Shown: in pieces, positions 1-64,000 of the stretch | How the letters are laid out: the number at the start of each line of letters is the position of its first letter | Position numbering within the stretch: the stretch's first letter is position 1 | Virus record (IMG/VR): IMGVR_UViG_3300043423_000073 | Span: 90,700-154,699 of that record | Origin: a virus | Lineage: Duplodnaviria > Caudoviricetes | Reading direction: 5' to 3' (one strand) | DNA: 64,000 bases | The notes under the pieces: generated by a model | Databases searched by the model: none | What the model saw: only the letters and a program-made list of their open reading frames with translations | Told to the model about the DNA's origin: nothing | Translations under genes and position numbers: made by a program

Positions 1-1
1 G

Positions 2-160
2 GTTAACGAGCAGTCCGCAGCCAACAAGGTTGTGGTGCTCAAGTCGAATGCCTTACGCGAGTTGCGGCTCTTGCCTGCATCGCAGCAAGTGCTGGCACCG
101 AAGAGCCCACCGCAGTTAAGTGAGAACAAGCTTGCCATGTTGCAAGCACGGTTTCGTTAA
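2..160 (+). CDS. 3' end of a hypothetical protein (truncated by window edge)
   Basis: Open frame from base 2 to TAA at 158-160 (…LSENKLAMLQARFR*). Confidence 0.5.
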   Translation, partial: VNEQSAANKVVVLKSNALRELRLLPASQQVLAPKSPPQLSENKLAMLQARFR

Positions 161-225
161 CTTTTCCTGTTCCCTCGTAAATCAATCCAATCCGATCCAA
201 CCTAACCTCACACAAGGCCCATCAA

Positions 226-636
226 GTGATACACCTCACTCCACAAAATTGCCACAAGCAAAACGCCCTCTGCAACATTTTGCGTGAGAAGCTCAAGTTC
301 AATGAGTTTGCGCTCATTGCCGCCGACCTCAGCTTGGACGAGGTAAACGCCCTTTTGGCTTTACCAGAAGTTGACACGCCATGTCGTATACGTCGCGCAC
401 GCAATCGCTCAGGCTCTGCCTTTGACCAGCAGTCTGAGCCGGGCTTGGTCGCAGGCTTCATGCGTTCCAGTGACACAAGTATCAAGGTGCTCGTTATCTA
501 CACTGAGCGCTACGACGAAGAGGACGCCACAGGCCGACAGTGGGGCTTTGTTGACGTGGTGCAGGTAGGCCACCACCCAGCTTGCAAGACAAAGCCTGCG
601 CCTAAAAGCAAAGCAGCAGCTACGCGCAAAATTTAA
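226..636 (+). CDS. Hypothetical protein
   Basis: 136-aa ORF downstream of leader copy 1. Confidence 0.65.
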   Translation: MIHLTPQNCHKQNALCNILREKLKFNEFALIAADLSLDEVNALLALPEVDTPCRIRRARNRSGSAFDQQSEPGLVAGFMRSSDTSIKVLVIYTERYDEEDATGRQWGFVDVVQVGHHPACKTKPAPKSKAAATRKI

Positions 637-661
637 CCAAACCTCACACAAGGAGATCGAA

Positions 662-1309
662 ATGAAAAAGTACACACAGGAAGAATTTGATGCACTGCCG
701 GTAGTTGACGGCGGCAAAACTTGTCCGACCGGCGACTACTCGGCAATTTCAAAATTCCCATATCGTTGCCACTTCGGCGAGCAGTGCCGCTTCGGAATGC
801 AATGCAGCTTCGGAATGCAATGCAGCTTCGGAGAGCGGGCAAGCTTCGGAGAGCGGGCAAGCTTCGGAGAGCGGGCAAGCTTCGGAATGCAATGCCGCTT
901 CGGAGAGCGGGCAAGCTTCAGCAAGGGATGCCGCTTCGGAATGCAATGCAGCTTCGGAGAGTGGACAAGCTTCGGAATGCAATGCAGCTTCGGCGAGAGG
1001 GCAAGCTTCGGAATGCAATGCGGCTTCGGAGCGTGGTGCAGTTTTGAGGGCCATGCAGCCAAGCCATGCACCCGCCTCCCCGTAATGAGCATTGGCGGGG
1101 CAGGTGCACTCGGACGCACAACGTATTTTTTCAACACCGAAGACGGCATCATTGTCCGATCGGGGTGTTTTAAAGGCACACTGGCAGAATTTCGCGCAAA
1201 AGTTTTGGCCGACGTTCGTGGCGACAAAACCAAAATCAAAGCGCTGCAATATCTCGGTTTTGCAAACATCGTCGCCGCGACGTGGTTGCCCGAGCAGGTA
1301 GAAGTATGA
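662..1309 (+). CDS. Hexapeptide-repeat (beta-helix-like) protein with phage C-terminal domain (RTTYF…VRSGCFKGTLAEF)
   Basis: AGGAG RBS; 15 x 6-aa repeats (xFGMQC / SFGERA); C-terminal GCFxGTLxEF motif typical of phage LbH-repeat proteins. Confidence 0.8.
   Translation: MKKYTQEEFDALPVVDGGKTCPTGDYSAISKFPYRCHFGEQCRFGMQCSFGMQCSFGERASFGERASFGERASFGMQCRFGERASFSKGCRFGMQCSFGEWTSFGMQCSFGERASFGMQCGFGAWCSFEGHAAKPCTRLPVMSIGGAGALGRTTYFFNTEDGIIVRSGCFKGTLAEFRAKVLADVRGDKTKIKALQYLGFANIVAATWLPEQVEV
770..1039 (+). repeat. Coding tandem repeat, 15 x 18 bp, two interleaved unit types
   Basis: Units AGCTTCGGAATGCAATGC and AGCTTCGGAGAGCGGGCA with variants, in frame. Confidence 0.95.
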
Positions 1310-1355
1310 CATTTCTCTGTCAAATCCCAACCAAACCTCACACAAGGAGATTGAA

Positions 1356-1652
1356 ATGAAAAAGTACGAACTCGTAAAAACAGATGCGATCGAGGTAAGA
1401 GATAAGACGCTTTATCGCATTCGCGCCCTGCAAAGCTTTGCTACCATAGCGGCCGGTGAGCTCGGTGGCTACATTCAAGGCGAAGCGAACCTTTCGCATG
1501 AAGGTAACGCCTGGGTATTTGACGATGCCTTGGTTTACGGCAAAGCACACCTCTCCGGCAACGTCCAAATCTTCGACACGGTTAGGGTTTACGGTAAGGC
1601 CGCGCTCTCCGGCAACTTACGTATCTTCGGTGAGGCCGAAGTCTTCGTCTGA
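1356..1652 (+). CDS. Short left-handed beta-helix (hexapeptide) phage protein
   Basis: MKKYEL…LYRIRAL…GELGGYI…NLSHEGNAWV followed by AxVYGxA repeats. Confidence 0.8.
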   Translation: MKKYELVKTDAIEVRDKTLYRIRALQSFATIAAGELGGYIQGEANLSHEGNAWVFDDALVYGKAHLSGNVQIFDTVRVYGKAALSGNLRIFGEAEVFV

Positions 1653-1717
1653 ACCTGCATGGTTAGCACCATTAAAATAACCCAAATCCCAACCAAACCT
1701 CACACAAGGAGTATTCC

Positions 1718-2275
1718 ATGTCTCTCACGCTCAAAGCTGCCACTCGCTTCCTCAAGATGAATTGTGGCCTCCGCAGCTTCACGCAGATTCCCAACGCCCG
1801 AGAAGGCAACCTGTGCTTCAAGGCCGAAATCACACCGCTCTTTATTGAGTCGGTTTCTACCTACCAGCTTATCGCGCATGACCCGCATCGTGACCTCGTG
1901 GTTTACGTTGACACTGCCTCCGACATTGCAATTCGTATTGCAGCGACGGGCCGCATCGTCTTATGCAGCGCCGCCAAGCACGCACACCGCATGGTCAAGG
2001 CGACGGACGCAAGCAAGTTGCGCTTGCTGGCCAAAGCCCTCGCTCCTCGTGAGGCTTCGGTTACCCAGAAGAAGGCCAAAGGCACGGCTGCCACCTATCA
2101 AGCCAAGGAGTTCTTTCAGCGAGGTATCGCCGCCTACCGCGCCGCTGCCAAGGCGCGTGGTTACAAGGTGGTCAAGTCGCCCACAGGCCTCCTTGAAGCC
2201 TTTGGCGCGGAAGACGGTAAGCTGCGTGGACGTTACGATCACGCAAAAGAGAAGAACGCAGGTTGGTTGAAATGA
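1718..2275 (+). CDS. Hypothetical protein
   Basis: 185-aa ORF after leader copy 4 with AGGAG RBS. Confidence 0.75.
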   Translation: MSLTLKAATRFLKMNCGLRSFTQIPNAREGNLCFKAEITPLFIESVSTYQLIAHDPHRDLVVYVDTASDIAIRIAATGRIVLCSAAKHAHRMVKATDASKLRLLAKALAPREASVTQKKAKGTAATYQAKEFFQRGIAAYRAAAKARGYKVVKSPTGLLEAFGAEDGKLRGRYDHAKEKNAGWLK

Positions 2276-2598
2276 AAAGAAAGAAAAGCGCAAAAGATTT
2301 AAAGCTTGCAGAAGAAGAACGCAGACTTCTCGAAAAGTGGGAAAAGCTGCCCAAGTTTGCTTTTCGCCAGCATCACGAAAAACCGTCAAAAACGCTTGAA
2401 TATCGCCTCGGCTCTCCGCCTGGGCGTGCGTTGGCGGAGCAGCCTTCTTTGGCTACGCCCGGTGGTTCTACATCTACTGTAAATAATATGAGATACACAG
2501 GAAACAATGTACTTGGTGTTTGCGTAATGCACAAATCAAGTCTTGTCCCCGTCTTCTCAGCAGAAGATGCAACCGACATAGCAAGAATGCGCCGATGA
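2272..2598 (+). CDS. Conserved phage protein (YTG…MHKSxxVPVF…DIAxMRR family seen in T4-like phages)
   Basis: ATGA overlap with upstream stop; recognisable C-terminal motif. Confidence 0.7.
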   Translation: MKRKKSAKDLKLAEEERRLLEKWEKLPKFAFRQHHEKPSKTLEYRLGSPPGRALAEQPSLATPGGSTSTVNNMRYTGNNVLGVCVMHKSSLVPVFSAEDATDIARMRR

Positions 2599-2924
2599 CT
2601 GAAAACAACACCCAAACCCACAATCAAGCTCAACCCCAAGGCAATCGCAAAGTCAAGCAACACTTCAAAACCCCTGACCTTACCGTAGGCGAGCTTCTTC
2701 AGTTCGACAGCACAATGGTGCATCAAATTCAAACCGGGCCGAAACTTTCATTCTTTCGGCCCGCGTTGCGAATGAACTCTGACCGACAGCTTGTCCCTAA
2801 CACTGAACGTGTTGGCCACCTCATCTTTTTGGAAGACTATTTTGATGGAGCTAGCAGTTGTAGCATCACCGAACGCAGCGGGCGCGTCTCAAAAGCAAAA
2901 GTTGTTGCTTTACCGATCGCGTAA
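2595..2924 (+). CDS. Hypothetical protein
   Basis: ATGA-coupled start at 2595. Confidence 0.6.
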   Translation: MTENNTQTHNQAQPQGNRKVKQHFKTPDLTVGELLQFDSTMVHQIQTGPKLSFFRPALRMNSDRQLVPNTERVGHLIFLEDYFDGASSCSITERSGRVSKAKVVALPIA

Positions 2925-3504
2925 GGCCAAGCTTGCAGCCTCCAAAGAGGCGTGCGAAGAAGCCTTTAACCATTTTGCAATCACAGCGTTTCCCGAACTC
3001 ATAAAGGAGATTACCCAATTACGCACACACATTCGTAACATTACCAAGACCGGTGTACCTCGAACAGAGGCGCAGGAAGAAACGAACAGGGTTTCGCTAA
3101 AGGGCGAGCAACTAGCCTCTGCCGAAGCCGAACTGCTCGCCAAAGCTTGGCGGCAGGCGCGGTCAAGGCATCACCCTGATCGTGGCGGTTGCCCTTCGCT
3201 CTTCAACGAAGCCGTAAAGGCCTACAAAGACGGCAACTTGAAGCTTTTAACCGAGCTTGCTCTCTGGACGTCCTTGCCTGACGATTACTGGTCCACGCAG
3301 CTTGGCCTGATTCGGGTCGAAGAACAAAAGCTCGAGGCGTCGCCTATGTGGCGCATCTATCTGCAAATCGTTTCTTGCATGAGACAAGGCTCGCGGCCTA
3401 GTGCTGCTGTTTCTAGTCTTGTACAAGAGATTCTCTCTGAGGTTATCCTCAATCTTCAAACGGAGGCTATCAATGCCATTTCCCCACAAAAAACCGGCAG
3501 CTAA
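2845..3504 (+). CDS. J-domain (DnaJ-like) containing protein; start uncertain
   Basis: AWRQARSRHHPDRGG…FNEAVKAY: HPD motif in J-domain helix context. Confidence 0.65.
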   Translation: MELAVVASPNAAGASQKQKLLLYRSRKAKLAASKEACEEAFNHFAITAFPELIKEITQLRTHIRNITKTGVPRTEAQEETNRVSLKGEQLASAEAELLAKAWRQARSRHHPDRGGCPSLFNEAVKAYKDGNLKLLTELALWTSLPDDYWSTQLGLIRVEEQKLEASPMWRIYLQIVSCMRQGSRPSAAVSSLVQEILSEVILNLQTEAINAISPQKTGS

Positions 3505-4171
3505 ATCTGCCACCGCCACTGCCGCCCCAGCAGCCAAGAAGCCGCCAGTCGCTGCTCCAGCCAAGCGGGGTTTCCCTGCTCGCAAAACAGGCACTGCTGC
3601 TAAGCGTCCTGCCCGCAAGCCCTTGCCTACTTGGAAGGTGCCTGTTGACTTCAAGCCGCACTTTCTCCTCGTGACATTCCGCACAGAGGCAGACGGCCTT
3701 ATCGGCAGCCGCTTCAAAGCTGTTCGTTACGTTGGCCGCTTTGCGGAAGACGCTGACGACAAGAAGAAGTTTGACATCATGTCCTACGACCCGCAAACGC
3801 TTGCCGCGATTCAGGGCCGCATGAGCAGCACAATGTTCAAAGCGTCCAATGACAAAAAGTTTTCGGCAGCGCCGAAAGCGCGAGCAGGCGAAAAGGGCGG
3901 CATGCGGTTGCCTGCCAAAACTGTTTTCTCGGCGCTCATCCGCGTTGGCAAAAAGACAGCAGAAGGCACATTGACCGCTCGTATCCCAGCCGTCTTCCAG
4001 CACATCAAGAACGAAAAGACTGGCAAAGTCCGCATGACTCCTTTGGAGAAGACGGACCCGGCCTATCGTTTGATTCGTCGCGCTTCGCGCATTCTGCCTG
4101 GCGCCTTTGATCAGTGTTTGATGCCGCCGAAACGCACGCGCACTCGCTCATCGGACGCTGACGAAGAGTAA
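3473..4171 (+). CDS. Basic protein with Lys/Ala/Pro-rich N-terminus
   Basis: GGAGG RBS; KKPAAK/PAAKKP N-terminal tail followed by a globular domain. Confidence 0.75.
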   Translation: MPFPHKKPAAKSATATAAPAAKKPPVAAPAKRGFPARKTGTAAKRPARKPLPTWKVPVDFKPHFLLVTFRTEADGLIGSRFKAVRYVGRFAEDADDKKKFDIMSYDPQTLAAIQGRMSSTMFKASNDKKFSAAPKARAGEKGGMRLPAKTVFSALIRVGKKTAEGTLTARIPAVFQHIKNEKTGKVRMTPLEKTDPAYRLIRRASRILPGAFDQCLMPPKRTRTRSSDADEE

Positions 4172-4179
4172 CTGTAAAT
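4170..4179 (+). promoter_or_regulatory. Putative phage-specific promoter motif AACTGTAAAT (also 9580-9589, 27769-27778, 29622-29631, 32461-32470)
   Basis: Exact 10-mer seen five times; four copies lie at or just after gene ends, upstream of the next gene. Confidence 0.6.
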
Positions 4180-4253
4180 AACCAGAGTAGGCAGGTTTGG
4201 TGCTCCTGTCAACTCTTTCCTTTCTGCACCGTTTTCATTTTCAAGGTTTTACT

Positions 4254-5138
4254 ATGCCGAAACAAATCGCCCGTGCCGCCGCCGCAAAACGCAACGTCGT
4301 TCGCAAAGCTCCTGCCCGAACCGCCAAAGCTGCTCCCACCCGCGCCGCCAAGGCCAAGCCCGCTGCCAAGGCAGTTCGTCAAAAGACTGTTGTGTCCGCA
4401 GGCATTCAAGTGGCCCTCCAGACCATCTTGACCGTCACCGCAAACAAGTTGGTCAACAAGGGCAACTACTACCTGGCCGACGGTCAGGTGATTCTGAAAA
4501 GCAGCATCCAGTACCAAGTGGGCAACACCATTGGCTATCACGCCACTGTCATCTTGGGTACCACAGAAAACATTGACACCAAAGACGGCGTCATTGTCTT
4601 CAAGACTGAAGACGGCACCCCCGTCATTGTGCGTGAAGCCGCCGCCTTGGTGACTGTCCACGGTGCCGCCGCTCCTGCTGAGGCGCCGGAGGAAGATGAC
4701 GAGGACGACGAAGAAGCTGATGCCGACATGGAAGACGAAGACGACGAGGACGAAGCGCCCGCCAAGTCCAAGTCCAAGGCCAAAGCCAAGAAGAAACCAG
4801 TCGTTGCCGACGATGAGGACGATGAGGACGAAGACGAAGACGAAGACGATGAAGAAGAGGGTGACGACGAGTTCGGCGACGACGACGAGGACGAAGCGCC
4901 CGTCAAGTCGAAGGCCAAGGCCAAGAAGAAGCCAGTCGTGACAGATGACGACGAGGACGAAGACGACGAGGACGAGGACGACGAGTTCGGCGACGACGAG
5001 GAAGAGGACGAAGAGCCTGCTCCCAAAAAGAAGAAGCCGGTCGCCAAGAAAGGCAAGAAGCCTGCCGCGGACGACGAGGACGATGAAGACGACGAAGGTG
5101 AGGACGAGGACGAGGACGACGAGTTCGACTTCAACTGA
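4254..5138 (+). CDS. Protein with basic N-terminus, small globular domain and long alternating acidic/basic tail
   Basis: D/E tracts separated by KSKAKAKKKPV blocks; ends DEFDFN. Confidence 0.85.
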   Translation: MPKQIARAAAAKRNVVRKAPARTAKAAPTRAAKAKPAAKAVRQKTVVSAGIQVALQTILTVTANKLVNKGNYYLADGQVILKSSIQYQVGNTIGYHATVILGTTENIDTKDGVIVFKTEDGTPVIVREAAALVTVHGAAAPAEAPEEDDEDDEEADADMEDEDDEDEAPAKSKSKAKAKKKPVVADDEDDEDEDEDEDDEEEGDDEFGDDDEDEAPVKSKAKAKKKPVVTDDDEDEDDEDEDDEFGDDEEEDEEPAPKKKKPVAKKGKKPAADDEDDEDDEGEDEDEDDEFDFN

Positions 5139-5152
5139 TCGATTGACGTAGA

Positions 5153-5178
5153 AAGATGGGGCAAGCTTGCCCCATCTT
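5153..5178 (+). terminator. Probable intrinsic terminator (26-bp perfect palindrome)
   Basis: AAGATGGGGCAAG|CTTGCCCCATCTT just after a stop codon, followed by CTGTTT. Confidence 0.7.
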
Positions 5179-5197
5179 CTGTTTAGGAGTCTCGATC

Positions 5198-5482
5198 ATG
5201 AGTCAAATTGACTATCTTGGGCTTTACAGCGAAAAGTGTTTACGTTGCGCTCACCTTGTCGAAGGCGCAACAAAAAAGTACAAGCAGTGCTTCACTGACC
5301 GAAACCCGGAATGCCCGGCCTCGGAAGTTCGCATTGTCTTTACTGGGCTTGCTCAGAGGTGTGCCAAAGAAGTTCGGGCCGCCCGAGCCAAAGGTGACCT
5401 CGCACGAGAAGCAAGAGTGTTAGCCTACGCTGCCTCTCGGGGCAAAATCTTTGAACAGAAATTCTTGGAGTCTTTGAAATGA
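5198..5482 (+). CDS. Hypothetical Cys-containing protein
   Basis: AGGAG RBS; CxxC…C…C. Confidence 0.7.
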   Translation: MSQIDYLGLYSEKCLRCAHLVEGATKKYKQCFTDRNPECPASEVRIVFTGLAQRCAKEVRAARAKGDLAREARVLAYAASRGKIFEQKFLESLK

Positions 5483-6231
5483 GCCACTCTGCTCTCACCG
5501 TGTTGCATTTTGTTCGCCAGCAAGGCTGGCTGATTCCAGAGGATTTTGAAACATTTTCTCAGTTGCGCGAGTTAGGCATAACAGCCTTTCGCCTTCATGA
5601 ACGGCATGTGCCCCTTCTCAAGATCGCCATCGGCAAACGCAAAATCCGAGGCAAAATCAAAAACTTTTCTCTCTTAGAGAATGACTTTCACGAAAGGTTG
5701 GGCACCGCATGGACCGCACGCTTTGGCAAGGCCACTTTGGAGCGAAACAGTATCGTCCTTAACTGCAAGGCTAGCGCAGCCGCCCGCAACGCAATCGACA
5801 AGGTTGAGACTGGCGTGCGCAACTTTTGCGCCCGTTGGGGCCTTTCGGTTACGACCGAGTTCAGCGAGGCGGGTTCGCGTTACCGCTATGTTGCCAAATA
5901 CAAATACTCGCCTGATCTGAATCCTGTTCTCCCTTATCCGACTGATGGGGCAGACAGCGTGATTTGCTTTGACCTCGGCTTCACTCGAATCGAAATCACC
6001 TTTGACGCACAGCGCCTTGTCCCTGCCTTCTCTCGCGGTGGCTTCAATGCTCGCCCCGACATTGGGCCAGCAGGAACACCTGACCACCGACTGCGGGTGT
6101 TAGTTAAATCCGCAGACAACTGGATTCCGGTTCACACTGGTTCCTTTGTTGATTCGACGGTGGGTGACATTAAGACGCTAATGCGTCTAACCTCAGAACT
6201 TGCTAACAGAGCAAAACAGCATGACGACTAA
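5479..6231 (+). CDS. Hypothetical protein
   Basis: 250-aa ORF, ATGA overlap. Confidence 0.75.
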   Translation: MSHSALTVLHFVRQQGWLIPEDFETFSQLRELGITAFRLHERHVPLLKIAIGKRKIRGKIKNFSLLENDFHERLGTAWTARFGKATLERNSIVLNCKASAAARNAIDKVETGVRNFCARWGLSVTTEFSEAGSRYRYVAKYKYSPDLNPVLPYPTDGADSVICFDLGFTRIEITFDAQRLVPAFSRGGFNARPDIGPAGTPDHRLRVLVKSADNWIPVHTGSFVDSTVGDIKTLMRLTSELANRAKQHDD

Positions 6232-8086
6232 ATACGACTCATCGTCTATTCAGACACTGGCCTTCCCGGAGACAATTCGGCGAAACACCGCAATGTATGT
6301 GGGCGGCACAGACAGCTACGGCCTGTTCGTCATTCTTCGAGAGCTTCTCGACAATGCGGCAGACGAGTATTTGGCCGGACGCAATGAATACCTTGGCGTC
6401 TTTGTGCAGGACGGTGCCTACTGGGTGCAGGACGGCGGCGCAGGTGTGCCGCAAGGCGTCAAGTCTGTGGAAGTCACGGTTAACGGTAAGGCCGTGGTGT
6501 CGAAGATGGACACTATGCAGGCTGTCTTTGGTGTCCTCCACACCTCAGGTAAGTTTCAGTCGGAGGCTTACAAGGTATCCATCGGTTCTCACGGCGTTGG
6601 CGTGAAAGGGACTAACGCGACTTCACTCTACTTCAAAGTGTGGACTTGCTACAAGGGTAGCTGGTTCTCTGTTGCCTTTGAGAAGGGCAAACTCACCGAA
6701 AAGGTTGCGCCGGCAAAGGCCCCCAAGAGCCCCCTCACTGGCAAGACAATGACAAAGGGTACGCTGGTCACTTTCAAACCAGACCCTTCCATCTTTAGCG
6801 CCAAGTCGTTTCCACCTTCAATGCTCACAGAGTGGGCGGAGGTTATGAGCTACCTGTCGCCTGGTTTCAAGATTCAACTCAAGTCCTCAAAAGGCGAAAA
6901 GGTTTTTCTAAGCCAGAAGGGTCCCAAGGACTACACTGACGCGCGACTAAAGGCGTTAAAGGCCGAGTCGGAGCCCACTGTCTTTGAATTTTCAAACGAG
7001 CTGGCTGTCGTGGCCTTGGCGTTCTCCAACGCAGACGGTTGCGAAGTCCGCGGTTTCACAAACGGCCTAAACAACAGCCAGGGCGGAAAGCATGTGGACA
7101 GCGTTGTGGCTGGCATGTTCAAGGCATTAAAGCCCTATGCGGGCGCTCGACAGAGCTTCACGGTACATGACTTTAAGGACGGACTCGTTGGTCTTGTTAA
7201 CGCCAAGTTGCACAAGGCGCAGTTCAGCAGCCAGGACAAAGCAAAGCTGTCAGATGATCGCATGGGCGCAGACTTCGAGGCTTCTGTACTCGCCGCCGCC
7301 GAAAAGTTTTTCAAGGCCAATAAGGCAATGGCTGGCCGTCTTTGCGAACGTGCTTCCAAGATCGCAGACCTGAAAAACAAATTCAAGAACAATAAAAAGG
7401 TCGCAATGGCGTTGGGCAAGCTCAAGCGCAGCGGGTTGCCTCCTAACTATGCTCCTGCCCACAGGACCGTGCCTGCAAAAGATCGAGAACTGATTCTGGT
7501 AGAAGGCGCGTCCGCAGCAGGCCCTATTCGCGAGGTTCGCGGTAAGCACCAAGCTCTTCTGCCTCTGCGCGGCAAGATACTGAATGTGGCGAAGACGAAG
7601 GCCGAGCGTGCTTTGCAGAGCCAGGACATTTTGAACATTTTGGCTGCCATGGGCTTTGACCCCAAAGCCGAAGACCCTTTGAGCAAGCTTCAAGTCGGTC
7701 GCGTCATTTGCTTGGCTGACCCAGACCCTGACGGCCATCACATTAATTGCCTGCTGCTGACCTTGTTCACCAAGTATCTGCCTGGCATGTTTGATCGTGG
7801 CATGGTCTACGTTGCAGACACGCCCGAGTTTTACGCCCTTCACAAAGGCAAGGTATTCACCGGCGACCGCTTGTCCATTGTGCATAAAAAGCTCAAGGAC
7901 GCCGGTGTGAAGGCAGACATTCATCACGTTAAGGGTTGGGGCGAAGTTGATTCGCAAGTGGTCAAGCTGTGGGCGGTTGACTCGGTCACGCGGCGTCTGA
8001 TTAAGATCAACCCGCTTGCTACCTCAGACACCGAGCAGTTCGGTAAACTGATGGGTGCATCAATGGAGGTAGAAAATGAAGCCTAA
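6221..8086 (+). CDS. Type IIA DNA topoisomerase, B (GyrB/ParE-like) subunit
   Basis: GHKL ATPase (MYVG, ELLDNAADE, DGGAG, GSHGVG); TOPRIM motifs EGASA, PLRGKILN, DPDPDG, KGWGE. Confidence 0.95.
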   Translation: MTTKYDSSSIQTLAFPETIRRNTAMYVGGTDSYGLFVILRELLDNAADEYLAGRNEYLGVFVQDGAYWVQDGGAGVPQGVKSVEVTVNGKAVVSKMDTMQAVFGVLHTSGKFQSEAYKVSIGSHGVGVKGTNATSLYFKVWTCYKGSWFSVAFEKGKLTEKVAPAKAPKSPLTGKTMTKGTLVTFKPDPSIFSAKSFPPSMLTEWAEVMSYLSPGFKIQLKSSKGEKVFLSQKGPKDYTDARLKALKAESEPTVFEFSNELAVVALAFSNADGCEVRGFTNGLNNSQGGKHVDSVVAGMFKALKPYAGARQSFTVHDFKDGLVGLVNAKLHKAQFSSQDKAKLSDDRMGADFEASVLAAAEKFFKANKAMAGRLCERASKIADLKNKFKNNKKVAMALGKLKRSGLPPNYAPAHRTVPAKDRELILVEGASAAGPIREVRGKHQALLPLRGKILNVAKTKAERALQSQDILNILAAMGFDPKAEDPLSKLQVGRVICLADPDPDGHHINCLLLTLFTKYLPGMFDRGMVYVADTPEFYALHKGKVFTGDRLSIVHKKLKDAGVKADIHHVKGWGEVDSQVVKLWAVDSVTRRLIKINPLATSDTEQFGKLMGASMEVENEA

Positions 8087-9578
8087 AGCAAAAATGCCAA
8101 ACCGAAAAGGTACGTTAGACGTTGCTGGCAGTCTTGTGATTCCAAAATCGTTGGGAGACTTTGGTACACGCTCTATGGGCATTTATGCCGACGAGGTTAA
8201 CCTTGCTCGGGCAGTCCCTGATCTGATCGACGGTTTGAAGCCTGTTCAGCGCCGCATCCTTTGGGCAGCGTCGAACCTTGGAAAAGACTTTGTCAAAACT
8301 GCTCGATTGGTGGGTGACGTAATTGGGAGGTACCACCCACACGGCGATGCCAGTACTTCGAGCGCAATCGTTACGTTGGTGCAGGCGGCCACTCCGCCGA
8401 TTTCAGGAAAAGGGGGCTGGGGTAATTTAATTGATCCTGCCTCGGCGATGCGGTACACCAACTGTACGTTGTCCAATTACGGCTGGACGTTTTTCAGCCC
8501 CGACTACATTAACAGGCAGGTCACCTCGTTTGTTCCTAACTACGACGACACTGCGATGGAGCCAGTCAGCTTACCTAGCATGTTACCGAACGTGCTTATC
8601 AATGGCGGTGAAGGCATCGGCGTCGGCACCACAACCTGCCTGCCTTCGTTTACGCCTGAATCGCTCGCCGTCGTCATTAAGCGGCGCCTAGCAGGTGAGG
8701 CCCTTGAGCCGCTTGACTATGCAAAGGTGCTCAAATACCAACACCGCTGGGGTGGAAGACTTGTTAACTCGAAGGAGAACAAGCAGGCATGGCTGGCACT
8801 ATTTAGTGCTCCTGGTTCTTCCGTTCAGTTCGAGTCCAACGTGATCATCAACCGTGATCTCAAATTCATTGAGATTGACGACTGGCCGCAAGGTCTGAAC
8901 CCGGTCAAGTTCATTGCGCGTGTTAGAGCTTTGCCTGAATGTGCCTCAGCGGTTAACAGTCGCGGTGCAACCTGCTTTCGTATTGAGTGCCGCAAGGATT
9001 ACAACCTTGCCCAGTTCGACAAGTTTGTTGACAAGGTAAAGAAGATGACAGTGGTACGGCGCGCGTTCCGCCTCAATGTCACGCACCGAGAAAGCAGTGT
9101 TGACGACGGCGTTGTGTCCTTCACTACCAAGTACCTGAGCCTGTCTGTGCCAGATTTGCTGACAGCCTGGTTGCGAGAGCGTCTTAAGCTGGAAAAGAGG
9201 TCTCTAAACTTTCGTATTGTTCGCCAGCAGGCCGCAATCGACTACAGCAAGCTTTTGATATTCGCCTGCGACAATCTGGATGCGATTTTCAAAGCTCTCC
9301 GTCAGCCTGACAGCAAAGCCTTCTTGGTTAAGAGTCTCAAGTTAACGGAAGAGCAGGCAGACCAGATACTTGATCTCAAGGTGCGCCAGTTGTCCCGACT
9401 TGATCAGGATGTTATCAAGCAGCGCCTCAAAGATCAACTTGGTGTGCTAAAGCAGCTGCGCGCTTGGTTAGCAAGCCCAAAGGCTAAAGTGGCTGCGGAT
9501 ATTGACCAAGTGATTGCCGCAATCGAACTCGACAAAAAGTTTGCTTTGTCCAAGACACAGAATCTCGTTTCAGCCTAA
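8076..9578 (+). CDS. Type IIA DNA topoisomerase, A (GyrA/ParC-like) subunit lacking C-terminal pinwheel
   Basis: DGLKPVQRR, YHPHGD, catalytic AMRYT, NGGEGIGVG; only 500 aa. Confidence 0.95.
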   Translation: MKPKAKMPNRKGTLDVAGSLVIPKSLGDFGTRSMGIYADEVNLARAVPDLIDGLKPVQRRILWAASNLGKDFVKTARLVGDVIGRYHPHGDASTSSAIVTLVQAATPPISGKGGWGNLIDPASAMRYTNCTLSNYGWTFFSPDYINRQVTSFVPNYDDTAMEPVSLPSMLPNVLINGGEGIGVGTTTCLPSFTPESLAVVIKRRLAGEALEPLDYAKVLKYQHRWGGRLVNSKENKQAWLALFSAPGSSVQFESNVIINRDLKFIEIDDWPQGLNPVKFIARVRALPECASAVNSRGATCFRIECRKDYNLAQFDKFVDKVKKMTVVRRAFRLNVTHRESSVDDGVVSFTTKYLSLSVPDLLTAWLRERLKLEKRSLNFRIVRQQAAIDYSKLLIFACDNLDAIFKALRQPDSKAFLVKSLKLTEEQADQILDLKVRQLSRLDQDVIKQRLKDQLGVLKQLRAWLASPKAKVAADIDQVIAAIELDKKFALSKTQNLVSA

Positions 9579-9674
9579 AAACTGTAAATGAGTTTTGTGT
9601 AAAAAGATTTTTCCCGGTGTTTCGGGAAAATACCCCCGCGCATATCGCGCATTTCAACTAAGTGAGAAAACCAC

Positions 9675-9989
9675 ATGAAAACAAAAACCGCAACTGCCGC
9701 ACCTGCGAACTTGGCCAAAGGCGTCGCCGCTCTCGCGCGCGACAACACTCGCCTGACCCGCCTGGTTGCGCGCCTGGAAGCCCAAGTCGCCAAAGCACAA
9801 GGCAAAGCACCCGCCAAAGCCGCCAAGGCCGAGAAAGCTGCTCCTGCGAAGGCTGCCACGGTGAAAGCTGCTCCCGCCAAGGCAGCGAAGGCTGTCAAAG
9901 CCACCAAGGCCGCTCCCGTCAAAGCCAAAGCTGCCAAGCCCGCTCCCGCCGCCAAGGCGAAGAAGGCCAGCAGCGACTTTGACATCTGA
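9675..9989 (+). CDS. Histone H1/AlgP-like Lys-Ala-Pro-rich DNA-binding protein
   Basis: Short coiled coil followed by repeated KAAPAK/PAKAAK; ends SDFDI. Confidence 0.75.
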   Translation: MKTKTATAAPANLAKGVAALARDNTRLTRLVARLEAQVAKAQGKAPAKAAKAEKAAPAKAATVKAAPAKAAKAVKATKAAPVKAKAAKPAPAAKAKKASSDFDI

Positions 9990-10003
9990 TTGCTTTGCAG
10001 TCC

Positions 10004-10031
10004 TAGGGCCAGCCTAACCTGGCTGGCCCTA
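10004..10031 (+). terminator. Stem-loop (11-bp stem) after the H1-like gene
   Basis: TAGGGCCAGCC-TAACCT-GGCTGGCCCTA; weak U tract. Confidence 0.5.
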
Positions 10032-10059
10032 ACCCCATTCCCCAAGAACTGGAAACATC

Positions 10060-11025
10060 ATGTTCGACATTGAAGCAAGCCACCGACGAACTGAGGCCGC
10101 GCTAGAGGCAACGAAAAAGACGCGCCAGCTTTACGCCGCCTTGACGACCTATCTCTCGCCTGATCGCTCTCCTAAGCGTATTGTTGCCGGCCTGGTTAAA
10201 GCACACGATTGGTTCGCTGAAAGCGGCATAGCACAGGTTCAAGGCCTAGGCGCCGCTTCTCGTGTTCTTCGGAACGAGCTGCAAAGCTTTCTTACCTATG
10301 CCGCCAAGTGCGCAGAGTCTAATCAGCCAATCACGGAAGAGTTGATCCCCGACGCAGCAAAGGCGCTAGTCGCCGCCTCGGACGCAGCCTTGATTGACGC
10401 CCGAGCTTCTGCCCGACGGGCGACACTTGCCTCCGACGGCTATGCCGCGCACACCGAGGAGCATCAAGCGCTGATGCGAAAAAATGCAAAGTTTGCATCT
10501 CGGCTCCCTAACATTGAACAAAAGGGCTTTGGCTTTGCGCGAGTGCCTGTGGTCTTCACTACGAACCAGGGCCTCAACAAGCACGCAGGCATCGGTTGGC
10601 TGAACAAAGAGCTGGTCGAGTCCTTAGGGTTCAGCATTGACGTCCTCGACGGTTACGCAGTCCTCAACAATCAGATTGTGCTTGGCGTTGACTCTCGCAT
10701 CTCCAAGATTCGTGAAGTCGATCTTACCACGGAGCAGGTGCTGCACAAGGACAAGAAGGTCACTGACCGAGTGGTGACTTTCAAGGGCGGTCGTCCTGAG
10801 ATTGTTGACCGTAAGCGTGCCGCAAAGCCTCGCGACTTTGTGGACGAGTACATTAAGTTGCTCAACAAGAAGACTAACGTGGTTCACACGCTGGTGTCAG
10901 AACGCGCACACGGTCACAAGGGCGACAGCTGGTTTTGGATTATGCCTGCTCGCGATCTTCGTCGTCTTGCCCGGGCGTTCCCTGGCGGCGCCGTGCAAAC
11001 CGCAACCTGGGGCTTTGCCTTCTAA
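10060..11025 (+). CDS. Hypothetical protein
   Basis: 321-aa ORF. Confidence 0.8.
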   Translation: MFDIEASHRRTEAALEATKKTRQLYAALTTYLSPDRSPKRIVAGLVKAHDWFAESGIAQVQGLGAASRVLRNELQSFLTYAAKCAESNQPITEELIPDAAKALVAASDAALIDARASARRATLASDGYAAHTEEHQALMRKNAKFASRLPNIEQKGFGFARVPVVFTTNQGLNKHAGIGWLNKELVESLGFSIDVLDGYAVLNNQIVLGVDSRISKIREVDLTTEQVLHKDKKVTDRVVTFKGGRPEIVDRKRAAKPRDFVDEYIKLLNKKTNVVHTLVSERAHGHKGDSWFWIMPARDLRRLARAFPGGAVQTATWGFAF

Positions 11026-11027
11026 TC

Positions 11028-11513
11028 ATGCAAAAGCTCATCGCACTTCCAACGGTAGAGACACGTGAGCTTCTCCAAGAGCTCATGTCTGCTTCACCAA
11101 TCCCAATCGACTACGACTCAATGTTTATTGAGATTGGTGTTTCGGACGGCCCGATTCCAACTAATCCTTCGGCCGTCTACACGGCAACGACGCTGGGCGG
11201 TAACGTGTGGTACGAAACAGCGACAGGCTCCTCGTACCTCATCTTTCCGCTGCAAGCCGAGCAAGCTTTGCTTGACCGACACAATGCCGTCGGTGACAGC
11301 TTTGGCCGCCGCCATTACGTGCCCTACCTGGTAGGGTGCCGAGAGCCGGTTATGCGACGTCAGCGTAAAAGCTGGATCAACTCCATTGCGAGCACGCTCG
11401 CGCTAAACCCTCGGGTGCTTTCTTTCCACAATGAGTTGGTGGTCGAGGAAACGGGAGTTGTGCCTACTCAGGCCGACTTTTACCAAAACTTTGTTTCAAC
11501 CTCGTTTCTATGA
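11028..11513 (+). CDS. Hypothetical protein
   Basis: ATG 2 nt after upstream stop (MQKLIALP…). Confidence 0.7.
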   Translation: MQKLIALPTVETRELLQELMSASPIPIDYDSMFIEIGVSDGPIPTNPSAVYTATTLGGNVWYETATGSSYLIFPLQAEQALLDRHNAVGDSFGRRHYVPYLVGCREPVMRRQRKSWINSIASTLALNPRVLSFHNELVVEETGVVPTQADFYQNFVSTSFL

Positions 11514-11980
11514 CGCTAGGGCAGTTTGATCTTGTAAAAGATTACTGCTTTGTGTGTGGTCTCCGTTTCCGTGATGTTGTTCCTCCGGGGCCAGCTAACC
11601 GCGAGAACCACCACATAGTGCCGCGCAACGCAGGCGGTGAGGCCGGACCACAAGTCAGCCTGTGTGACGGACACCACACGTTGGTGCACAAGCTCGCGCA
11701 GGCAATGCACCGAGGCGCAAAAGTAGAAACCTTTCTTGCGGGCCTTGAGCGTGAGCAGCAAGCAAAGTTAGCCTGGCTTGCACAAGTGATTGTAAAGGCA
11801 GAGGCTGCCGTTGCCGATGACCCTAACAAGACGTTTGGCAGCAGCATCAAGTTTTCGCCGGACGAGCTAGCAATGCTTAAGGTACTCCAAACTACCTTGG
11901 GTAAGACCCGCACTGAGGTAATCAAGATTGCCTTAAAAATTCTTTATCAGCAAACCAAGGAAGGCCGCTATTCAAAGTAA
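11510..11980 (+). CDS. HNH endonuclease-domain protein with possible C-terminal ribbon-helix-helix
   Basis: CxxC…HHIVPRNAGG…LCDGHHTLVH; C-terminal SIKFSPDE…KTRTEVIKIAL. Confidence 0.75.
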   Translation: MTLGQFDLVKDYCFVCGLRFRDVVPPGPANRENHHIVPRNAGGEAGPQVSLCDGHHTLVHKLAQAMHRGAKVETFLAGLEREQQAKLAWLAQVIVKAEAAVADDPNKTFGSSIKFSPDELAMLKVLQTTLGKTRTEVIKIALKILYQQTKEGRYSK

Positions 11981-12016
11981 GAATCGCGGCCTTTCTTCTT
12001 TTCGGCCCTCATTAAA

Positions 12017-12280
12017 ATGTCAACCAACCCTTCAAGACTACCCATGTTCACTCTCCTTCTCATTGCTGACGATCAGCGTCACTTCCTCACCAAGTCAGAA
12101 AACAGGTACACGGTACTCTGCAAGCAGGCGGATCTAGAGCGCCATTGCCGTCAAATGTCTGTGCCTCCAGTGCTTGACAAAAAGACTGCCCGATTCTTTG
12201 TCACTGATGAAGAAGGTCGGGTGTTAGCCGAAAGAGCTTTTACGGGAACCGGCAGTAGAACCTGGAAAATTGCCAAGTAA
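12017..12280 (+). CDS. Hypothetical protein
   Basis: 87-aa ORF. Confidence 0.6.
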   Translation: MSTNPSRLPMFTLLLIADDQRHFLTKSENRYTVLCKQADLERHCRQMSVPPVLDKKTARFFVTDEEGRVLAERAFTGTGSRTWKIAK

Positions 12281-12299
12281 AACGCCTACTCAGAATTTG

Positions 12300-12328
12300 T
12301 GTTACAATAAGGTACGGAACACTCCGTA
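12300..12328 (+). promoter_or_regulatory. Sigma70-type extended -10 promoter followed by a small hairpin
   Basis: TGTTACAAT at 12300-12308, then AAGG and TACGGA-ACAC-TCCGTA. Confidence 0.55.
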
Positions 12329-12357
12329 GGAATTACGCTGCTTTTAAGGACCCAAAA

Positions 12358-13059
12358 ATGTCGAAAACTATACCCGTCTTGCCTGCCGCCACCACTGCCC
12401 TAGGCAAAGACGAGCCGCTAACCTGCGGCATGTGTTTGCACTTTAAGTCATCCGCCCATCGTGGTAAAGATGACCTTTGTTCGAAGCTCGGTGTGCGTGC
12501 GTTTCAGCCAGCACCTCGCTGCTTCACGCCGGACATTACAAAGGTCATCAAGAGCACGGATAACTTTGTTGCATTGCTCACGTTGCTCGGCGAGTACAGT
12601 CTGAGAGACTTGCGTATCCTGCAAGCCTATCTCCGTTCCGGCGTGCCTGACGGCTTTGCCTTAGGCGAGGAGGTTTACCTTAACCTTCGTCAGCGTGAGT
12701 ACGTCGCAAACTATGTTCGCGGGTTTATTGTTGGCCGCACCTCGTCGGGCGAGATCATTATCGCTGGCGACCCTTCAAACAAGACCAAAGGCAAAATCTT
12801 TTTTGCCTACCTAAAAGCCAGCACAAGCATTCTGCGGGCCAAGGAGTGGCGAGTGACTTACAGACAGCTTGTCGAGCGCGGTCGCATTGAGGATCCTAAG
12901 GTCGTAGGTGTTCCAGGTATCACGCATGAAGTGAAAGAGGACAATTACGAGGTGCCTACGATTGACAATGCGCCTGTGCCGCCCTCACCCGCGTCCTCTA
13001 AAAAGAAGGCAAAGGGCAGCAGCGGCAAGAAAGACTTGGTTGAGATTCTGACCATCTAA
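12358..13059 (+). CDS. Hypothetical protein with Cys-rich N-terminus
   Basis: CGMCLHF…C…C; AAGGA RBS. Confidence 0.75.
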   Translation: MSKTIPVLPAATTALGKDEPLTCGMCLHFKSSAHRGKDDLCSKLGVRAFQPAPRCFTPDITKVIKSTDNFVALLTLLGEYSLRDLRILQAYLRSGVPDGFALGEEVYLNLRQREYVANYVRGFIVGRTSSGEIIIAGDPSNKTKGKIFFAYLKASTSILRAKEWRVTYRQLVERGRIEDPKVVGVPGITHEVKEDNYEVPTIDNAPVPPSPASSKKKAKGSSGKKDLVEILTI

Positions 13060-13063
13060 GTTT

Positions 13064-13981
13064 ATGACCGCCTCAATCATTAACCTAGTAGGATCAAAAG
13101 ATCCTCACGTTCTGCACGGCATCTTTGACCACCTGTTCGGCAGCACAACCAAGTTTGAGTTTCGACGGCTATTCCCTGACTTTGCAGAAAGCAAAATCGT
13201 CTGGGACAAGGTAAACAGCAATGGTTACCTCATGCAGAACTGCAAACTCTTTGCCTGGGCCGCACACAGAGACAAACGCACACGGCCCTCGCAGTTTAAT
13301 GTGATGCCGCGCGACGCAGCCTTTCTGCGAACAGTCGATCTACGGAGTGTGCCTAAGCGCTATCGTGCTTACTCACTTGCAGAGTTCGTTGCGCTAGAGT
13401 CGCGTATCTTGGTGTCAGGTGAGATGAAGACATACATTGGAAAGTTTGTGAGCCGCAAGCTCATATTCCTCCATAGGTACTACGGTCTGCCTCGCGAGGA
13501 CATAGAGAACCATCTCGTGTGCAGCGCTCTCTACGCACTGAGAAAGCACTACCCACGGTATGAAGGCGAACTCCACGCGCTAAACATTTGCAAAACAGCT
13601 ATTCATAACTCTGGTATGGGCCTCATAGAGTTTTGGACGCGTGACAAACGCAATGCTATCAAGCAAGGCCAGGGCGTTAGCATTGCGCTTGATTCTCTAC
13701 GTAACGTCGGTGTTGCGCCGGAGCATGAAAATGAGTTAAGGACGAATCTGCAGATGCTGGTTCAGCTCAGCGTGGGTTTACCGCCAATCCAACAGCGCTT
13801 TCTCTCCGCAGCGGCGGGTCTTCCAGACATGGGGCTGTCACTGTTCCTCGGTGCCGACAATTCAGTGCTTGCAGACTCAACGCCTTACTCAAGGTACCTC
13901 GCAAGCCTGAGAAACTATTATCGCATTGAGCTAGCAGAACAGGATCAGTTGCTGTCCTCTCTCAGAAACCGAATGGTTTAA
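13064..13981 (+). CDS. Putative divergent sigma-factor-like protein
   Basis: REDIENHL…ALYALRKHYPRY…KTAIHN…RDKR weakly resembles sigma region 2. Confidence 0.4.
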   Translation: MTASIINLVGSKDPHVLHGIFDHLFGSTTKFEFRRLFPDFAESKIVWDKVNSNGYLMQNCKLFAWAAHRDKRTRPSQFNVMPRDAAFLRTVDLRSVPKRYRAYSLAEFVALESRILVSGEMKTYIGKFVSRKLIFLHRYYGLPREDIENHLVCSALYALRKHYPRYEGELHALNICKTAIHNSGMGLIEFWTRDKRNAIKQGQGVSIALDSLRNVGVAPEHENELRTNLQMLVQLSVGLPPIQQRFLSAAAGLPDMGLSLFLGADNSVLADSTPYSRYLASLRNYYRIELAEQDQLLSSLRNRMV

Positions 13982-13994
13982 CCAAAGGACCGAT

Positions 13995-14330
13995 ATGTCT
14001 AAGAACGTTTCGTTTGAAATTGTTGACCCGCCAGTTTATGCTCCGTATTCAGCCTCAGATGATATGGTTACTACTCAAAAAGTTCTGTGGAAAGGTGACT
14101 GGGCACTCAGTATTGCCGTTGACAAAACAGGTTTCGTCGGCAGAAACGGCTGTGGCTTCTACGTCTACAGTCACTGGCCTTTGCTCGGCAAGAGTGTCGT
14201 AGGAACCTGTAAATCCTTGGAAGAAGCGCATTCACTCGCAAAGAGGCGCCTCTCTGAGTTTGAGTGTTTCCTGCGGCGTATTTGGTTTTTACCACGCACC
14301 GAATTGACGAAGCCATCAGCTGAGGGCTAA
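13995..14330 (+). CDS. Hypothetical protein
   Basis: AAGGA RBS, 111 aa. Confidence 0.7.
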   Translation: MSKNVSFEIVDPPVYAPYSASDDMVTTQKVLWKGDWALSIAVDKTGFVGRNGCGFYVYSHWPLLGKSVVGTCKSLEEAHSLAKRRLSEFECFLRRIWFLPRTELTKPSAEG

Positions 14331-14331
14331 C

Positions 14332-14634
14332 ATGAGCAAACCAACAAAGAAACAACTTGAAGCCTGGTTGGCCGAGGCTTCGATCTCTGACGAAGATTTT
14401 AGTCTCCGAAAACTTGCTGACAAGATTGGCGAACACGCGTTCAACGCTGGCCTTGCCGCAGCCGCGTCTTACCTGACTGGCACCGCGCAGGATTTTGAGG
14501 AGATGCGTGCCCGGCTGATTAACAGCCGCAGTCGCCCTACCGAGAACGAACGTAAAGAGGCCCAGGCATGCGAAGACAAAGCGAAATTATTGCGCGGCCA
14601 AGCAGGACACATAGCTGGTTTGAAACAGCGCTAG
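14332..14634 (+). CDS. Hypothetical protein
   Basis: 100-aa ORF, GAGGG RBS. Confidence 0.7.
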   Translation: MSKPTKKQLEAWLAEASISDEDFSLRKLADKIGEHAFNAGLAAAASYLTGTAQDFEEMRARLINSRSRPTENERKEAQACEDKAKLLRGQAGHIAGLKQR

Positions 14635-15083
14635 AGCGCTGGCAGGCAGCAAACGACTTACACAGTCTAGGCGGCCATTGCATTAGACTGTTGGCCGAGG
14701 CAGTTAAGCATCAAGGTATCAACCGAGCCTCCGTTTCTCCTGCCGCCGAGAAACTATATAGTCAAGGCTTCATCTTCGTAGACACCAGTGATCTTTGGTC
14801 TACTGAGGTGACCATCAAACCTAGCCTGTGGGGTGAAGAGGCACTTGAGATACTGGACGATTTGCGCATGCCTAAGAAACTGCCAGAGCTAACACCGCTG
14901 CAACTCGACATCCTACGCTGTGCCATAAACACGGCCAAGGAGAACAACATTCAAACAGTGACGGTCTTGCGCGCATTACTGCTGCACCGTTGGCCTAAGA
15001 AGCCAAAGAGTATCGACGCGGCCCTTGAGCTTTGGGCTAACCATGAAAAGAGTAACCGTGAAAAATCTCGTTACCAAAGATGA
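14568..15083 (+). CDS. Hypothetical protein (start uncertain)
   Basis: Open frame filling the gap between neighbours. Confidence 0.55.
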   Translation: MRRQSEIIARPSRTHSWFETALERWQAANDLHSLGGHCIRLLAEAVKHQGINRASVSPAAEKLYSQGFIFVDTSDLWSTEVTIKPSLWGEEALEILDDLRMPKKLPELTPLQLDILRCAINTAKENNIQTVTVLRALLLHRWPKKPKSIDAALELWANHEKSNREKSRYQR

Positions 15084-15387
15084 GGGTGTAGAATCCCATT
15101 GCCAGCATACAACGCCTTGTTCCGACTGCCCTTGGCGCCGCGACTCGTTAAATGGTTGGTTAGGCGGTCACTCGGCCCAGGAGTTTGTTGGCATTGCCAA
15201 GTCAGACTTTCCTTATCCCTGCCACACCGTCACCAATCAACAGTGTGCGGGTATGGCAATCTTCCGTCGCAACATAATCAAGATGCCTAGACCGCCTGCA
15301 CTTATTTTGGAGAAAGACAAAGAGACCGTGTTTGCTAACCAAGATGAGTTTCTTGCGCATCACACCTTTTCCAAAGGACACGACTAA
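15043..15387 (+). CDS. Cys-rich protein (PCxxCPWR…CH…CAG family, DUF6283-like)
   Basis: PCSDCPWRRDS…PCH…QCAG motif. Confidence 0.65.
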   Translation: MKRVTVKNLVTKDEGVESHCQHTTPCSDCPWRRDSLNGWLGGHSAQEFVGIAKSDFPYPCHTVTNQQCAGMAIFRRNIIKMPRPPALILEKDKETVFANQDEFLAHHTFSKGHD

Positions 15388-15685
15388 TGAAAACCTCCGA
15401 CATACTGGCAAAAGCCAAAACGCATCTGTGGACAGGTCACTGGGAAATACGCCTTGGGTGCCGTTTTATCTGCCACGCAGTTGACCGCGTGAAAGAGGCA
15501 CGGTTCTACGATTGTACATACGTTAGGCGATAATTAACACCAGGATTAAACCACACGCTACGGCTAAGGACTGGCTCCGTGCCCAGCTAGGCGAAGACCT
15601 TGTCCCTACTGACCTGCAGATGCAAACTTGGCGACACCAGTGGCTTGACCAGCTGATTGAGGAGTTTAAGGCCAAAGGCGACTGA
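15387..15685 (+). pseudogene. Frameshifted conserved phage gene (MKTS…FICHA / …MQTWRHQWLDQLIEEFKAKGD)
   Basis: 299 nt from ATG to TGA; halves lie in different frames and join if one G is added in GTTAGGCGATA at ~15525. Confidence 0.7.
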
Positions 15686-15743
15686 CTACGCTTCCTAACC
15701 GGGACAAGGAGCAAAATATCGCCAGAAACGCCGTAAAACCCTC

Positions 15744-15780
15744 AAAAACCACCTAAATTTACCGTTTTTAGGTGGTTTTT
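15744..15780. repeat. 14-bp perfect inverted repeat in an AT-rich intergenic region
   Basis: AAAAACCACCTAAA-9 nt-TTTAGGTGGTTTTT. Confidence 0.9.
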
Positions 15781-15824
15781 GCCCTATTTTGGCTAAAAAC
15801 GCCGTTTTAAGTAGGTTTTTCGTG

Positions 15825-15830
15825 TATAAT
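15825..15830 (+). promoter_or_regulatory. Consensus -10 box (TATAAT) at the head of the accessory/early gene block
   Basis: GTGTATAATTAAGGTAC resembles the 12300 promoter; no clear -35. Confidence 0.55.
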
Positions 15831-15902
15831 TAAGGTACAGGAATGTAGGAATACCTATGCCTGTAATTTTTACAGCCCCAAGCCTTTTTTAGGAGATTGA
15901 AA

Positions 15903-16484
15903 ATGACTCAACACAACCAAACCAACCAGTCCAACCAACCCAACCCAGACAAGCGCTTCTTAGCCACCTTTATGCAGTGTGTTGCCGAGGCCATGGCGCA
16001 TCCTGTAAACCTTCAAGCTACTGACGCACTTGAGTTACATGATGCAATGCTCTATAGCATTGATCCGGCTAACGCCGCTCCTTTCTTTATGCAACGTGGC
16101 TACGACGGCGCAGACATTACCGAGCAGGCATTGACACAATGTGCCTACGCCTTAGGCTTGTCTCCGAGTAAACCCCAACGTACCTTTGCCGATATGCTTG
16201 CGCGCATTAAGCAACACCAACAAGGCTTGATCACTGATAGCGAATTGATTATGGCCTTACAGTGTACGCCTCACCAATTGACTGCACTGCTGCAATACTC
16301 AAGCCTGCCGCACAAGGCGCAAGGCAAAGTCAGCATTACCGACTGGGATGCCGAAGAAGGCGAAGCGCCCGTCGAGTCCGAGGCCAACATTACCAATGAT
16401 GACGACGTCGATACCGAACTCGATGCCGGTGGCGAGCGTTACGGCAGAAAGCTCAGAAAGAGCCGCTATGAAAGCAATGACTAA
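15903..16484 (+). CDS. Hypothetical protein
   Basis: AGGAG RBS; first gene after the promoter. Confidence 0.75.
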   Translation: MTQHNQTNQSNQPNPDKRFLATFMQCVAEAMAHPVNLQATDALELHDAMLYSIDPANAAPFFMQRGYDGADITEQALTQCAYALGLSPSKPQRTFADMLARIKQHQQGLITDSELIMALQCTPHQLTALLQYSSLPHKAQGKVSITDWDAEEGEAPVESEANITNDDDVDTELDAGGERYGRKLRKSRYESND

Positions 16485-16544
16485 AACATCATTTGTACTG
16501 CGCAAGTTCCAACTCCAGCCTAGCTGGCCTTAAAAGGTGCCCCC

Positions 16545-16892
16545 ATGGACAAGTTAACCGAACCCGGTCCTTCCGGGTACGACGATTTTATAGATGATCG
16601 TTTGGCTGAGTGCATTGAGTGGATTGAACGTCACCCTGACGGCAAACACTACGTCGCATGTTTTCTGCGATCAACCGCACAAGACCTAGGGAAACGCTTC
16701 CCCAACGCAACAGCGTTGCCGCTCTCACAGTTAGCCACAGGATGGTCAACTACTGATGAGAACGCGTACCTGTGCTGCACCTGGACGTTACGGTCTAGCG
16801 CCGTCGCAGCCCAGTTAGGCGGCCGACTAAGAGGAGCAAAGGCTCGTGAACACACGCTGATTTTTACGGAAGAAGGAAAGTTTCATGGCTAA
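16545..16892 (+). CDS. Hypothetical protein
   Basis: 115-aa ORF. Confidence 0.6.
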   Translation: MDKLTEPGPSGYDDFIDDRLAECIEWIERHPDGKHYVACFLRSTAQDLGKRFPNATALPLSQLATGWSTTDENAYLCCTWTLRSSAVAAQLGGRLRGAKAREHTLIFTEEGKFHG

Positions 16893-17178
16893 AACAGCAT
16901 TTGTAATGAGCAAGGAAATGGCCGACGTTGAGCGCCTCGGCGCTCTCAAAGAGCAGATTGCCGCGCTTCAGCGTGAGCACGACAAGCTGGAAACACGCCT
17001 GCGCAAAAAGTTAGGTCGTCGCATAGGCCTAACTTTTATGCTCAATGTGTTTGACAGCACAAACAAGACCTTCAACTATGCCCGCGCCAAGCGCCTACTT
17101 GGGGCTGACACCTACGCTCGCTGCTGGAAAGAAAATGCGTACCGCACCAGCCGTTTAACCAAACTCACTGAGGAGTAA
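16885..17178 (+). CDS. Hypothetical protein (N-terminal coiled coil)
   Basis: AAGGA RBS. Confidence 0.7.
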   Translation: MAKTAFVMSKEMADVERLGALKEQIAALQREHDKLETRLRKKLGRRIGLTFMLNVFDSTNKTFNYARAKRLLGADTYARCWKENAYRTSRLTKLTEE

Positions 17179-17181
17179 GAC

Positions 17182-17538
17182 ATGGAAATCAAATCGCCCT
17201 ACGACCTAAAGCGTGATGTTGACACTGCGCTCTTCAATGTGCAGATGGTCATCGAAGCAGCGCAGAAAAAGTTTGCGTCTGGCGAATACTGCTTCACCTG
17301 GCCGACTGTGCTTGGTTTGCTAAACAAGCTGGACGAGTTTAATCCCGAAAAGACTTTCACCTTGTTCTGGCACGATGGTACAACACAGTTAGTGACCGGT
17401 AATACCCTCCACCTGGCGTTGTTCAAAGCAGGGGTTGTGCGACAAGCCTCCTCTGACCATTTCGGTTGGGCGGAAGGTGACGTCCGTTCTTCTTATGAGT
17501 GGGACGAAGTATCCCGCAATTGGGAACCTACGGTATGA
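17182..17538 (+). CDS. Hypothetical protein sharing its N-terminal module with 21711-22100
   Basis: GAGGAG RBS; YDLKRDVDTALFNVQMVIEA. Confidence 0.75.
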   Translation: MEIKSPYDLKRDVDTALFNVQMVIEAAQKKFASGEYCFTWPTVLGLLNKLDEFNPEKTFTLFWHDGTTQLVTGNTLHLALFKAGVVRQASSDHFGWAEGDVRSSYEWDEVSRNWEPTV

Positions 17539-17909
17539 GAATCAAATACACGACAAGGCAGAACGCGCTCAATCCCGTTGCGCGTTCAGTTGCGCAAGCA
17601 AAGCTTGCCCAGTCTTTTCTTTTGCAAAAACTCAAACTCTACAGTTGGGAAGAGGGAGCAGCTTGTGCGGCACCTCTTCGTGAGGTTGCGAACACGCTGG
17701 CTGTCCTAGCCTTGGCTGCTCGCCTCGACCCGCTGCAAAAGAACAACCGGCATCTACCTGAGGTCGATTACGGTATCGAGCTCTGCTCAACCATTGCGTC
17801 CACAGGTATGTGGCGCCCTGACGCTGCGCCTGCCATTGAGGAGGCGCTCGATGCGGCACTCAATCTTTACAAGCGGGTCAATCCGCGCTTCATTGCCAAA
17901 GCGGCCTGA
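17535..17909 (+). CDS. Hypothetical protein
   Basis: ATGA-coupled. Confidence 0.65.
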   Translation: MRIKYTTRQNALNPVARSVAQAKLAQSFLLQKLKLYSWEEGAACAAPLREVANTLAVLALAARLDPLQKNNRHLPEVDYGIELCSTIASTGMWRPDAAPAIEEALDAALNLYKRVNPRFIAKAA

Positions 17910-17911
17910 CT

Positions 17912-18163
17912 ATGAAAGAGCGCTATCGCCTAGTCTCACTAAACGGTGAGGTCACGCTGCCTGCAATAAAGCAGTGCCTTCGTCAGGGCAAGATGTATCG
18001 CCACTATTGGCAAGCCCCGGTCAAGCGTTTCCTCGTGCGCTGCACGATTGATCGCCACGGTAAGCATTACCGAGTTGTAGCAGTAGGCGGACCTGACCCT
18101 ATGGGTTATGTGTGGCAGCCGGTCGCCCATTTTGATATGGTTTTTATCTCCAAGGAGAAGTAA
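17912..18163 (+). CDS. Hypothetical protein
   Basis: 83-aa ORF. Confidence 0.6.
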   Translation: MKERYRLVSLNGEVTLPAIKQCLRQGKMYRHYWQAPVKRFLVRCTIDRHGKHYRVVAVGGPDPMGYVWQPVAHFDMVFISKEK

Positions 18164-18520
18164 ATGCGAGTTGTTACTCATAGCAATCGTGATTTAGAAA
18201 ATGCAAGACTGTTCGTTGCGCGGCATTGTTGGGACGTTGAGCGCTTTCGTACTTACCGCGAATACAACACCATTGTCACGCCCACCGACACTGGCTTCGA
18301 GTACAGGATTAGCGAAAAACGACCATCAACCAGATGGTTGACCATCTACCTGCACTTTACCTGGGCGGAGTTATCTTGCGCGCGAAAACCAGAAAAGCAC
18401 GTCGCCTTTCGCGTGCGCGGTCTTTACCGTCGTTTCAAGCTCGCCCGGAGTAAACGCCAAGATGAACATCTTTATACTCGACCTAGATCCCAGACGCGCG
18501 GCAGCTTATCACTGCGATAA
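18164..18520 (+). CDS. Hypothetical protein
   Basis: AAGGAG RBS. Confidence 0.65.
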   Translation: MRVVTHSNRDLENARLFVARHCWDVERFRTYREYNTIVTPTDTGFEYRISEKRPSTRWLTIYLHFTWAELSCARKPEKHVAFRVRGLYRRFKLARSKRQDEHLYTRPRSQTRGSLSLR

Positions 18521-18965
18521 GCACTGCGTAAAGATGATTGTCGAGTCGGCTCAATTGTTGTGCATTGCGCACCATGCGCTAGGCTCTGCTACACCCAGCA
18601 TGTACAAGGCCACACACTCGAATCATCCGTCCGCAGTATGGGCACGAACGTCGATAGAAAACTACAGGTGGCTACACCAGCTCACCTTTTGGCTTTGCAA
18701 AGAGTACACTCACAGGTACAGCAAAATCCACAAGGTTGAATGGTCCGGTTTGTTGACCGAGCTAGAGAAAGCCCCACCTGTGATGAAGAAAGAACTTACG
18801 CCTTTTGCTCAGGCAATGCCGATTGAGTATAGAGGCGAAGACGCCGTTGAGGCATACCGCCTCTTGTACGCGGCAGAGAAACTGCGTTTCAGTAAATGGA
18901 CTAACCGTCCTATGCCTGCATGGTTGCAAAGTTTTGGTTTCAAGGAGTTTGTATGGAATTCTTAG
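18462..18965 (+). CDS. Pyrimidine-dimer DNA glycosylase / DenV-superfamily protein
   Basis: MNIFxLDxDP…HCDKHxVKMIVESAQLL…THxNHPSAVWAR…PFAQAMP…YR signature. Confidence 0.85.
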   Translation: MNIFILDLDPRRAAAYHCDKHCVKMIVESAQLLCIAHHALGSATPSMYKATHSNHPSAVWARTSIENYRWLHQLTFWLCKEYTHRYSKIHKVEWSGLLTELEKAPPVMKKELTPFAQAMPIEYRGEDAVEAYRLLYAAEKLRFSKWTNRPMPAWLQSFGFKEFVWNS

Positions 18966-19288
18966 CCCCACGGTATTCGCCGTATATTGCTCGAATGAAG
19001 CAGTTGGTGCTCGCACTGGACGCCTCAAAGAAGTTTCTCATCATTCAAGTTGAGAACGCCGATGATGTTCGCCGCGTGGAAGCCTTCTGTCGCTATCACG
19101 GCATCAACGCCTTTGTAAAGTCCTGGGAATATCGATACCGCCCTAGCACTAGAGACGTGGCTATGCTCATACCGCCTTCCCGCAGAGTTGAGCTGTACCC
19201 AGAAGCCTACGTGCGCCTGTTTCATCCCAGCACCGACGTCTTTATGTGCTGTGACACCCATACCACACCAATAAGGAGCCACCAATGA
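18953..19288 (+). CDS. Hypothetical protein
   Basis: AAGGAG RBS. Confidence 0.65.
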   Translation: MEFLAPRYSPYIARMKQLVLALDASKKFLIIQVENADDVRRVEAFCRYHGINAFVKSWEYRYRPSTRDVAMLIPPSRRVELYPEAYVRLFHPSTDVFMCCDTHTTPIRSHQ

Positions 19289-19527
19289 CCGCCTTAAATG
19301 CCGACGAGGCCGCAATGTTTTTGCTCATTGTCCTTTGCCTCATCTCCTCACTGACACTTGTGGGCATTCTTTTCTGGTACTTGTCTAGCAGACGGTTAGC
19401 CGTGCTTGCAACCATTATTGGCGGCTATCTGCTGGCCACGTCCTGCCTGTTCTACCTTAGCGCTCACGCACAGTGGCCTAAGCTTGATCCCTCACATCAC
19501 ATTGTGCTCACGACCCCACTGGGTTAA
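19285..19527 (+). CDS. Small membrane protein (2 TM)
   Basis: Two hydrophobic stretches; AAGGAG RBS. Confidence 0.7.
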   Translation: MTALNADEAAMFLLIVLCLISSLTLVGILFWYLSSRRLAVLATIIGGYLLATSCLFYLSAHAQWPKLDPSHHIVLTTPLG

Positions 19528-19598
19528 ATATTCATGGCGGCTAGTCGCCATTTCTTGTAGGAGTCCACCTAGCCTCTGCTCCTGTTGAAAGGTTCTTC

Positions 19599-20300
19599 AT
19601 GTCCAAAGCCAAACGCTCTTCCAAAACCTCGTCCGCCTCCGTCAAGCCTGACTCTGTCCCTTCGTCTGCCGTGGTAAGTGGCGACAGCCCCACGCCCGTC
19701 AGCAAAACCAAACGCCCTGCTAAGGCTGCAACTTCAACCAAAACCGCAACCAAGAACGAAAGTGAAACCACGGCGCAGGCTCCATCGAATGAACTTTTGC
19801 CCAAAGTGTGGTCTGTCCTCTTTGAGGAACTTCCCTTACTCACGCGTTTCCGCGTCTCGGGAGGCTTCTACATAAAGACTGGGCGTAAAAGCGCGGTCAA
19901 CACAGAAACATTATACAAGATTAAGGACATGGCGTTAGACAACATTGTCTTTGCCTTTAGCGCAGGTCGGGCGCCTACACTGCCAGTAACGGCAACAAAA
20001 GGCTCCTTTGAGGACCTTCCTTTGCTAGCCGAGTTCACTGCCTTCGGGAACCCGTTCTTCTATGTCAAGACGGGGCGGCGCAGCGCAGTCTCCACAATGA
20101 CGCTCGTCAAGGAGAAAAAGTTTTATCCGACGCTGAATGTTTCCTCCGCGTTTTTTGCTACTCCTGCCGAGCTCGAACCTGTCCCTCCGACAGTTCAGGG
20201 TAAAGCAGGACACCCTTCCGAAAAGCCGCCTGCGTGGTTAGGTGCAGACAAACCGGCAGCACAGCGGCAATGGGTTGGGCTGACGCGTGGCGCCGACTGA
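19599..20300 (+). CDS. Hypothetical protein with internal duplicated domain (FEELPLL…YIKTGRKSAV / FEDLPLL…YVKTGRRSAV)
   Basis: Internal repeat seen in translation. Confidence 0.75.
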   Translation: MSKAKRSSKTSSASVKPDSVPSSAVVSGDSPTPVSKTKRPAKAATSTKTATKNESETTAQAPSNELLPKVWSVLFEELPLLTRFRVSGGFYIKTGRKSAVNTETLYKIKDMALDNIVFAFSAGRAPTLPVTATKGSFEDLPLLAEFTAFGNPFFYVKTGRRSAVSTMTLVKEKKFYPTLNVSSAFFATPAELEPVPPTVQGKAGHPSEKPPAWLGADKPAAQRQWVGLTRGAD

Positions 20301-20562
20301 TTATGACATCAAGTTGGCGCGCTTAAATCCTTGGGGGCTGAGTGCCTATCATTGCCTAACCTTGCGACTCTACTGTAAATACGGTTGTACCAAGCGCATT
20401 GTGAGCACCACCCCTGAGACTAATAGGCGCACGCTCGAACATCACCTCCACACTGCACGCAAGGTTATGGGCCTCTTTGGCAAAGACATACGGCTCTACC
20501 TTTACTGGCATGAATGGGAAACTAAGCAGGAGAACGAAAATGACGATACGAAAAACGAGTGA
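20287..20562 (+). CDS. Hypothetical protein, possible LuxR-like HTH remnant
   Basis: RTLEHHLHTARKVMG resembles the LuxR recognition helix. Confidence 0.45.
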   Translation: MAPTDYDIKLARLNPWGLSAYHCLTLRLYCKYGCTKRIVSTTPETNRRTLEHHLHTARKVMGLFGKDIRLYLYWHEWETKQENENDDTKNE

Positions 20563-20667
20563 CGGTGCGGCAGTTGTTGACACGTGCCTCTCTTGGCTGC
20601 CTGTTGACGCCTACACTCCACCAGACGGCAATCGTGCTGCCTGCATAATCATTGTGAAGGTTACTGT

Positions 20668-21012
20668 ATGAAAACATCTGAACTGACAGGAGCCGCGCTT
20701 GACTGGGCAGTGGCGAAGTGTGTGGCTTCCACACAGCCCTCAGGGTGTTGGGCTGATACGGTTGCCCAGGTTAATTACTCCCCATCAACCGATTGGGCAC
20801 AAGGCGGGCCGATTATTGAGCGGGAAATGCGCGAGTTTGGTTTCGACCTTTGGTCAGGGGCGCATGTACCTGCTGGACAGTTCGCCGCAACATATTGCCG
20901 AGGAGCGCCTGACTCTTATATGTACGGCCCCACCCCACTGATCGCCGCCATGCGGTGCTACGTTGAGGCAAAGCTCGGCGATGAAGTCGAGATACCTAAG
21001 GAGCTGACATGA
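20668..21012 (+). CDS. Conserved phage protein (ELTGAALDWAVA…SPSTDWAQGGPIIE…GPTPLIAAMRCYV family)
   Basis: Recognisable widespread phage family motif. Confidence 0.8.
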   Translation: MKTSELTGAALDWAVAKCVASTQPSGCWADTVAQVNYSPSTDWAQGGPIIEREMREFGFDLWSGAHVPAGQFAATYCRGAPDSYMYGPTPLIAAMRCYVEAKLGDEVEIPKELT

Positions 21013-21075
21013 TCAAATTCCGGATAGCCTTAGGCCCCCACTGCCTGCTTTTATCGACACATCCGAGATTGACCA

Positions 21076-21267
21076 ATGACTAAGAAAATAATCATCGCCT
21101 TAGCTCTGGCCTTCGTCATAGGCTTCACCCTTTTGTCGGCCGTAGGTACTGTTCTAAATGACATGCGCCTCAAAGCCGAAACCAAGGGCTTCCAAGCTGG
21201 TGTGGTGACAACCCTACGGCTAGTCAACCAAGAGCGGCAAGAGAACTGCAACCAACCTAACTTTTGA
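21076..21267 (+). CDS. Small membrane-anchored protein
   Basis: N-terminal hydrophobic helix. Confidence 0.65.
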   Translation: MTKKIIIALALAFVIGFTLLSAVGTVLNDMRLKAETKGFQAGVVTTLRLVNQERQENCNQPNF

Positions 21268-21269
21268 GT

Positions 21270-21368
21270 ATGAAGGCCACTTTTCACATTCTTCTGTCCT
21301 TGGTACTCTTGGCCATCTTTGTCTTTCTTGCCATATACGGAGCGCCGTTCTATGCACCACACACTTGA
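21270..21368 (+). CDS. 32-aa single-TM peptide (not in ORF track)
   Basis: MKATFHILLSLVLLAIFVFLAIYGAPFYAPHT; starts 2 nt after upstream stop. Confidence 0.45.
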   Translation: MKATFHILLSLVLLAIFVFLAIYGAPFYAPHT

Positions 21369-21714
21369 GATTTTGCTCTTCTCCTTTGGCCTGGCCTATC
21401 TCCTGGCGGACTTTATAGTCCCTACCCTGAGCGCACAAGCGCAAACACCTAGCCACCGACGCGTTCGCCGTTACCTAGTTCTTCCTGGCTACGTAAGGTC
21501 AAGGCAGGACGAGGATTGGCACTACGTCAGCGGATCTGAGCTGATACGTCTCTACCGGGTTAACCCTGCCAATTGTGTATTGGCCACTGCCGACGAGGCT
21601 GACTTTCGTCATCGTCTAATGGTCGCGGCGAACGAGGGCAAGTATATTGTTCTCGAACCCCGAGCAGACGGCGACTACCCATCCTTTGTTTCAACTCCCA
21701 AGGAAATCCAATGA
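21352..21714 (+). CDS. Hypothetical protein (YLVLPGYVRS…D…HYV…LIRLYRV family)
   Basis: GGAG RBS. Confidence 0.65.
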   Translation: MHHTLEILLFSFGLAYLLADFIVPTLSAQAQTPSHRRVRRYLVLPGYVRSRQDEDWHYVSGSELIRLYRVNPANCVLATADEADFRHRLMVAANEGKYIVLEPRADGDYPSFVSTPKEIQ

Positions 21715-22100
21715 GCTACGACCTAAGGCGCGACGTTGACACCGCGCTCTTCAATGTGCAGATGGTCATCGAGGCTTCTGCTTCCCGCCATCTGCGAGAA
21801 ATGGCTAAAAGGTTCTTGACCGTTTACGTGCGCATACCCGAGCACATTCTTCACGACTCAAACTTTTGTTTGATGCAGGCCGGTGGTAAGGTGGAGTACA
21901 GGTTTGTTAACGGCAAGTTTCGCTCCTCACTCCTAGAGCTGAACCTTAGGCAGCAACTGTACTTTTTAGACATCTCGTCTCCGTGGTGGGGAGCAAAACG
22001 CTTTGCCCTCGATCCTACAACCACAAGTTATTTAGACTTGTCCCAACGTGACGCATGGGCCCTTAATGCCTTGCGCGTAAAGCGGCTAAAGGTCGACTAG
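21711..22100 (+). CDS. Hypothetical protein sharing its N-terminal module with 17182-17538
   Basis: YDLRRDVDTALFNVQMVIEA. Confidence 0.7.
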   Translation: MSYDLRRDVDTALFNVQMVIEASASRHLREMAKRFLTVYVRIPEHILHDSNFCLMQAGGKVEYRFVNGKFRSSLLELNLRQQLYFLDISSPWWGAKRFALDPTTTSYLDLSQRDAWALNALRVKRLKVD

Positions 22101-22119
22101 GCCTAGGCCACCTACATTG

Positions 22120-22154
22120 ACAATTCACAATTCACAATTCACAACTGACAATCC
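22120..22154. repeat. Intergenic 7-bp tandem repeat (ACAATTC x3 plus 2 degenerate copies)
   Basis: Read directly; overlaps TTGACA at 22117-22122. Confidence 0.85.
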
Positions 22155-22169
22155 ATAAGGACACAAAAA

Positions 22170-22571
22170 ATGTTAGTAGACCACCCACCGGTTCTCGAAC
22201 CTACTTTTATTCTTCGTCTTATTGGTCAAGGAAAAGAGGAAAAACGCATCACTACCGGCGTCTATCAAATTTCGCACTTTGGTAGCAGCAACTGGCCCTT
22301 TGGTGTCGCCGAAGACTCCGCCTACACTTATGGTGTATGCGACAACTATGAGCAGGTTATCGCACGCTACCCTCACGTCAACGACACCGACAAAAAGTTT
22401 GTTATCACGCTCACACCGATTGTCAAGGCAGAGCAAGACTCTAGCGGAGGCTGGCGTTGGCACGAATGGGGACCGTACATTGGTACATTGAGTCCGCAGC
22501 ACGAATACATTTTCGACGAAGACGCCACCATTCAGCAAGTGTACGTTTACCACATATACGAGATTGCCTAA
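22170..22571 (+). CDS. Conserved phage protein (YGVCDNYEQ…GGWRWHxWGPYIG family)
   Basis: Motif recognition; TAAGGA RBS. Confidence 0.75.
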   Translation: MLVDHPPVLEPTFILRLIGQGKEEKRITTGVYQISHFGSSNWPFGVAEDSAYTYGVCDNYEQVIARYPHVNDTDKKFVITLTPIVKAEQDSSGGWRWHEWGPYIGTLSPQHEYIFDEDATIQQVYVYHIYEIA

Positions 22572-22598
22572 ACTCGCAGAGACGGCAATTCAAAAAAC

Positions 22599-22675
22599 GG
22601 GCCAGTAGCTCAGTAGGTTAGAGCAAGCGACTCATAATCGCCTGGTCACAGGTTCAAATCCTGTCTGGCCCACCA
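22599..22675 (+). tRNA. tRNA with CAT anticodon, most likely tRNA-Ile2 (lysidine-modified, reads AUA)
   Basis: Acceptor stem GGGCCAG/CTGGCCC, D-arm TAGCTCAG…GGTTAGAGC, anticodon arm GCGA-CTCATAA-TCGC, T-loop GGTTCAAATCC, encoded CCA; C4-G69/C5-G68 pairs as in TilS substrates. Confidence 0.93.
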
Positions 22676-22707
22676 AAAACCAAAACCAAAACCAAACCCT
22701 GCTCGAA

Positions 22708-22935
22708 ATGTCAAAACCTAAAGTTCTTCTTATGCAGCGTACTCAGTAGCAGGACGCGCTGTCAGCGTCTGATGCCCTTTGCGGCATCAGCTCAATACAC
22801 GGTTTTGTCTTCGGTTACGTTGACAGATCATCTACCGTGACTTTCCACGATGTACCGCTAGGTGATCTTCGGCCGGGTCAGCGTTTAGTAACCGGCATGA
22901 CTGACTTGCCACAGGCACAACTTCTTCCAGCTTAA
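22708..22935 (+). pseudogene. 75-codon ORF interrupted by one in-frame TAG (22747-22749)
   Basis: MSKPKVLLMQRTQ*QDALS…QLLPA*; fills the gap between the tRNA and the next gene. Confidence 0.5.
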
Positions 22936-22943
22936 GGAACAAA

Positions 22944-23795
22944 ATGAAAACCACACTCGAAAACTCGGCGCTCGACGCCGAAGGTGAAAACAAGGCGGTG
23001 CGATCTTTTCTCATGCTTTACGGGCAGCCTGGCCTTACCGTTGGCCAGATGAAAAATCATCTTTCTACGTGCGGCTTCACGTCGTGGCCAGGGTGGGTTG
23101 AGAATGGGCCTGCCGGGGCGCACCTGACCAAAGCGGGGGCGCAGCTTTGGCTTCGTCACCTGTTTTCTCTGGAGGCCGCACCTGTTACACCTCCTGCTGT
23201 GCAACCGACTCCCATACCCGAAGGCTGGGTGCTAATGCCTTTGGAGTTAACTGAGGAAGAGGCCCTGTTGGCCCAAGGCGAACTGGTAGACATGAGCTGG
23301 TGCGCCGTTACCTGCTTTGTCGCGCGGTACAAAGCTGCTATTAGGCGAACTCGGCCTCGACGTGAGGCACTTGGAAGCTTTTCCAAAGTTGAGCAGCGGG
23401 AGCCTCAACCTCTTACTGCCGAACAGTGTGACCTGCTCATCGACGGCCACGGTGAAGAAGGTGATGAAGATTACCTAGCCCCAATTGGGGACGGAGGTAT
23501 AACGCAAGAAGACCTCGTGCTGCTGATACGTCGAGTTGAAGCTGTTCATCTAGGCAAGCGGCACGTACAAGGTTCCGATACTTTGCAATCTTCGACGGTA
23601 CCCGCGCAGCGGTACACAGTTAAGCGCAACGAGTGTAACTGCCATCCTGAGACATGCAACTGCATGGATTGGGCGATCTACGAAGGCGAAACAAAGCAAA
23701 CCACGTTCTTTGCTGAGAGCCGGGCAAGAGCAATTGCCGATGCAATGAATAAAATCCTTCACGAGGAGAACGAAGCATGCCGCCAAACACAATGA
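22944..23795 (+). CDS. Mosaic hypothetical protein
   Basis: IPEGWVLMP module and CNCHPETCNC motif. Confidence 0.75.
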   Translation: MKTTLENSALDAEGENKAVRSFLMLYGQPGLTVGQMKNHLSTCGFTSWPGWVENGPAGAHLTKAGAQLWLRHLFSLEAAPVTPPAVQPTPIPEGWVLMPLELTEEEALLAQGELVDMSWCAVTCFVARYKAAIRRTRPRREALGSFSKVEQREPQPLTAEQCDLLIDGHGEEGDEDYLAPIGDGGITQEDLVLLIRRVEAVHLGKRHVQGSDTLQSSTVPAQRYTVKRNECNCHPETCNCMDWAIYEGETKQTTFFAESRARAIADAMNKILHEENEACRQTQ

Positions 23796-24442
23796 AATTT
23801 GTACAGCCGGCTCCTGCACAGGAGCCTGTGGCGTGGTTTGACTCAGCCGGGGATATCCGAGGGCGCGTTAGCGACGAGCAGCTAGACGCCTTGTGCAGAA
23901 CAGCCATCAGTAGTCTTAGCAAGCGCAATGGTTGGTGTGACGCTACTCCATCCCTTTCTGACTATCAGCGTTTGCAAGCACTTGTTACAAGTCAAGGAAT
24001 CCGCTTGATGGATTATGAGTCCGGCACCCCACCCGCCGCACCTGCACAGGCGCTGGCTGCACAGGAGCCGGCGGTGATCAACGAGGCCGCCATCCAAAAA
24101 TGGCAAGGCGACAACGATATTGTGATGAGCATAAAGGCTTACAAACAGCTTGTAAATATGGTCTCGTGCCAACCCTCACCCCCGCCAGCACCTGCCTCCT
24201 GCACAACCTACGCCGAACGCTTCGCACACGCCGTAGCCATCCTGTGCGGGGCCCAGCCTCCTGCTGATATGGTTACCGAGTGGATCAATAACATTGAGGT
24301 CAACGGCGAGCACCGACTGCAAAGTTGGGTTTTAGGCCAGTCAGCAACACCAGCGTGGGCGCAAGGCATCGTGGTGCTCGACGCTGCCCACGTTTTGGCG
24401 AACGATCCTGCCGAAGGCGCGGATCATGATTCTCAGGCGTGA
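23777..24442 (+). CDS. Mosaic hypothetical protein (AQEPVAW modules)
   Basis: GAGGAG RBS. Confidence 0.7.
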   Translation: MPPNTMKFVQPAPAQEPVAWFDSAGDIRGRVSDEQLDALCRTAISSLSKRNGWCDATPSLSDYQRLQALVTSQGIRLMDYESGTPPAAPAQALAAQEPAVINEAAIQKWQGDNDIVMSIKAYKQLVNMVSCQPSPPPAPASCTTYAERFAHAVAILCGAQPPADMVTEWINNIEVNGEHRLQSWVLGQSATPAWAQGIVVLDAAHVLANDPAEGADHDSQA

Positions 24443-24485
24443 CCGACAAACAACCGGAGGCATTGAAACTGGCACTGGAGGCATT

Positions 24486-24752
24486 ATGAGAAAAGCATTT
24501 TCACTTTTTGATCTTTGTATTGCTGTCGGCATTACTGGGGCTGTTTTATCTGCGCTTGGACTGGCGGGCATAGCGAGCGTGCGAGACTCTGCTCGCGAAC
24601 AGGGCTACCAGCAAGGCAAGATTGATGGCTTCTTTGAAGCTCAATCGACTGATCTTGTTGCCGACAGGTGCATAGCGTTTTGGTTTGGCAGCGAGCGCGA
24701 GGGCGCGAAAACGATGCAGCGTTACTGCAAGATTCAAGGAGAGACGAAATGA
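24486..24752 (+). CDS. Membrane-anchored hypothetical protein
   Basis: GGAGG RBS; N-terminal TM. Confidence 0.65.
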   Translation: MRKAFSLFDLCIAVGITGAVLSALGLAGIASVRDSAREQGYQQGKIDGFFEAQSTDLVADRCIAFWFGSEREGAKTMQRYCKIQGETK

Positions 24753-25099
24753 ACGACACCCCAGAAGCAAAGCCAAAAAACTTCACCGGCACTTGGAACG
24801 CTGGGCAGCGGCCCGCTCCTGTGCAGGAGCCTGTGAAACTTGACGTTCTGGCGGCGTTTGATGCTTACGCTAGACAACTTACCTACAAGAACCACAAAGC
24901 GGAGCCAAAACATTTCCCTAATAGCTATCCATGGTTTGAGGCAGGCTACAAAGCTGCATCAAACACCCCACCCGCAGCACAGCGGCAATGGGTTGGGCTG
25001 ACGGATGAGGATCGCACGGAAATTAGGCGAGAACATTACGCACGAACACTTCCACTTATGGATGCCGTCGAAGCCAAACTCAAGGAGAAGAACACATGA
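24749..25099 (+). CDS. Mosaic hypothetical protein (PVQEPV…PPAAQRQWVGLTDE…EAKLKEKN family)
   Basis: Motif recognition, ATGA coupling. Confidence 0.75.
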   Translation: MNDTPEAKPKNFTGTWNAGQRPAPVQEPVKLDVLAAFDAYARQLTYKNHKAEPKHFPNSYPWFEAGYKAASNTPPAAQRQWVGLTDEDRTEIRREHYARTLPLMDAVEAKLKEKNT

Positions 25100-25869
25100 C
25101 CCCCGACATTGCAGACATCCTCGCTGGCGAACTCAAGGTCAGCCGTGGCACGGCCTACGACATGATGCGTGAGGCTTTGAAAGAGGCGTCGCCTGTGCAG
25201 GAGCCCGCTGGTCGGGTCGTTTCCTCAAGCTGTAGCGGCTACGCGGTAATCAAATGGTCAAAACAAACCAGCCCCAAAGGCGGGGGCGCTCCAAGAAATG
25301 CGTGGTCTTGGCCCATTAGGGGGGATGCTGTGTATCTCACGCCCACACCACAACCAGCTCCTGCACAGGAGTCTGTAGCGTGGCGATTTACTGGCATTGC
25401 CGGGTTTAAGCGTTTTGTGACAGATGCTCAACACAAAGCCTTTTCGCCCGAAGCGCAGGCTTTTTATGAGCCGTTTAAGTGTGCAAGCTGCATCACAACA
25501 GCTAGGCGTCTCAATCGTCCCCAGCTGACGCCGCAAAAGCGTGAAGACGGCATGCCTGCTTCTAGTGAAGAGCGCTATCTTCGCCGTCTGCTGGCAGCAC
25601 GCGCGGGCATGCCTCACACCTACTTTGATGACGGCGAGGCGCAAGGCCAACAGCTTGGCGTCTCAATTGACTTCATGCGAGAGACTGCCGCCAGCATTGA
25701 CGCAAAGCTTCAAGCCCTGAACCATGCAAAATTGGTAGAGGCCAAGGCATCGACCTCAACTACTTCAGTTTCTGGGTACGACGGTGGGCCCGAACATGAA
25801 GACGGCCCAGACGAAGAAGGATTTAGCGGCCCTCGGCCTCGGAATAGTTTTACGAAGGAACAACCATGA
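25096..25869 (+). CDS. Mosaic hypothetical protein
   Basis: AAGGAG RBS; QEP modules. Confidence 0.75.
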   Translation: MTPDIADILAGELKVSRGTAYDMMREALKEASPVQEPAGRVVSSSCSGYAVIKWSKQTSPKGGGAPRNAWSWPIRGDAVYLTPTPQPAPAQESVAWRFTGIAGFKRFVTDAQHKAFSPEAQAFYEPFKCASCITTARRLNRPQLTPQKREDGMPASSEERYLRRLLAARAGMPHTYFDDGEAQGQQLGVSIDFMRETAASIDAKLQALNHAKLVEAKASTSTTSVSGYDGGPEHEDGPDEEGFSGPRPRNSFTKEQP

Positions 25870-26240
25870 AGCACACACCCGGCCCACTTTCTGTCACAGT
25901 CAATGATGAGTGGCCCTTTGCGATAGTAACAAGAAACGCAGCTGGCGAAATTGTCTTTTCGCGAACTATGCCCTGTTACTCAACAGACCAACGAAACGCA
26001 CGGCAAGCGCTTGCCGGCATCTTTATGGATAGCAAAGACGAGGCTGTTGCTCATAACGGTCGAGCTTTGGCTGACGAAGTGCTCCGAGCAGCCGCGCCCA
26101 TGTTGCTTCTTGCCGCGCAAGACGCGGTGCAGCGTCTTCGATCGCACCTGATGTTGCTTAATTGCGACGATGAGTTTATTGACCGCGAGACACTCGTGTT
26201 GCGGACGGCAATCGCCAATGCTTTAGGAGAGCAAAAATGA
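25866..26240 (+). CDS. Hypothetical protein (MKHTPGP…AAAPxLL family)
   Basis: Motif recognition. Confidence 0.75.
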   Translation: MKHTPGPLSVTVNDEWPFAIVTRNAAGEIVFSRTMPCYSTDQRNARQALAGIFMDSKDEAVAHNGRALADEVLRAAAPMLLLAAQDAVQRLRSHLMLLNCDDEFIDRETLVLRTAIANALGEQK

Positions 26241-26686
26241 AGCACACACCTGGGCCTGTCCACGTATGCCCGCACGATATGTTTTTACGTGGCCAGCAAC
26301 GGAATAGCGGCGAACCCTTCGGGGAATTCGTTGCAGATGTGACAGGCTCGTCAGCCGCTGACGCCCGCCGCCTGGCCGCGTGCTGGAACGCCTGCCAAGG
26401 GCTGAGCACAGAGGCGCTGGAGGCCGCACAACCGCCAGCTCAATCCTTCACGCCCTCCACACCTTCCCTGCCTAACCACATTTATGCAGGTGTGCACGTT
26501 TGGTGTGGCGGTTACCGTTACACCCGCTCGGTAGGTGAGGCCGAAATGCGACCTGCGCCAATACTGGCTCTGCAGAACGCGGCGGACCGCGCCGTAAGAG
26601 AGTTAACTCTCCTTGTTAACACTAGCAAGAAAGCGAAACCCCCCGTTGCTGACGACTGGTTTAACGAGCTTCGCCCCGAAAACTAA
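26237..26686 (+). CDS. Hypothetical protein (MKHTPGP…ARRLAACWNACQG family)
   Basis: Motif recognition. Confidence 0.75.
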   Translation: MKHTPGPVHVCPHDMFLRGQQRNSGEPFGEFVADVTGSSAADARRLAACWNACQGLSTEALEAAQPPAQSFTPSTPSLPNHIYAGVHVWCGGYRYTRSVGEAEMRPAPILALQNAADRAVRELTLLVNTSKKAKPPVADDWFNELRPEN

Positions 26687-26722
26687 AGACAGCTTCAAAC
26701 CAAAGACTAACGAAGGAAGATA

Positions 26723-27109
26723 ATGAATCCCACACGAAGAGGTTTTTTAAGCATTATGCTAGCAGCAGCTGCCGCGCCAGCTATTGTTAGAAGCGACAGC
26801 CTAATGCGTAGCTACATGCCTAGGCCTATTCTGCCTACGCTTTGGGGCGATGGGATGCACGATGACGCGGCTGCTTTGCAGGCACTGTTTGACGGCAAGC
26901 CTGTACAGTTTGGCGGTCATGAGTTCCGGGCCTCCCTTAACGGCGAGATAGCTTTACCATCAGGTAACCTTGTGGTAGCCTCCCTTCTAACCCTAGGCTC
27001 TGGTACCAGACTGACTGGTAGCAGTCTCGGCACTACGATTCGTAGCTCACATCCTTTTAAGGTGGCACCAGGCACCAGAGCTGACTTGTCTAACCTTACG
27101 TTCGAATAA
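26723..27109 (+). CDS. Twin-arginine (Tat) signal-like protein
   Basis: TRRGFL plus hydrophobic h-region; GDGMHDDAAALQA motif. Confidence 0.7.
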   Translation: MNPTRRGFLSIMLAAAAAPAIVRSDSLMRSYMPRPILPTLWGDGMHDDAAALQALFDGKPVQFGGHEFRASLNGEIALPSGNLVVASLLTLGSGTRLTGSSLGTTIRSSHPFKVAPGTRADLSNLTFE

Positions 27110-27216
27110 AGACGTGTAAACCGCTCGGCCTCGACGACATGATTACGCAAGCCCACCTGAGGCTGGCGCTTACTCTGTCCGTATGACACGCGTTAGAGCC
27201 GACCTCGGAGATCTTA

Positions 27217-27498
27217 ATGCCCGGCAAATTTAACCGAATCAAAAACAAGATCAACTTTGAGAAGAATGTGCCTCGTTGTGAAACGTGTGTTAGCTTCAAA
27301 GAGTCCCGAATTATTCTCACTCACAACTCCAAAACAGTTAGGCTGAACCATCACTGTAAACTTCACGGATTCGCCGTCACAAAGACGGCGTGCTGCGACA
27401 CCTGGAAAAACACAGGCGGTGAAACCGTCGAACCCCTGACCGAAAAGAAAGCGCCAAATGTCCCAACAGCCTGCCGTGACCAGCAATCCCCTTCTTAG
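27217..27498 (+). CDS. Cys-rich small protein
   Basis: CxxC…C…CCDxW. Confidence 0.7.
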   Translation: MPGKFNRIKNKINFEKNVPRCETCVSFKESRIILTHNSKTVRLNHHCKLHGFAVTKTACCDTWKNTGGETVEPLTEKKAPNVPTACRDQQSPS

Positions 27499-27739
27499 CC
27501 ATAGGGATTACACAACCCCGCTGCATGTTCAGGTACTCATGCAAGGCCGTAGCGTGTGTGCGATTCTGAAAGACAAGAAGCTCTATAGCGGTCGGGAGTA
27601 TTTCGTTGTCAACGTGCCAAACTTTATGACCACAGCTGTGCCTGCGGCTCACGTGCGCAGGTGCTCTGATCTTGACGGTAGGTGTACGTGTGCGAATGAA
27701 GACCCGACTGCAGGACAGCAGCTTGGATTGTTCAACTAA
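27458..27739 (+). CDS. Hypothetical protein
   Basis: 93-aa ORF. Confidence 0.5.
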   Translation: MSQQPAVTSNPLLSHRDYTTPLHVQVLMQGRSVCAILKDKKLYSGREYFVVNVPNFMTTAVPAAHVRRCSDLDGRCTCANEDPTAGQQLGLFN

Positions 27740-27802
27740 CGCAACACCGCACCACGCCCCACCTGGCAAACTGTAAATAAAAACTCGAAAGGTGATGAAC
27801 AC

Positions 27803-28909
27803 ATGAACGAAAGCTTCCACAGCAAGTATCGGCCGCCGACGCTTGACAAAATTATCGGACACAAGCAGGCAGTGACACGCCTCAAAGGCATGATTGAGTC
27901 TGGCAACGTGCCTGGCGCTTTTCTTATTACTGGTCCTTCTTCCGCAGGCAAGACCACGCTGGCACGGGCATTCGCAGTCGCCTTAAACGGCGTGCCTATT
28001 GAAGAGCAGCAGACGGATTACAAAGAGATCAATGCGGCGGAGACGCGAACCATTGACGACATGCGCGAGCTTATCAAGCTCTCCAAGTTTTCGCCCCGGA
28101 AGAACAAGCGAGTGTTTGTCATTGACGAAGCACAGCAGCTGCTCACCAATGCCGCAGCTGCCCAAGCAATTCTCAAACCCATCGAAGACGCCGGCGCAAC
28201 CAACACCGTGTGGATTCTTTGCAGTATGAGCCCAGAAAAGTTTGGCTCCTCCACTGGCAAGGCCATCTCTAATCGGTGCACGCAGATTGTGCTCGAGCCG
28301 CCGTCCGAGTCTGACCTTCTTCGCCAGGCTAAGCGCATTGTCAAGGCAGAGAGCTTAACCTTCCTCAACGAAGAGGCGCTGGAGGCCGTTGTTCAGAGTT
28401 GCAACGGCGAGTACAGAACGCTCGCCAATACCTTGCAGGCTTTGCGTGACTATCACGTCGGGTTAGGCTCGCCCAAAACACTGGCTTCAACCGACATTCA
28501 GCAAGCGATAAACAGCGCCGCTTCTAACGACGACGCCTTGGTGGTAGACGTGATTGTTGGTGCTTTAAGCCTCAAGTACGCGGCTGTCCATAAGGCACTA
28601 ATGAACGTCGCCGATCCCTTTCCCTTTGTTGGCAAGCTTTTAGCGGCGGCGGAGTACCAACTAGGTAATGCAGTCATGGAAGGTGCTCGGCATCCTAAGC
28701 TCTGGGGCACGCCCATTAACAAGGCAGTGACGGCAAAGCTGAAAGGCCTAAAGATTACCCTGAGAAGCTTTGCCGAATTGCAGGACACTTTGGTCCGCGC
28801 AAAAGCCGAAGCTGCGAGCTTTGCCGTTCCTGAAACCACCCTCTTGTCCTCTCACCTCTATCGGTTCATCCGCACAGTTGCAGCAACCTCCAATCCCACC
28901 AAAACCTGA
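27803..28909 (+). CDS. Clamp-loader AAA+ subunit (DnaX gamma/tau-like)
   Basis: KYRP…IIGH, Walker A GPSSAGKTT, EINAA, Walker B VIDEAQ, NRC (SRC-like). Confidence 0.9.
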   Translation: MNESFHSKYRPPTLDKIIGHKQAVTRLKGMIESGNVPGAFLITGPSSAGKTTLARAFAVALNGVPIEEQQTDYKEINAAETRTIDDMRELIKLSKFSPRKNKRVFVIDEAQQLLTNAAAAQAILKPIEDAGATNTVWILCSMSPEKFGSSTGKAISNRCTQIVLEPPSESDLLRQAKRIVKAESLTFLNEEALEAVVQSCNGEYRTLANTLQALRDYHVGLGSPKTLASTDIQQAINSAASNDDALVVDVIVGALSLKYAAVHKALMNVADPFPFVGKLLAAAEYQLGNAVMEGARHPKLWGTPINKAVTAKLKGLKITLRSFAELQDTLVRAKAEAASFAVPETTLLSSHLYRFIRTVAATSNPTKT

Positions 28910-28919
28910 AAGTTCCCCC

Positions 28920-29603
28920 ATGACTGAAAAACTTGCATTTTGTGTCTCCTCCAACTCTCCTTTGCATCAGCAGCTTCTGCGACATCCTGTGCGTCCGTCT
29001 GCGCCTCCCTACCGTAATGAGGTTTTGTCTGACATTGCCCTCGAAGCCGTTTTGCGCAGCGTTTGTTTTCTTGATCGCAGTTTCTGTGAGACTGAGCCTT
29101 ACTTTAAGCAGATCATTCCCTACGTTATGGTCACACGCACTCACGAAGGTGTGAAGCAAGTTTTGACCTACGTGCGAGGTGATGCCTCCGGTGAGGCGCG
29201 ATTAAAAGCTGCGCTTTCTATCGGCTTTGGCGGTCACATGGACGATACAAGCGAGTGGGTGGCCGTTGGCGGCCAAATGGATCAATTTTTACGCTATGTG
29301 CTCAGTGAGGCTCGCCGCGAGCTTGTTGAGGAGCTTGGCGATTCTGCCACCGGCCACTTAAACTTTTTCTATCATGGAGCGCTCGCCGACGACTCGACTG
29401 CTACTGTTCACGCGGTTCATCTTGGTCTCCTTTTTGAGACCACGCTGCCTGACCTCAAGCTCGAATCGGCAGAGCCCGACACCATTACCCAGGTTGCCTG
29501 GCTCGACGTGGAGAAACTACGCACGGCAAACGCTGATACGTCAAACAATGATACCTTTGCACGACTTGAGCTGTGGTCGCGCCGCGCCTTGGCCACACTC
29601 TAA
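28920..29603 (+). CDS. Nudix-family hydrolase (phosphoesterase type)
   Basis: KQIIPY…GEARL…SIGFGGH…ARRELVEELG…VHLG. Confidence 0.8.
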   Translation: MTEKLAFCVSSNSPLHQQLLRHPVRPSAPPYRNEVLSDIALEAVLRSVCFLDRSFCETEPYFKQIIPYVMVTRTHEGVKQVLTYVRGDASGEARLKAALSIGFGGHMDDTSEWVAVGGQMDQFLRYVLSEARRELVEELGDSATGHLNFFYHGALADDSTATVHAVHLGLLFETTLPDLKLESAEPDTITQVAWLDVEKLRTANADTSNNDTFARLELWSRRALATL

Positions 29604-29730
29604 AGCACAACGGCAAAAGAAAACTGTAAATATACTGTGTGACAAGAGTTCACACTCACCCTTTCCCCCCTGCACTTTTCACAAGTCAATCCCAAACCCC
29701 AACCAACCTATCCACACCAGAGAGCACGAA

Positions 29731-30642
29731 ATGAAAAACCAACTCGTTGAATCCGGCCAAGTTTATCAACTCGCCAAGAAAGAAGATCTGATCTGTTGCG
29801 TCATCGCAGTCAGCAACCAAAACCTGTCTCCCAAGATTGCCGAGATTTACCCGGAGATGGTCACGTATGTGAACCACAAGGGTGACATTCGCTCAATGCC
29901 TCTGGTCGAGTTTCAGTCCCGCTGGGAGCCTACTGGTGAAACCGTTGAGCGCCTTGAGTACCTTGACCAAGCCGCCGCTGACCACATGGCCAGCTTCATT
30001 GCCGGTGACGACAGTGCGGCCGATACCGCCAACGATGACGCGGACGACGCTGACGGTGATGTTGAAGACGTCGATGCGGTTGATGCCACAAACATCCCTG
30101 CCTTCAATGCCGGTTTCTCTTCCGACGAGACCGGTGAGGAAACTGACGAGGAGACCATGCTCAATGTTGGCCCGCACAGCCTCAAGAGCGCATTGGAAAC
30201 CAACTTCCTCTCCTACGCCGAGAGCCCCGAGCAAGGCATGTTGGTTCACAAACTTGAGTTTTTGCTGCAGGACGGTCTGACGTTTGACGCAATTTCTTTG
30301 GCCTTCACACCTGACAGCCCCGAGTGCATCGACGTGTTCTCTGTTGGCGACATTCGAGTTGACTGGGAAGTGTTCAGCGGTGTTTACCCAACCGTCCAAC
30401 CTGGCCTCGGCAAGATTGCAACCGTGTTCCTCAAGACATCGGATGCGGCTTTGGGCATTAACAATGCCGAGCACGAGGCGCCAGCTGCCGAGGTTGCCTC
30501 ACGCCTTGCGTCGACCGCAACAGCTCCCGCACCGGCACAAACGCTGACCACCGTACCTACTGACGCCGGCCACTCCATGCCTGGCAACGGCGCGGCTGTG
30601 GAGACAACCGGTGGGGCTGCCCCTACCTTCACGGTGAACTAA
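29731..30642 (+). CDS. Acidic hypothetical protein
   Basis: ATG at 29731 after a CA-rich leader; upstream part of the listed ORF is probably non-coding. Confidence 0.75.
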   Translation: MKNQLVESGQVYQLAKKEDLICCVIAVSNQNLSPKIAEIYPEMVTYVNHKGDIRSMPLVEFQSRWEPTGETVERLEYLDQAAADHMASFIAGDDSAADTANDDADDADGDVEDVDAVDATNIPAFNAGFSSDETGEETDEETMLNVGPHSLKSALETNFLSYAESPEQGMLVHKLEFLLQDGLTFDAISLAFTPDSPECIDVFSVGDIRVDWEVFSGVYPTVQPGLGKIATVFLKTSDAALGINNAEHEAPAAEVASRLASTATAPAPAQTLTTVPTDAGHSMPGNGAAVETTGGAAPTFTVN

Positions 30643-30655
30643 AAACTTACCAAAC

Positions 30656-30691
30656 AGAAAGCCCGGAGGAGACGTCTCCTCCGGGCTTTCT
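30656..30691 (+). terminator. Probable intrinsic terminator (36-bp perfect palindrome)
   Basis: AGAAAGCCCGGAGGAGAC|GTCTCCTCCGGGCTTTCT. Confidence 0.75.
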
Positions 30692-30708
30692 TGCTTACAA
30701 GGCGCAAA

Positions 30709-31707
30709 ATGAACAATCACTACGTAGTTGCTCGAATCCCTACCGAGACCGGCCCGAAGCTTACCTTTGGTAAGGTTGTTGCAAACGCAGCATCAACCTT
30801 CGATATTCGCGTCGAGCGCAACTGCCACATCAAGGCTACAACCGAAACAGTTGCCCGCTCCAACTTGGTGTTGGACTTGGGCCCAACACCTATGCCCGGT
30901 AAGGTTTACGGGTTCGACACCACATCCTTGTTCTATCGTGGCATGGACCACTATTACTTTGGCCCCATCCAATGGATGTACAAGCCAAAGAAGGCGGTAG
31001 GTGAAGCGCTGGTGAAGGCGTTAGACCGAGCAGCGACTATCCTCACCAAGCGCGGCTTCAAAGACGCTCCTGGCAACACTCTCTGGGAAGTACACCCAAA
31101 GGAGGCGGCAGGTAAGTGGGCAGGCTGGTACAAGATGAGCAAGAACCCGGAGCGCGCACCCGACTTGCTGGCAATCAAGCCCGAGAGTCTTCTCGCACAA
31201 GACAGTCTGCTCTACGTCATATTGCACGAGTACGCCCACCTGATTCACCTTCGTGGAGCAACCGGGGTCAAACTCAACGCTCGTTGGATTCGCCTGTTCA
31301 ACACATCAATCAGGCAGACCACCATTACCAAAGAAAAGTCGGCCGCCTTGTACGAACGCCTAATCGGCGGTCAGGAAAAGCCGTCCGAACTTAAGGGGCA
31401 GCTTGAGGAAGATGACAAGCTCGCCTACACTTGGATTCTGCGCGTTATCAAGGCCGATCATTCCATTAGCGTGTCAGAGCTTGACTGCCTGTTTGAGGCC
31501 GAAGAATTTGACGAGCTGAAAAGCATTTGGCCTAAACGCACACTCAACAAGCGGGAGCTAGCCCCCATCGTCAGCGAGTACGCCACCACCAATGTGAAAG
31601 AGCTTATTGCCGAGTCGATTGCCTTTCATCTTATGGGCAAAAAGCTGCCGCAGGGCATTGCCAACTTGGTTGAGAAAACGCTTTCTGTTGCAAAGGATCA
31701 GCTATGA
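30709..31707 (+). CDS. Zincin-like metallopeptidase-domain protein
   Basis: ILHEYAH and distal VSEYATTNVKELIAE. Confidence 0.65.
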   Translation: MNNHYVVARIPTETGPKLTFGKVVANAASTFDIRVERNCHIKATTETVARSNLVLDLGPTPMPGKVYGFDTTSLFYRGMDHYYFGPIQWMYKPKKAVGEALVKALDRAATILTKRGFKDAPGNTLWEVHPKEAAGKWAGWYKMSKNPERAPDLLAIKPESLLAQDSLLYVILHEYAHLIHLRGATGVKLNARWIRLFNTSIRQTTITKEKSAALYERLIGGQEKPSELKGQLEEDDKLAYTWILRVIKADHSISVSELDCLFEAEEFDELKSIWPKRTLNKRELAPIVSEYATTNVKELIAESIAFHLMGKKLPQGIANLVEKTLSVAKDQL

Positions 31708-32117
31708 AACTTGACGCCTTGGTTAGGTCCTCGTTGCCTAACCGCAAACTTAACGCCAGTTTGGTCAAGGTTGTTGGGTATAAGACAGGGCGAGACAAAC
31801 AAGGCTTAGCCGTCGCAATGTCAAAGACCTACACGGTCAGCGAGTTCAATCTCATGCGCCGAGTTGTCCCTGCGAAAGACCGAAACAAGTACGTTAGCGC
31901 AATTCGTTTCCTTGACAAACGTCTTAACGTCCATGTTGCGTGCTCCTGCCCTGACTTCATGTTCCGTTGGGAAGTCGCGTTAGCCAAGGTGGGCGCGGCT
32001 GTCATTCACTACTCAAACGGCCAGCCTCCGACAGAGACCAACAGCGACAATCGACCCGGCCTATGCAAGCACCTGCTCGCCTTGCGGGCTATCGTGAAGA
32101 AGAAGCATGGTATATGA
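31704..32117 (+). CDS. SWIM zinc-finger protein
   Basis: CSCPDF…LCKHL. Confidence 0.75.
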   Translation: MKLDALVRSSLPNRKLNASLVKVVGYKTGRDKQGLAVAMSKTYTVSEFNLMRRVVPAKDRNKYVSAIRFLDKRLNVHVACSCPDFMFRWEVALAKVGAAVIHYSNGQPPTETNSDNRPGLCKHLLALRAIVKKKHGI

Positions 32118-33058
32118 GCTACGAGCACAGTGAGGTTTTTGCTTCCTTAAAGGTGGTCAAGGAGGAAGTCAAAGTAAACCTAACCACCGCCCAATGGCTG
32201 CAAACCCTTGACTTCTTTATTGAGTCCGCCCTTGACCCTATTGTTACGGCCTGGCCGGCCTTCCTCGATAGCTTCTTTGCAAAAGTCGTCGCATGGCAAG
32301 TCACCCGACCCTCAATAAAGTTCTCTCGCATAGAGAAGGCTGACCTTGCTGTTCACTTCTTTAACGCCGTCACTACCGACGGCCGGACCAAGCGTTTGCA
32401 TCAGAAGAAGATGCTGCTTAACCGCGGCGTCCTACTTGGCTGCGTACGCCTCTTCCTACAAACTGTAAATGACTACAAACAGGTAGTGTCCTGCTCGACT
32501 AAGCTTAGCCGTGTTGACAGGGACGCCTACGTGTATCAGTTTCACGAGAGAACAGGATGCAGCCAGCACCTATACTCCGCGATACGACAGTCAGAGTTTT
32601 ACGAGGAGAAGGCCACCCACTTCAAATCACTCATTGTGCAAAAGTACATTCGACTCGCCCTCACCAACGCGCAACGAGCGTACAAGATGGTCGAGTTTCG
32701 AGAAAGGCTGGACGACATTATTCAGATATACCTTGGCTACATGAGCAGGGCAATCGACAGATGTGACACGCGGCAAGGTGTTCTGACCACCTTCATTCAG
32801 TCCTGGTTCCACAGTGCGCGGTGCGAGGTTATTCGCAAAGTAGGTGAGACAATGAACTCATCCTACGACGAGCTAAGCGACGCCCACAACCCTAACGCAG
32901 GTCACACGGATCCTGATGCTACCGCAGAGACAATGCAGCATGTGGCCTACACGGCTAAGCTTTGCGACCCGCACGGTGTAGTCCGTCACCGTCTAGGTAT
33001 ACCTGAGTTTTACAGCAAGAAAGAGATTGCTCAGTTGCAACTCTTTGTTAAGCACTAG
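32114..33058 (+). CDS. Phage sigma70-like transcription factor
   Basis: LIVQKYIRLAL…DDIIQ…MSRAIDRCDTRQGVLTTFIQSW matches the sigma region 2.1-2.4 pattern. Confidence 0.65.
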   Translation: MSYEHSEVFASLKVVKEEVKVNLTTAQWLQTLDFFIESALDPIVTAWPAFLDSFFAKVVAWQVTRPSIKFSRIEKADLAVHFFNAVTTDGRTKRLHQKKMLLNRGVLLGCVRLFLQTVNDYKQVVSCSTKLSRVDRDAYVYQFHERTGCSQHLYSAIRQSEFYEEKATHFKSLIVQKYIRLALTNAQRAYKMVEFRERLDDIIQIYLGYMSRAIDRCDTRQGVLTTFIQSWFHSARCEVIRKVGETMNSSYDELSDAHNPNAGHTDPDATAETMQHVAYTAKLCDPHGVVRHRLGIPEFYSKKEIAQLQLFVKH

Positions 33059-33133
33059 CAGTTCTCATTTCCAATTCAACATTCCCAGTCAACCCCACCC
33101 AACCCAACCCCAACCAAGAGAGCAAAAACTATC

Positions 33134-34498
<1,365 letters not shown>

Positions 34499-34515
34499 CG
34501 CAGTCGTTACCATAT

Positions 34516-34547
34516 AAGGGGAGGGTGGGCTAGCCCACCCTCCCCTT
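34516..34547 (+). terminator. Probable intrinsic terminator (32-bp perfect palindrome plus T-rich tail)
   Basis: AAGGGGAGGGTGGGCT|AGCCCACCCTCCCCTT then TCTGTTTCTG. Confidence 0.8.
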
Positions 34548-34577
34548 TCTGTTTCTGTCTCAAACCAACTTTACATC

Positions 34578-36197
34578 ATGGCAAAAAAACCCACACCAGC
34601 ACCCACAGAAGCGCCGGCTAAAAAGACTAACAAAAAAGCGCCTACCGCAGCTAAGGAAGCCTTGCCTACCTTAGACGTTCAATCCCTTTTCTCTGCCTCC
34701 TTAGACGAAATCTCTAAACGTCAGGGCTTTGAGGCGTCAAGTCTTGACGTGGCTCCGCCTATCTCTTCCGGCATGTTGGCCGTAGATATGATTCTCGGCG
34801 GCGGCATTCGCCCCTGCATGATGACCGGCGTTGCACAAGAGCAGGCAGGAAAAACTACGCTCGCCTTAACCACGATGGGTTCTGCTATCCGTGCGAATGT
34901 GCCAATTATCGCCTTCGCAGACTATGAGGGCTGCTTCACGGCAGACACGCTTCTCGGTTACGGCAAAGGCAAGCACGCACGCCTTGACGAGTTGTTTGAC
35001 CTGTCCTCTGCCGCCGAATGGAAACCTGGGACTTGGGTAGGTCAGGTTCGGCACGATATTGACACGGTCGAACCCGGACACGCCTACGGTGGAACAGGTG
35101 TGCGGCAAGGTGAGCTTTTCTATCGAGGGATTAAACCCACAACAACCGTCACACTTTCTACTGGCCACCAATTGACCGGCTACAGACACCCGATGTTTGT
35201 ATTCCGCAAAGGTCGTGTGGCTGTGCTTCCTCACGAAGAACTGCAGATTGGCGACCAGGTTTTGGTAGGCCGCCAGTCTCGCGCCCACCCGTTGCGTGTC
35301 GCCGGCGCATTGCGCACTTTCGAGCTTCTGCCTCCCCCACGCTCAGGTGAGAACGCTATCCCCTTTACCCCTACTTTCGAGCTTCTTGTCGACTACGACC
35401 TGTCCTCAGTAACTTCCGTTCTTCTCACTGGGCTTACTGCACCTGTGTTCGACGTGTCCTTGGCCGGTGTTAGCGGAGACATCCTACCTCACTCTATCAT
35501 CACCAACGGCATCGTTACCCACAACTCTACGAAGAACTCAAAGCCCTACGTTCACTCAATTCTGAAAGGCATGGGCGTTAACCTCACCATGGACGAGGTC
35601 TTTGGCAAGAAGTCTAAGGACGGTAAGTGGGAGATTGCACCTCGTGTTCGCTATCGCGCAGAGTCAATTCTCGAACGCTTCTACGATTGGCTGTCTGAGA
35701 TTCTTCGCGAACTCCCAGACAAGCTGTATGTAGAGGAGAAGTGGTGGCTGCGATTCGAGGACAACAAGAAGAACAAGGCCAAGGTTGCTGACTTTGTCGA
35801 CGCGGGTATGACCCGCAAATACGGCAACGGTCTTTGGGTACCTGCCCCTGACGACAAGATACAGGCGCTTATCATTGTTGACAGCTACACGGCTATGCAG
35901 CCTGAGGTGAAAGACGAGGAGAGCATCAGCAACCAGCTGTCAGTGAAGGCCTCGGCGTTCTCAAAGCAGCTTGAGCGTGTTAAAGGCCGCATGGCGCAGA
36001 AAATGGTCACAGTCTACGGTCTTAACCATCTGCGCGATAATCCGATGGCTATGTACGGACCTAAGGAAACTGAGAAGGGAGGCAAGGCTTTGCAACAGTT
36101 CTGTTTTGCAGCCCCCACCCTCCTTATTACCTCGCAGGGAATGCTACGCGCCTCGGAAATGGGAGCACTGTATGCCGAAAACGGGACTAACGAGTAA
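34578..36197 (+). CDS. recA: RecA/UvsX-like recombinase, N-terminal precursor (contains cis intein and split-intein N fragment)
   Basis: ISSGMLAVDMILGGG, Walker A AQEQAGKTT, DYEG, Walker B IIVDS, NHLR…MYGPKETEKGGKAL. Confidence 0.9.
   Translation: MAKKPTPAPTEAPAKKTNKKAPTAAKEALPTLDVQSLFSASLDEISKRQGFEASSLDVAPPISSGMLAVDMILGGGIRPCMMTGVAQEQAGKTTLALTTMGSAIRANVPIIAFADYEGCFTADTLLGYGKGKHARLDELFDLSSAAEWKPGTWVGQVRHDIDTVEPGHAYGGTGVRQGELFYRGIKPTTTVTLSTGHQLTGYRHPMFVFRKGRVAVLPHEELQIGDQVLVGRQSRAHPLRVAGALRTFELLPPPRSGENAIPFTPTFELLVDYDLSSVTSVLLTGLTAPVFDVSLAGVSGDILPHSIITNGIVTHNSTKNSKPYVHSILKGMGVNLTMDEVFGKKSKDGKWEIAPRVRYRAESILERFYDWLSEILRELPDKLYVEEKWWLRFEDNKKNKAKVADFVDAGMTRKYGNGLWVPAPDDKIQALIIVDSYTAMQPEVKDEESISNQLSVKASAFSKQLERVKGRMAQKMVTVYGLNHLRDNPMAMYGPKETEKGGKALQQFCFAAPTLLITSQGMLRASEMGALYAENGTNE
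34932..35525 (+). mobile_element. Cis mini-intein in RecA (198 aa)
   Basis: Starts CFTADTLL, block B-like GHQLTGYRH, ends VFDVSL…NGIVTHN followed by Ser; no LAGLIDADG. Confidence 0.9.
36102..36197 (+). mobile_element. Split intein N-fragment (31 aa)
   Basis: CFAAPTLLITSQGMLRASEM… (intein block A) right after RecA GGKALQQF, then stop. Confidence 0.85.
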
Positions 36198-38082
36198 GAC
36201 CAAAGCCGGCCGGGCAGCTTTGTCTGCTCTCGCCAATGCGGCCAAGGCTAGCAAGGTTATCAGTCCTGAGGTGCGCGCCGCAAGAAGTGCTGCCCACAGT
36301 GAGCAATTGAGAAAGCGCCACGCCAACACCTCGCCGGAGCAAAAGGCAGCAACAGCCGAGAAGCGTAGGCGTTCTCTCCTAGCCTATTGGGCAAGTCGCA
36401 AAGGTAAGCCTGACCCTGAACGGTCCGCCAAGATTAGCGCAGCCCAGAAAAAGATACATGCGGGCCTTACTACGAAAGAGAGGGAGGCGCGCAGGAAGGT
36501 ACTCATTAAGGCAAACCGGCTGTCTAATCTCAAGCCTCACCGTAAGTTGAGTGCCAAAGAGATGGCGGTCGCTAATGAAAAGCGGGCAAAGAGCTGGACC
36601 CAAGATGCCAGACAAGCCCAGGCTGCTCGCTCTGTGCAGGTTGCAAACCTACGCTCGCCGGAGGATAAGGCGGTCATAACGTCCAAGCGGCTCGCCTCCT
36701 ACCTTGGTCGATCCGATGCCGACAAGGCAAAAACGTCGAAAAAGATTCGGCTGGCCTACAGCAGGCTAACGCTTGATGAGAAACAGGCGCTTCTTGCCTG
36801 GCGAAATGCAACCAAGCGTGCGCGCGGTACGTTTAACACTTCTCAGGCAGAGGAAGACGCGTATCAGCTACTCTGCGAATACTTTGAGGCCAGTCGCATC
36901 CATAGGAACTTTAGGAGCCCTGTGTACCCATACGCCTGCGACTTTGTAGTTAATCTGGCGGCGGAGGGCAGGTCGCATATCAAAGACGCCTTGTTCATTG
37001 AGTGCAACTTTCATTGGACGCACGGTGGGGCGCCGTTTGACCCCACTGCTCTGCCGCATCGTCAGGCCTTGCGCCGCTGGCGTACCAAGGCCAAGACCAG
37101 CCCGTACTTTGCGACAGGCATAGGTGTTTGGACGGAACGAGATGTTGCAAAACGAGCATTGGCGCGGAAGAACAATCTGTCGTGGTTCGAGTTCTTTAAC
37201 CTCGACGCGCTTGCCGACTTTCTAAAGCGTGCGCATAAGAGACCGAAGCTTGCCTACACCTACACGGACAACGAGCTTGCAAAGGCCGTTGACCGAGTAG
37301 CACATAAGTCGCCAAGATACGTCAATGAGTTTACGTTCAACTTTATGCCGCACTTTTACCGAAAAGAGTTTGCGCTATGGGGTGACACGATAACTCGTTT
37401 TCGTCTTTTGGCCAATCGTGAAAAGTATTTGCGAAAGCCTGCAGCTAGTCTCACCGACCAAGAGATATTGGCAGGTTTCCGAAAATCGGGCCTAACTCAT
37501 CGCGAGCACTTTAGCCACTTTCCAGTCTGCCTAGTCAAGCAGTTTGTTGATTTAGTTGGTCCTCGTAGTGTGTATGATCCATTCCTCGGGTGGGGCCATC
37601 GCATGGTAGGCTTTGCGGCATTAAACGTTAAATACACTGGTAACGACCTCTGGGACAAGTCATACAAAGGAGGGCGTCGAATTGCGGCGTGGCTTAGCGC
37701 GAACTGGACCGGTGCAAGCTGTAGTGCCTTGCAGGGTGACGCCGCGGTGGTCAAGCCCGACGGTAAGCACGACGCAGTGTTCACTTGTCCTCCTTATCCC
37801 TTAGCCGCTGAGGTGTACGAATCGTCTGCAGGTGCCGAGCATCTGCCGCTAAAAGACTATTGGACATGGTGGGCGAAAGTGGTCAAGGCTGGGGCAGCCA
37901 AGAACGTGAGGAGCATAGGGCTAGTCGTGCCGTCACGGTGGGAGAAAGAATACGCAGAACCGATACTCGGCAAGGGTTTCGAGTTAGTCCACAGGGAGCT
38001 AGTCCTGCCTAACGGCAGAGCAGCAAGCCACCTTAGTGTCAAAAAGAACTTTGAGGTATTTTTAATATGGAGAAAACAATGA
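36172..38082 (+). CDS. Basic repeats + Vsr/DUF559-like endonuclease + amino-DNA-methyltransferase fusion inserted in the split intein
   Basis: GGGAG RBS, ATG 36172; SQAEE…YPYACDF…LFIECNFHWTHG…DVAKR…NNL nuclease; DPFLGWG (motif I) and FTCPPY (motif IV). Confidence 0.8.
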   Translation: MPKTGLTSKTKAGRAALSALANAAKASKVISPEVRAARSAAHSEQLRKRHANTSPEQKAATAEKRRRSLLAYWASRKGKPDPERSAKISAAQKKIHAGLTTKEREARRKVLIKANRLSNLKPHRKLSAKEMAVANEKRAKSWTQDARQAQAARSVQVANLRSPEDKAVITSKRLASYLGRSDADKAKTSKKIRLAYSRLTLDEKQALLAWRNATKRARGTFNTSQAEEDAYQLLCEYFEASRIHRNFRSPVYPYACDFVVNLAAEGRSHIKDALFIECNFHWTHGGAPFDPTALPHRQALRRWRTKAKTSPYFATGIGVWTERDVAKRALARKNNLSWFEFFNLDALADFLKRAHKRPKLAYTYTDNELAKAVDRVAHKSPRYVNEFTFNFMPHFYRKEFALWGDTITRFRLLANREKYLRKPAASLTDQEILAGFRKSGLTHREHFSHFPVCLVKQFVDLVGPRSVYDPFLGWGHRMVGFAALNVKYTGNDLWDKSYKGGRRIAAWLSANWTGASCSALQGDAAVVKPDGKHDAVFTCPPYPLAAEVYESSAGAEHLPLKDYWTWWAKVVKAGAAKNVRSIGLVVPSRWEKEYAEPILGKGFELVHRELVLPNGRAASHLSVKKNFEVFLIWRKQ

Positions 38083-38693
38083 TTGTTGCAGTAGTAGGTC
38101 AGAATGGGCCTGAGGCCGGAGGTAAGTTTGGTTTCATGGGTGAGGCACCTTTGCTGCGTCTTGAGACCGAGTCCGGGCACCTTATCGAAGGCAAGCACGG
38201 TCACAGAGTCTGGGCGTGCAAGGCCGCAACTACCGACTTTGCTTGGTACCCGATCGAGGAGCTCCAACAAACGGACTTTGTCCAATATCGACTCGGGGAC
38301 AACCTTTGGGGCACAAACGAAGTCGCTAACAATGTGGTGCAAGCCTACGTTAAAGACGCAGCAAGTCTTGAGGAAGTTCCTCGTGTCATTCGTACCGCGG
38401 CTGAGCCGCACGTCGTCGCCTTCTTGTCGGCCGTCTTTGGTCACGGCGCTGTGCAAAGTCGTGAGTTCAAAACTACGCAGACTGCCATCGACATTCACCT
38501 CATGCTGTGCAACCTTGGCTACACTGCCGTGCGCATAGAGAAAACAGTAAAACGCGGCGTCCTTGATACGACTCCTCGGCAAATGTTTTCTCGCGTCAAA
38601 GCCAGCACAGTGCTTGGGGGTGCTCACCCTACTTACGACATTAACGTGCCTGGCTCAAGCACAATTGTTACCAACGGCATTGTCAGCCACAAC
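38079..38693 (+). mobile_element. Split intein C-fragment (~205 aa) with degenerate LAGLIDADG remnant
   Basis: LETESGHLIEGKHGH (block B), VPRVI…AFLSAVFGHG…LMLCNLGY remnant, terminal HN/S. Confidence 0.85.
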
Positions 38694-39251
38694 TCTGACG
38701 TTCGCCTCAAGCACACTAGCCGAGCACTTTCTGCCGCACCGTTCAGCCCTAAGCCGGACAAGAACAAAGACTACAATGAGAGCGAAGCCTCCGTTGAGTT
38801 TGACGGTAAAGACGTTTACCGCTACGTGGTTATCAAGGCTATCAAGAACAAGTTGTGGACGCCTCAACGTCAGGCGCCTTTGCGCATCTGGGTTGAAGAC
38901 GGAAGCGGCACTGCCCGCGGTTTCGATCCGGTGTTCGACACCATCTGGTACTTGGTCAATACTGGGCAGATGGCGGGAACAAGAAAGAGCTTCAAGTTAA
39001 ATCTTCACAAGAAGGGCGCAGGGGCCAAACCTATTACGTGGGAGCACTTGAAGCGCTGGGTGCTGGGTGACAAGGCCACAATGACCAAAATCTGTCAGGC
39101 CCTTGGCTACAAGCCTTTCTCGATTCGCACTTTCTGTTTCAGCCAAATGGCTTCTGGCATTTCCGAGGAACTTTACCTTGAGCACCTTAACAGCAAAAAC
39201 AAGAACGGCAGTGAGGAAGAAGAAGGCAGCGGCGGTGGAGACGACGAGTAA
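38079..39251 (+). CDS. recA: Split intein C-fragment fused to the RecA C-terminal half
   Basis: ATGA overlap with upstream stop; IntC ends TYDINV…NGIVSHN then SDVRL (RecA ASVRL), KAIKNK. Confidence 0.88.
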   Translation: MIVAVVGQNGPEAGGKFGFMGEAPLLRLETESGHLIEGKHGHRVWACKAATTDFAWYPIEELQQTDFVQYRLGDNLWGTNEVANNVVQAYVKDAASLEEVPRVIRTAAEPHVVAFLSAVFGHGAVQSREFKTTQTAIDIHLMLCNLGYTAVRIEKTVKRGVLDTTPRQMFSRVKASTVLGGAHPTYDINVPGSSTIVTNGIVSHNSDVRLKHTSRALSAAPFSPKPDKNKDYNESEASVEFDGKDVYRYVVIKAIKNKLWTPQRQAPLRIWVEDGSGTARGFDPVFDTIWYLVNTGQMAGTRKSFKLNLHKKGAGAKPITWEHLKRWVLGDKATMTKICQALGYKPFSIRTFCFSQMASGISEELYLEHLNSKNKNGSEEEEGSGGGDDE

Positions 39252-39837
39252 CCTGCTCAATGAGCTTGAGAACCGCTTTGCTACATTAGCTCACTCAATA
39301 CCACAAGCGAGGCGGCAGAACCGCACGTCTCGCTTCTGGCATACTGTCGAGGCGACTACTCAGGAAAACATTGACAGCCTAAAAGCGTCAATTAAGCCAA
39401 AGCAGCTTGAGCACATTGACGCACCTATCGAGCGTCGCGCCTTGCGCTACAAGAAAGAACTACCGCCTTTGTTGAAGACTAACATTCGGCACATTCGCGA
39501 GTTCTTTCTTACTGAGATTGCACCTTTAACCTTTGCGGTAGGTGGCGGCGTTATCCAGTCGCGAGCCGTTGCCGAGCGAACTATTGAGTCAGGTGTAGAC
39601 TCTTCAATGTTTGCACGCTTTGAGCAAATGGTAGGCAGGGCCGCGACCTTGCGCATGGCCCATTACGTGCTCGATATGTTTGAGCTGCCGCCCGCATTTC
39701 TAAACGACATTATCGGACGCCCGAATGAAAAAGAGCCTAAGTCAAGCCGAGAAAGCCCAACGCCGAGAAGCACGCCTCCACAGCCTGCTCGGCGACCTAA
39801 TGATCCCACATCACGCAGAGCACAACCCAGCCGTTGA
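39235..39837 (+). CDS. Hypothetical protein (start uncertain)
   Basis: Open frame between RecA-C and terminase. Confidence 0.6.
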   Translation: METTSNLLNELENRFATLAHSIPQARRQNRTSRFWHTVEATTQENIDSLKASIKPKQLEHIDAPIERRALRYKKELPPLLKTNIRHIREFFLTEIAPLTFAVGGGVIQSRAVAERTIESGVDSSMFARFEQMVGRAATLRMAHYVLDMFELPPAFLNDIIGRPNEKEPKSSRESPTPRSTPPQPARRPNDPTSRRAQPSR

Positions 39838-41839
39838 CATGACTGCACTCGAAGCTCGCTACGACGACGAGTCCTTCGACATTGTGCGTTTAATGTCGGA
39901 GGCTCGCGACCCGGACACTGGGCTTCTCCGCGATTTGCGTATTGATGACCGTGATCTCAAGGAAGCATCCTCGTTCTACGACTTTGCGTTCACCACCATT
40001 GGCAAAGACGCCCACCCACCGTGGATCGTGCAGGGCTGGACAGGCTTACTTTTATTCGGCGAAGTCTGCACTCATTGCAGCGATCCGCGCTGGCTAAACT
40101 TGGAGTGGTTCGTCGACCACGTGCCCAAAGACAAGCCGTTTGCGGACATTAAAGAAGGGCTAACCATCCTCAAGCATGGTGTGTGCCCAACTTGCGGTCG
40201 CCACAAACACGAGTTGATCAAAGACCACGGTCTTCACAACTATGCTGAGTTGGTCAACGTGCTTGGCCAGCGTAGCGGCAAGTCAGCCAGCGCGGCGTAC
40301 ATGGCTTGCTACCACACCCACCGTTTCCTAAAGTTTCCTCGCCTGGCTGACCACACGAATGCCATGCAGAAGAGTACCGAGCTGACGAGCACCTTTGTGT
40401 CTCTCACCTATGCCAAGGCCATCGGTTTGCTCTGGACGCCCTACTTTAACATGATTAGCGAATCCAGCTGGTATTCTGCTTTCCACAAAATGTTAGACTT
40501 TTACGGCAATAGGTACGGGGTGGAGCTTTATCGCAAGCGAGATGAGTACCTAAAATATTTCCACAAGAACCTTCGCTGCTACCCGACTAACCCAAAATCG
40601 CAAACGCTTCGCGGCGACACCCGAAAGCTGGCTGTGATTGACGAATTGGGTCTCTTCCCACTGCCCTCTGGCAACGACGAGGAAGACGAGAAGTCCGACC
40701 GCGCTAACGCTGACGAGGCGCACAAGTCTCTTACCAACAGCTTGGTAACCGTTCAGGCTATTCAGCGCAAACTCTTGGCAAAAGGTATGAACTGCCCACC
40801 TGCGCTAATGCTGGGCGTGTCTTCACCTATCTCAATGCGGGACAAGGTCATGCGAAGATTGCAGGACGCCAAGACGGTTGAGGGCGAAAAGTACATTCTC
40901 GGTGTTAACCTTGCTACCTGGAATGTCAATCCTTCGATTGATCGCGATACACCAATGATTGCCTTGGCCTATGCCTCCAACCCGGAGAAGGCAGAGCGCG
41001 ACTTTGGTGCCAACCCTCCGAGGGTTAGCCAGACCTTTATCAAGCCGCAGCAAGTACCGCTAACCTTGTTTTCAGGCAAGAACACTCACCACGCTCGCTA
41101 CCAGTACGACATACCTGAGTTCATATACGGTAAGCTTGACCGCTTTTACTCTCCTCGTTGGCCCTCTGTGCTTACGATTGATGCAGGTTACAGCAACAAT
41201 AGCTTTGCCTTAACGGGCGGTCACTTTGACTTTGACACGCAGAAGACAGTGATTTCAACCGTTGTGGAAGTCATGACCCAGGAGGGAAGAAAGATTGACT
41301 TTAACGCAATCTACCTCAACATGATTCTCCCGCTCATTAAAGACTTGAACGCCGTCTTGTTGGTTGCGGACCAATGGCAGTCACTAGACATTCTTAGCAG
41401 AGCAAAGGCAGACAGCGGGCTAGAACCTCTAAATAAGAAGGCGATGCCGCGCTGCATGACCACCCAGTTCAGCCCAAAGCGTAAAGACTTTGACTTCTTT
41501 CTGTCCATGCTGGAAAACGGTAACCTTGTCTTACCGCACCTGTCTAATGCCGATTACACTACTGTTTGCTCAGAGTTTATTGACTACCGAACTCTTGCAG
41601 GACAGCCGGTTAAGCACTGGTTGCTCCAGGCGCTGACCGTGCAGGATCAAGGTGTCGGTAAGGCGCCCGGAAAAGGCCAAGGCTTTACAGATGACTTGTT
41701 CCGGGCGTCTGTACTTCTCACAAAGATTCATCACCCTAAGGTGATGGAGAGGCTAAAGCTGGCCTGTACTTGGCCAAGTGTGGGTGGTGCGGCTAAATCT
41801 TCAATGCCAAAACCCGTTTACGTTTCGAGGAGCTTCTGA
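39725..41839 (+). CDS. terL: Terminase large subunit
   Basis: Walker A GQRSGKS, LRGDT, Walker B AVIDE, nuclease TIDAG…NSFA, TDDL; N-terminal CxxC pairs. Confidence 0.85.
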   Translation: MKKSLSQAEKAQRREARLHSLLGDLMIPHHAEHNPAVDMTALEARYDDESFDIVRLMSEARDPDTGLLRDLRIDDRDLKEASSFYDFAFTTIGKDAHPPWIVQGWTGLLLFGEVCTHCSDPRWLNLEWFVDHVPKDKPFADIKEGLTILKHGVCPTCGRHKHELIKDHGLHNYAELVNVLGQRSGKSASAAYMACYHTHRFLKFPRLADHTNAMQKSTELTSTFVSLTYAKAIGLLWTPYFNMISESSWYSAFHKMLDFYGNRYGVELYRKRDEYLKYFHKNLRCYPTNPKSQTLRGDTRKLAVIDELGLFPLPSGNDEEDEKSDRANADEAHKSLTNSLVTVQAIQRKLLAKGMNCPPALMLGVSSPISMRDKVMRRLQDAKTVEGEKYILGVNLATWNVNPSIDRDTPMIALAYASNPEKAERDFGANPPRVSQTFIKPQQVPLTLFSGKNTHHARYQYDIPEFIYGKLDRFYSPRWPSVLTIDAGYSNNSFALTGGHFDFDTQKTVISTVVEVMTQEGRKIDFNAIYLNMILPLIKDLNAVLLVADQWQSLDILSRAKADSGLEPLNKKAMPRCMTTQFSPKRKDFDFFLSMLENGNLVLPHLSNADYTTVCSEFIDYRTLAGQPVKHWLLQALTVQDQGVGKAPGKGQGFTDDLFRASVLLTKIHHPKVMERLKLACTWPSVGGAAKSSMPKPVYVSRSF

Positions 41840-41849
41840 TAATTTTATG
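41840..41849 (+). promoter_or_regulatory. Putative late-promoter motif TAATTTTATG (second copy 45504-45513)
   Basis: Same 10-mer at the ends of terL and portal, ~25-30 nt before the next starts. Confidence 0.45.
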
Positions 41850-41872
41850 GGAGTAAACAACGAAAATGCAAA

Positions 41873-42472
41873 ATGAAACGAAAAAAGAAAGCATTACGCA
41901 AGCCCAATGCGTCCTACGTGCTTCCGTTAAAAGTTCAGCCCTGTGACAAGTATGTTATTGGTCTTGATCCAGGCAGCAGAAACTTTGGCATTGCGGCCAT
42001 TGGTATCAAAGGAACCAAAGTCTTTGTTGCCGCGACCTCGGTGTTAACCAACCCGCTTAACGACATGGTCAATGTCAACAAACCTCGCGCCGATTTTCTC
42101 GCAGAGATTGAACGCTGGGTCTCACTCTTTCAGCCTGTGGCCTTTGTAGGCGAGCGTTTTCAGACACGAGGTAATTCGGGGCCGTTGATTGAGTATTGCA
42201 GTCTCATGCTCGGCCTTGTGGCCGGCGCGTATCCAAGCCTGCCGTTTAAGCTCACCATCGCTTCCGCCTGGAAGAACCGAGTGCAGAAACGCTTTGGCAA
42301 GTCGCTGCGGGATGACGTGTACCCTGTCAGCTCTGCGGAAGCCCATCAGATTGATGCTGCGCTTATTGGCGTGTTTGGTTTTGAGTCTGGTCTTGGCCTA
42401 GAACTGCCGTATGACCTAGACGACATTGTTAAGCAAGTTGAAGAAACAAATTTGAAAAAGGTGAAGCCATGA
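41873..42472 (+). CDS. RuvC-like Holliday junction resolvase
   Basis: IGLDPGSRNFGIA, VGERF, SAWK, HQIDA. Confidence 0.8.
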   Translation: MKRKKKALRKPNASYVLPLKVQPCDKYVIGLDPGSRNFGIAAIGIKGTKVFVAATSVLTNPLNDMVNVNKPRADFLAEIERWVSLFQPVAFVGERFQTRGNSGPLIEYCSLMLGLVAGAYPSLPFKLTIASAWKNRVQKRFGKSLRDDVYPVSSAEAHQIDAALIGVFGFESGLGLELPYDLDDIVKQVEETNLKKVKP

Positions 42473-42669
42473 AACTACCCCAAGCCTTTCTAACTGCGGC
42501 CAACAAGTCGCAGTCCGTCACCGGCCGTGTTGACATGGGAGACATTGTGCTTGAGAACAAGTGCCCTGAGTGCAAGCAGCCGATGAAGCAATGTTTTCTC
42601 GAAGGCGACCAGGAAGTCAATGCCTGCGTGGCTTGCCGCATCACACTCCCCCGCCAAAATGCGAACTAA
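42469..42669 (+). CDS. Small zinc-ribbon protein
   Basis: CPEC…CVAC. Confidence 0.7.
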   Translation: MKLPQAFLTAANKSQSVTGRVDMGDIVLENKCPECKQPMKQCFLEGDQEVNACVACRITLPRQNAN

Positions 42670-43255
42670 GACTGCTGCTGTGGCCGAAGCGCCTGTGAAG
42701 AGGAAAAAGAAAAGAGTAACCGCACTTGCGGTTGTGCCCGCTCCTCCTCGCCGTGGAATGAGCAAGCTCGACGATGCAGACGTGAGCTCGATTGTTGCGG
42801 ACAGCCGGCACGAAATTCAGCAAATGCTAGAGGATTCTGATAACGACTCCGCCTCGGCATTGATGAAGAAGCGCATGCTGCAGATGCTTACCGACCTTCT
42901 GCCGTTCGCTGAGACCGCCGTTCGTAACTCCAAGGGCGCAAAAGGTGTTTACCAGATCAACAGTCTGATAACTTCGATTCGCGAACTCTTGATTGACATT
43001 AAGAGCGACCAAGATCGTGGCCAGATCGGACACCTCATGGTCGAGCAAATCGTGCGCCCTGCGTTCCTCGATGTCGGTATGGCAATTGTGCAGGAGAACG
43101 ATAACTTTCTCCGAACAGTACGCGAGTACCTGCAGTCGGAAGATTACAGGTCAGTGAAGGCCGCACACCAAGAATCTCTGAAAGCCATCTCTGTGCGTAT
43201 TCAAGCCGAGTACAAACTTGCCTCAGAAAAGGCCGTAGCCTTTATGCAAAAATGA
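42659..43255 (+). CDS. Helical hypothetical protein (possible terminase small subunit)
   Basis: Alpha-helical, between terL and portal; function by position only. Confidence 0.5.
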   Translation: MRTKTAAVAEAPVKRKKKRVTALAVVPAPPRRGMSKLDDADVSSIVADSRHEIQQMLEDSDNDSASALMKKRMLQMLTDLLPFAETAVRNSKGAKGVYQINSLITSIRELLIDIKSDQDRGQIGHLMVEQIVRPAFLDVGMAIVQENDNFLRTVREYLQSEDYRSVKAAHQESLKAISVRIQAEYKLASEKAVAFMQK

Positions 43256-43704
43256 AAAACACTGATGCCGCCGACAGTCTCAAAGCACGCGTTGTCAACT
43301 ATTACAAAAAGAAACACCGAGTAGCCTTTTACGAATTGGGGCTCAACAAGGGCGGTCGGTTACGCGCAGACGTCTTCATCTTGGCAATGAGCGGCCATAT
43401 TGTTATCGTCGAAGTAAAATCTTCGGTGGCAGACTGGCGAGCAGACTTCAAAATTGGTAACTATGCGGCTTACTGCAATCAGCTCTACGCTGCCTTTTAC
43501 CGCCCTGTCTACGAGAAGGTTAAAGCCGAGATTCCCAAAGGCATCGGCGTTTTCATATTCGACGAGACAGACGGTCGCCGAAAGCCGACTATACTGAGAG
43601 CGGCTAACAACGAGCTTGACCTAGACACAAGAAATAATCTCCTTGTGCGCGCTGCATTTAGAAACGCGGACAACTGTAACCGCAAGAACAAAGGATCGGT
43701 ATGA
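43252..43704 (+). CDS. MmcB-like PD-(D/E)XK nuclease
   Basis: RADV…IVEVKSSVADWRAD.K…YCNQLY. Confidence 0.7.
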   Translation: MKNTDAADSLKARVVNYYKKKHRVAFYELGLNKGGRLRADVFILAMSGHIVIVEVKSSVADWRADFKIGNYAAYCNQLYAAFYRPVYEKVKAEIPKGIGVFIFDETDGRRKPTILRAANNELDLDTRNNLLVRAAFRNADNCNRKNKGSV

Positions 43705-45506
43705 CCCCGTTGAACAAGATTGTTGCAGTAACTTCGCAAGGTGGGTACACCACAACTGCTCACGGCGGTCAACGCATTACCGCCACGGCATCAAGCTACT
43801 CTGGCGGCACAGGCAACTCCACATTCAGCGCCTACGGTAATAGCCAGTACAACTATTACATGAGCAGCTTGCTGCCCGCAACTCCAGAGATAGCGGACAA
43901 TGCCGGTCTGCTCTATTTCTACCGAGACATTTACCTGCACGACAATACGGCAGGTTCCTGTGTGGACATCATGTCCACCTTTCCGTTCTCTGACTTTGAG
44001 ATCCGGGGGCTTGAGGGTCGCTACCTTAAAATCTTTAACGATGCTTTATCGCGCTTGAATGTCCCGGGCCTTATGCCACAGACAAGCGTCTCTACGCTTG
44101 TGGACGGTTTTACCGCGTCAACGCTCATTTACGATGCGCAGGCAAAGAACTTTATGGACGTGCTGACCTATGACTCTATGTCATGCTCAGTCATCCCGTC
44201 ACCCCTCCACAACCTAGACCCCGCGATCACCGTGTCCGTTGGCGGTCAGCTGCAACAGTTTGTAGAGCAAGCGGGTGACTATGCGCAGGAATACTTGAAC
44301 CGCATGCCCGCCTCCTTTGTCGAGCTTCTCAAGTCCGGCACCTTCCGGCTTGATCCTGTAACCACATTGTTCTTTGGCAGAAAGACTTTATCCGACCGCG
44401 CCTACGTGTCGTACCTGCATCGCATCCTGCCTATGTACTTGATTGAGAAAACAATGTACCGTGGCACTCTGACCGAGGCAAATCGTCGCCAACGCGCCAT
44501 GTCGCAGATCACGGCAGGTGATGATCTGTGGACGCCTACCGACGAAGAGCTACTTGCATTAGTCAAGCAGTTTCAGCTTGCTGAGCAAGATCCAATGGGT
44601 GGCTGGATCGGTACTCGTAACTCTGTCTCGGTAAATGACCTACGTCCGGCGGGGGAGTTCTGGAAATGGACAGACATGTCGGATCAAATGACAACCTACA
44701 AGTTGCGTGCGCTGGGTATATCCGAGGCCTTCCTGTCCGGTGACGCTTCCTATTCCAGTTCGGAGGCGGCGTTCTCCGCATTTCTTGAGACCATGAACTC
44801 GTGGCGTAGCCGTCAGACCTACGCCATGTTTGATCGAAAGATTCTTCCGTTGGTAGCCGTCGCTAACGGTCTCTACAAAGATCCTACTAGGAAGCCCAAG
44901 TCCGTTGCCGACTTCCTGTTTAACAGCTCTGACCGCGGCAACCTTATGCTGCCCACCATTCATTGGCACAAGGACTTGACCGCCGACACCGAAGACAACA
45001 TGATGGACATGCTTGAGCGATTAGCGGAGAAGACTAATGCGCCTATACCGATCAAGACGTGGGCAGCGGCGGCAGGCATAGACATTGAGACACTAGTCCG
45101 TGATGCCGAGTCAGATGAGGAGTTGCGCAAGCGTTTGAAAATTGGCAACGGCGGCGGCGACGACGGCGGTGGTAGCGGTGCAGGTTCGGGTTCGGGTGAG
45201 GAAGAATTTGAGGATGCTACGCCCAGCGAGGCTTCGTTTAGGGGCGCGTCAACGCTGCCATTCTCCGTGGTCAAAGGGCATAACAAAAGGAGCCTCGGTC
45301 TTTTCAACCGACGGTTTAGCGAGGACGACACCACAGGGCGTGATTCGCAGGGTCGGCGCACGCTGGCTGTTAACGCAAACGCGAAGCGGCGCGATGCTCA
45401 TTACAACATTGTGAAGGCCGCATTGAAGGCCAAAGATCCTATGGAGCGTGCGCGTATGCGCAAAGCCAACATTGACCGCTTTGGTGCGGCCACCGTGGAC
45501 TTGTAA
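43701..45506 (+). CDS. Portal protein
   Basis: 601 aa near terL; YRDIY, SYLHRI, LRALGISEAFLSG…Y portal-like pattern. Confidence 0.7.
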   Translation: MTPLNKIVAVTSQGGYTTTAHGGQRITATASSYSGGTGNSTFSAYGNSQYNYYMSSLLPATPEIADNAGLLYFYRDIYLHDNTAGSCVDIMSTFPFSDFEIRGLEGRYLKIFNDALSRLNVPGLMPQTSVSTLVDGFTASTLIYDAQAKNFMDVLTYDSMSCSVIPSPLHNLDPAITVSVGGQLQQFVEQAGDYAQEYLNRMPASFVELLKSGTFRLDPVTTLFFGRKTLSDRAYVSYLHRILPMYLIEKTMYRGTLTEANRRQRAMSQITAGDDLWTPTDEELLALVKQFQLAEQDPMGGWIGTRNSVSVNDLRPAGEFWKWTDMSDQMTTYKLRALGISEAFLSGDASYSSSEAAFSAFLETMNSWRSRQTYAMFDRKILPLVAVANGLYKDPTRKPKSVADFLFNSSDRGNLMLPTIHWHKDLTADTEDNMMDMLERLAEKTNAPIPIKTWAAAAGIDIETLVRDAESDEELRKRLKIGNGGGDDGGGSGAGSGSGEEEFEDATPSEASFRGASTLPFSVVKGHNKRSLGLFNRRFSEDDTTGRDSQGRRTLAVNANAKRRDAHYNIVKAALKAKDPMERARMRKANIDRFGAATVDL

Positions 45507-45534
45507 TTTTATGTTGTAGAACAAGGAAACAACT

Positions 45535-45792
45535 ATGCATGGATTTTTGCTCCAGGCTGCTCCAAAAAGCGAGCAGGCTTATGACTTCTTTACATACAGC
45601 GGCCCTCGAATTAGTCTCAACTTTCGCGGCACGGAAAAGACAGTGCAGAAGGGTGACCGCTTCGGTGTTCGTCCGTCCTCAAGCGGTAAGCACATTCGCC
45701 TGATCTTTCCAGGTGAGGCCACAAAGGTGTACACGCTTGATATGGACACTGCGAAAAGGTTAGCGCGTGGGGTCAGCCGTGAACGTCATTAA
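45535..45792 (+). CDS. Hypothetical protein
   Basis: AAGGA RBS. Confidence 0.7.
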   Translation: MHGFLLQAAPKSEQAYDFFTYSGPRISLNFRGTEKTVQKGDRFGVRPSSSGKHIRLIFPGEATKVYTLDMDTAKRLARGVSRERH

Positions 45793-46198
45793 GCTCCTAA
45801 CCGACGATGTAAACAGCAACGACTTTAAGGCGCAGGTTATTCGTGACCTGCTTCTCCTTATGCCCGAGTGGGACTTAGTCGTTTCTGCGAGCTCGAATGT
45901 GCCTCAGGACATTATCTACGGACTAGGTCTTGCGTTGGTTGAGGAGAAGGCCGGGTTGTCGTTGGTCTACCGCACTAAGGCTGACGGAGATTACCCAGAA
46001 GGCGGCGAAGGTAAAGTCGTTAAGCGTGACCTTACGTTGGTCCCTTCTCAGGGCGGTCTTAGCGTTGGTGACCATCCTGGCTACTACCTGAAACCTCAAG
46101 GCAGGTTTGGTCCATCCTTCACTCAGCAGTATCTAAACCGCGCTTACCCTAAGGGTCGCGGCGTGTCCAACATGCTCCTCAAGCTCACGTGGGGCTAA
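45767..46198 (+). CDS. Hypothetical protein (start uncertain)
   Basis: Open frame. Confidence 0.65.
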   Translation: MGSAVNVIKLLTDDVNSNDFKAQVIRDLLLLMPEWDLVVSASSNVPQDIIYGLGLALVEEKAGLSLVYRTKADGDYPEGGEGKVVKRDLTLVPSQGGLSVGDHPGYYLKPQGRFGPSFTQQYLNRAYPKGRGVSNMLLKLTWG

Positions 46199-46307
46199 CT
46201 CAGGCAAGGTCGGGATTAACACCAAAGGCCTTGCTCTTCCTCTCCTGGCGGGTGGCTGTCGTCAAGGTTCCCTTTCAGCCATTCTCGCCTTTCTCGGCAA
46301 AGGCAAT

Positions 46308-47126
46308 ATGATCTCCCAAGCAATCGCAGCAGCGAAGAACCAAGTTAAGCAGGCCGTCACCCAACTTGCCTTAGGCAACTTTGCACGCGGTGTGCAAGGG
46401 GTGGCGGACTTACCGGGGTCTGTCGTTAAGAATTTCAGAGCCTCCGGTGGGGTGGACTACGGTGACGCCTTCGCAGGTATCAATGCCCGTGGCGACGCCT
46501 TGCAGAACTGGTGTTGGTACGCTGTTATGCCCGAAGTCACAAACCGAAGCGCCTTCTCCTTTGGCGGCAACCAGCCCTCTGTCGCACTTCCTTGGTACTA
46601 TGTGCAGACTGCAAATATGCCACGGCGCAACGTTGCCTCCGATTCAACAATGACCAACGGTCACCAACGGTACTACCCTGGCTCCTATCAGGTAGACGAA
46701 CTCCAGCTTGGCTTCTTCATGGACACCAAGAATGTGGCCCAGCAGTACTTGTCTGCCTGGGAGTCGCTGATCCTCAACACGGATGATCCTGCCGACACAT
46801 TGAACCAAGGCATGTGGGGACTACCAGCGGAGTACAAGAAGGACATTAACATTTTACTGCTTGACACGGTCAAGCGCGAAATGCTAAACGTTAAATACGT
46901 GAGATGCTGGCCGACTAACCTTGAGGCACTTGACCTAACCAGCGAATCCGCAGCCGCACTTGTACAGAACGTGCGCTTCGTGGTTGAAGACGTTTACGTT
47001 TCCGTGTCCAATGACAAAGGCCTAATCGACAACCTAACGGAGACCGCGCTCGGGTATGGTATGGGGGCAATCCAAGGCCCCCTGACCGCTCAACTAAACA
47101 AGTTAGACATTGGATCATTCTTTTGA
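46308..47126 (+). CDS. Tail-tube-like / tube-initiator protein (gp19/gp54 fold)
   Basis: YVQTANMP…YLSAWESLI…YKKDI…CWPT…LDL pattern. Confidence 0.65.
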   Translation: MISQAIAAAKNQVKQAVTQLALGNFARGVQGVADLPGSVVKNFRASGGVDYGDAFAGINARGDALQNWCWYAVMPEVTNRSAFSFGGNQPSVALPWYYVQTANMPRRNVASDSTMTNGHQRYYPGSYQVDELQLGFFMDTKNVAQQYLSAWESLILNTDDPADTLNQGMWGLPAEYKKDINILLLDTVKREMLNVKYVRCWPTNLEALDLTSESAAALVQNVRFVVEDVYVSVSNDKGLIDNLTETALGYGMGAIQGPLTAQLNKLDIGSFF

Positions 47127-47135
47127 GGAAAATAA

Positions 47136-48335
47136 ATGACAGACTCACACCAACACCCACAACACCCACACCAACCTCACCCACACCAACCTCACCCGCC
47201 TGAGGTTGGTGCCGACCAAACCGAGGCCAGAGAAGAGTTCTTTCCGTTTCCGCAGACCACGCAGGACGCAATCGACAAGCAGCTTCGCCGTGCAGTTGCA
47301 CCTGAGCGCATTAAACGCACAGCTGACCCTCACGCGATTGTGACTCCGCACGTCGCAGTTGCGTCCACCGTGCCTGAACCTCCTGCCGCGTGGCACGGCC
47401 AGCACACAGTCAGCGTGGCATCACCTGCGGTTACTCCTATGGGCGACGCAACAGGTGTAAGCATTCCTTTGCCAAGCAAGTTTTTCTGGTACCCATTCAA
47501 GGACCTCTACGTCAAGCCTTTGCGTGTGGCGCACCTAGCGAAGATCAATGCGGCGAATGAGACAGGTAACCTCCAACCTTTGGCCGAGGTTGTCTCAAGT
47601 GTCCTGTCGACGCCTGAGGGCCACACCAATGTGGCAAACATGCTATGCGTCCAAGACTGGATTGCTGTGCTCTATCACCTCAAGCTGGCCAGCTTTAACA
47701 AGCGCGGCATTCAACTTGATTGGACATGCGGAGACGACGAGCACGTCAAGGCAGTTAGCTTCTGGGAAAACATGGCTCCTAAAGAGCGCACAGCGCATGA
47801 GGCAAAGATGGGCGCATTGACCGATGAGGAGAAGACTGGCCTAACTAAGTGGTTTGTTTCTCCTCCTCCGTCTCTGCAAAACAAGGCAATAGTGGACAAC
47901 ACTTTATTGCGCACAAACTTTCTCAGCACTGCACCTGACCCTGAAAAGTATCGAGTACATCTCAAGGGCAAAATACCGTCGTGTTCTGAGTTTGCTTTAA
48001 TGTCCCCGGAGACTGTGCTTGACTCAATTCAGTTCATGGACATTGATAACTGGGTTAGTGACCACGAGGTGCAATGGCTAGCACAGCAGGCGGCAATGCT
48101 GCGTGTGCTCAAGCCTAACGGTACACCGTACTCATTAACAGAGCGCATTGAAATGATTCGTTCTGAGCAGCTTGAGTTTACGAGTGAAGAGTTTTCGTTC
48201 CTGCAAGAGTTCATTGGTGTCATGGACACCTTTGGCGTCGAGGAGTTTGTTAAAGTCCGTTGTAAAGGGTGTGGCGCATCAACTGTGGTTAAGTCCACAG
48301 TTGATGCGTCAACGTTTCTTACCAAAGATATCTGA
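47136..48335 (+). CDS. Baseplate-hub/tail assembly chaperone (gp26-like)
   Basis: LPSKFFWY…VKPL…, C-terminal CKGCG…IDxxTFL-type ending; His/Pro/Gln N-terminus. Confidence 0.6.
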   Translation: MTDSHQHPQHPHQPHPHQPHPPEVGADQTEAREEFFPFPQTTQDAIDKQLRRAVAPERIKRTADPHAIVTPHVAVASTVPEPPAAWHGQHTVSVASPAVTPMGDATGVSIPLPSKFFWYPFKDLYVKPLRVAHLAKINAANETGNLQPLAEVVSSVLSTPEGHTNVANMLCVQDWIAVLYHLKLASFNKRGIQLDWTCGDDEHVKAVSFWENMAPKERTAHEAKMGALTDEEKTGLTKWFVSPPPSLQNKAIVDNTLLRTNFLSTAPDPEKYRVHLKGKIPSCSEFALMSPETVLDSIQFMDIDNWVSDHEVQWLAQQAAMLRVLKPNGTPYSLTERIEMIRSEQLEFTSEEFSFLQEFIGVMDTFGVEEFVKVRCKGCGASTVVKSTVDASTFLTKDI

Positions 48336-48507
48336 CGCGGATGTGGCCGAGCGATTGGCCCATATTGCAGAGGAGATGAAGATTTACGATGAGCAAATGC
48401 CTGTCTCCCGTTTTCTTTATCTCTCTGACCGTGTTAGCTCTATCTGGGAAGCAAAGGCGTCGGCGGTGCAGGAGAACAAAGTCTACATTGGCGGAGGCCG
48501 AAAATGA
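48316..48507 (+). CDS. Small ORF, probable +1-frameshift extension of the chaperone (no good independent start)
   Basis: +1 frame reads FLPKISDADVAERLAHIAEE…; TTT CTT A at 48315-48321. Confidence 0.5.
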   Translation, partial: FLPKISDADVAERLAHIAEEMKIYDEQMPVSRFLYLSDRVSSIWEAKASAVQENKVYIGGGRK

Positions 48508-50357
48508 TCGATAACAGTGATAAGGCCGCCGCGCAGTGGGCGGAAATAGCTGACGGAGGAGATGATCTTCCGGGCTTGCAACCTGAGCGCCCTGCCTCAA
48601 CCCGAGAAAAAAGCGCCCAGCGCGGCTACGAGCGGCAACTTGTCCTAGCAGCAAACGCGACTTCGGCGGTTGTTAGGGCAGAGGAGGCAGTGACTAGCCT
48701 GCCGTACAAAGAAAGCAAACCGTTAGTGGCCTTGGCTATGCGGCTAGTCGCAAAGCTGGCCAAGTCCTTGGTTAAGAAGCGGTTGGCCTCTCGCCTTGTT
48801 TCAATCAATAAGGCTCTCAAGGCGGCGTTTAAGGCATTGGTCGGCCTTGCGAGAGACAAAGGAAAGCCGGAAGGAAAGCAGCCCAAGACAGTAACCACGG
48901 CAAAGCCGGTTGCGAAGAAAGAGCCGAGTAAGGAAAAGCGTAAGCTGCTTCCGTTGTTAGACAAAATTCGTAAACTCGCAAAGGACGCAAAGGACGCAAA
49001 ACCACAACTCGTGTCTAAGCTGTCGGTGCTTAAGGCACGAACACCCAACGTTGCCGGGTTACCAACACGCTTGGCTGTGGCTGTGGCAAAGCCGGTTGCA
49101 CAGGTTGCTACGCGACTCAAGGTGGGCGCGAAAGAGACAGCCAAGACAGCGACTGTAACGATCGCGGCAGTGCGCACACAGCTTTTGCAGGCGCTAACAA
49201 GGCGGCTAGACGAGTTTAGCCTCCCTATGCGAAGGTTGCAGGCAGCCGTTAACAGTGTGGGGCAGCGCATAAGCAACGCCTACAATGACTCCAAAGAGTG
49301 GCTTGGGAGTGTTACCGACAAACTATCGCGTGTCGGCAGTTTCCTGATGCGACCAGTTAGGGCAGCGTCAAGCCAAGGCATAGGCAGCCTGATAGCCATG
49401 ACCGCCTTAATCCCAGGCCTGATCGCCCCCTTTATCAAAGGTGTGGACAAGGCGCTCACCGACAAATTTGGTGAGAACTACATTCAGAACTTTATCAAGA
49501 GTCTCTGGGACAAGTCCTGGTCTTTTCTGGTTGACCAAGTAAAGTCGTTTCTCGGACTCAACAAAACAGCCGACGAGAAGAAGAAAGAGGCAGCAGACGC
49601 TAACAAGTCTCGTGCCGTTGAACAGCTTAAAAAGGCAGAGTCCACAAACGCAGCGAGCCCCAGTAAATACAATCAGGCTAAGGTGGAGAGTGCAAAGCTT
49701 GGCGTTGCAAGCGCAGACCTGTATTCGGACCTAGCAAATAAGAAAGACCCGAACAAGGTAGTGATCGCTGCCCTTGAATTGTTTACCAAGGCACCGCGGG
49801 CTAAGAAATTCGGCGCACGTAACGACCTAGAGGTTTTGGTGCGCATGGAAATACCTAACGGCTCTTTGTCCCCCGAAGTAGCCGCAAAGGTGCGTAAGGC
49901 TGGTGTTGAGGTACCGCCCACAAAGATTGCGCCTAGAAAGGCACCGACTACGTCTAGTGGTGCAGCACCGTTGGGGGCCATATCATCGTCTTCTCGGTCA
50001 CCCGCCTCGTCGTCCACCCCGTCAACACCGTCAACACCGTCAACACCGACGTCCAGCTCTTCCGCAACCTCGCCCTCAACCTCAAACCTTAGCCCTACCT
50101 ATGCTCCTGCCTCGCCGCAAAAGGTACCTACGACCGCTGTGCAGTCTTCTGTCGGTGCCGCTTCTGCTCCTCCTATGGAGTCACCTGCTAAGCCTCCTGC
50201 TGCTAGCGCGCATCCTTCGATGGCGTCGCAACCTGTTAAGGAAGGCGCGGCAAAACGACCCTCACGGGGCGGAGTGACTCCCGGCGTGGGTCAGGTACCT
50301 ACAAGTATGGGTGACTCCGCCCTCTTCGCAATCAACGCACGTGTGCTAGGATCCTAA
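48504..50357 (+). CDS. Tape-measure-like tail protein
   Basis: Helical Ala/Lys-rich, hydrophobic patch, Ser/Pro/Thr tail; follows the chaperone. Confidence 0.5.
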   Translation: MIDNSDKAAAQWAEIADGGDDLPGLQPERPASTREKSAQRGYERQLVLAANATSAVVRAEEAVTSLPYKESKPLVALAMRLVAKLAKSLVKKRLASRLVSINKALKAAFKALVGLARDKGKPEGKQPKTVTTAKPVAKKEPSKEKRKLLPLLDKIRKLAKDAKDAKPQLVSKLSVLKARTPNVAGLPTRLAVAVAKPVAQVATRLKVGAKETAKTATVTIAAVRTQLLQALTRRLDEFSLPMRRLQAAVNSVGQRISNAYNDSKEWLGSVTDKLSRVGSFLMRPVRAASSQGIGSLIAMTALIPGLIAPFIKGVDKALTDKFGENYIQNFIKSLWDKSWSFLVDQVKSFLGLNKTADEKKKEAADANKSRAVEQLKKAESTNAASPSKYNQAKVESAKLGVASADLYSDLANKKDPNKVVIAALELFTKAPRAKKFGARNDLEVLVRMEIPNGSLSPEVAAKVRKAGVEVPPTKIAPRKAPTTSSGAAPLGAISSSSRSPASSSTPSTPSTPSTPTSSSSATSPSTSNLSPTYAPASPQKVPTTAVQSSVGAASAPPMESPAKPPAASAHPSMASQPVKEGAAKRPSRGGVTPGVGQVPTSMGDSALFAINARVLGS

Positions 50358-50358
50358 G

Positions 50359-52026
50359 ATGCTTAAACTTGCTGCCCAGGCTCTCGCAAAGAAAAGAGCT
50401 GCTCTTAAAGCTGGGCAGCTTGTTGCAACCACGGCTGTCGTCGGCGTTGTTCATTCAATCAGTGCGGCAATCAAGAACAGAGACACCATAGAAGCGAGAA
50501 AGAAGCTCAAGGCGGCGAGCAAGGTTATAAACCGAGTAGCTGCCTTAATGATGCAGCGTAAGCGGGGCGAGGTAAGCCCAGAGGACGCGGGGCCACTAGC
50601 CGATGCAGTAGGCGCTGCTGCCAAGGCCGGGCTCTTATCCGTTCTGACCTCGACTGCCTGGGCCTTGTTCACCGCCTTTGCCAGGGCAACTAGCCTAGTT
50701 GTAGGAAGCGTCTTTCGGATTTTTGCAAAAGCCACAATGTTGGTTATACGCCTGGCAGCGGCAAACCCAATCGTGGCTGGCTCTCTCGCCGTCTTTGGTG
50801 CTTCTCTGCTAGCCTACAAGCTTTATAGCACACATCGTGAGAAAAAGTTTGTAGATCGTGAGGAGGCTCCGACTTACATCCAACTGCCGCCGCCCAGTAA
50901 GTCGGATGACAAGACAAAGAGCAAGATTTTTCAGTACAAGGCTGACGATCCTGTTCACAAGATTATTGCCGAGGCCGCGATACGGCACAAGGTGCCTGTT
51001 GACTTTGCCATTCGCCTAGCTGGTGCCGAGAGTACCTTTCGGGTCAACGCGGCAAACAATAGATCGACCGCAAAGGGCCTCTTCCAATTCACCGACGATA
51101 CCTGGAAAGATATGGGTGGTAAACCCGGGATGGAGTTCGATGCTCATGAGAACGCGGAGCTTGGTGCGCGCTACATTAAGCAGCACTACGAACGCCTCAA
51201 GAAGGTCTTAACCCGGCCTGTCCTGCTCTCCGACATTTACACCCTACACTTCTTAGGCCCCGGGGCTATTCGCATGGTTGCCAAAGCCGATAACTCGTGG
51301 CCTCTGGTCCAAGGTCTGGAGCTCATAGGCGGCCCAAGATATGCGCGAAACGTCCTAGCGTCCAATCCAAACATAAAGGACAACGCTAGGACGGTCGGCG
51401 AGTTCTACGCGATAATGGGCGCCAAGGTAGGGATGGACGAGTATAAGGAGGGCGCGCTTGGCGGCACCTACATCTCTTCACCTACACCTATTAGTGCCGC
51501 GCCTTTCCCTCCTGGCCCAACCGGGAGGTTCATGCTTCCGACTTCCGGCAGATTCTCCTCTGGGTACGGCAAGCGTATGCACCCCACAAAAAAGGTCGAG
51601 CTAATGCACTACGGCATCGACATTGCTGCACCGCTAGGCACGCCGATTTATGCAGCAGACGGCGGTGTGGTTACTAAGGCCTCAGTGCTATCCTTTGGTT
51701 ACGGCACGTTGATCGTCATTGACCACGGGTCAGGTCTGCAGACAAAATACGGGCATAGCCGACGACTGTTTGTTAGCAAAGGGCAGGCAGTTGCGAAAGG
51801 TCAGAAGATTGCCGAGGTAGGTAGCGAAGGTCGTTCGACTGGTCCTCACCTGCACTTTGAGATCCTAAGCGGTGGCTCAAGCGTTGACCCTGCAAAGTTT
51901 CTGCCTTCACTGCCAGCTCAGGCTGGCCGAGACGCCTTCATCTCAGAACAAGCCGTAGTCGCTTCCGTGAATTTGATGCCGGAGTTTGTTAAGGGCAAGG
52001 ACGGCAAGCTTATCAACCTTAACTAA
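50359..52026 (+). CDS. Tail-associated lysin: SLT lytic transglycosylase + M23 peptidase
   Basis: AESTF…AKGLFQF (SLT); HYGIDIAA…YGH…STGPHLHFE (M23); N-terminal hydrophobic segments. Confidence 0.9.
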   Translation: MLKLAAQALAKKRAALKAGQLVATTAVVGVVHSISAAIKNRDTIEARKKLKAASKVINRVAALMMQRKRGEVSPEDAGPLADAVGAAAKAGLLSVLTSTAWALFTAFARATSLVVGSVFRIFAKATMLVIRLAAANPIVAGSLAVFGASLLAYKLYSTHREKKFVDREEAPTYIQLPPPSKSDDKTKSKIFQYKADDPVHKIIAEAAIRHKVPVDFAIRLAGAESTFRVNAANNRSTAKGLFQFTDDTWKDMGGKPGMEFDAHENAELGARYIKQHYERLKKVLTRPVLLSDIYTLHFLGPGAIRMVAKADNSWPLVQGLELIGGPRYARNVLASNPNIKDNARTVGEFYAIMGAKVGMDEYKEGALGGTYISSPTPISAAPFPPGPTGRFMLPTSGRFSSGYGKRMHPTKKVELMHYGIDIAAPLGTPIYAADGGVVTKASVLSFGYGTLIVIDHGSGLQTKYGHSRRLFVSKGQAVAKGQKIAEVGSEGRSTGPHLHFEILSGGSSVDPAKFLPSLPAQAGRDAFISEQAVVASVNLMPEFVKGKDGKLINLN

Positions 52027-52034
52027 GGACAACA

Positions 52035-53036
52035 ATGTCTATACTTGACAAGTGGCCGCTGGCTAACGCGGCATCAATCAAGCAGGGAATCGCGGCTGGT
52101 CTTCAAGGTAAAAACAGAGATGCGGTGGCAACAACAAGCACCGATCCTGCCTTGAGGAATCGCAACTATGCTGTCATTATTCAGCAAGAGCGTGATATTG
52201 GAGAAGGCGCTGGCAAGGGGCCAAAGACCATCGTGGGTACTGTGCCTGAGTCTTTTGAGATTGCACAGGCCAGCGAGTTTGACGTTCCTTGGGGCGCTGG
52301 CCTCGCGGGTGATGGCATGCTGGGTAACCTGTCGGCCGTGCTAACCGGCAACCGCCTTATTGGCCAGGTAATGACCATGCGTGTTTGGCAAGGCTCAGGC
52401 AACGACTTTACGTTCACAGTGACCTTTGAGCTTCGAGCCTGGTCAAATCCTGCGACGGATGTTGTGCAGCCGTTGCGCGATCTTATTGGCCTGACTCTGC
52501 CTAGTCTCGACTCCACGGGCTTTCTACAAAGTCCGGGGCCTATCCTTGACGCAGCTGGCGTGGCTGCCATCAGTGGTAGCCTAACGGGTGCCACAGTCAA
52601 GGTAGCGAAGGCGGCAGCTGACGCAATCCCTAAAATAGCCCAGGCCACGACGGTGGATGGGACAACCCAGGTCATCGCAGAGAGTTCAGCAAAGATCAAG
52701 GAAGCGGCCTCTGGGTTAGCCAGCAAGAAAGAGATTGAGGGGCACCTTAGGAACAAGATACGCATTTCGATTGGACGATGGTTTTTCCTCGACAACGTGG
52801 TTGTGCTTAACGTGCAACACGAGATAAAGCCGCAGACTCCGCACCGAGACACTGGCTTGTTTCAGGCAGCCTCTGTGACCGTGACTTTTGCGCCCATGTT
52901 TGCGTTAACCACCGCGGACATTGATTCAATGTTTGCCATAGAAGCCTTTGCCAACCTAGCAGACAACAAAGACAAGAGAAAGACCTCGCCTGTCGAAAAA
53001 GTTGCGAATAGGATTCGCGGAGCATTAGGAGTTTAA
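52035..53036 (+). CDS. Baseplate / tube-initiator-like structural protein
   Basis: VWQGS…FTVTFEL…ISIGRW…ASVTVTF; synteny. Confidence 0.55.
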   Translation: MSILDKWPLANAASIKQGIAAGLQGKNRDAVATTSTDPALRNRNYAVIIQQERDIGEGAGKGPKTIVGTVPESFEIAQASEFDVPWGAGLAGDGMLGNLSAVLTGNRLIGQVMTMRVWQGSGNDFTFTVTFELRAWSNPATDVVQPLRDLIGLTLPSLDSTGFLQSPGPILDAAGVAAISGSLTGATVKVAKAAADAIPKIAQATTVDGTTQVIAESSAKIKEAASGLASKKEIEGHLRNKIRISIGRWFFLDNVVVLNVQHEIKPQTPHRDTGLFQAASVTVTFAPMFALTTADIDSMFAIEAFANLADNKDKRKTSPVEKVANRIRGALGV

Positions 53037-53039
53037 CCC

Positions 53040-53378
53040 ATGACCATTCAGTACTCTGCGGCCACGCCCGTCGAAACTCTCCTAGACGGCACAATCGACT
53101 TCAATGTGACCAAGTCTCTTTACGCCAATCTTCGCTGGAACACTGTCCCCGAGCGCATCATCACCATTGATAGCAAGTACGAGGCTAATCTTCCCGGGCT
53201 GGCCTTTGACTACTATGGAGATATGGAAATGTGGCGAGCTATCCTCGCGTTCAACGGCCTGTTTGACGCTGTTCAAGACGTGCAGGTAGGCGTGCAGATT
53301 GGACTTCCCTCACGGCAGTCCATTGACGAATACTTTGCTGCCCAATCAAAGTCTTCAAACCTTGAGATAAGCGTATGA
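53040..53378 (+). CDS. Baseplate wedge LysM-like protein (gp53/gpX-like)
   Basis: LAFDYYGD…WRAILAFNG…VGVQIGLP. Confidence 0.75.
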   Translation: MTIQYSAATPVETLLDGTIDFNVTKSLYANLRWNTVPERIITIDSKYEANLPGLAFDYYGDMEMWRAILAFNGLFDAVQDVQVGVQIGLPSRQSIDEYFAAQSKSSNLEISV

Positions 53379-54469
53379 CCTTTCGTGTTAATGAACAGGT
53401 CTCTGTTCTTATCAGCCTTGACGGCGTAGAGCTGCCATTCTCTGTTGGCAACACGCTGCACGCGCTGCATATTGTTGGCGCAGGTAACCTCACCTTGCCG
53501 GCGCTGCACATTGAGTTCACCGATACGCTCAATGTCATGGCTAAAAGAGAGCTTAATGACGCTGCGCAGCTTGAGATAACGATTATTTCCAACACGTCTA
53601 TCACTCGGAGGTTTCGAGTTGCCAAGTGGACACGAGCGCAGGCAGCCTCAGGATTCTCTTACGCAATCGACGGGTATTGGGATGCGCCTAGGTACTGGAT
53701 GGGCACGGCTGACCGTCCTATCGAAGGCTCCTCGTCATCTGTGCTGGCAGAGATAGCAAAAGCCTCCGGCCTCAGTGTCTTTGGTAGCAATGTAGCCACC
53801 ACGGACTCACAGGTATGGCTTCCGCGCAATCAAACGTGGGGTAGCTTTGCGCACCACATATCAAGGCATGGCTACGTTAACGACAGGAGCTACACGGCGC
53901 TTGCTGTAGACACCACAGGTAGCCTACGTTACCTTGATCTCAATGCGACGCCTGACCCTACGCTGGTTTTGACCCACACACCCCAGACAGGTAGCAAGTT
54001 CCTCTTGGTGTCAGACTTTGCACCTTCTGCCAAGTCCGGACTAAACACGGTGATAGGTGGTTACCGTTACGACCGTGTTGTTCAGTCGTGGCTAAAAGAC
54101 ACAAAGACAGAAACGAATGCAACGGTAAGCAGCGACTCCAAAAAGCCCGCGTTGAACTATGCGGCGAGAGAGATTCAGAAAACAGGTAGGGTACTCTACA
54201 GTCCAATCGACGGCGGCAATACGCACACAAACTATGAGCGAGCCCTTTACCAAAACACCCGCTTTGGTTTGCTGTTCAGCGTTAGCGCAGAATTCCTGAC
54301 GGCTGCGCAGACTAATCTGGAGTTTGGTGATGTGTTTAAGTACGTGAGCCCTGCCTCTCTCGGCAATGCAACCTACGACGGTAAGTTTACCATTGCCACC
54401 AAGATTGTTTTCATAGTAGGCAGCCTTTACCAAGAAAAGTTTATTGCCTACAAGCACGGAGTTCAATAA
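53375..54469 (+). CDS. Baseplate hub protein (gp27/gpD-like)
   Basis: Position between gp53-like gene and spike; SSSVLAEIA. Confidence 0.6.
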   Translation: MTFRVNEQVSVLISLDGVELPFSVGNTLHALHIVGAGNLTLPALHIEFTDTLNVMAKRELNDAAQLEITIISNTSITRRFRVAKWTRAQAASGFSYAIDGYWDAPRYWMGTADRPIEGSSSSVLAEIAKASGLSVFGSNVATTDSQVWLPRNQTWGSFAHHISRHGYVNDRSYTALAVDTTGSLRYLDLNATPDPTLVLTHTPQTGSKFLLVSDFAPSAKSGLNTVIGGYRYDRVVQSWLKDTKTETNATVSSDSKKPALNYAAREIQKTGRVLYSPIDGGNTHTNYERALYQNTRFGLLFSVSAEFLTAAQTNLEFGDVFKYVSPASLGNATYDGKFTIATKIVFIVGSLYQEKFIAYKHGVQ

Positions 54470-55101
54470 TGAGCATGGACAGCCTAGCCTCTAACACTGA
54501 CGTACTAAACCCAAACTATGAAGAAGTGTATCTCATAGGTACAGTTGTGCAGAACGTCGATCCACTAAACCTGGATAGGGTAAAGGTCAATGTGCCTCGC
54601 TTGTACACGGGGGCAGAAAAGGATTTGCCGTGGGTTGCGCCATTCAAGCCTAACGCGGTAACAGGTCAAGGTGAAGGTTTTGGTACATACGGAAGTCCCG
54701 CAATAGGCTCCTCAGTCATAATTTTATTACAGGCGGGTGACCCTCACTACCCTGTTTACGTCGCAGGGTTAGGCAAGAAAGCGAACGGGTTTTTCCCGTC
54801 AGGTACTTCCTGGGGCTTCCAGGACAAGTTTGGGAACAAGGTCAGGTTCAATGAAGCAAAAGAAATTCGAGTTGAGTCCGCAGCAGGTGTACACATTGTG
54901 ATCTCCCCTGCGGGCGCGGTGTCGTTAACCTCGCCGTCCACTGTGAGTGTGGCGGCGGCAGGTAACCTAAGCCTGTCCTCTGACGCAGATATAGCGATCA
55001 ACGCTGGTGGTGCCTTAGCAATGAGTTCGGGCGGAGCAAGCACCTTGAGTGCAGGCGGCTCAGCGACTATCACTGGCACAACGATTCACTTGAACAACTA
55101 A
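54469..55101 (+). CDS. Baseplate central spike (gp5/gpV OB-fold + beta-helix)
   Basis: GTVVQNVDPLNLDRVKV…LPW…PAIGSSV…GDPHYPVY. Confidence 0.85.
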   Translation: MSMDSLASNTDVLNPNYEEVYLIGTVVQNVDPLNLDRVKVNVPRLYTGAEKDLPWVAPFKPNAVTGQGEGFGTYGSPAIGSSVIILLQAGDPHYPVYVAGLGKKANGFFPSGTSWGFQDKFGNKVRFNEAKEIRVESAAGVHIVISPAGAVSLTSPSTVSVAAAGNLSLSSDADIAINAGGALAMSSGGASTLSAGGSATITGTTIHLNN

Positions 55102-55127
55102 TCACCTAATCACCGAACAAACTAATC

Positions 55128-55901
55128 ATGGCTTGGTCACCACCTAACGATTTGCCTGTTATCTCCACTCAGGAAGATAGCCAAAATGATTCGGTCACAG
55201 TCAGCTTCACCTTGGAAGACGGATCAGGCGGTACGACACCTATTGTCGATCCTGTGTGGTCGTGGAATCCCGACCAGCTGCCGAGCCAAGTGACCTTTAC
55301 TCCTTCGCCTGGAGGAACAAGCGCAACAGTGTTTGCTCCTAATTGGTTGGGGCTGTTCCCGGTGAGCATTGACTATAGAAAGAACGGTGTTCTGTACAAC
55401 GTGTCGAGTTGGGGCGACGTGCCGTCAGATGGGTTAGTCGTTAACTTTGATGCGTCATCGCTGAGCCTCAAGACGTTTACGTTCACTGTAAGTGTTTCTT
55501 ACCGCACGATGGTCGGTGGTCCTATTTCAACCGCTTCGCAGTCGTATCAGATTGAAGTGTTTTCTAACTATGATGTAGGTAAGTCGAGCCTAGCAGCGGC
55601 GAATGCTGGCAAGGCAGGATTACCTGTGGCAAAGCTTGGCGGCAACTGCACAGGTCACGGATGCTTTCCACCTAGGAACTCGACCTCAGCAGAGGCCAAC
55701 GTGCTGATAAACGGAGTAGGTGTCGTGACGTTAGGCGACACGTGGGGACCGCATACCTGCGGCAAGAACACGCATGCAGGCACTCAGAGTGCAGGTTCAC
55801 CGACAGTGTTTGTTAACGGGGCGGCATTGGCCAGAGTAGGTGACGCAATCAGTTGCGGGTCTGCTGTTGCAGAAGGCGCAACATTCGTATTCAGTGGGTA
55901 A
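55128..55901 (+). CDS. PAAR spike-tip protein with ~160-aa beta-rich N-terminal extension
   Basis: CTGHGCFPPR…VLING…GD…HTC…H…GSPTVFVNG…ARVGD…CG. Confidence 0.85.
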   Translation: MAWSPPNDLPVISTQEDSQNDSVTVSFTLEDGSGGTTPIVDPVWSWNPDQLPSQVTFTPSPGGTSATVFAPNWLGLFPVSIDYRKNGVLYNVSSWGDVPSDGLVVNFDASSLSLKTFTFTVSVSYRTMVGGPISTASQSYQIEVFSNYDVGKSSLAAANAGKAGLPVAKLGGNCTGHGCFPPRNSTSAEANVLINGVGVVTLGDTWGPHTCGKNTHAGTQSAGSPTVFVNGAALARVGDAISCGSAVAEGATFVFSG

Positions 55902-55936
55902 CCACTCAGCGGTGACAATTCAGTGGGTAACAGTGT

Positions 55937-56338
55937 ATGATTAAGAACTACCAAGTGAATGTGGGTAATGCCTTGTGGGTTGACGTGAACACGAGATTTA
56001 CGCAGGATCACCTGCCTGACCGAGTGGTGGATGACGCTGCTATCTGGCACTCGTCCCTCTACAACTTGCTCAATTGCATGCCTGGGCAGAGAGCGCGGAT
56101 ATTCCAGCCGGAGTACGGTTCGAGTTACCGTATGTTTCTGCAGGAGCCGATAAATGATGTGACTGCTGCCAAGATGCAAATGCTGCTCTTCGCGAACATT
56201 GCTAAGTGGGAGCCGAGGGTCAACCTCAGAGCCTCATCTCGCATAGAGGCAGACACTAATCTTCCTGGTTACAAAGCACGCCTAGACCTTGAGGTTTACG
56301 GCAACCCGCTCAACGTTAGATTCGAGATATTCGTATGA
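55937..56338 (+). CDS. Baseplate wedge gp25-like protein
   Basis: SLYNLL…PGQR…PEYGS…LQEP…WEPRV. Confidence 0.85.
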   Translation: MIKNYQVNVGNALWVDVNTRFTQDHLPDRVVDDAAIWHSSLYNLLNCMPGQRARIFQPEYGSSYRMFLQEPINDVTAAKMQMLLFANIAKWEPRVNLRASSRIEADTNLPGYKARLDLEVYGNPLNVRFEIFV

Positions 56339-58356
56339 CCATTCGTTTTGTAAACACCTCATTGCCTGCCGCTAAGCTTGCTGCTCCGTACAGCCACGTC
56401 ATTGAGGTGGTTGATGGAACTGCTCCCTACACCTTTGCCGTGGTCAGCGGTAGCCTGCCTGACGGATTGACTTTAAACGGGAACGGTGAGGTGTTCGGTA
56501 CACCTAGCGCCGTCTACCTAGCAAGCTTTGTGGTTCGCGCAACTGACGCAACAGGTGACTTTACCGAAGAAGCTTTAAGACTGACGGTGATGAGCTATGT
56601 TGAGCTGTCGAATTTAACATTGGATCAGTCGCAGTTTGTGACCCAGTTCCAAGACTATTTGTCAAAGACTAAATCCTGGTCTTACGGGTTAACAACCACA
56701 ACGTCGCAAACCTTGATTGAGCTGGTTAGCGCGGTCGGCACACTCACAATGGCCAAGCTGGTGCGTGTGAGGGAAGACGCCTTCCCTGAGACCGCACAGT
56801 CAGACAGCGCAATTCTGGCTACCGCGCAGATGCAAGGGGTTAGACTAAGCCGTAAGCTCCCTGCTTCTGCCTCCGTGTTAATTTTATCAGAAGTTAGCCA
56901 GTCGCTCGCGCCCTTCACGCAGTTCGCCGGTGGTGGTTTGCCTTGGTTTAACTCTGAGGAAGTTGTTCTGGTGGCTGGCGCTCCTAAGACGGTTATTCTC
57001 AAGCAAGGCGAGGTCAAGTCGGTTAGTCTGCAAGGCTTAGGGTCAGACCTCCAAGCGTGGGTGTCGCCGGAAGACGCGTTCGTCGTGTCGGACCAGGACG
57101 TGGAGGTTGCGATCAACAACGCAACCATATTCAAGTCCTTTGGCGGGTTGTGGAATTTTGAAGGCAGCAAGGCCTTTGCGGACGCAACGATGGCAGACGG
57201 TCGATTGCTGTTGCAGTTTGGCTCACGTACTTACGGCGCAGTTCCTGGTACCAACGACCAGGTGCTGATACGGTACGCGGTTACGCGAGGTTCAGACGTA
57301 AACGGGCTCGCTCTTGTAGGCACTAACCTGACGACTTCGGCGGCAGGTGTAGCCTCCGCCGTCTTCACCTCTGTACCTTCGGGAGGGGCGAACGAGAGAA
57401 GTCCTGTTGCCTACAAGAACTTTGCCTCAGGCACGTTTGGTACATTTGGTTCGGGCATTACCAAGTCGCAGTACCGAGTGGTCGTGTCCAACTACCCAGG
57501 CGTGATCGACGCGGTCACGCAGGCCCAGCGCGAGATTAATCCGACAGCGCTTCATTGGATGAATGTGATTCGCATATCGGCCCTGACCTCCTCGCCGTGG
57601 TCGCAAGCGCAGGTTAAAGAGTACATTGACTATGTGGAAAGCCAGACAATGTATTCGACGCGGTTTGTTTGGCAGGCGCCTGTGCCAATCCCGCGTGACG
57701 TAAAAGTGAATGTGTACTGCCTGAACAGCGTGAGTAGCACTCAGGCGGTTACGACTGCAGTCACTGCAGCGATAAGAAAGTTGTTTGCGCCACGTCAAGG
57801 TCTGCTGCTCCTAAACATTTATGAGTCGGACATCATTGAGACTGCGTTAGCCGCAGCGCCAGGACAGATAAGTTACGTTGAGGTTTTGGCACCGAGCCAT
57901 GCAATGGTTGTGACAGCGCCGACGAGCCCTCAACTGACCTTTGCTATCTTGCCGACGCAAGGGTCATTACAGCCGGCGGTTTATGCATACTCAGTGTCGG
58001 TCGATACGCCATCACCGACGGGAGTGGGCACGGATGTGGGTGCCCCCGCGAATTGGGTGTTTCCGCAGGTAACGGAGAATAGCGCCATTCAGTTGTCCTG
58101 GGAAAACGCGCAGGTGCCTAACGCCTCACAGTATCATGTGTGGGGACGGCTGGCTGGGCAGATCGGAAAAATTGCGTCGTTTCCACCTGACGTAACAGTG
58201 TTCGAAGATGACGGGTCAATAGTCATAACGCCAGAAAGCTTTACCGGTGCCGCGGACGTCATGATACGATACAACACGCTGAACAGCCTGGAGGTTTCAA
58301 CGTTCTACGCGGCTCGACAAGCGCGGGGCGCGTTCCCAGTTAGAGAGGCCTTCTGA
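56335..58356 (+). CDS. Baseplate wedge gp6/J-like protein with N-terminal Ig-like domain
   Basis: N-terminal GTAPYTFAVVSGSLPDGLTL…GTP; FPETAQ, LLQFG…GAVP…IRY…G, GGANE. Confidence 0.8.
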   Translation: MTIRFVNTSLPAAKLAAPYSHVIEVVDGTAPYTFAVVSGSLPDGLTLNGNGEVFGTPSAVYLASFVVRATDATGDFTEEALRLTVMSYVELSNLTLDQSQFVTQFQDYLSKTKSWSYGLTTTTSQTLIELVSAVGTLTMAKLVRVREDAFPETAQSDSAILATAQMQGVRLSRKLPASASVLILSEVSQSLAPFTQFAGGGLPWFNSEEVVLVAGAPKTVILKQGEVKSVSLQGLGSDLQAWVSPEDAFVVSDQDVEVAINNATIFKSFGGLWNFEGSKAFADATMADGRLLLQFGSRTYGAVPGTNDQVLIRYAVTRGSDVNGLALVGTNLTTSAAGVASAVFTSVPSGGANERSPVAYKNFASGTFGTFGSGITKSQYRVVVSNYPGVIDAVTQAQREINPTALHWMNVIRISALTSSPWSQAQVKEYIDYVESQTMYSTRFVWQAPVPIPRDVKVNVYCLNSVSSTQAVTTAVTAAIRKLFAPRQGLLLLNIYESDIIETALAAAPGQISYVEVLAPSHAMVVTAPTSPQLTFAILPTQGSLQPAVYAYSVSVDTPSPTGVGTDVGAPANWVFPQVTENSAIQLSWENAQVPNASQYHVWGRLAGQIGKIASFPPDVTVFEDDGSIVITPESFTGAADVMIRYNTLNSLEVSTFYAARQARGAFPVREAF

Positions 58357-59153
58357 TGGAATACAGTGTTACCTTGCCCTACGACGACCCAGTAAAGAAT
58401 GCAAGGTTTGGGCACCGTTTGTCCCGAAGCATACTGCTTCCGCCCTACCTAAACACCAATCCGTATTTTGTTGAGTACGCGGACAGCATAGACTACGTAT
58501 TCAATGACATTGAGGAGCAGATCGAGGCACTAAAGAACATTCGAGCGTCCTGGGTCACCACGCCCCACACAGAGGAAAAGATTGAGACCGGTGAGATGCT
58601 GTCCTTTATTGACTGGGGCGGACCGGATAGGGCGACGGTTGTTAAGCAAACCAACTTGCTTGGCATTCGTATCTCTAACGCAGGCTTGGTCGACGACCTA
58701 GGCTACCGTGCGCTAGCAAAGAATGTGGGCACGTATTGGTTTGAGAAAGGCAAGTCAACTAGCATCAACTTTTTGAACTATTGCCTTGGAACTGACTTTC
58801 GGATCGACCGCCTTTGGACAAAAGACTATGTGGAGTTTGTCTCCGAGTCGCAGATCGACGCAGGTAGGATATACGATGATCCGCCTGGTCCTTGGTACCC
58901 GACTACGCATGTTCAGCTAACAGTTGCTGGGGCTAGCGGCGACGAGTTGCTAAGCTTTGGTGCTTTCTTTTATGAGGTAGCAAACTACAATTTGGTTTTG
59001 CATACCTTAGCAAGCACGCAGGAGGGGGTCATAACGTCAACTGAGTCGACCCAGGCCGACATAGTGCAGGCAGCAGTTAGTCACAATACTAATTACTACG
59101 GCATTGCGGCAGATGGCACGCATGCGGCAGAGGACGATCTAGTTCTTTTCTGA
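58356..59153 (+). CDS. Baseplate wedge gp7/tail protein I-like
   Basis: LLPPYL, YWFEKGK…INFL; synteny after gp6. Confidence 0.6.
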   Translation: MEYSVTLPYDDPVKNARFGHRLSRSILLPPYLNTNPYFVEYADSIDYVFNDIEEQIEALKNIRASWVTTPHTEEKIETGEMLSFIDWGGPDRATVVKQTNLLGIRISNAGLVDDLGYRALAKNVGTYWFEKGKSTSINFLNYCLGTDFRIDRLWTKDYVEFVSESQIDAGRIYDDPPGPWYPTTHVQLTVAGASGDELLSFGAFFYEVANYNLVLHTLASTQEGVITSTESTQADIVQAAVSHNTNYYGIAADGTHAAEDDLVLF

Positions 59154-59174
59154 CTCGTCCCTACGAGGGACGAG
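59154..59174 (+). terminator. Stem-loop after the baseplate operon
   Basis: CTCGTCCCT-ACG-AGGGACGAG; no U tract. Confidence 0.4.
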
Positions 59175-59228
59175 CGCATCAGAGAGCTTAGTTCACACGA
59201 GATGCAGTAAATTGGTGAAGGAAGCAAA

Positions 59229-60113
59229 ATGGAATTAAAAAACTTTGTGATTAGAAACGCGGCTGGCGCAACGTTGCCTGGCGCAACAGTGTACCTTTAT
59301 GTTCGAGGTACCACAACAACGGTACCTGTGTTTGACGCTTTCGGTAGCGCACTAACAAATCCTTTTACCGCAGACAGTGGTGGTAGAGTTGCCTTTGCCG
59401 CAGCGGAGGGCACTTATGACTTCCGAGCTGTCTCTGGCATTCTTGATAGCACGATAGTGATGCGTTTTCAGGATGAGAGTGATGTGGTCAAGCTAGCTGG
59501 TGATCAGACCGTTGCCGGGGTGAAGACGTTTAGCCGCAACCCGATTAGCTCTGCCACTCAGTCAACAGCTACTAACTCGCTTACACGCCGTGACTTTGTA
59601 ACCGGCTTAGACATTACCAACGTCAAGCTAACCGGCAACCAGACCATCGCGGGCGTGAAAACTTTTAGCTCTACGCCCATCGCCCCAACAGCCCCCGCCA
59701 ACGACAACGATACCAATCTGGCGACCACCGGCTGGGTCTGGATGAACATTCAGGCGCTGGTGGCCAGCTGTATTGCGGCCGTGGCGACAGCCGCTGGGTT
59801 TGCGGTTTTGCTCAATGCGAACGGGTATATCAAGCTGCCCTCGTGGCTGGGCGGGCTGATTATTCAGTGGTTCAGGAACACAACAGGCATCACTAATAGT
59901 GGTGGCGACTTTACGTTTACTGTGACCTTTCCAATTGCTTTCCCCGTCGCGGTTCTTGGGTCCTCTTTCATGCCGGTGAATGAAGCCGGCATATCTCCTG
60001 CCGGGATATCTGCGCAGGGCAACTCCGTCGCGCTATCGGGAATGCAAGTCACTATTCGAGGCGGCGCTCCCATCTCAAGCGTCGGGATTTCCGGAATCGT
60101 TTTTGGCCACTAA
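59229..60113 (+). CDS. Tail fibre protein
   Basis: Two VKLxGxQTxAGVKTFS repeats, APTAP…LATT, NGYIKLP…GLIIQW…FPIAFP tip. Confidence 0.85.
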   Translation: MELKNFVIRNAAGATLPGATVYLYVRGTTTTVPVFDAFGSALTNPFTADSGGRVAFAAAEGTYDFRAVSGILDSTIVMRFQDESDVVKLAGDQTVAGVKTFSRNPISSATQSTATNSLTRRDFVTGLDITNVKLTGNQTIAGVKTFSSTPIAPTAPANDNDTNLATTGWVWMNIQALVASCIAAVATAAGFAVLLNANGYIKLPSWLGGLIIQWFRNTTGITNSGGDFTFTVTFPIAFPVAVLGSSFMPVNEAGISPAGISAQGNSVALSGMQVTIRGGAPISSVGISGIVFGH

Positions 60114-60122
60114 GGAAAAACT

Positions 60123-60551
60123 ATGCACTACTCCCCATCCACCCGCGGCTTCTACCTCACGACCATCCACGGCGACAACATCCCCGCTGACGCCACCGAA
60201 ATCACCGACGCAGAGCACCAAGCTCTGCTAGCTGGCCAGTCGCAAGGCAAACGCATCACAGCCGACGCCAACGGCCGCCCTGTGCTGCAAGATCCACCAC
60301 CTGCACCACCTGCGCCCTCCCCTCAATTCACACCGCTAGACTTTCTCGACCTGTTCACAGAAACCGAGCAGTTGGCAGTTGTGAAAGCATCAATGACAAG
60401 CGCGCCTGTGAAGCTGTGGTACGACCGCACATTGGCGGCGTCATTCGTGACGCTGGCAGACCCGCGCACCGAGGCAGGGCTGAACGCCTTGGTTGACGCT
60501 GAGCTTTTGACCTCTGCGCGCAAAGCCGTGATTGTGGAGTCCCTGCGATGA
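60123..60551 (+). CDS. Tail fibre assembly chaperone
   Basis: YSPSTRGFY…IPADATEIT…LLAGQSQGKRI…GRPVL. Confidence 0.8.
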   Translation: MHYSPSTRGFYLTTIHGDNIPADATEITDAEHQALLAGQSQGKRITADANGRPVLQDPPPAPPAPSPQFTPLDFLDLFTETEQLAVVKASMTSAPVKLWYDRTLAASFVTLADPRTEAGLNALVDAELLTSARKAVIVESLR

Positions 60552-60706
60552 CCGGCTCTTGTCAACATTGATTGCCTAGCTTTGTCCGGCCCTTGGCTGA
60601 GATGACCTGGAGCCAATTGACGCACACTTCACACAGGCAGGACACTAAGACAGAGTACAAACCTTCCTAGAATCATAAACACAACCTAGCAAACAAGGAG
60701 TCTAAC

Positions 60707-61084
60707 ATGAACGCCCTATACATCGAATCACTGATATTCGTTCTCACCGCGGCGGGCAAGGCTTTACTCCGCGGAGTCGCCATCACCTACCTACTTTGGA
60801 TTTTCTACCTCGCAGTCATGAATCTCAAGCAGGCGCAGGACAACGGCAAGCTTTCTATCCTCGCTTATGCCCTCGGAGTCCCTGTACTCAAAGTCGGCTT
60901 GATCCTAGACGTGATCGTGAACGTCTTGGTTATGACTGTGCTCCTACTTGAACTGCCTAAGGAGTGGTTGGTGACTACCCGCCTTAAGCGGCATAACCGA
61001 GCAGGAAAAGGCTGGCGCTACCATTTTGCGCAATGGTGTGAACAGTTCCTGGATCCTTTCGACCCGTCAGGGGATCATATTTAA
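60707..61084 (+). CDS. Membrane protein
   Basis: Two hydrophobic segments; LDPFDPSG ending; AAGGAG RBS. Confidence 0.7.
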   Translation: MNALYIESLIFVLTAAGKALLRGVAITYLLWIFYLAVMNLKQAQDNGKLSILAYALGVPVLKVGLILDVIVNVLVMTVLLLELPKEWLVTTRLKRHNRAGKGWRYHFAQWCEQFLDPFDPSGDHI

Positions 61085-61132
61085 GCGGCGCTGGACCAAC
61101 GACAAAACCTACCCTAAAGAAAGCACTAATCC

Positions 61133-61780
61133 ATGCTACCTCTAACCGTAGAGTACCTAATGCGATCCACTGGGGCTAACCGAAAGAACGCTGAGCTTTT
61201 CCTGCCCTTTCTTCAAGGCACGTGCAAGGCGTACGACATTACGACCCCTAAGCGAATAGCCGGCTTCCTCTCTCAGATAGGCCACGAGTCGGGTGGCATG
61301 GCTACGCTTCAAGAGAATCTCGACTACTCGGTCGAAGGTTTGCTGTCCGGGTTCGGCCGCCACCGTATCAGCGAGGCGGATGCTAAAAAGTATGGCCGTA
61401 CAACAACCCAGAAGGCCAATCAGGTTGAGATCGCAAACTGCATTTACGGCGGCGAGTGGGGGCGAAAGAATTTGGGTAACACTCTGCCAGGCGACGGCTG
61501 GAAGCACAGAGGAATGGGGCTGAAACAGTTGACTGGCAAGTTTAACCATCAAGCCTGCGGTAAAGCCTTAGGTGAAGACTTTGTTGCTTTCCCAGAACGA
61601 CTAACCCTGCCGGTTAACGCAGCTTTGTCAGCTGGATGGTTTTGGGCCACCAACGGGCTAAACGCAGTTGCCGAGCGCGGCGATGTTCCTGCCATGACAC
61701 GGTTAGTCAACGGCGGATCAAAAGGATTGAAAGAGCGCACCCAGCTCTACGCTTTAGCTTTGAACACAAATTGGAGTTAA
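61133..61780 (+). CDS. Endolysin, glycoside hydrolase family 19
   Basis: FLSQIGHESG…ENL…GDGWKHRGMGLKQLTG…SAGWFW…VNGG. Confidence 0.9.
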   Translation: MLPLTVEYLMRSTGANRKNAELFLPFLQGTCKAYDITTPKRIAGFLSQIGHESGGMATLQENLDYSVEGLLSGFGRHRISEADAKKYGRTTTQKANQVEIANCIYGGEWGRKNLGNTLPGDGWKHRGMGLKQLTGKFNHQACGKALGEDFVAFPERLTLPVNAALSAGWFWATNGLNAVAERGDVPAMTRLVNGGSKGLKERTQLYALALNTNWS

Positions 61781-61781
61781 T

Positions 61782-61985
61782 ATGGACAGATGGAAGAATA
61801 GACGCCGCATGGCCTGGCTCTCACTCTTGGCTGGCCTAGCCTATCCAGGCCTCCTGCTTTACACAAGTAGCGAGCAGTTAGGGGCAGTGGCCGCACCCTT
61901 CTATGTCTTTGTCAGCGCAGTGGTCGGCTCCTACATTGGATTTGCCACAGTCGACGATAAGTGGCAGAAAGGCAGCGAACAATGA
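61782..61985 (+). CDS. Holin (2 TM)
   Basis: NRRRMAW…two TM…YIGFATVDD; between endolysin and spanins. Confidence 0.75.
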   Translation: MDRWKNRRRMAWLSLLAGLAYPGLLLYTSSEQLGAVAAPFYVFVSAVVGSYIGFATVDDKWQKGSEQ

Positions 61986-62473
61986 TACCGGTGAAGCTTC
62001 TCTCCCTACTCAAGATGCTCAAGCCGCGAAACCTACTAAGGGCAGCGCTTGTTCTTTCCGTGGCAGGCTTTCTGGCTTGGTCACACGTTAAAGCTTACAA
62101 ATTCGGCGGGGATGCGGTACGCCTAGAAACGTCGAAGCAAGCGCTCAAACAAATTGAGCGCGCTCAAGATGAAACCCGAAGCATGCAGGAGAAACTCAAT
62201 GCAGCGCAAACCAACTACACACAGGCAAAAGATGAAATCCTTTCTAGCAGTCGCCGTATTGACGACCTTGTTAGCCGGTTGCGGTACCAAGCCCCAACTG
62301 CCGAGCAGCTCGTTATCTATTCCAGCCCCGCCCTCAGTGAGTATGCCGCCTCCCTCGAAAGAGATTTTGCAGAATGTAGAGGCGAGTATGCAGCGCTGGG
62401 AGTCGTCGCGGCAGACGCGTCGGCAGCAGCTCATGCGCTCAACGACGGCTGGCCAGAATTGACGGGTAAGTAA
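61982..62473 (+). CDS. i-spanin (Rz-like)
   Basis: N-terminal TM plus coiled coil. Confidence 0.8.
   Translation: MIPVKLLSLLKMLKPRNLLRAALVLSVAGFLAWSHVKAYKFGGDAVRLETSKQALKQIERAQDETRSMQEKLNAAQTNYTQAKDEILSSSRRIDDLVSRLRYQAPTAEQLVIYSSPALSEYAASLERDFAECRGEYAALGVVAADASAAAHALNDGWPELTGK
62232..62462 (+). CDS. o-spanin (Rz1-like lipoprotein) embedded in the i-spanin gene
   Basis: MKSFLAVAVLTTLLAGC lipobox, Pro-rich mature part, +1 frame. Confidence 0.85.
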   Translation: MKSFLAVAVLTTLLAGCGTKPQLPSSSLSIPAPPSVSMPPPSKEILQNVEASMQRWESSRQTRRQQLMRSTTAGQN

Positions 62474-62498
62474 CGGTTAGGTAACGGAAAGTAAAAAA

Positions 62499-63356
62499 AT
62501 GAGCACACCACTAAATTTCAAAATCACTAGCGCGGGTCTAGCCGCAGCTGCTAGTAAGCAGGCGCAAGGCCTAAAGCTGGCTATCACTGCTTTTCAGGTG
62601 AGCAGCGCCTACGGCGTAACTGTGACAGGTAACGAGACGGTCATGCCGGGCAACGTACTCTTAACCGCGCCTGTTAACCGCTACGATTTACTACCGGGCG
62701 GCGGCATCGTCATAAACTGCACGCTAAGCCCACAGTCCGGACCATTCGAGTTCGGCTCAATCGGTCTGTTCAGTGACACCGGCGTGATGGTTGCCTTAGC
62801 CTCCTTTGCCACGCCTCAGCAAAAGTACCCCTCACTAGGACAGGCTATTAGCTCGGTGGTTAGCTTTGACTGCATTTTGAAACTAGGTCAAGGCACGGCG
62901 ATATTCGACTTGTCCTATGCAAATCAGACAAGCACCGCAGCTTTTGGCCGATGGAAAGACGTTAAGCCAGAGTTGCAGATGACCGACCAGCGTATTCACA
63001 CATTCTTCGTTGAAGAACTGGATGACAAAAACGACTTGACCATGTTGGTCAAGCGGCCCGATGGTCTAACCTGGTCTGTGCAGAGCAGTATGTTTCTGCT
63101 GTCTGCCGCCGTTCCCTACACAGGTTTGGCAACGAGTAGCGTTTCTATTGAGGCCTCGGCGTGGGCGACAGCTCTCAAGAATTTACCAGCACAAGGTACG
63201 TTTGTGGTCGAGTTTCCAGGGTCAGTCTTTCGCAAGGTCTCCATTGTGGGCACCTCACCGGTTAGCCTAGTGTTCACAGACGAGTGGCCAGAGGCAGTGG
63301 ACGCGCCTGGCAACCTTCGCCTGTTCACTAACAGCTTCAAGTTAGCCGCCGCATAA
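62499..63356 (+). CDS. Tail collar / fibre-base protein
   Basis: ITSAGLAAA…GPFEFGSIGLF…VALA N-terminal domain. Confidence 0.7.
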   Translation: MSTPLNFKITSAGLAAAASKQAQGLKLAITAFQVSSAYGVTVTGNETVMPGNVLLTAPVNRYDLLPGGGIVINCTLSPQSGPFEFGSIGLFSDTGVMVALASFATPQQKYPSLGQAISSVVSFDCILKLGQGTAIFDLSYANQTSTAAFGRWKDVKPELQMTDQRIHTFFVEELDDKNDLTMLVKRPDGLTWSVQSSMFLLSAAVPYTGLATSSVSIEASAWATALKNLPAQGTFVVEFPGSVFRKVSIVGTSPVSLVFTDEWPEAVDAPGNLRLFTNSFKLAAA

Positions 63357-63377
63357 AAGCAAAATAAGGGATTTGAA

Positions 63378-63566
63378 ATGGCAGACATTGCAGACCTGAC
63401 CAATGAGCAGGGACTGGTTGAACTCGAAATGCGCCAGGCGTTGAGCAAGCCGCAGGTTGTGGTACCTAGAGGTAAGTGCCTCAACTGCGGCGAGGTGTTA
63501 ACCCCCACCGCGATTTACTGCGACGAATACTGTAAATACGATCACGAACGGAGAACAGCATGTTAA
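63378..63566 (+). CDS. DksA/TraR-like C4 zinc-finger protein
   Basis: MADIAD…CLNCGE…YCDEYC. Confidence 0.65.
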   Translation: MADIADLTNEQGLVELEMRQALSKPQVVVPRGKCLNCGEVLTPTAIYCDEYCKYDHERRTAC

Positions 63567-63946
63567 ACGTCATTGCGACAGGTGAGCAGTACGCGCATAG
63601 CCTGACTATCGAGACTTTAGTTTACGCTGGCATCAACGGCGTGCGCGTGTTGAAAAGTAAGTCGGTGGCAATGGAAGAAGGCACTAGCACTAGCTCGGTT
63701 GGCGGTATTCTCAAAGACGCACCTTACGAGGTCAACGTCCCCAATATGAAGATGCTTAGCCTTAGCTGCTCTGCGCCTCTTTCGGTCACATTGACTCGAA
63801 ACGATAACACCGTCATTGTTCTCAGTGTGCGCAAAGTCCTTACCTTAGACGACGGGAACTTCAAGAAGGTTGTTCTCGTCTTCAAACCCAGCGGGGAAAT
63901 TACCCAATGTCAGTACAGTATGAGCTGGATGCAGCAGGCGACTTAA
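63560..63946 (+). CDS. Hypothetical protein
   Basis: GGAG RBS, 128 aa. Confidence 0.65.
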   Translation: MLNVIATGEQYAHSLTIETLVYAGINGVRVLKSKSVAMEEGTSTSSVGGILKDAPYEVNVPNMKMLSLSCSAPLSVTLTRNDNTVIVLSVRKVLTLDDGNFKKVVLVFKPSGEITQCQYSMSWMQQAT

Positions 63947-64000
63947 CCTACGCCTCAATACGAGTTGAGCAACGCCTCTTGCTAAAACGACCTGATCTCC

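Follow-up and report, generated by a model that had tools for sequence, protein, structure and literature searches.

A fractured recA gene of an uncultured jumbo phage: an unevenly split intein interrupted by a nuclease-methyltransferase-like gene

Introduction

Fractured genes, in which the two parts of a host gene each carry one half of a split intein and a free-standing endonuclease gene occupies the break, were described by Dassa, London, Stoddard, Schueler-Furman and Pietrokovski (2009) for eight types of host, RecA not being among them (PMC2677866). In the fractured terminase of that study, later named GOS-TerL, the C-part contains every N-terminal intein motif except N1, and a fractured DnaE carries an additional in-frame intein (PMC2677866). 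Natural splits after the first helix of the intein (S2 position) are established, with an IntN of 25 amino acids (aa) in AceL-TerL and 37 aa in GOS-TerL (PMC13014065, PMC11766414); the ultra-short split inteins VidaL and PolB16 are split at the S1 position and have an IntN of 15-16 aa (PMC10189870, PMC13014065). Phage recA genes as well as fractured genes harbour homing endonucleases of the EDxHD family (PMC3239194).

The locus analyzed here lies in a window of 64,000 nucleotides (positions 90,700 to 154,699 of IMG/VR virus record IMGVR_UViG_3300043423_000073). As in the loci of Dassa et al., an N-terminal host part with IntN is followed by a free-standing endonuclease-like gene and by IntC with the C-terminal host part, in a phage DNA-metabolism gene and with overlapping reading frames; the break follows motif N1 as in the terminase locus, and a second, contiguous intein is present as in one DnaE locus (PMC2677866). 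The passengers of those loci are GIY-YIG or Vsr-like (EDxHD) endonucleases, whereas a DUF7487-type nuclease domain is combined with a methyltransferase fold here, and IntC counts 205 aa instead of 122 aa due to a decayed LAGLIDADG insert that was kept.

Organization of the locus

A reading of the sequence alone had proposed that RecA is divided over two genes, ORF1 and ORF3, with a third gene, ORF2, between them. Its open reading frames, coordinates and junctions were recovered unchanged, and the features are the following.

34516..34547, + strand: terminator-like hairpin with a 14-bp stem, between the SSB gene and ORF1
34578..34931, + strand: RecA N-extein part 1 (ORF1 aa 1-118), ending in ...FADYEG, assigned by BLASTP to intact RecAs and MAFFT alignment
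34932..35525, + strand: contiguous (cis) intein 1, 198 aa, CFTADTLL...GIVTHN, followed by Ser+1
35526..36101, + strand: RecA extein part 2 (ORF1 aa 317-508), ending in ...GGKALQQF and containing the Pfam RecA match
36102..36197, + strand: IntN, the 31-aa N-piece of intein 2, with stop codon; block A, Cys1 and a short helix-like stretch
36172..38082, + strand: ORF2, 636 aa, free-standing gene in the break
38079..38693, + strand: IntC, the 205-aa C-piece of intein 2 (209 aa with the start at 38067)
38376..38558, + strand: decayed LAGLIDADG-type insert within IntC (FLSAVFGHGAV ... IHLMLCNLGY), from the family profile alignment
38694..39251, + strand: RecA C-extein, 185 aa, first residues SDVRL, with stop codon

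ORF1 (34578-36197, 539 aa) encodes, in this order, RecA residues 1-118, intein 1, RecA residues 119-310 and IntN. ORF2 starts at the ATG at 36172, overlapping ORF1 by 26 nt and preceded by GGGAG 6 nt upstream, and ends at the TGA at 38080-38082. ORF3 (38079-39251) starts at the ATG at 38079, sharing an ATGA overlap with ORF2 and preceded by GGAG 6 nt upstream, and encodes IntC followed by the last 185 aa of RecA. A second in-frame ATG at 38067, the start picked by the gene caller behind P0039, would extend IntC to 209 aa, so that the originally proposed length of about 205 aa holds for the downstream start. ORF1 and ORF3 are in the same reading frame, and the intervening 1884 nt contain 46 stop codons in the RecA frame. 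The hairpin upstream of ORF1 is the sole + strand terminator-like site listed up to 40000; the lack of another between 34516 and 40000 is consistent with a single ORF1-ORF2-ORF3 transcript.

Intein 1 is contiguous and in frame, as originally read, and a homologous intein occupies the same site in P0070. The intein 1 piece alone gave no Pfam match, and weak matches only, to PolII inteins, were obtained in the PDB.

The exteins jointly correspond to a RecA

The RecA parts were compared by BLASTP with the RecA of phage BcepSaruman. Residues 21-118 of ORF1 matched its residues 33-130, residues 317-508 of ORF1 matched 131-323, and ORF3 from about residue 202 matched 320-497. Following removal of both inteins in silico, the joined 495-aa product was aligned by MAFFT from end to end with the RecAs of BcepSaruman, phiRSL1 and Motura, neither junction being gapped or overlapping; the extein parts from the two ORFs thus abut exactly. 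Profile searches gave 46 bits for PF00154 (RecA), against a curated cut-off of 27, and matches of phrog_97 (UvsX-like) to both ORF1 and ORF3. The profile score and the collinearity with intact homologues together place the product among the RecA/UvsX recombinases.

Uninterrupted alleles of the intein 2 site were found in P0070, a close relative, and in P0044, which read ...GGKALQQFSDVR... without a break. The predicted junction ALQQF-SDVR, within the GGKALQQF-SDVRL that had been derived from the letters of the window, occurs exactly in both. The collinearity of the exteins lies far beyond chance. From the alignment, the insertion site of intein 2 is located after the L2 region of RecA. We take the ALQQF|SDVRL site to be the equivalent of Y218|A219 in E. 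coli RecA numbering.

The gene order SSB-RecA-hypothetical-TerL-RuvC is common to the locus and to phages phiRSL1, BcepSaruman and Motura. This was the only RecA match found within the record, which covers 65% of the phage genome. The fractured host gene encodes a recombinase of the RecA/UvsX type and belongs to an uncultured jumbo phage akin to these three.

The split intein

ORF1 ends with ...GGKALQQF|CFAAPTLLITSQGMLRASEMGALYAENGTNE*, the block A Cys1 of IntN (...QQF|CFAAPTLL) directly following the extein. Blocks B (GKHGHRVW), F (TYDINVPG) and G (GIVSHN) are all in IntC, the His-Asn of block G being followed directly by Ser+1 (...GIVSHN|SDVRL); both intein ends are kept in the orthologues. 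Block B (KHGH) is without the usual Thr. When IntN and IntC were joined, residues 1-95 gave one collinear BLASTP alignment, spanning the break at 31/32, to the contiguous intein of P0200 (E 5e-8), and the joined sequence is likewise collinear with the inteins of P0198 and P0199 at the same RecA site. These three inteins (466-477 aa) share the insertion point (...F/N|C ... HN|SD) and homologous blocks A, B, F and G with intein 2, but unlike it they are part of one polypeptide, have a full LAGLIDADG endonuclease domain and contain no free-standing gene. The break corresponds to the position after ...AKEF(H) of the contiguous homologues and, by analogy, IntN would end after the first helix of the intein.

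A family profile of IntC matched solved inteins with E values from 2.6e-12 to 1e-3, namely PI-PkoII (2.6e-12), VMA inteins (4e-11), Pho RadA, DnaB and PI-MtuI. The Pfam model PF14890 (Intein_splicing) matched IntC at E 0.0011 with 19.2 bits, under the gathering cut-off of 35.8 bits; the match covers profile positions 48-155 of 155, so that the stretch left uncovered is the one expected from IntN. Searching 1.84 billion proteins yielded 129 matches, nearly all of them stretches within much longer proteins, and the four that were inspected (P0234, P0239, P0291, P0310) are intein-like. The AlphaFold model of IntC alone is poor (pLDDT 48). The roughly 75-100 additional residues of IntC might interfere with assembly. 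In the family profile alignment, a LAGLIDADG-like stretch of IntC matches VMA inteins and the PI-PkoII LAGLIDADG domain; its remnant motif has a His in place of the acidic residue, and full LAGLIDADG domains are found in the contiguous relatives P0198-P0200 and P0142.

The unevenly split intein with a short IntN that had been proposed is thus borne out by the 31-aa N-piece, by the C-piece with its three blocks and by their joint alignment to contiguous inteins. With an IntN of 24-31 aa here and in relatives, ending after the putative first helix, and a long IntC with the remaining motifs (blocks B, F and G), it is of the S2 type and resembles AceL-TerL and GOS-TerL; Cys1 is the first nucleophile here as in AceL-TerL. 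Host protein and insertion site differ from both, the +1 residue is Ser instead of Cys, and no sequence relationship to the AceL-TerL and GOS-TerL inteins was detected. Intein 2 also has in common with VidaL and PolB16 that it is a natural split intein with a short N-piece, in phage-like metagenome genes. VidaL-type inteins occur in UvsX/RecA-like hosts. VidaL and PolB16, however, are split after strand beta2 and inserted in the ATP-binding loop, whereas intein 2 is split after the putative first helix and inserted after the L2 region, and IntC gave no match to VidaL chains in the PDB.

Conservation in relatives

Several independent metagenome contigs, at 43-75% identity, show this three-gene arrangement again, and every splicing residue (Cys1, block B His, block F Asp, terminal HN, Ser+1) is retained in them. 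Adjacency in the relatives was assigned by linking pieces via contigs of matching size (181953, 10708, 9015, 11276 and 3958 bp). N-fragment orthologues (P0161, P0179, P0155, P0156) stop 24-29 aa after Cys1, C-fragment orthologues (P0040, P0041) start at the same intein position as IntC, and the orthologues of ORF2 are P0001 and P0002. Relative to the window, the extein is 72-75% identical, the IntN core 65-75%, ORF2 50% and IntC 43-46%. When two other lineages are compared with each other, identity is 93% in IntC versus 77% in the exteins, and C-extein identity falls from 29/30 beside the junction to 18/30 further off; cassette exchange with co-conversion fits this pattern.

The gene in the break

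ORF2 consists of helical repeats (1-220), a DUF7487-type nuclease-like domain (about 221-355) and a class I SAM methyltransferase fold (about 375-636), in agreement with the nuclease-methyltransferase gene first read from the window. ORF2 itself matched no nuclease model in Pfam, and DUF7487 (PF24308) did not match even at E up to 10; homologues at E 1e-48 to 1e-15 carry DUF7487, and some carry DUF7487 and N6_N4_Mtase together. A structure search of the Atlas gave a TM of 0.79 to a DUF7487 cluster, the neighbours including DUF559 and Vsr clusters at lead-level scores only. The nuclease-like domain is therefore placed in the DUF7487 group only via homologues, and cleavage is predicted. Its conserved residues are E227, D257, E277, H284 and D324, of which E227, D257, H284 and D324 follow the E, D, H, D order of the EDxHD family. 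In I-Bth0305I and its relatives, too, a helical DNA-binding region at the N-terminus precedes a small nuclease domain (PMC3239194); ORF2 differs from I-Bth0305I in its extra C-terminal methyltransferase fold and in being located in an intein instead of a group I intron, and no sequence or profile match to I-Bth0305I or Vsr structures was found in the PDB.

The methyltransferase part is a class I Rossmann fold with SAM-binding motif I (DPFLGWG), and methyltransferase-domain matches dominated the fold searches. In motif IV the family reads TCPPY, with Cys as the first residue in place of D, N or S in the catalytic (D/N/S)-P-P-(Y/F/W), and TCPPY is kept in 9/9 fused family members examined. Judged by its conservation, TCPPY is a family-specific variant, and methyl transfer is not assured.

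ORF2 is most likely a homing endonuclease that would spread the whole cassette during co-infection. Its position is exactly that of the homing endonuclease in fractured genes, its order of helical repeats and nuclease is that of EDxHD homing endonucleases (PMC3239194), and its nuclease family is multi-copy in phage genomes, with 6-8 places per genome in Lak megaphages. A different role for ORF2, as a restriction-modification-like enzyme in a single chain (type IIG/IIL style, with a nuclease and a gamma-class methyltransferase) or as another conflict gene, is rather unlikely. Conservation of motifs I and IV across the family, the type IIG enzyme BpuSI and type I/II methyltransferases among the Foldseek matches, and the homologues with DUF7487 and N6_N4_Mtase speak for such an enzyme, whereas the CPPY of motif IV, besides position, domain order and copy number, argues against it. 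This alternative is limited to ORF2 and is compatible with trans-splicing of RecA.

Proposed origin and splicing

Production of RecA from two genes via trans-splicing by the unevenly split intein is the best reading of these sequences and a probable one, given the seamless exteins, the collinearity with contiguous inteins, the recurring layout, the lack of a detected intron and the 46 stop codons. An ancestral contiguous LAGLIDADG-type intein would have occupied RecA at ...ALQQF|SDVRL, and its own endonuclease domain would have decayed. A mobile, free-standing nuclease-like and methyltransferase-like gene may then have inserted after the first helix, leaving an IntN of 31 aa and an IntC of 205 aa. 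ORF1, ORF2 and ORF3 are probably co-transcribed and translationally coupled. Intein 1 would be excised in cis from the first precursor and IntN would dock into IntC to complete the HINT fold; following formation of a thioester at Cys1 and attack by Ser+1, cyclization of the block G Asn would release the 495-aa RecA.

Alternatively, the RecA fragments could assemble non-covalently, the intein halves serving as an affinity handle with no peptide bond being formed. There is a precedent in the split NrdA of Aeromonas phage Aeh1, an enzyme fragmented by a mobile homing endonuclease gene, the pieces of which assemble without splicing (PMC3045599). The residues needed for the chemistry only (Cys1, block B His, block F Asp, terminal HN and Ser+1) are, however, invariant across lineages with 43-46% IntC identity, and an unspliced HINT domain of 236 aa would adjoin the L2 DNA-binding region of the RecA filament, a position deduced from the alignment; we consider non-covalent assembly quite improbable.

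Very improbable, too, is a dead or dying RecA, in which the nuclease gene destroyed the intein and left non-functional remnants. Selfish insertions can inactivate genes, the LAGLIDADG domain of the intein has already decayed, and a second recombinase is possible given the 65% coverage of the record. Against this stand the open three-gene layout without internal stops in several lineages at 43-75% identity, the conserved end and start points and catalytic residues of the intein pieces, and the intact ribosome-binding sites and overlapping stop/start codons. Removal or bypass of the insert at the RNA or translation level (group I/II intron or translational bypass), with the intein then being one chain that splices in cis, has hardly any chance of being correct, for although group I introns that contain Vsr-like endonuclease ORFs are found in phage recA genes (PMC3239194, PMC2677866) and ORF1 and ORF3 share one reading frame, no Rfam intron family was found in 34000-40000 even at E up to 10, ORF2 overlaps both neighbours and leaves no room for a non-coding RNA core, folding around the junctions is not stronger than in shuffled controls (z +2.3 and +0.2), and both downstream ORFs are equipped with a Shine-Dalgarno sequence and an ATG of their own.

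The sequence-only reading had recognized no earlier description of the combination, a claim of novelty that is too strong. In the literature consulted, no description was found of the RecA insertion site, of the DUF7487 and methyltransferase passenger or of the LAGLIDADG remnant in IntC, and novelty is confined to these three; the type of break, the extra intein and the short IntN were known (PMC2677866, PMC13014065, PMC11766414). The fractured gene as an overall kind of arrangement has thus been described before, and the recA locus of this phage is a real and conserved example of it.

Gene organization of the fractured RecA locus

The RecA of this phage is encoded in two halves (ORF1 and ORF3), with a passenger gene (ORF2) in the break. 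The three genes are arranged as follows.

Genes of the fractured RecA locus
34578-36197, + strand: ORF1, N-terminal RecA half, 539 aa
ATG 36172 to TGA 38080-38082, + strand: ORF2, passenger gene; 26-nt overlap with ORF1, GGGAG before the start
ATG 38079 to 39251, + strand: ORF3, C-terminal RecA half; ATGA overlap with ORF2, GGAG before the start, alternative ATG at 38067

Using BLASTP, residues 33-130, 131-323, and 320-497 of the BcepSaruman RecA were matched collinearly by ORF1 21-118, ORF1 317-508, and ORF3 from about residue 202 on. Taking out ORF1 119-316, ORF1 509-539, and ORF3 1-205 resulted in a 495-aa protein, which aligned with three intact RecAs without gaps at either junction. The extein parts matched Pfam RecA with 46 bits (cut-off 27) and PHROG 97 (UvsX-like). 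The coordinates and motifs of the sequence-only reading were all reproduced when ORFs, junctions, and BLASTP matches were re-checked. The uninterrupted allele that it proposed to look for among relatives was also found: P0070, a homologous protein, has an empty site at the position of the split intein.

The source record is 154.7 kb long (estimated completeness 65%, CheckV), and the RecA regions most similar to its own are found in the jumbo phages BcepSaruman/BcepSauron, phiRSL1, and Motura. Its genes here run from a sigma factor through SSB, RecA, a hypothetical gene, and TerL to a RuvC-like resolvase, the part from SSB to RuvC being common to these phages. The SSB (33134-34498) matches phrog_15004 (E 1.5e-71) and ends in a long C-terminal tail, in which acidic blocks alternate with basic blocks of the KKKP type. 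The ORF at 39103-39837, between the C-terminal RecA half and TerL, gave no match in a PHROG search; its position equals that of hypothetical genes of BcepSaruman and Motura, and a start at TTG 39103 would overlap the end of ORF3. A terminator-like hairpin at 34516-34547, upstream of ORF1, is the only one listed on the + strand from there to 40000. No clear foreign base-composition signal was detected in the inserts, their GC3 (0.57-0.58) being close to that of the host genes (0.62-0.65).

Intein 1 and other RecA insertion sites

The first insert, intein 1, is a contiguous 198-aa element (CFTADTLL...GIVTHN, then S), inserted between ...DYEG and STKNS. A clearly homologous intein is present at this site in P0070, and P0048, P0056, and P0135 also have inserts there. 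With intein 1 alone, the Pfam search reached no model and solved structures gave only weak matches, to PolII inteins; it is identified by how exactly the exteins meet, by its terminal residues, and by its homologues.

P0150, a related phage RecA of 652 aa encoded on a 183-kb JGI contig, has a contiguous mini-intein at a third RecA site (VAYG, then C...HN, then SPEYEPGG) inside the L2 region, the region in which recA is cut by the intron endonuclease I-Bth0305I and which also harbours the RecA intein of M. leprae (PMC3239194). At least three intein sites therefore exist in the RecA of these phages. The close RecA relatives P0158, P0160, P0163, P0183, P0189, and P0191 (846-881 aa; extein identity 69-80%) contain NUMOD4/HNH_3 domains within the RecA ORF. 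These insertions are presumed to be homing inteins of the HNH type and may lie at site 1.

The split intein

Intein 2 is divided over two genes. IntN consists of the final 31 aa of ORF1 (CFAAPTLLITSQGMLRASEMGALYAENGTNE), and IntC of the first 205 aa of ORF3, with GKHGHRVW (block B), TYDINVPG (block F), and GIVSHN followed by S (block G). When both pieces were joined, one BLASTP alignment (residues 1-95) passed uninterrupted through the break; the subjects were P0198-P0200 (E 5e-8 for P0200), whose inteins are contiguous and occupy the same RecA position as intein 2. These inteins are 466-477 aa long, with full LAGLIDADG domains. Pfam Intein_splicing matched IntC over profile positions 48-155 of 155 (E 0.001, sub-threshold), and the missing start of the profile is the portion that IntN would supply. 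A profile of the IntC family matched the solved inteins PI-PkoII (2.6e-12) and VMA (4e-11), and also those of Pho RadA, DnaB, PI-MtuI, and Mxe GyrA. The RecA halves are most likely joined by trans-splicing.

Relatives of IntC numbered 129 in 1.84 billion representative proteins, nearly all of them stretches within much longer proteins; a clear start at the split point was seen only in the protein of the window and in P0040. The four relatives inspected were intein-like, their hosts being judged by eye only: a P-loop protein (P0234), large or fragmentary proteins (P0239, P0310), and a terminase-like protein (P0291). The structure model of IntC alone was poor (pLDDT 48). IntC (38079-38693) also matches positions 240-407 of phrog_17415 (terminase large subunit; E 3e-5), while the TerL of the window (39725-41839) matches this profile only at positions 407-889, which suggests that some TerL members of phrog_17415 carry a related intein that this phage lacks.

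Within IntC, the stretch FLSAVFGHGAV...IHLMLCNLGY can be aligned to the second of the LAGLIDADG motif regions in solved inteins. Because the acidic residue is absent from this otherwise alignable stretch, it is a decayed endonuclease remnant.

RNA-level intron removal, as another explanation of the interrupted gene, is unlikely. Scanning positions 34000-40000 with Rfam (E up to 10) yielded no intron family and no significant family of any kind, ORF2 overlaps both neighbours, and RNA at the two insert junctions folded no better than shuffled sequence. Decay to a pseudogene was rejected, because pseudogenes would not remain open and in register over a distance of 43-75% identity, as these pieces do across diverged lineages with all splicing residues kept. 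A frameshift or sequencing-error fusion was dismissed given 46 stops in the shared ORF1/ORF3 frame across the 1884-nt insert and the same layout on independent contigs.

Conservation of the layout in relatives

The layout in relatives was read from proteins and matching contig sizes. The N-fragments P0161 (329 aa, without intein 1), P0179 (312 aa), and P0155/P0156 (718-719 aa), whose intein 1 is larger, all end 24-29 aa past Cys1 and contain the conserved core CF(A/G)xxTLLxTSxGxLRAxE. The C-fragments P0040 and P0041 begin with MET..VVGQ.GPE, and P0001 and P0002, which are orthologous to ORF2, match it with 50% identity over 99% of its length. Pieces were assigned together by equal contig size, being 181,953 bp (P0156, P0217, P0224), 10,708, 9,015, 11,276, and 3,958 bp. 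Identity to the window was 72-75% for the exteins, 65-75% for the IntN core, 50% for ORF2, and 43-46% for IntC, with all splicing residues kept. Searches of viral, metagenome, and genome contigs with ORF3, ORF2, P0001, and alignment A2 returned only distant nuclease-domain relatives.

Between two other lineages, IntC was 93% identical and the exteins 77%, and identity of the C-extein fell from 29/30 beside the junction to 18/30 farther off. This is the pattern expected of exchange of the cassette (the split intein with ORF2) with co-conversion; ordinary recombination could also produce it.

The passenger gene

The AlphaFold model of ORF2 (pLDDT 79) comprises three parts.

Parts of the ORF2 model
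Residues 11-217: about ten helices
Residues 225-354: small alpha/beta domain
Residues 375-636: Rossmann-type domain

Searched separately against Pfam, the sub-domains gave no NUMOD, Vsr, DUF559, or DUF7487 match, the middle domain reaching no model; the label 'NUMOD-like' for the N-terminal repeats is by inspection only. Homologues of the middle domain (E 1e-48 to 1e-15) carry DUF7487 and some also N6_N4_Mtase, and in an Atlas structure search ORF2 matched a DUF7487 cluster with TM 0.79. Residues E227, D257, E277, H284, and D324 show little or no variation in the family. Fold searches with the whole model gave methyltransferases, from the Rossmann-type part; against the PDB, no match to Vsr or I-Bth0305I was obtained. 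ORF2 resembles the EDxHD (Vsr-like) homing endonucleases that occur in fractured genes and in recA introns (PMC2677866, PMC3239194), both in the order of the conserved residues and in the placing of a nuclease behind an N-terminal DNA-binding region.

Lak megaphages have the ORF2-type nuclease domain at 6-8 places in each genome, as would suit a mobile gene. Fusions of the nuclease-methyltransferase family are also present elsewhere in phages; the genomic context of one fused homologue, L031, was uninformative. ORF2 probably acts in homing and may methylate, a type IIG-like restriction-modification enzyme being a possible alternative. Outside the window, the same phage encodes a second DUF7487 protein (G000:C1:33702-36146, - strand; L053:469-2913; 814 aa, E 2e-36), in which BLASTP found no similarity to ORF2 and which may be another mobile nuclease gene.

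Relation to known systems and possible origin of the cassette

Fractured genes were defined by Dassa et al. (2009; PMC2677866) for eight host enzyme types; RecA, the host here, is not among them. [quoted passage not shown] Natural short-IntN inteins are split at S1, after strand beta2 (VidaL, PolB16; 15-16 aa), or at S2, after helix alpha1 (AceL/GOS TerL; 25-37 aa); the break in intein 2 belongs to the S2 type. In a reported jumbo phage, a split-intein PolB occurs with an HNH gene (PMC6892783). No report of UvsX-hosted VidaL inteins was found in a literature search of incomplete coverage. The sequence-only reading had not recognised the combination as described. The fractured-gene kind is already known (Dassa et al. 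2009). New are the RecA site (...ALQQF, then SDVRL), which directly follows the L2 region, a passenger that unites nuclease and methyltransferase, and the LAGLIDADG remnant that the long IntC retains; the literature covered, itself incomplete, yielded no paper on these features.

In a tentative and rather improbable scenario, the cassette would record parasitism of two generations within a single intein. A homing intein of the LAGLIDADG type would first have lost its own nuclease; a free-standing fusion of nuclease and methyltransferase would then have restored its mobility. With its methyltransferase domain the element would read or mark its own target, much as a single-chain restriction-modification enzyme does, and this self-protecting homing element could settle at a break point of the HINT fold that is otherwise disfavoured.

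The split-intein family at this RecA site includes at least four diverged natural members, which have N-pieces of 24-31 aa and pair Cys1 with Ser+1, and such short N-pieces are attractive for protein semisynthesis if the inteins prove active. The putative mobile nucleases of the passenger fusion family form an uncharacterised type of biochemical interest. Stages of one evolutionary story are found together: the site is empty in P0070, is filled by contiguous LAGLIDADG inteins in P0198-P0200, and in this phage holds a split form, in which a decayed LAGLIDADG remnant is accompanied by a mobile nuclease gene that is a second one and unrelated. These intermediates at the RecA site support the model in which free-standing endonuclease genes create split inteins, and they show that natural inteins have been broken behind the first helix more than once. 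For the phage itself, the only RecA found in its partial (65%) genome would depend on two protein-splicing events.

What the first reader, a model, noticed from the sequence alone, without database searches (positions are those of the whole stretch)
36172..38082. Homing-type endonuclease fused to a DNA methyltransferase: a possible self-protecting selfish element
Seen: ~220 aa of Lys/Arg-rich helical repeats, then a Vsr/DUF559-like nuclease (36841-37203: SQAEE…YPYACDF…LFIECNFHWTHG…DVAKR), then an amino-MTase (DPFLGWG at 37576; variant motif IV CPPY at 37786-37797). Known: Vsr-like endonucleases occupy split-intein gaps, and phage orphan MTases carry DPxxGWG/xPPY motifs. Inference: this one protein may cut intein-less recA alleles (homing) while marking its own genome, act as a one-gene restriction-modification or phage-competition device, or carry an anti-restriction MTase hitchhiking in an essential gene.
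Basis: partly seen in the sequence, partly recalled or inferred. Interest (0 to 1): 0.85.

Follow-up and report, generated by a model that had tools for sequence, protein, structure and literature searches.

The report
Homing nuclease-methyltransferase gene splitting phage recA
A freshwater jumbo phage has its recA gene broken in two by a selfish DNA-cutting gene that also carries an unusual methyltransferase domain, and relatives with unbroken recA supply a natural target on which this uncharacterised nuclease-methylase family could be tested.

Summary
Window 36172-38082 (+) encodes one 636-aa protein with three parts:
- about 215 aa of basic helical repeats;
- a Vsr-fold nuclease with the near-invariant set E227/D257/E277/H284/D324;
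- a helical subdomain plus a class I SAM-methyltransferase fold, with motif I DPFLGWG and motif IV CPPY.

The gene lies in the break of an atypically split intein (31-aa N piece, 209-aa C piece) in a phiRSL1-like jumbo phage recA/uvsX gene.

The fusion is real. An independent metagenome bridges the domain junctions. A 50%-identical ortholog occupies the same recA break. Hundreds of viral relatives share the architecture.

Ten related phages, syntenic at this locus, carry recA uninterrupted exactly at the insertion point (…ALQQF|SDVR…), as expected of a homing element.

The methyltransferase module keeps CPPY in 153 of 155 relatives. It is fused to, or encoded just downstream of, four kinds of homing-type nuclease: Vsr-like, DUF559, LAGLIDADG and HNH.

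What it methylates, and whether it protects the element's own DNA, is untested. Its closest solved folds are tRNA m2G methyltransferases.

This scan has met the same nuclease-methyltransferase family before on other DNA. New here are the split-intein setting and the defined empty target.

The parts
34578..36197 (+). recA/UvsX-like gene, N-terminal piece (539 aa). It holds extein 1, a contiguous mini-intein, extein 2 and the N fragment of the split intein.
   Evidence: Pfam RecA 6e-12 and phrog_97 UvsX-like 2e-29; piecewise tblastn against relatives.
34932..35528 (+). Intein 1, a contiguous 199-aa mini-intein (Cys119 to Asn317, followed by Ser).
   Evidence: Absent from 9 related alleles. Present with about 183 extra residues in L001 and L011. 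NCBIfam intein C-terminal motif.
36102..36194 (+). N fragment of split intein 2 (31 aa, begins CFAAPTLL; block A only).
   Evidence: It starts exactly where relatives' recA continues uninterrupted. It is 54% identical to the L001 counterpart.
36172..38082 (+). The finding: a 636-aa homing-type nuclease-methyltransferase gene. GGGAG lies 6 nt before the ATG.
   Evidence: Orthologs P0004 and P0005 start at the equivalent residue.
36172..36816 (+). Basic Ala/Lys/Arg-rich helical repeat region (residues 1-215), the presumed DNA-binding module.
   Evidence: Composition and recurring units. No Pfam match. Not detectably related to DUF7487 repeats.
36784..37230 (+). Vsr-fold nuclease domain (residues 205-353), with E227, D257, E277, H284 and D324.
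   Evidence: AlphaFold model pLDDT 88.7. VIA Z 8.3 to Vsr 1cw0, 7.5 to I-Bth0305I 3r3p, 6.1 to 3hrl. The residues are near-invariant in 116 domains.
37231..37560 (+). Conserved helical subdomain preceding the methyltransferase core (residues 354-463), with invariant E399, N415 and R416.
   Evidence: Model helices 13-109; invariant columns of A4.
37561..38079 (+). Class I SAM-methyltransferase core (residues 464-636): motif I DPFLGWG at 37576-37596, D492 after strand 2, motif IV CPPY at 37786-37797.
   Evidence: Model pLDDT 91.7, pTM 0.90. Z 17.2 to Trm11 6zxv. Profile E 6e-9 to aTrm11 5e71. CPPY in 153 of 155 relatives.
38067..39251 (+). recA/UvsX-like gene, C-terminal piece (394 aa). Residues 1-209 (38067-38693) are the C fragment of split intein 2, ending in HN. 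The C-extein begins at Ser (38694).
   Evidence: NCBIfam intein_Cterm 5e-5 and phrog_97; junction mapping. An alternative ATG at 38079 overlaps the upstream stop as ATGA.

Best explanation
The gene encodes a modular, free-standing homing endonuclease of the Vsr-like (EDxHD-type) kind. It has lodged inside the coding sequence of an intein in the phage's recA/uvsX gene, breaking that gene into two co-oriented, overlapping genes.

RecA is presumably restored by protein trans-splicing of the 31-aa and 209-aa intein pieces (inferred). The basic N-terminal repeats bind DNA. The Vsr-fold domain, probably as a dimer like I-Bth0305I, cuts recA alleles that lack the insert in co-infecting relatives. Repair then copies intein plus nuclease gene into them (inferred from anatomy and from the empty alleles).

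The C-terminal helical-plus-Rossmann domain is a SAM-dependent methyltransferase of a large, virus-restricted, uncharacterised family marked by an invariant CPPY motif IV. That family travels with homing-type nucleases. My best guess is that the nuclease's DNA-binding module positions it on DNA, where it methylates at or near the bound sites. Virion DNA of element-bearing phages would then arrive pre-marked and spared, while unmarked rival DNA is cut.

Step confidences:
- domain identities and reality of the fusion: about 0.9;
- homing-type mobility: about 0.7;
- DNA as the methyl acceptor: about 0.55;
- protective role: about 0.3.
For: Folds:
- Nuclease model: Z 8.3 to Vsr and 7.5 to I-Bth0305I.
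- D257, E277, H284 and D324 are near-invariant in 116 domains.
- Their spacing is D-11-E in relatives and E-7-H. This equals Vsr D51/F62/H69 as described in PMC2677866.
- Methyltransferase model: pLDDT 91.7, a class I fold.
- All 15 invariant or near-invariant family positions checked are kept in this protein.

Setting:
- It has the fractured-gene layout of PMC2677866.
- No intron model matches.
- There is no terminator-like site between the three genes on their strand.

Mobility:
- Ten related, locally syntenic phage contigs have recA uninterrupted exactly at the junction.
- L001-L004 share the whole insert at 50% protein identity.

Coupling of methyltransferase and nuclease:
- 105 of 155 top relatives carry the same nuclease.
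- Others carry DUF559/MTES_1575, LAGLIDADG or HNH.
- In viral contigs, at least 32 of 45 distinct methyltransferase genes have a nuclease fused or an HNH gene directly upstream.
- Seven of 32 upstream neighbours are the major capsid gene Gp23, a typical free-standing homing-gene position.

DNA-directed leaning:
- Some relatives pass or approach Pfam N6_N4_Mtase.
- Atlas clusters are 77-100% viral, and some are fused to ParB_N or zinc-finger modules.

Reality of the fusion.
Against: - There is no sequence-level match of the nuclease to Vsr, DUF559 or 3r3p. Foldseek gave nothing at or below E 0.001. Z about 8 is only moderately above background.
- Motif IV has Cys where every characterised amino-methyltransferase has D, N or S. 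The chemistry may therefore differ, or the activity may be low.
- The nearest solved folds and sequences are tRNA m2G enzymes, Trm11 and Trm14. Those act on RNA.
- The 2.5-kb insertion should already destroy the target here, so protection is not needed at this locus.
- Nuclease-only relatives are common: P0009-P0011, and 6-8 places per Lak megaphage record. The methyltransferase is therefore not required for the nuclease.
- The extein tree is unresolved, so gain by transfer cannot be told from repeated loss.
- This lineage lacks the second, nearly invariant Cys of motif I: it has DPF rather than DPC.
- No activity data exist.
Confidence: 0.58

Rival explanations
1. Hitch-hiking anti-restriction methyltransferase. 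The C-terminal domain methylates the phage genome broadly, to evade host restriction or other nucleases. It is fused to homing nucleases only because that spreads it. It has no functional tie to the nuclease's own target.
For: The family is virus-restricted. It includes stand-alone forms of 274-380 aa and ParB_N fusions like other phage orphan methylases. The methyltransferase core has no variable target-recognition domain, which fits low specificity.
Against: A broad protective enzyme would be expected mostly alone. Here at least 32 of 45 viral copies are fused to, or directly downstream of, a nuclease of several unrelated types. The conserved helical subdomain with invariant E/N/R suggests a fixed, specific substrate geometry.
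Confidence: 0.15
2. Not a DNA methyltransferase. The domain acts on RNA (like Trm11, Trm14 or METTL5) or on another acceptor. Or it is a non-catalytic base-flipping or DNA-clamping module that only helps target recognition.
For: The best solved matches are tRNA/rRNA amino-methyltransferases (Z 15.8-17.2; E 6e-9). The canonical D/N/S of motif IV is replaced by Cys. P0001 itself fails Pfam N6_N4_Mtase.
Against: It has no THUMP or other RNA-binding domain. It is always tied to DNA-binding modules and DNA nucleases. The SAM-binding residues D469, G473/G475 and D492 are invariant, which argues for catalysis. Beta-class DNA methylases are circularly permuted, so they score low in fold searches whatever the relationship.
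Confidence: 0.15
3. Single-chain restriction-modification-like weapon. The protein mainly degrades competing phage or host DNA at many sites and marks its own. Its place inside the recA intein is an accident of insertion, and it does not drive homing.
For: The nuclease-plus-methyltransferase logic resembles Type IIG enzymes. I-Bth0305I, the characterised Vsr-like relative, tolerates many single substitutions and nicks many lambda sites (PMC3239194).
Against: The exact fractured-gene layout is conserved at 50% protein identity in a second lineage. Clean empty sites occur in ten relatives. Relatives sit next to conserved genes such as the capsid gene. All of these are signatures of site-linked homing elements. 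There is no TRD and no Type IIG family match.
Confidence: 0.08
4. Decaying passenger. The nuclease and/or methyltransferase is no longer active, and the gene persists only because removing it precisely would break recA.
For: Homing genes often decay after fixation. Intein 1 in the same gene has already lost about 183 residues relative to L001 and L011.
Against: The 636-codon frame is intact. Every near-invariant catalytic position of both domains is kept. The 50%-identical ortholog keeps them too.
Confidence: 0.04

Closest known systems
EDxHD / Vsr-like homing endonucleases (I-Bth0305I, PDB 3r3p; 'Vsr-like' ORFs of fractured genes; PMC3239194, PMC2677866)
   Same: It has a Vsr-type nuclease fold (Z 7.5-8.3) and the same Asp / acidic / His / Asp catalytic pattern and spacing. 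It has an N-terminal DNA-binding region. It sits between split-intein halves of a phage DNA-metabolism gene. I-Bth0305I also targets recA.
   Different: There is no detectable sequence similarity to Vsr, DUF559 or 3r3p. The N-terminal region is a long basic repeat array rather than two NUMOD2 motifs. It carries an extra 283-aa methyltransferase half that neither paper mentions ('methyl' occurs 0 times in each).
Fractured genes with split inteins (Dassa et al. 2009), including the atypically split terminase intein
   Same: The layout is N-extein plus N-intein, then a free-standing endonuclease gene, then C-intein plus C-extein, all on one strand. The split comes after block A, leaving a short N piece and a long C piece, as in their terminase case.
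   Different: The host gene is recA/uvsX of a jumbo phage. The ORFs overlap instead of being separated by a 27-51 nt spacer. The C piece is 209 aa, against 122 aa in their terminase case. The endonuclease carries a methyltransferase.
Type IIG / IIL single-chain restriction-modification enzymes (Eco57I, MmeI, BpuSI)
   Same: One polypeptide holds a restriction-fold nuclease and a methyltransferase with motif I before motif IV. The possible logic is the same: cut unmarked DNA and mark one's own.
   Different: There is no C-terminal target-recognition domain, and DNA binding is N-terminal. The nuclease is Vsr-type. Motif IV is CPPY, not NPPY. No family-level match was found. The context is a mobile homing element in a virus, not a defence locus.
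Archaeal/eukaryal Trm11, Trm14/TrmN and METTL5 (m2G / m6A RNA amino-methyltransferases)
   Same: These are the best solved structural and sequence matches to the Rossmann core, from motif I through motif IV (Z 15.8-17.2; E 6e-9).
   Different: There is no THUMP domain or Trm112 context. The first residue of motif IV is Cys. A family-specific helical subdomain precedes the core. The protein is fused to DNA nucleases.

Membership tests
EDxHD / Vsr-like homing endonucleases | Vsr-type restriction-endonuclease-like fold | tested here: met
   Model pLDDT 88.7. VIA-align Z 8.3 to 1cw0 (113 aligned, rmsd 4.2), Z 7.5 to 3r3p (86 of 98 aligned, rmsd 2.7), Z 6.1 to 3hrl. The Foldseek list is weak but dominated by PD-(D/E)xK nucleases.
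EDxHD / Vsr-like homing endonucleases | Catalytic set: Asp (Vsr D51), acidic residue at the Vsr F62 position, His (Vsr H69), Asp (Vsr D97), plus an upstream Glu | tested here: met
   E227, D257, E277, H284 and D324 are present and near-invariant in 116 domains. The spacing is D-11-E in relatives and E-7-H, matching the numbers in PMC2677866. The match rests on spacing and invariance, not on a residue-level superposition.
EDxHD / Vsr-like homing endonucleases | Detectable sequence similarity to Vsr / DUF559 / I-Bth0305I | tested here: inconclusive
   No Pfam or NCBIfam hit at E up to 1. A profile of 9 domains found no Vsr-type chain in the PDB sequences. Sister architectures carry DUF559/MTES_1575 at the same position.
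EDxHD / Vsr-like homing endonucleases | Encoded in an intron, intein or fractured gene, with insert-free alleles in relatives | tested here: met
   It lies between split-intein halves. Ten related contigs have the exact empty junction, with conserved synteny.
EDxHD / Vsr-like homing endonucleases | Site-specific cleavage of the insert-free allele | not testable with these tools
   This needs expressed protein and a recA junction substrate.
Fractured gene with split intein (Dassa 2009) | N-extein/N-intein ORF, free-standing endonuclease ORF and C-intein/C-extein ORF on one strand, with the intein ends intact | tested here: met
   Cys at the intein start (36102); HN then Ser at 38679-38696; intein_Cterm 5e-5. 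Trans-splicing itself was not tested.
Nucleic-acid amino-methyltransferases with (D/N/S)PP(Y/F) (Pfam N6_N4_Mtase and relatives) | Class I SAM-methyltransferase Rossmann fold with motif I glycine loop and an acidic residue after strand 2 | tested here: met
   Model pLDDT 91.7, pTM 0.90, seven-strand topology. More than 500 Foldseek matches at or below E 0.001. Z 17.2. D469, G473, W474, G475 and D492 are invariant.
Nucleic-acid amino-methyltransferases with (D/N/S)PP(Y/F) (Pfam N6_N4_Mtase and relatives) | Motif IV begins with Asp, Asn or Ser | tested here: not met
   It is Cys539. CPPY occurs in 153 of 155 family members and is invariant in A4.
Nucleic-acid amino-methyltransferases with (D/N/S)PP(Y/F) (Pfam N6_N4_Mtase and relatives) | Passes the Pfam PF01555 gathering score | tested here: not met
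   P0001 has no hit. One relative passes (P0100, 30.6 against 26.7 bits) and others fall just below.
Nucleic-acid amino-methyltransferases with (D/N/S)PP(Y/F) (Pfam N6_N4_Mtase and relatives) | Transfers methyl from SAM to an exocyclic amine of DNA | not testable with these tools
   This needs biochemistry or methylome sequencing.
Type IIG / IIL restriction-modification enzymes | N-terminal PD-(D/E)xK nuclease, gamma-class NPPY methyltransferase and C-terminal target-recognition domain | tested here: not met
   The protein ends with the Rossmann core. The DNA-binding repeats are N-terminal. There is no Eco57I or N6_Mtase hit. Motif IV is CPPY.
Trm11/Trm14 tRNA m2G methyltransferases | THUMP RNA-binding domain preceding a DPPY methyltransferase core | tested here: not met
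   No THUMP hit. The region before the core is a family-specific helical subdomain. Motif IV is CPPY.

The most novel reading that the evidence does not exclude
The CPPY methyltransferase module is a new kind of DNA-modifying domain that gives homing endonucleases epigenetic immunity. Element-bearing virions arrive with the nuclease's sites already marked, while rival genomes are cut. That would make it a mobile, single-chain 'homing restriction-modification' unit, with chemistry that may differ from known N6A/N4C enzymes because the catalytic D/N/S is an invariant Cys.
Probability: 0.3. Interest if true: 0.8.

Novelty: new variant of a known kind. Interest (0 to 1): 0.6.

Why it matters
Homing endonucleases are thought to protect their own genome simply by disrupting or mutating their target. 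Restriction-modification systems protect by methylation. Here a large, virus-wide family joins a homing-type nuclease of at least four unrelated folds to one conserved methyltransferase with a non-canonical CPPY catalytic loop. This suggests an unstudied bridge between the two strategies.

I found no paper on it in the searchable library.

This locus is a good entry point for experiments:
- the natural target can be guessed to within a few tens of base pairs (the recA …ALQQF|SDVR… junction);
- empty and filled alleles both exist;
- a diverged ortholog is available for comparison.

It also adds an atypically split recA intein (31 + 209 aa) to the small set of such inteins, which are of practical interest for protein ligation.

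Tried and rejected
- Pfam and NCBIfam gave nothing for P0001 at E up to 1. PHROGs gave only an unknown-function family on residues 466-572.
- Foldseek of the nuclease model against the PDB gave no match at or below E 0.001. The Vsr relationship came only from VIA-align.
- The profile of the nuclease domain against PDB sequences gave only spurious low-complexity hits.
- Group I/II intron or other RNA in 34400-39400: no Rfam match at E up to 1.
- Contiguous intein read through the gap: the two recA pieces share a frame, but no ORF of 50 aa or more spans 36198-38066 in it. Rejected.
- Extein phylogeny, to ask whether the filled alleles are one clade: star-like, with 6 of 8 inner branches open. 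No inference was drawn and the AU test was not run.
- N-terminal repeats against DUF7487 repeats by hhalign: probability 0.06. Offset self-similarity found no fixed period.
- Literature: 'DUF7487' gave 0 papers and 'CPPY' with methyltransferase gave 0. A search on homing endonuclease, methyltransferase domain, fused and phage gave nothing relevant.
- The word-indexed search for short relatives of the C-terminal half returned only a fragment of the same protein. The profile search returned no informative source names. BFVD matches are unnamed or named automatically.
- No RNA holder is listed for the stretch.
- In X2 the two contigs leave 37404-37514 unjoined. This says nothing either way.
- Other split-intein loci with this fusion: none beyond the L001-L004 lineage among 80 viral loci.
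- Complex prediction was not used. No binding claim in this report depends on it.


Full report
**What is there**

Window 36172-38082 (+) is an intact 636-codon ORF. A GGGAG lies 6 nt before its ATG.

The ORF overlaps, by 26 nt, the end of a 539-aa ORF (34578-36197). That ORF is a RecA/UvsX-like recombinase (Pfam RecA 6e-12, phrog_97 2e-29). It also overlaps, by 16 nt, the start of a 394-aa ORF (38067-39251) that carries the rest of the recombinase (phrog_97 2e-9, intein C-terminal motif 5e-5).

The window belongs to a 154,699-bp IMG/VR virus record, which CheckV estimates to be 65% complete. Its large terminase is 52% identical to those of Ralstonia phage phiRSL1 and Burkholderia jumbo phages. 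The DNA is held by two freshwater metagenomes from different studies.

**The recA gene is fractured by a split intein**

I cut the two recombinase ORFs into pieces and laid them on 12 related viral contigs and on the L001-L004 assemblies.

- In ten relatives, extein 2 runs straight into the C-extein. The empty junction reads …ALQQF|SDVR….
- This is the conserved GG-x-AL…F…S-x-R segment of RecA. I recognise it from my own knowledge of E. coli RecA; it was not tested here.
- In the window, a 31-aa piece beginning with Cys follows the Phe and then the ORF stops.
- The downstream ORF begins with 209 residues ending in His-Asn, followed by the Ser of the C-extein.

This is the fractured-gene arrangement of Dassa et al. 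2009 (PMC2677866). The split comes after block A only, like their atypical terminase intein.

Further points on the locus:
- The flanking genes are syntenic in the relatives: a single-strand DNA-binding protein upstream (phrog_15004, 1.5e-71) and the terminase downstream.
- No intron model matches.
- No terminator-like site lies between the three genes on their strand, while a 14-bp-stem hairpin precedes recA at 34516-34547. Co-transcription is therefore likely, but it is inferred.
- The same gene holds a second, contiguous 199-aa mini-intein at 34932-35528. It is absent from nine relatives and about 183 residues longer in L001 and L011.

**The fusion is real**

- In X2, a metagenome from a different study than the possible source sample, one contig covers 35360-37403 with no differences. 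That bridges recA-N, the ORF start, the nuclease and the beginning of the C-terminal half. A second X2 contig covers 37515-39223.
- Orthologs of 647 and 649 aa (50% identity, 98-99% coverage) were assembled from four separate sequencing runs (four contigs shown of five read). They sit in the same place between recA pieces of 719 and 388 aa.
- More distant relatives with the same nuclease-plus-C-terminal build stand free in a phage contig (P0006) and in a bacterial pilus locus (P0007).

**Nuclease domain**

Residues 205-353 fold confidently (pLDDT 88.7).

- Foldseek gave only weak matches, though these were dominated by PD-(D/E)xK nucleases.
- The exhaustive VIA-align search put E. coli Vsr first (1cw0, Z 8.3, 113 aligned). 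The catalytic domain of the homing endonuclease I-Bth0305I came second (3r3p, Z 7.5, 86 of 98 residues, rmsd 2.7). A DUF559-like protein (3hrl) scored Z 6.1.
- In 116 domains of the family, E227, D257, E277 (E or D), H284, D324 and K327 are near-invariant.
- The spacing Asp-11-Glu (in relatives lacking this lineage's 9-residue insert) and Glu-7-His equals Vsr D51/F62/H69. The acidic residue sits at the position that Dassa et al. and Taylor et al. single out for the homing branch.
- There is no sequence-level match to Vsr, DUF559 or 3r3p.

I therefore call it a distinct branch that works like an EDxHD enzyme, rather than a proven member. Lak megaphage records each hold 6-8 places matching this protein, the best of which match the nuclease region only. 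That is typical of multi-copy homing genes.

**N-terminal region**

Residues 1-215 are 25% Lys+Arg and 19% Ala. A helix-type unit recurs at variable spacing. The region has no Pfam match and is not detectably related to the DUF7487 repeats that occupy this position in most relatives. By analogy with the modular DNA-binding arrays of phage homing endonucleases (PMC3239194), I take it to be the DNA-binding module. This is an inference.

**C-terminal half**

A 71-sequence alignment gave a model with pLDDT 91.7 and pTM 0.90. A helical subdomain (model residues 13-109) is followed by the classic seven-strand class I methyltransferase sheet.

- More than 500 solved chains match at or below E 0.001.
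- The best matches by Z are Trm11 (17.2), Trm14/TrmN (16.6-16.7) and METTL5 (15.8). These stand about 2 units above generic methyltransferases.
- A six-sequence profile matches aTrm11 from motif I to motif IV at E 6e-9.
- Invariant positions are D469, G473, W474, G475 and R477 (motif I); D492 (after strand 2, the SAM ribose-binding position in this fold class, from established knowledge); C539 and P541 (motif IV, together with the near-invariant P540 and Y542); E547 and Y549; and E399, N415 and R416 in the helical subdomain.

The domain therefore looks catalytically intact. However, the first residue of motif IV is Cys in 153 of 155 relatives. Every characterised amino-methyltransferase that I know of has Asp, Asn or Ser there. 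This lineage also has Phe in place of the nearly invariant Cys of motif I (DPC).

**How wide the family is, and what it travels with**

The exhaustive profile search found 6,568 cluster representatives at E up to 0.001, and 339 at E up to 1e-30.

- Of the best 155, 105 carry the same Vsr-fold nuclease.
- Others carry DUF559/MTES_1575 with zinc fingers (P0066, P0121), LAGLIDADG (P0109) or HNH (P0209).
- In 45 distinct viral genes, 18 are fused to the Vsr-fold nuclease and 5 to an HNH-like region.
- At least 9 of the stand-alone forms are directly preceded by an HNH-type gene (phrog_1035 endonuclease VII for two of the three scanned; HNH motif visible in the one translated). All but one of these overlap the methyltransferase gene.
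- Seven of 32 upstream neighbours are the major capsid gene.
- Atlas clusters are 77-100% viral. They carry only automatic 'N4-cytosine DNA methyltransferase' names, and PF01555 occurs in a minority of members.
- No source gives an informative name, and I found no paper.

**Reading**

- The anatomy and the distribution of filled and empty alleles make a homing-type element the best explanation for the gene as a whole.
- The tight and repeated association of one methyltransferase module with four unrelated nuclease folds argues that it acts on the same substrate as the nuclease, namely DNA. It also argues that the pairing is functional.
- A methylation-based immunity is attractive. Virion DNA made in the presence of the enzyme would arrive marked, and rival DNA would not.
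- That reading is unproven and has real difficulties. It is not needed at this interrupted site. Nuclease-only relatives are common. The catalytic loop is non-canonical. The nearest solved enzymes act on RNA.
- The rival readings, with what would refute each, are listed separately in the report: an anti-restriction passenger, an RNA-directed or non-catalytic module, a non-homing weapon, and a decaying remnant.

**Relation to earlier notes of this scan**

The same nuclease-methyltransferase family was reported before on other genomes. Those notes said the module is attached to several nuclease kinds, is encoded beside nucleases, and sits after capsid genes. I reached the same three points independently here. 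Two first-stage notes cover this same stretch from the recA side.

New in this instance are the split-intein setting, the ten empty alleles that define the candidate target, and the diverged ortholog at the same site.

Noticed in passing
window 34932-35528: A second, contiguous 199-aa mini-intein (Cys119 to Asn317, then Ser) lies in the same recA gene. It is absent from nine related alleles. In L001 and L011 it is about 183 residues longer, probably with an endonuclease domain that the window's copy has lost.
   Followed up: partly
window 38067-38693: The C fragment of the split intein is 209 aa, about 90 residues more than a minimal intein needs. The extra stretch (roughly residues 95-165) could be the remnant of an older endonuclease or DNA-binding insert. 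Its only family hints are weak: Pfam Intein_splicing at 0.006 for the whole C-gene product, and an intein-bearing terminase family in PHROGs.
   Followed up: no
window 38079-38082: An ATGA overlap joins the stop of the nuclease-methyltransferase gene to a second possible start of the recA C-gene. GGAG lies 6 nt upstream of that start. This suggests translational coupling, and the true start may be 38079 rather than 38067.
   Followed up: no
window 33134-34498: This is a single-strand DNA-binding protein (phrog_15004, 1.5e-71). Its roughly 190-aa C-terminal tail alternates runs of Asp/Glu with PAPKKKP-like basic blocks. Only the first 264 residues or so align in relatives.
   Followed up: partly
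window 34516-34547: A perfect 14-bp-stem hairpin (10 G-C pairs) lies between the SSB gene and recA and is followed by a T-rich tail. It is the only strong terminator-like site on the + strand in 34000-39900.
   Followed up: no
L023, L025, L028, L044, L052, L059 and others (viral contigs), just upstream of the methyltransferase match: Stand-alone CPPY methyltransferase genes of 309-357 aa are preceded by a gene of about 250 aa, overlapping by 1-19 nt. That gene has basic N-terminal repeats and an HNH motif (phrog_1035, endonuclease VII). It is a two-gene version of the fusion.
   Followed up: partly
L008 (Staphylococcus phage Alsa_2, OR354821.1 14873-15859): A 328-aa gene annotated as 'DNA methyltransferase' in Twort-like phages matches residues 448-566 of the query. 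It lies among fragmentary DnaB-like and SbcD-like genes, a region that looks invaded by mobile elements.
   Followed up: no
window 22599-22675: This is the only tRNA gene in the window: tRNA-Met (CAT).
   Followed up: no
P0001 residues 469-475 against family alignment A4: This lineage (P0001, P0004, P0005) has DPF(L/A)GWG, where over 90% of the aligned family members (A4) have DPCxGWG. It therefore lacks one of the two conserved cysteines that flank the predicted SAM pocket.
   Followed up: no
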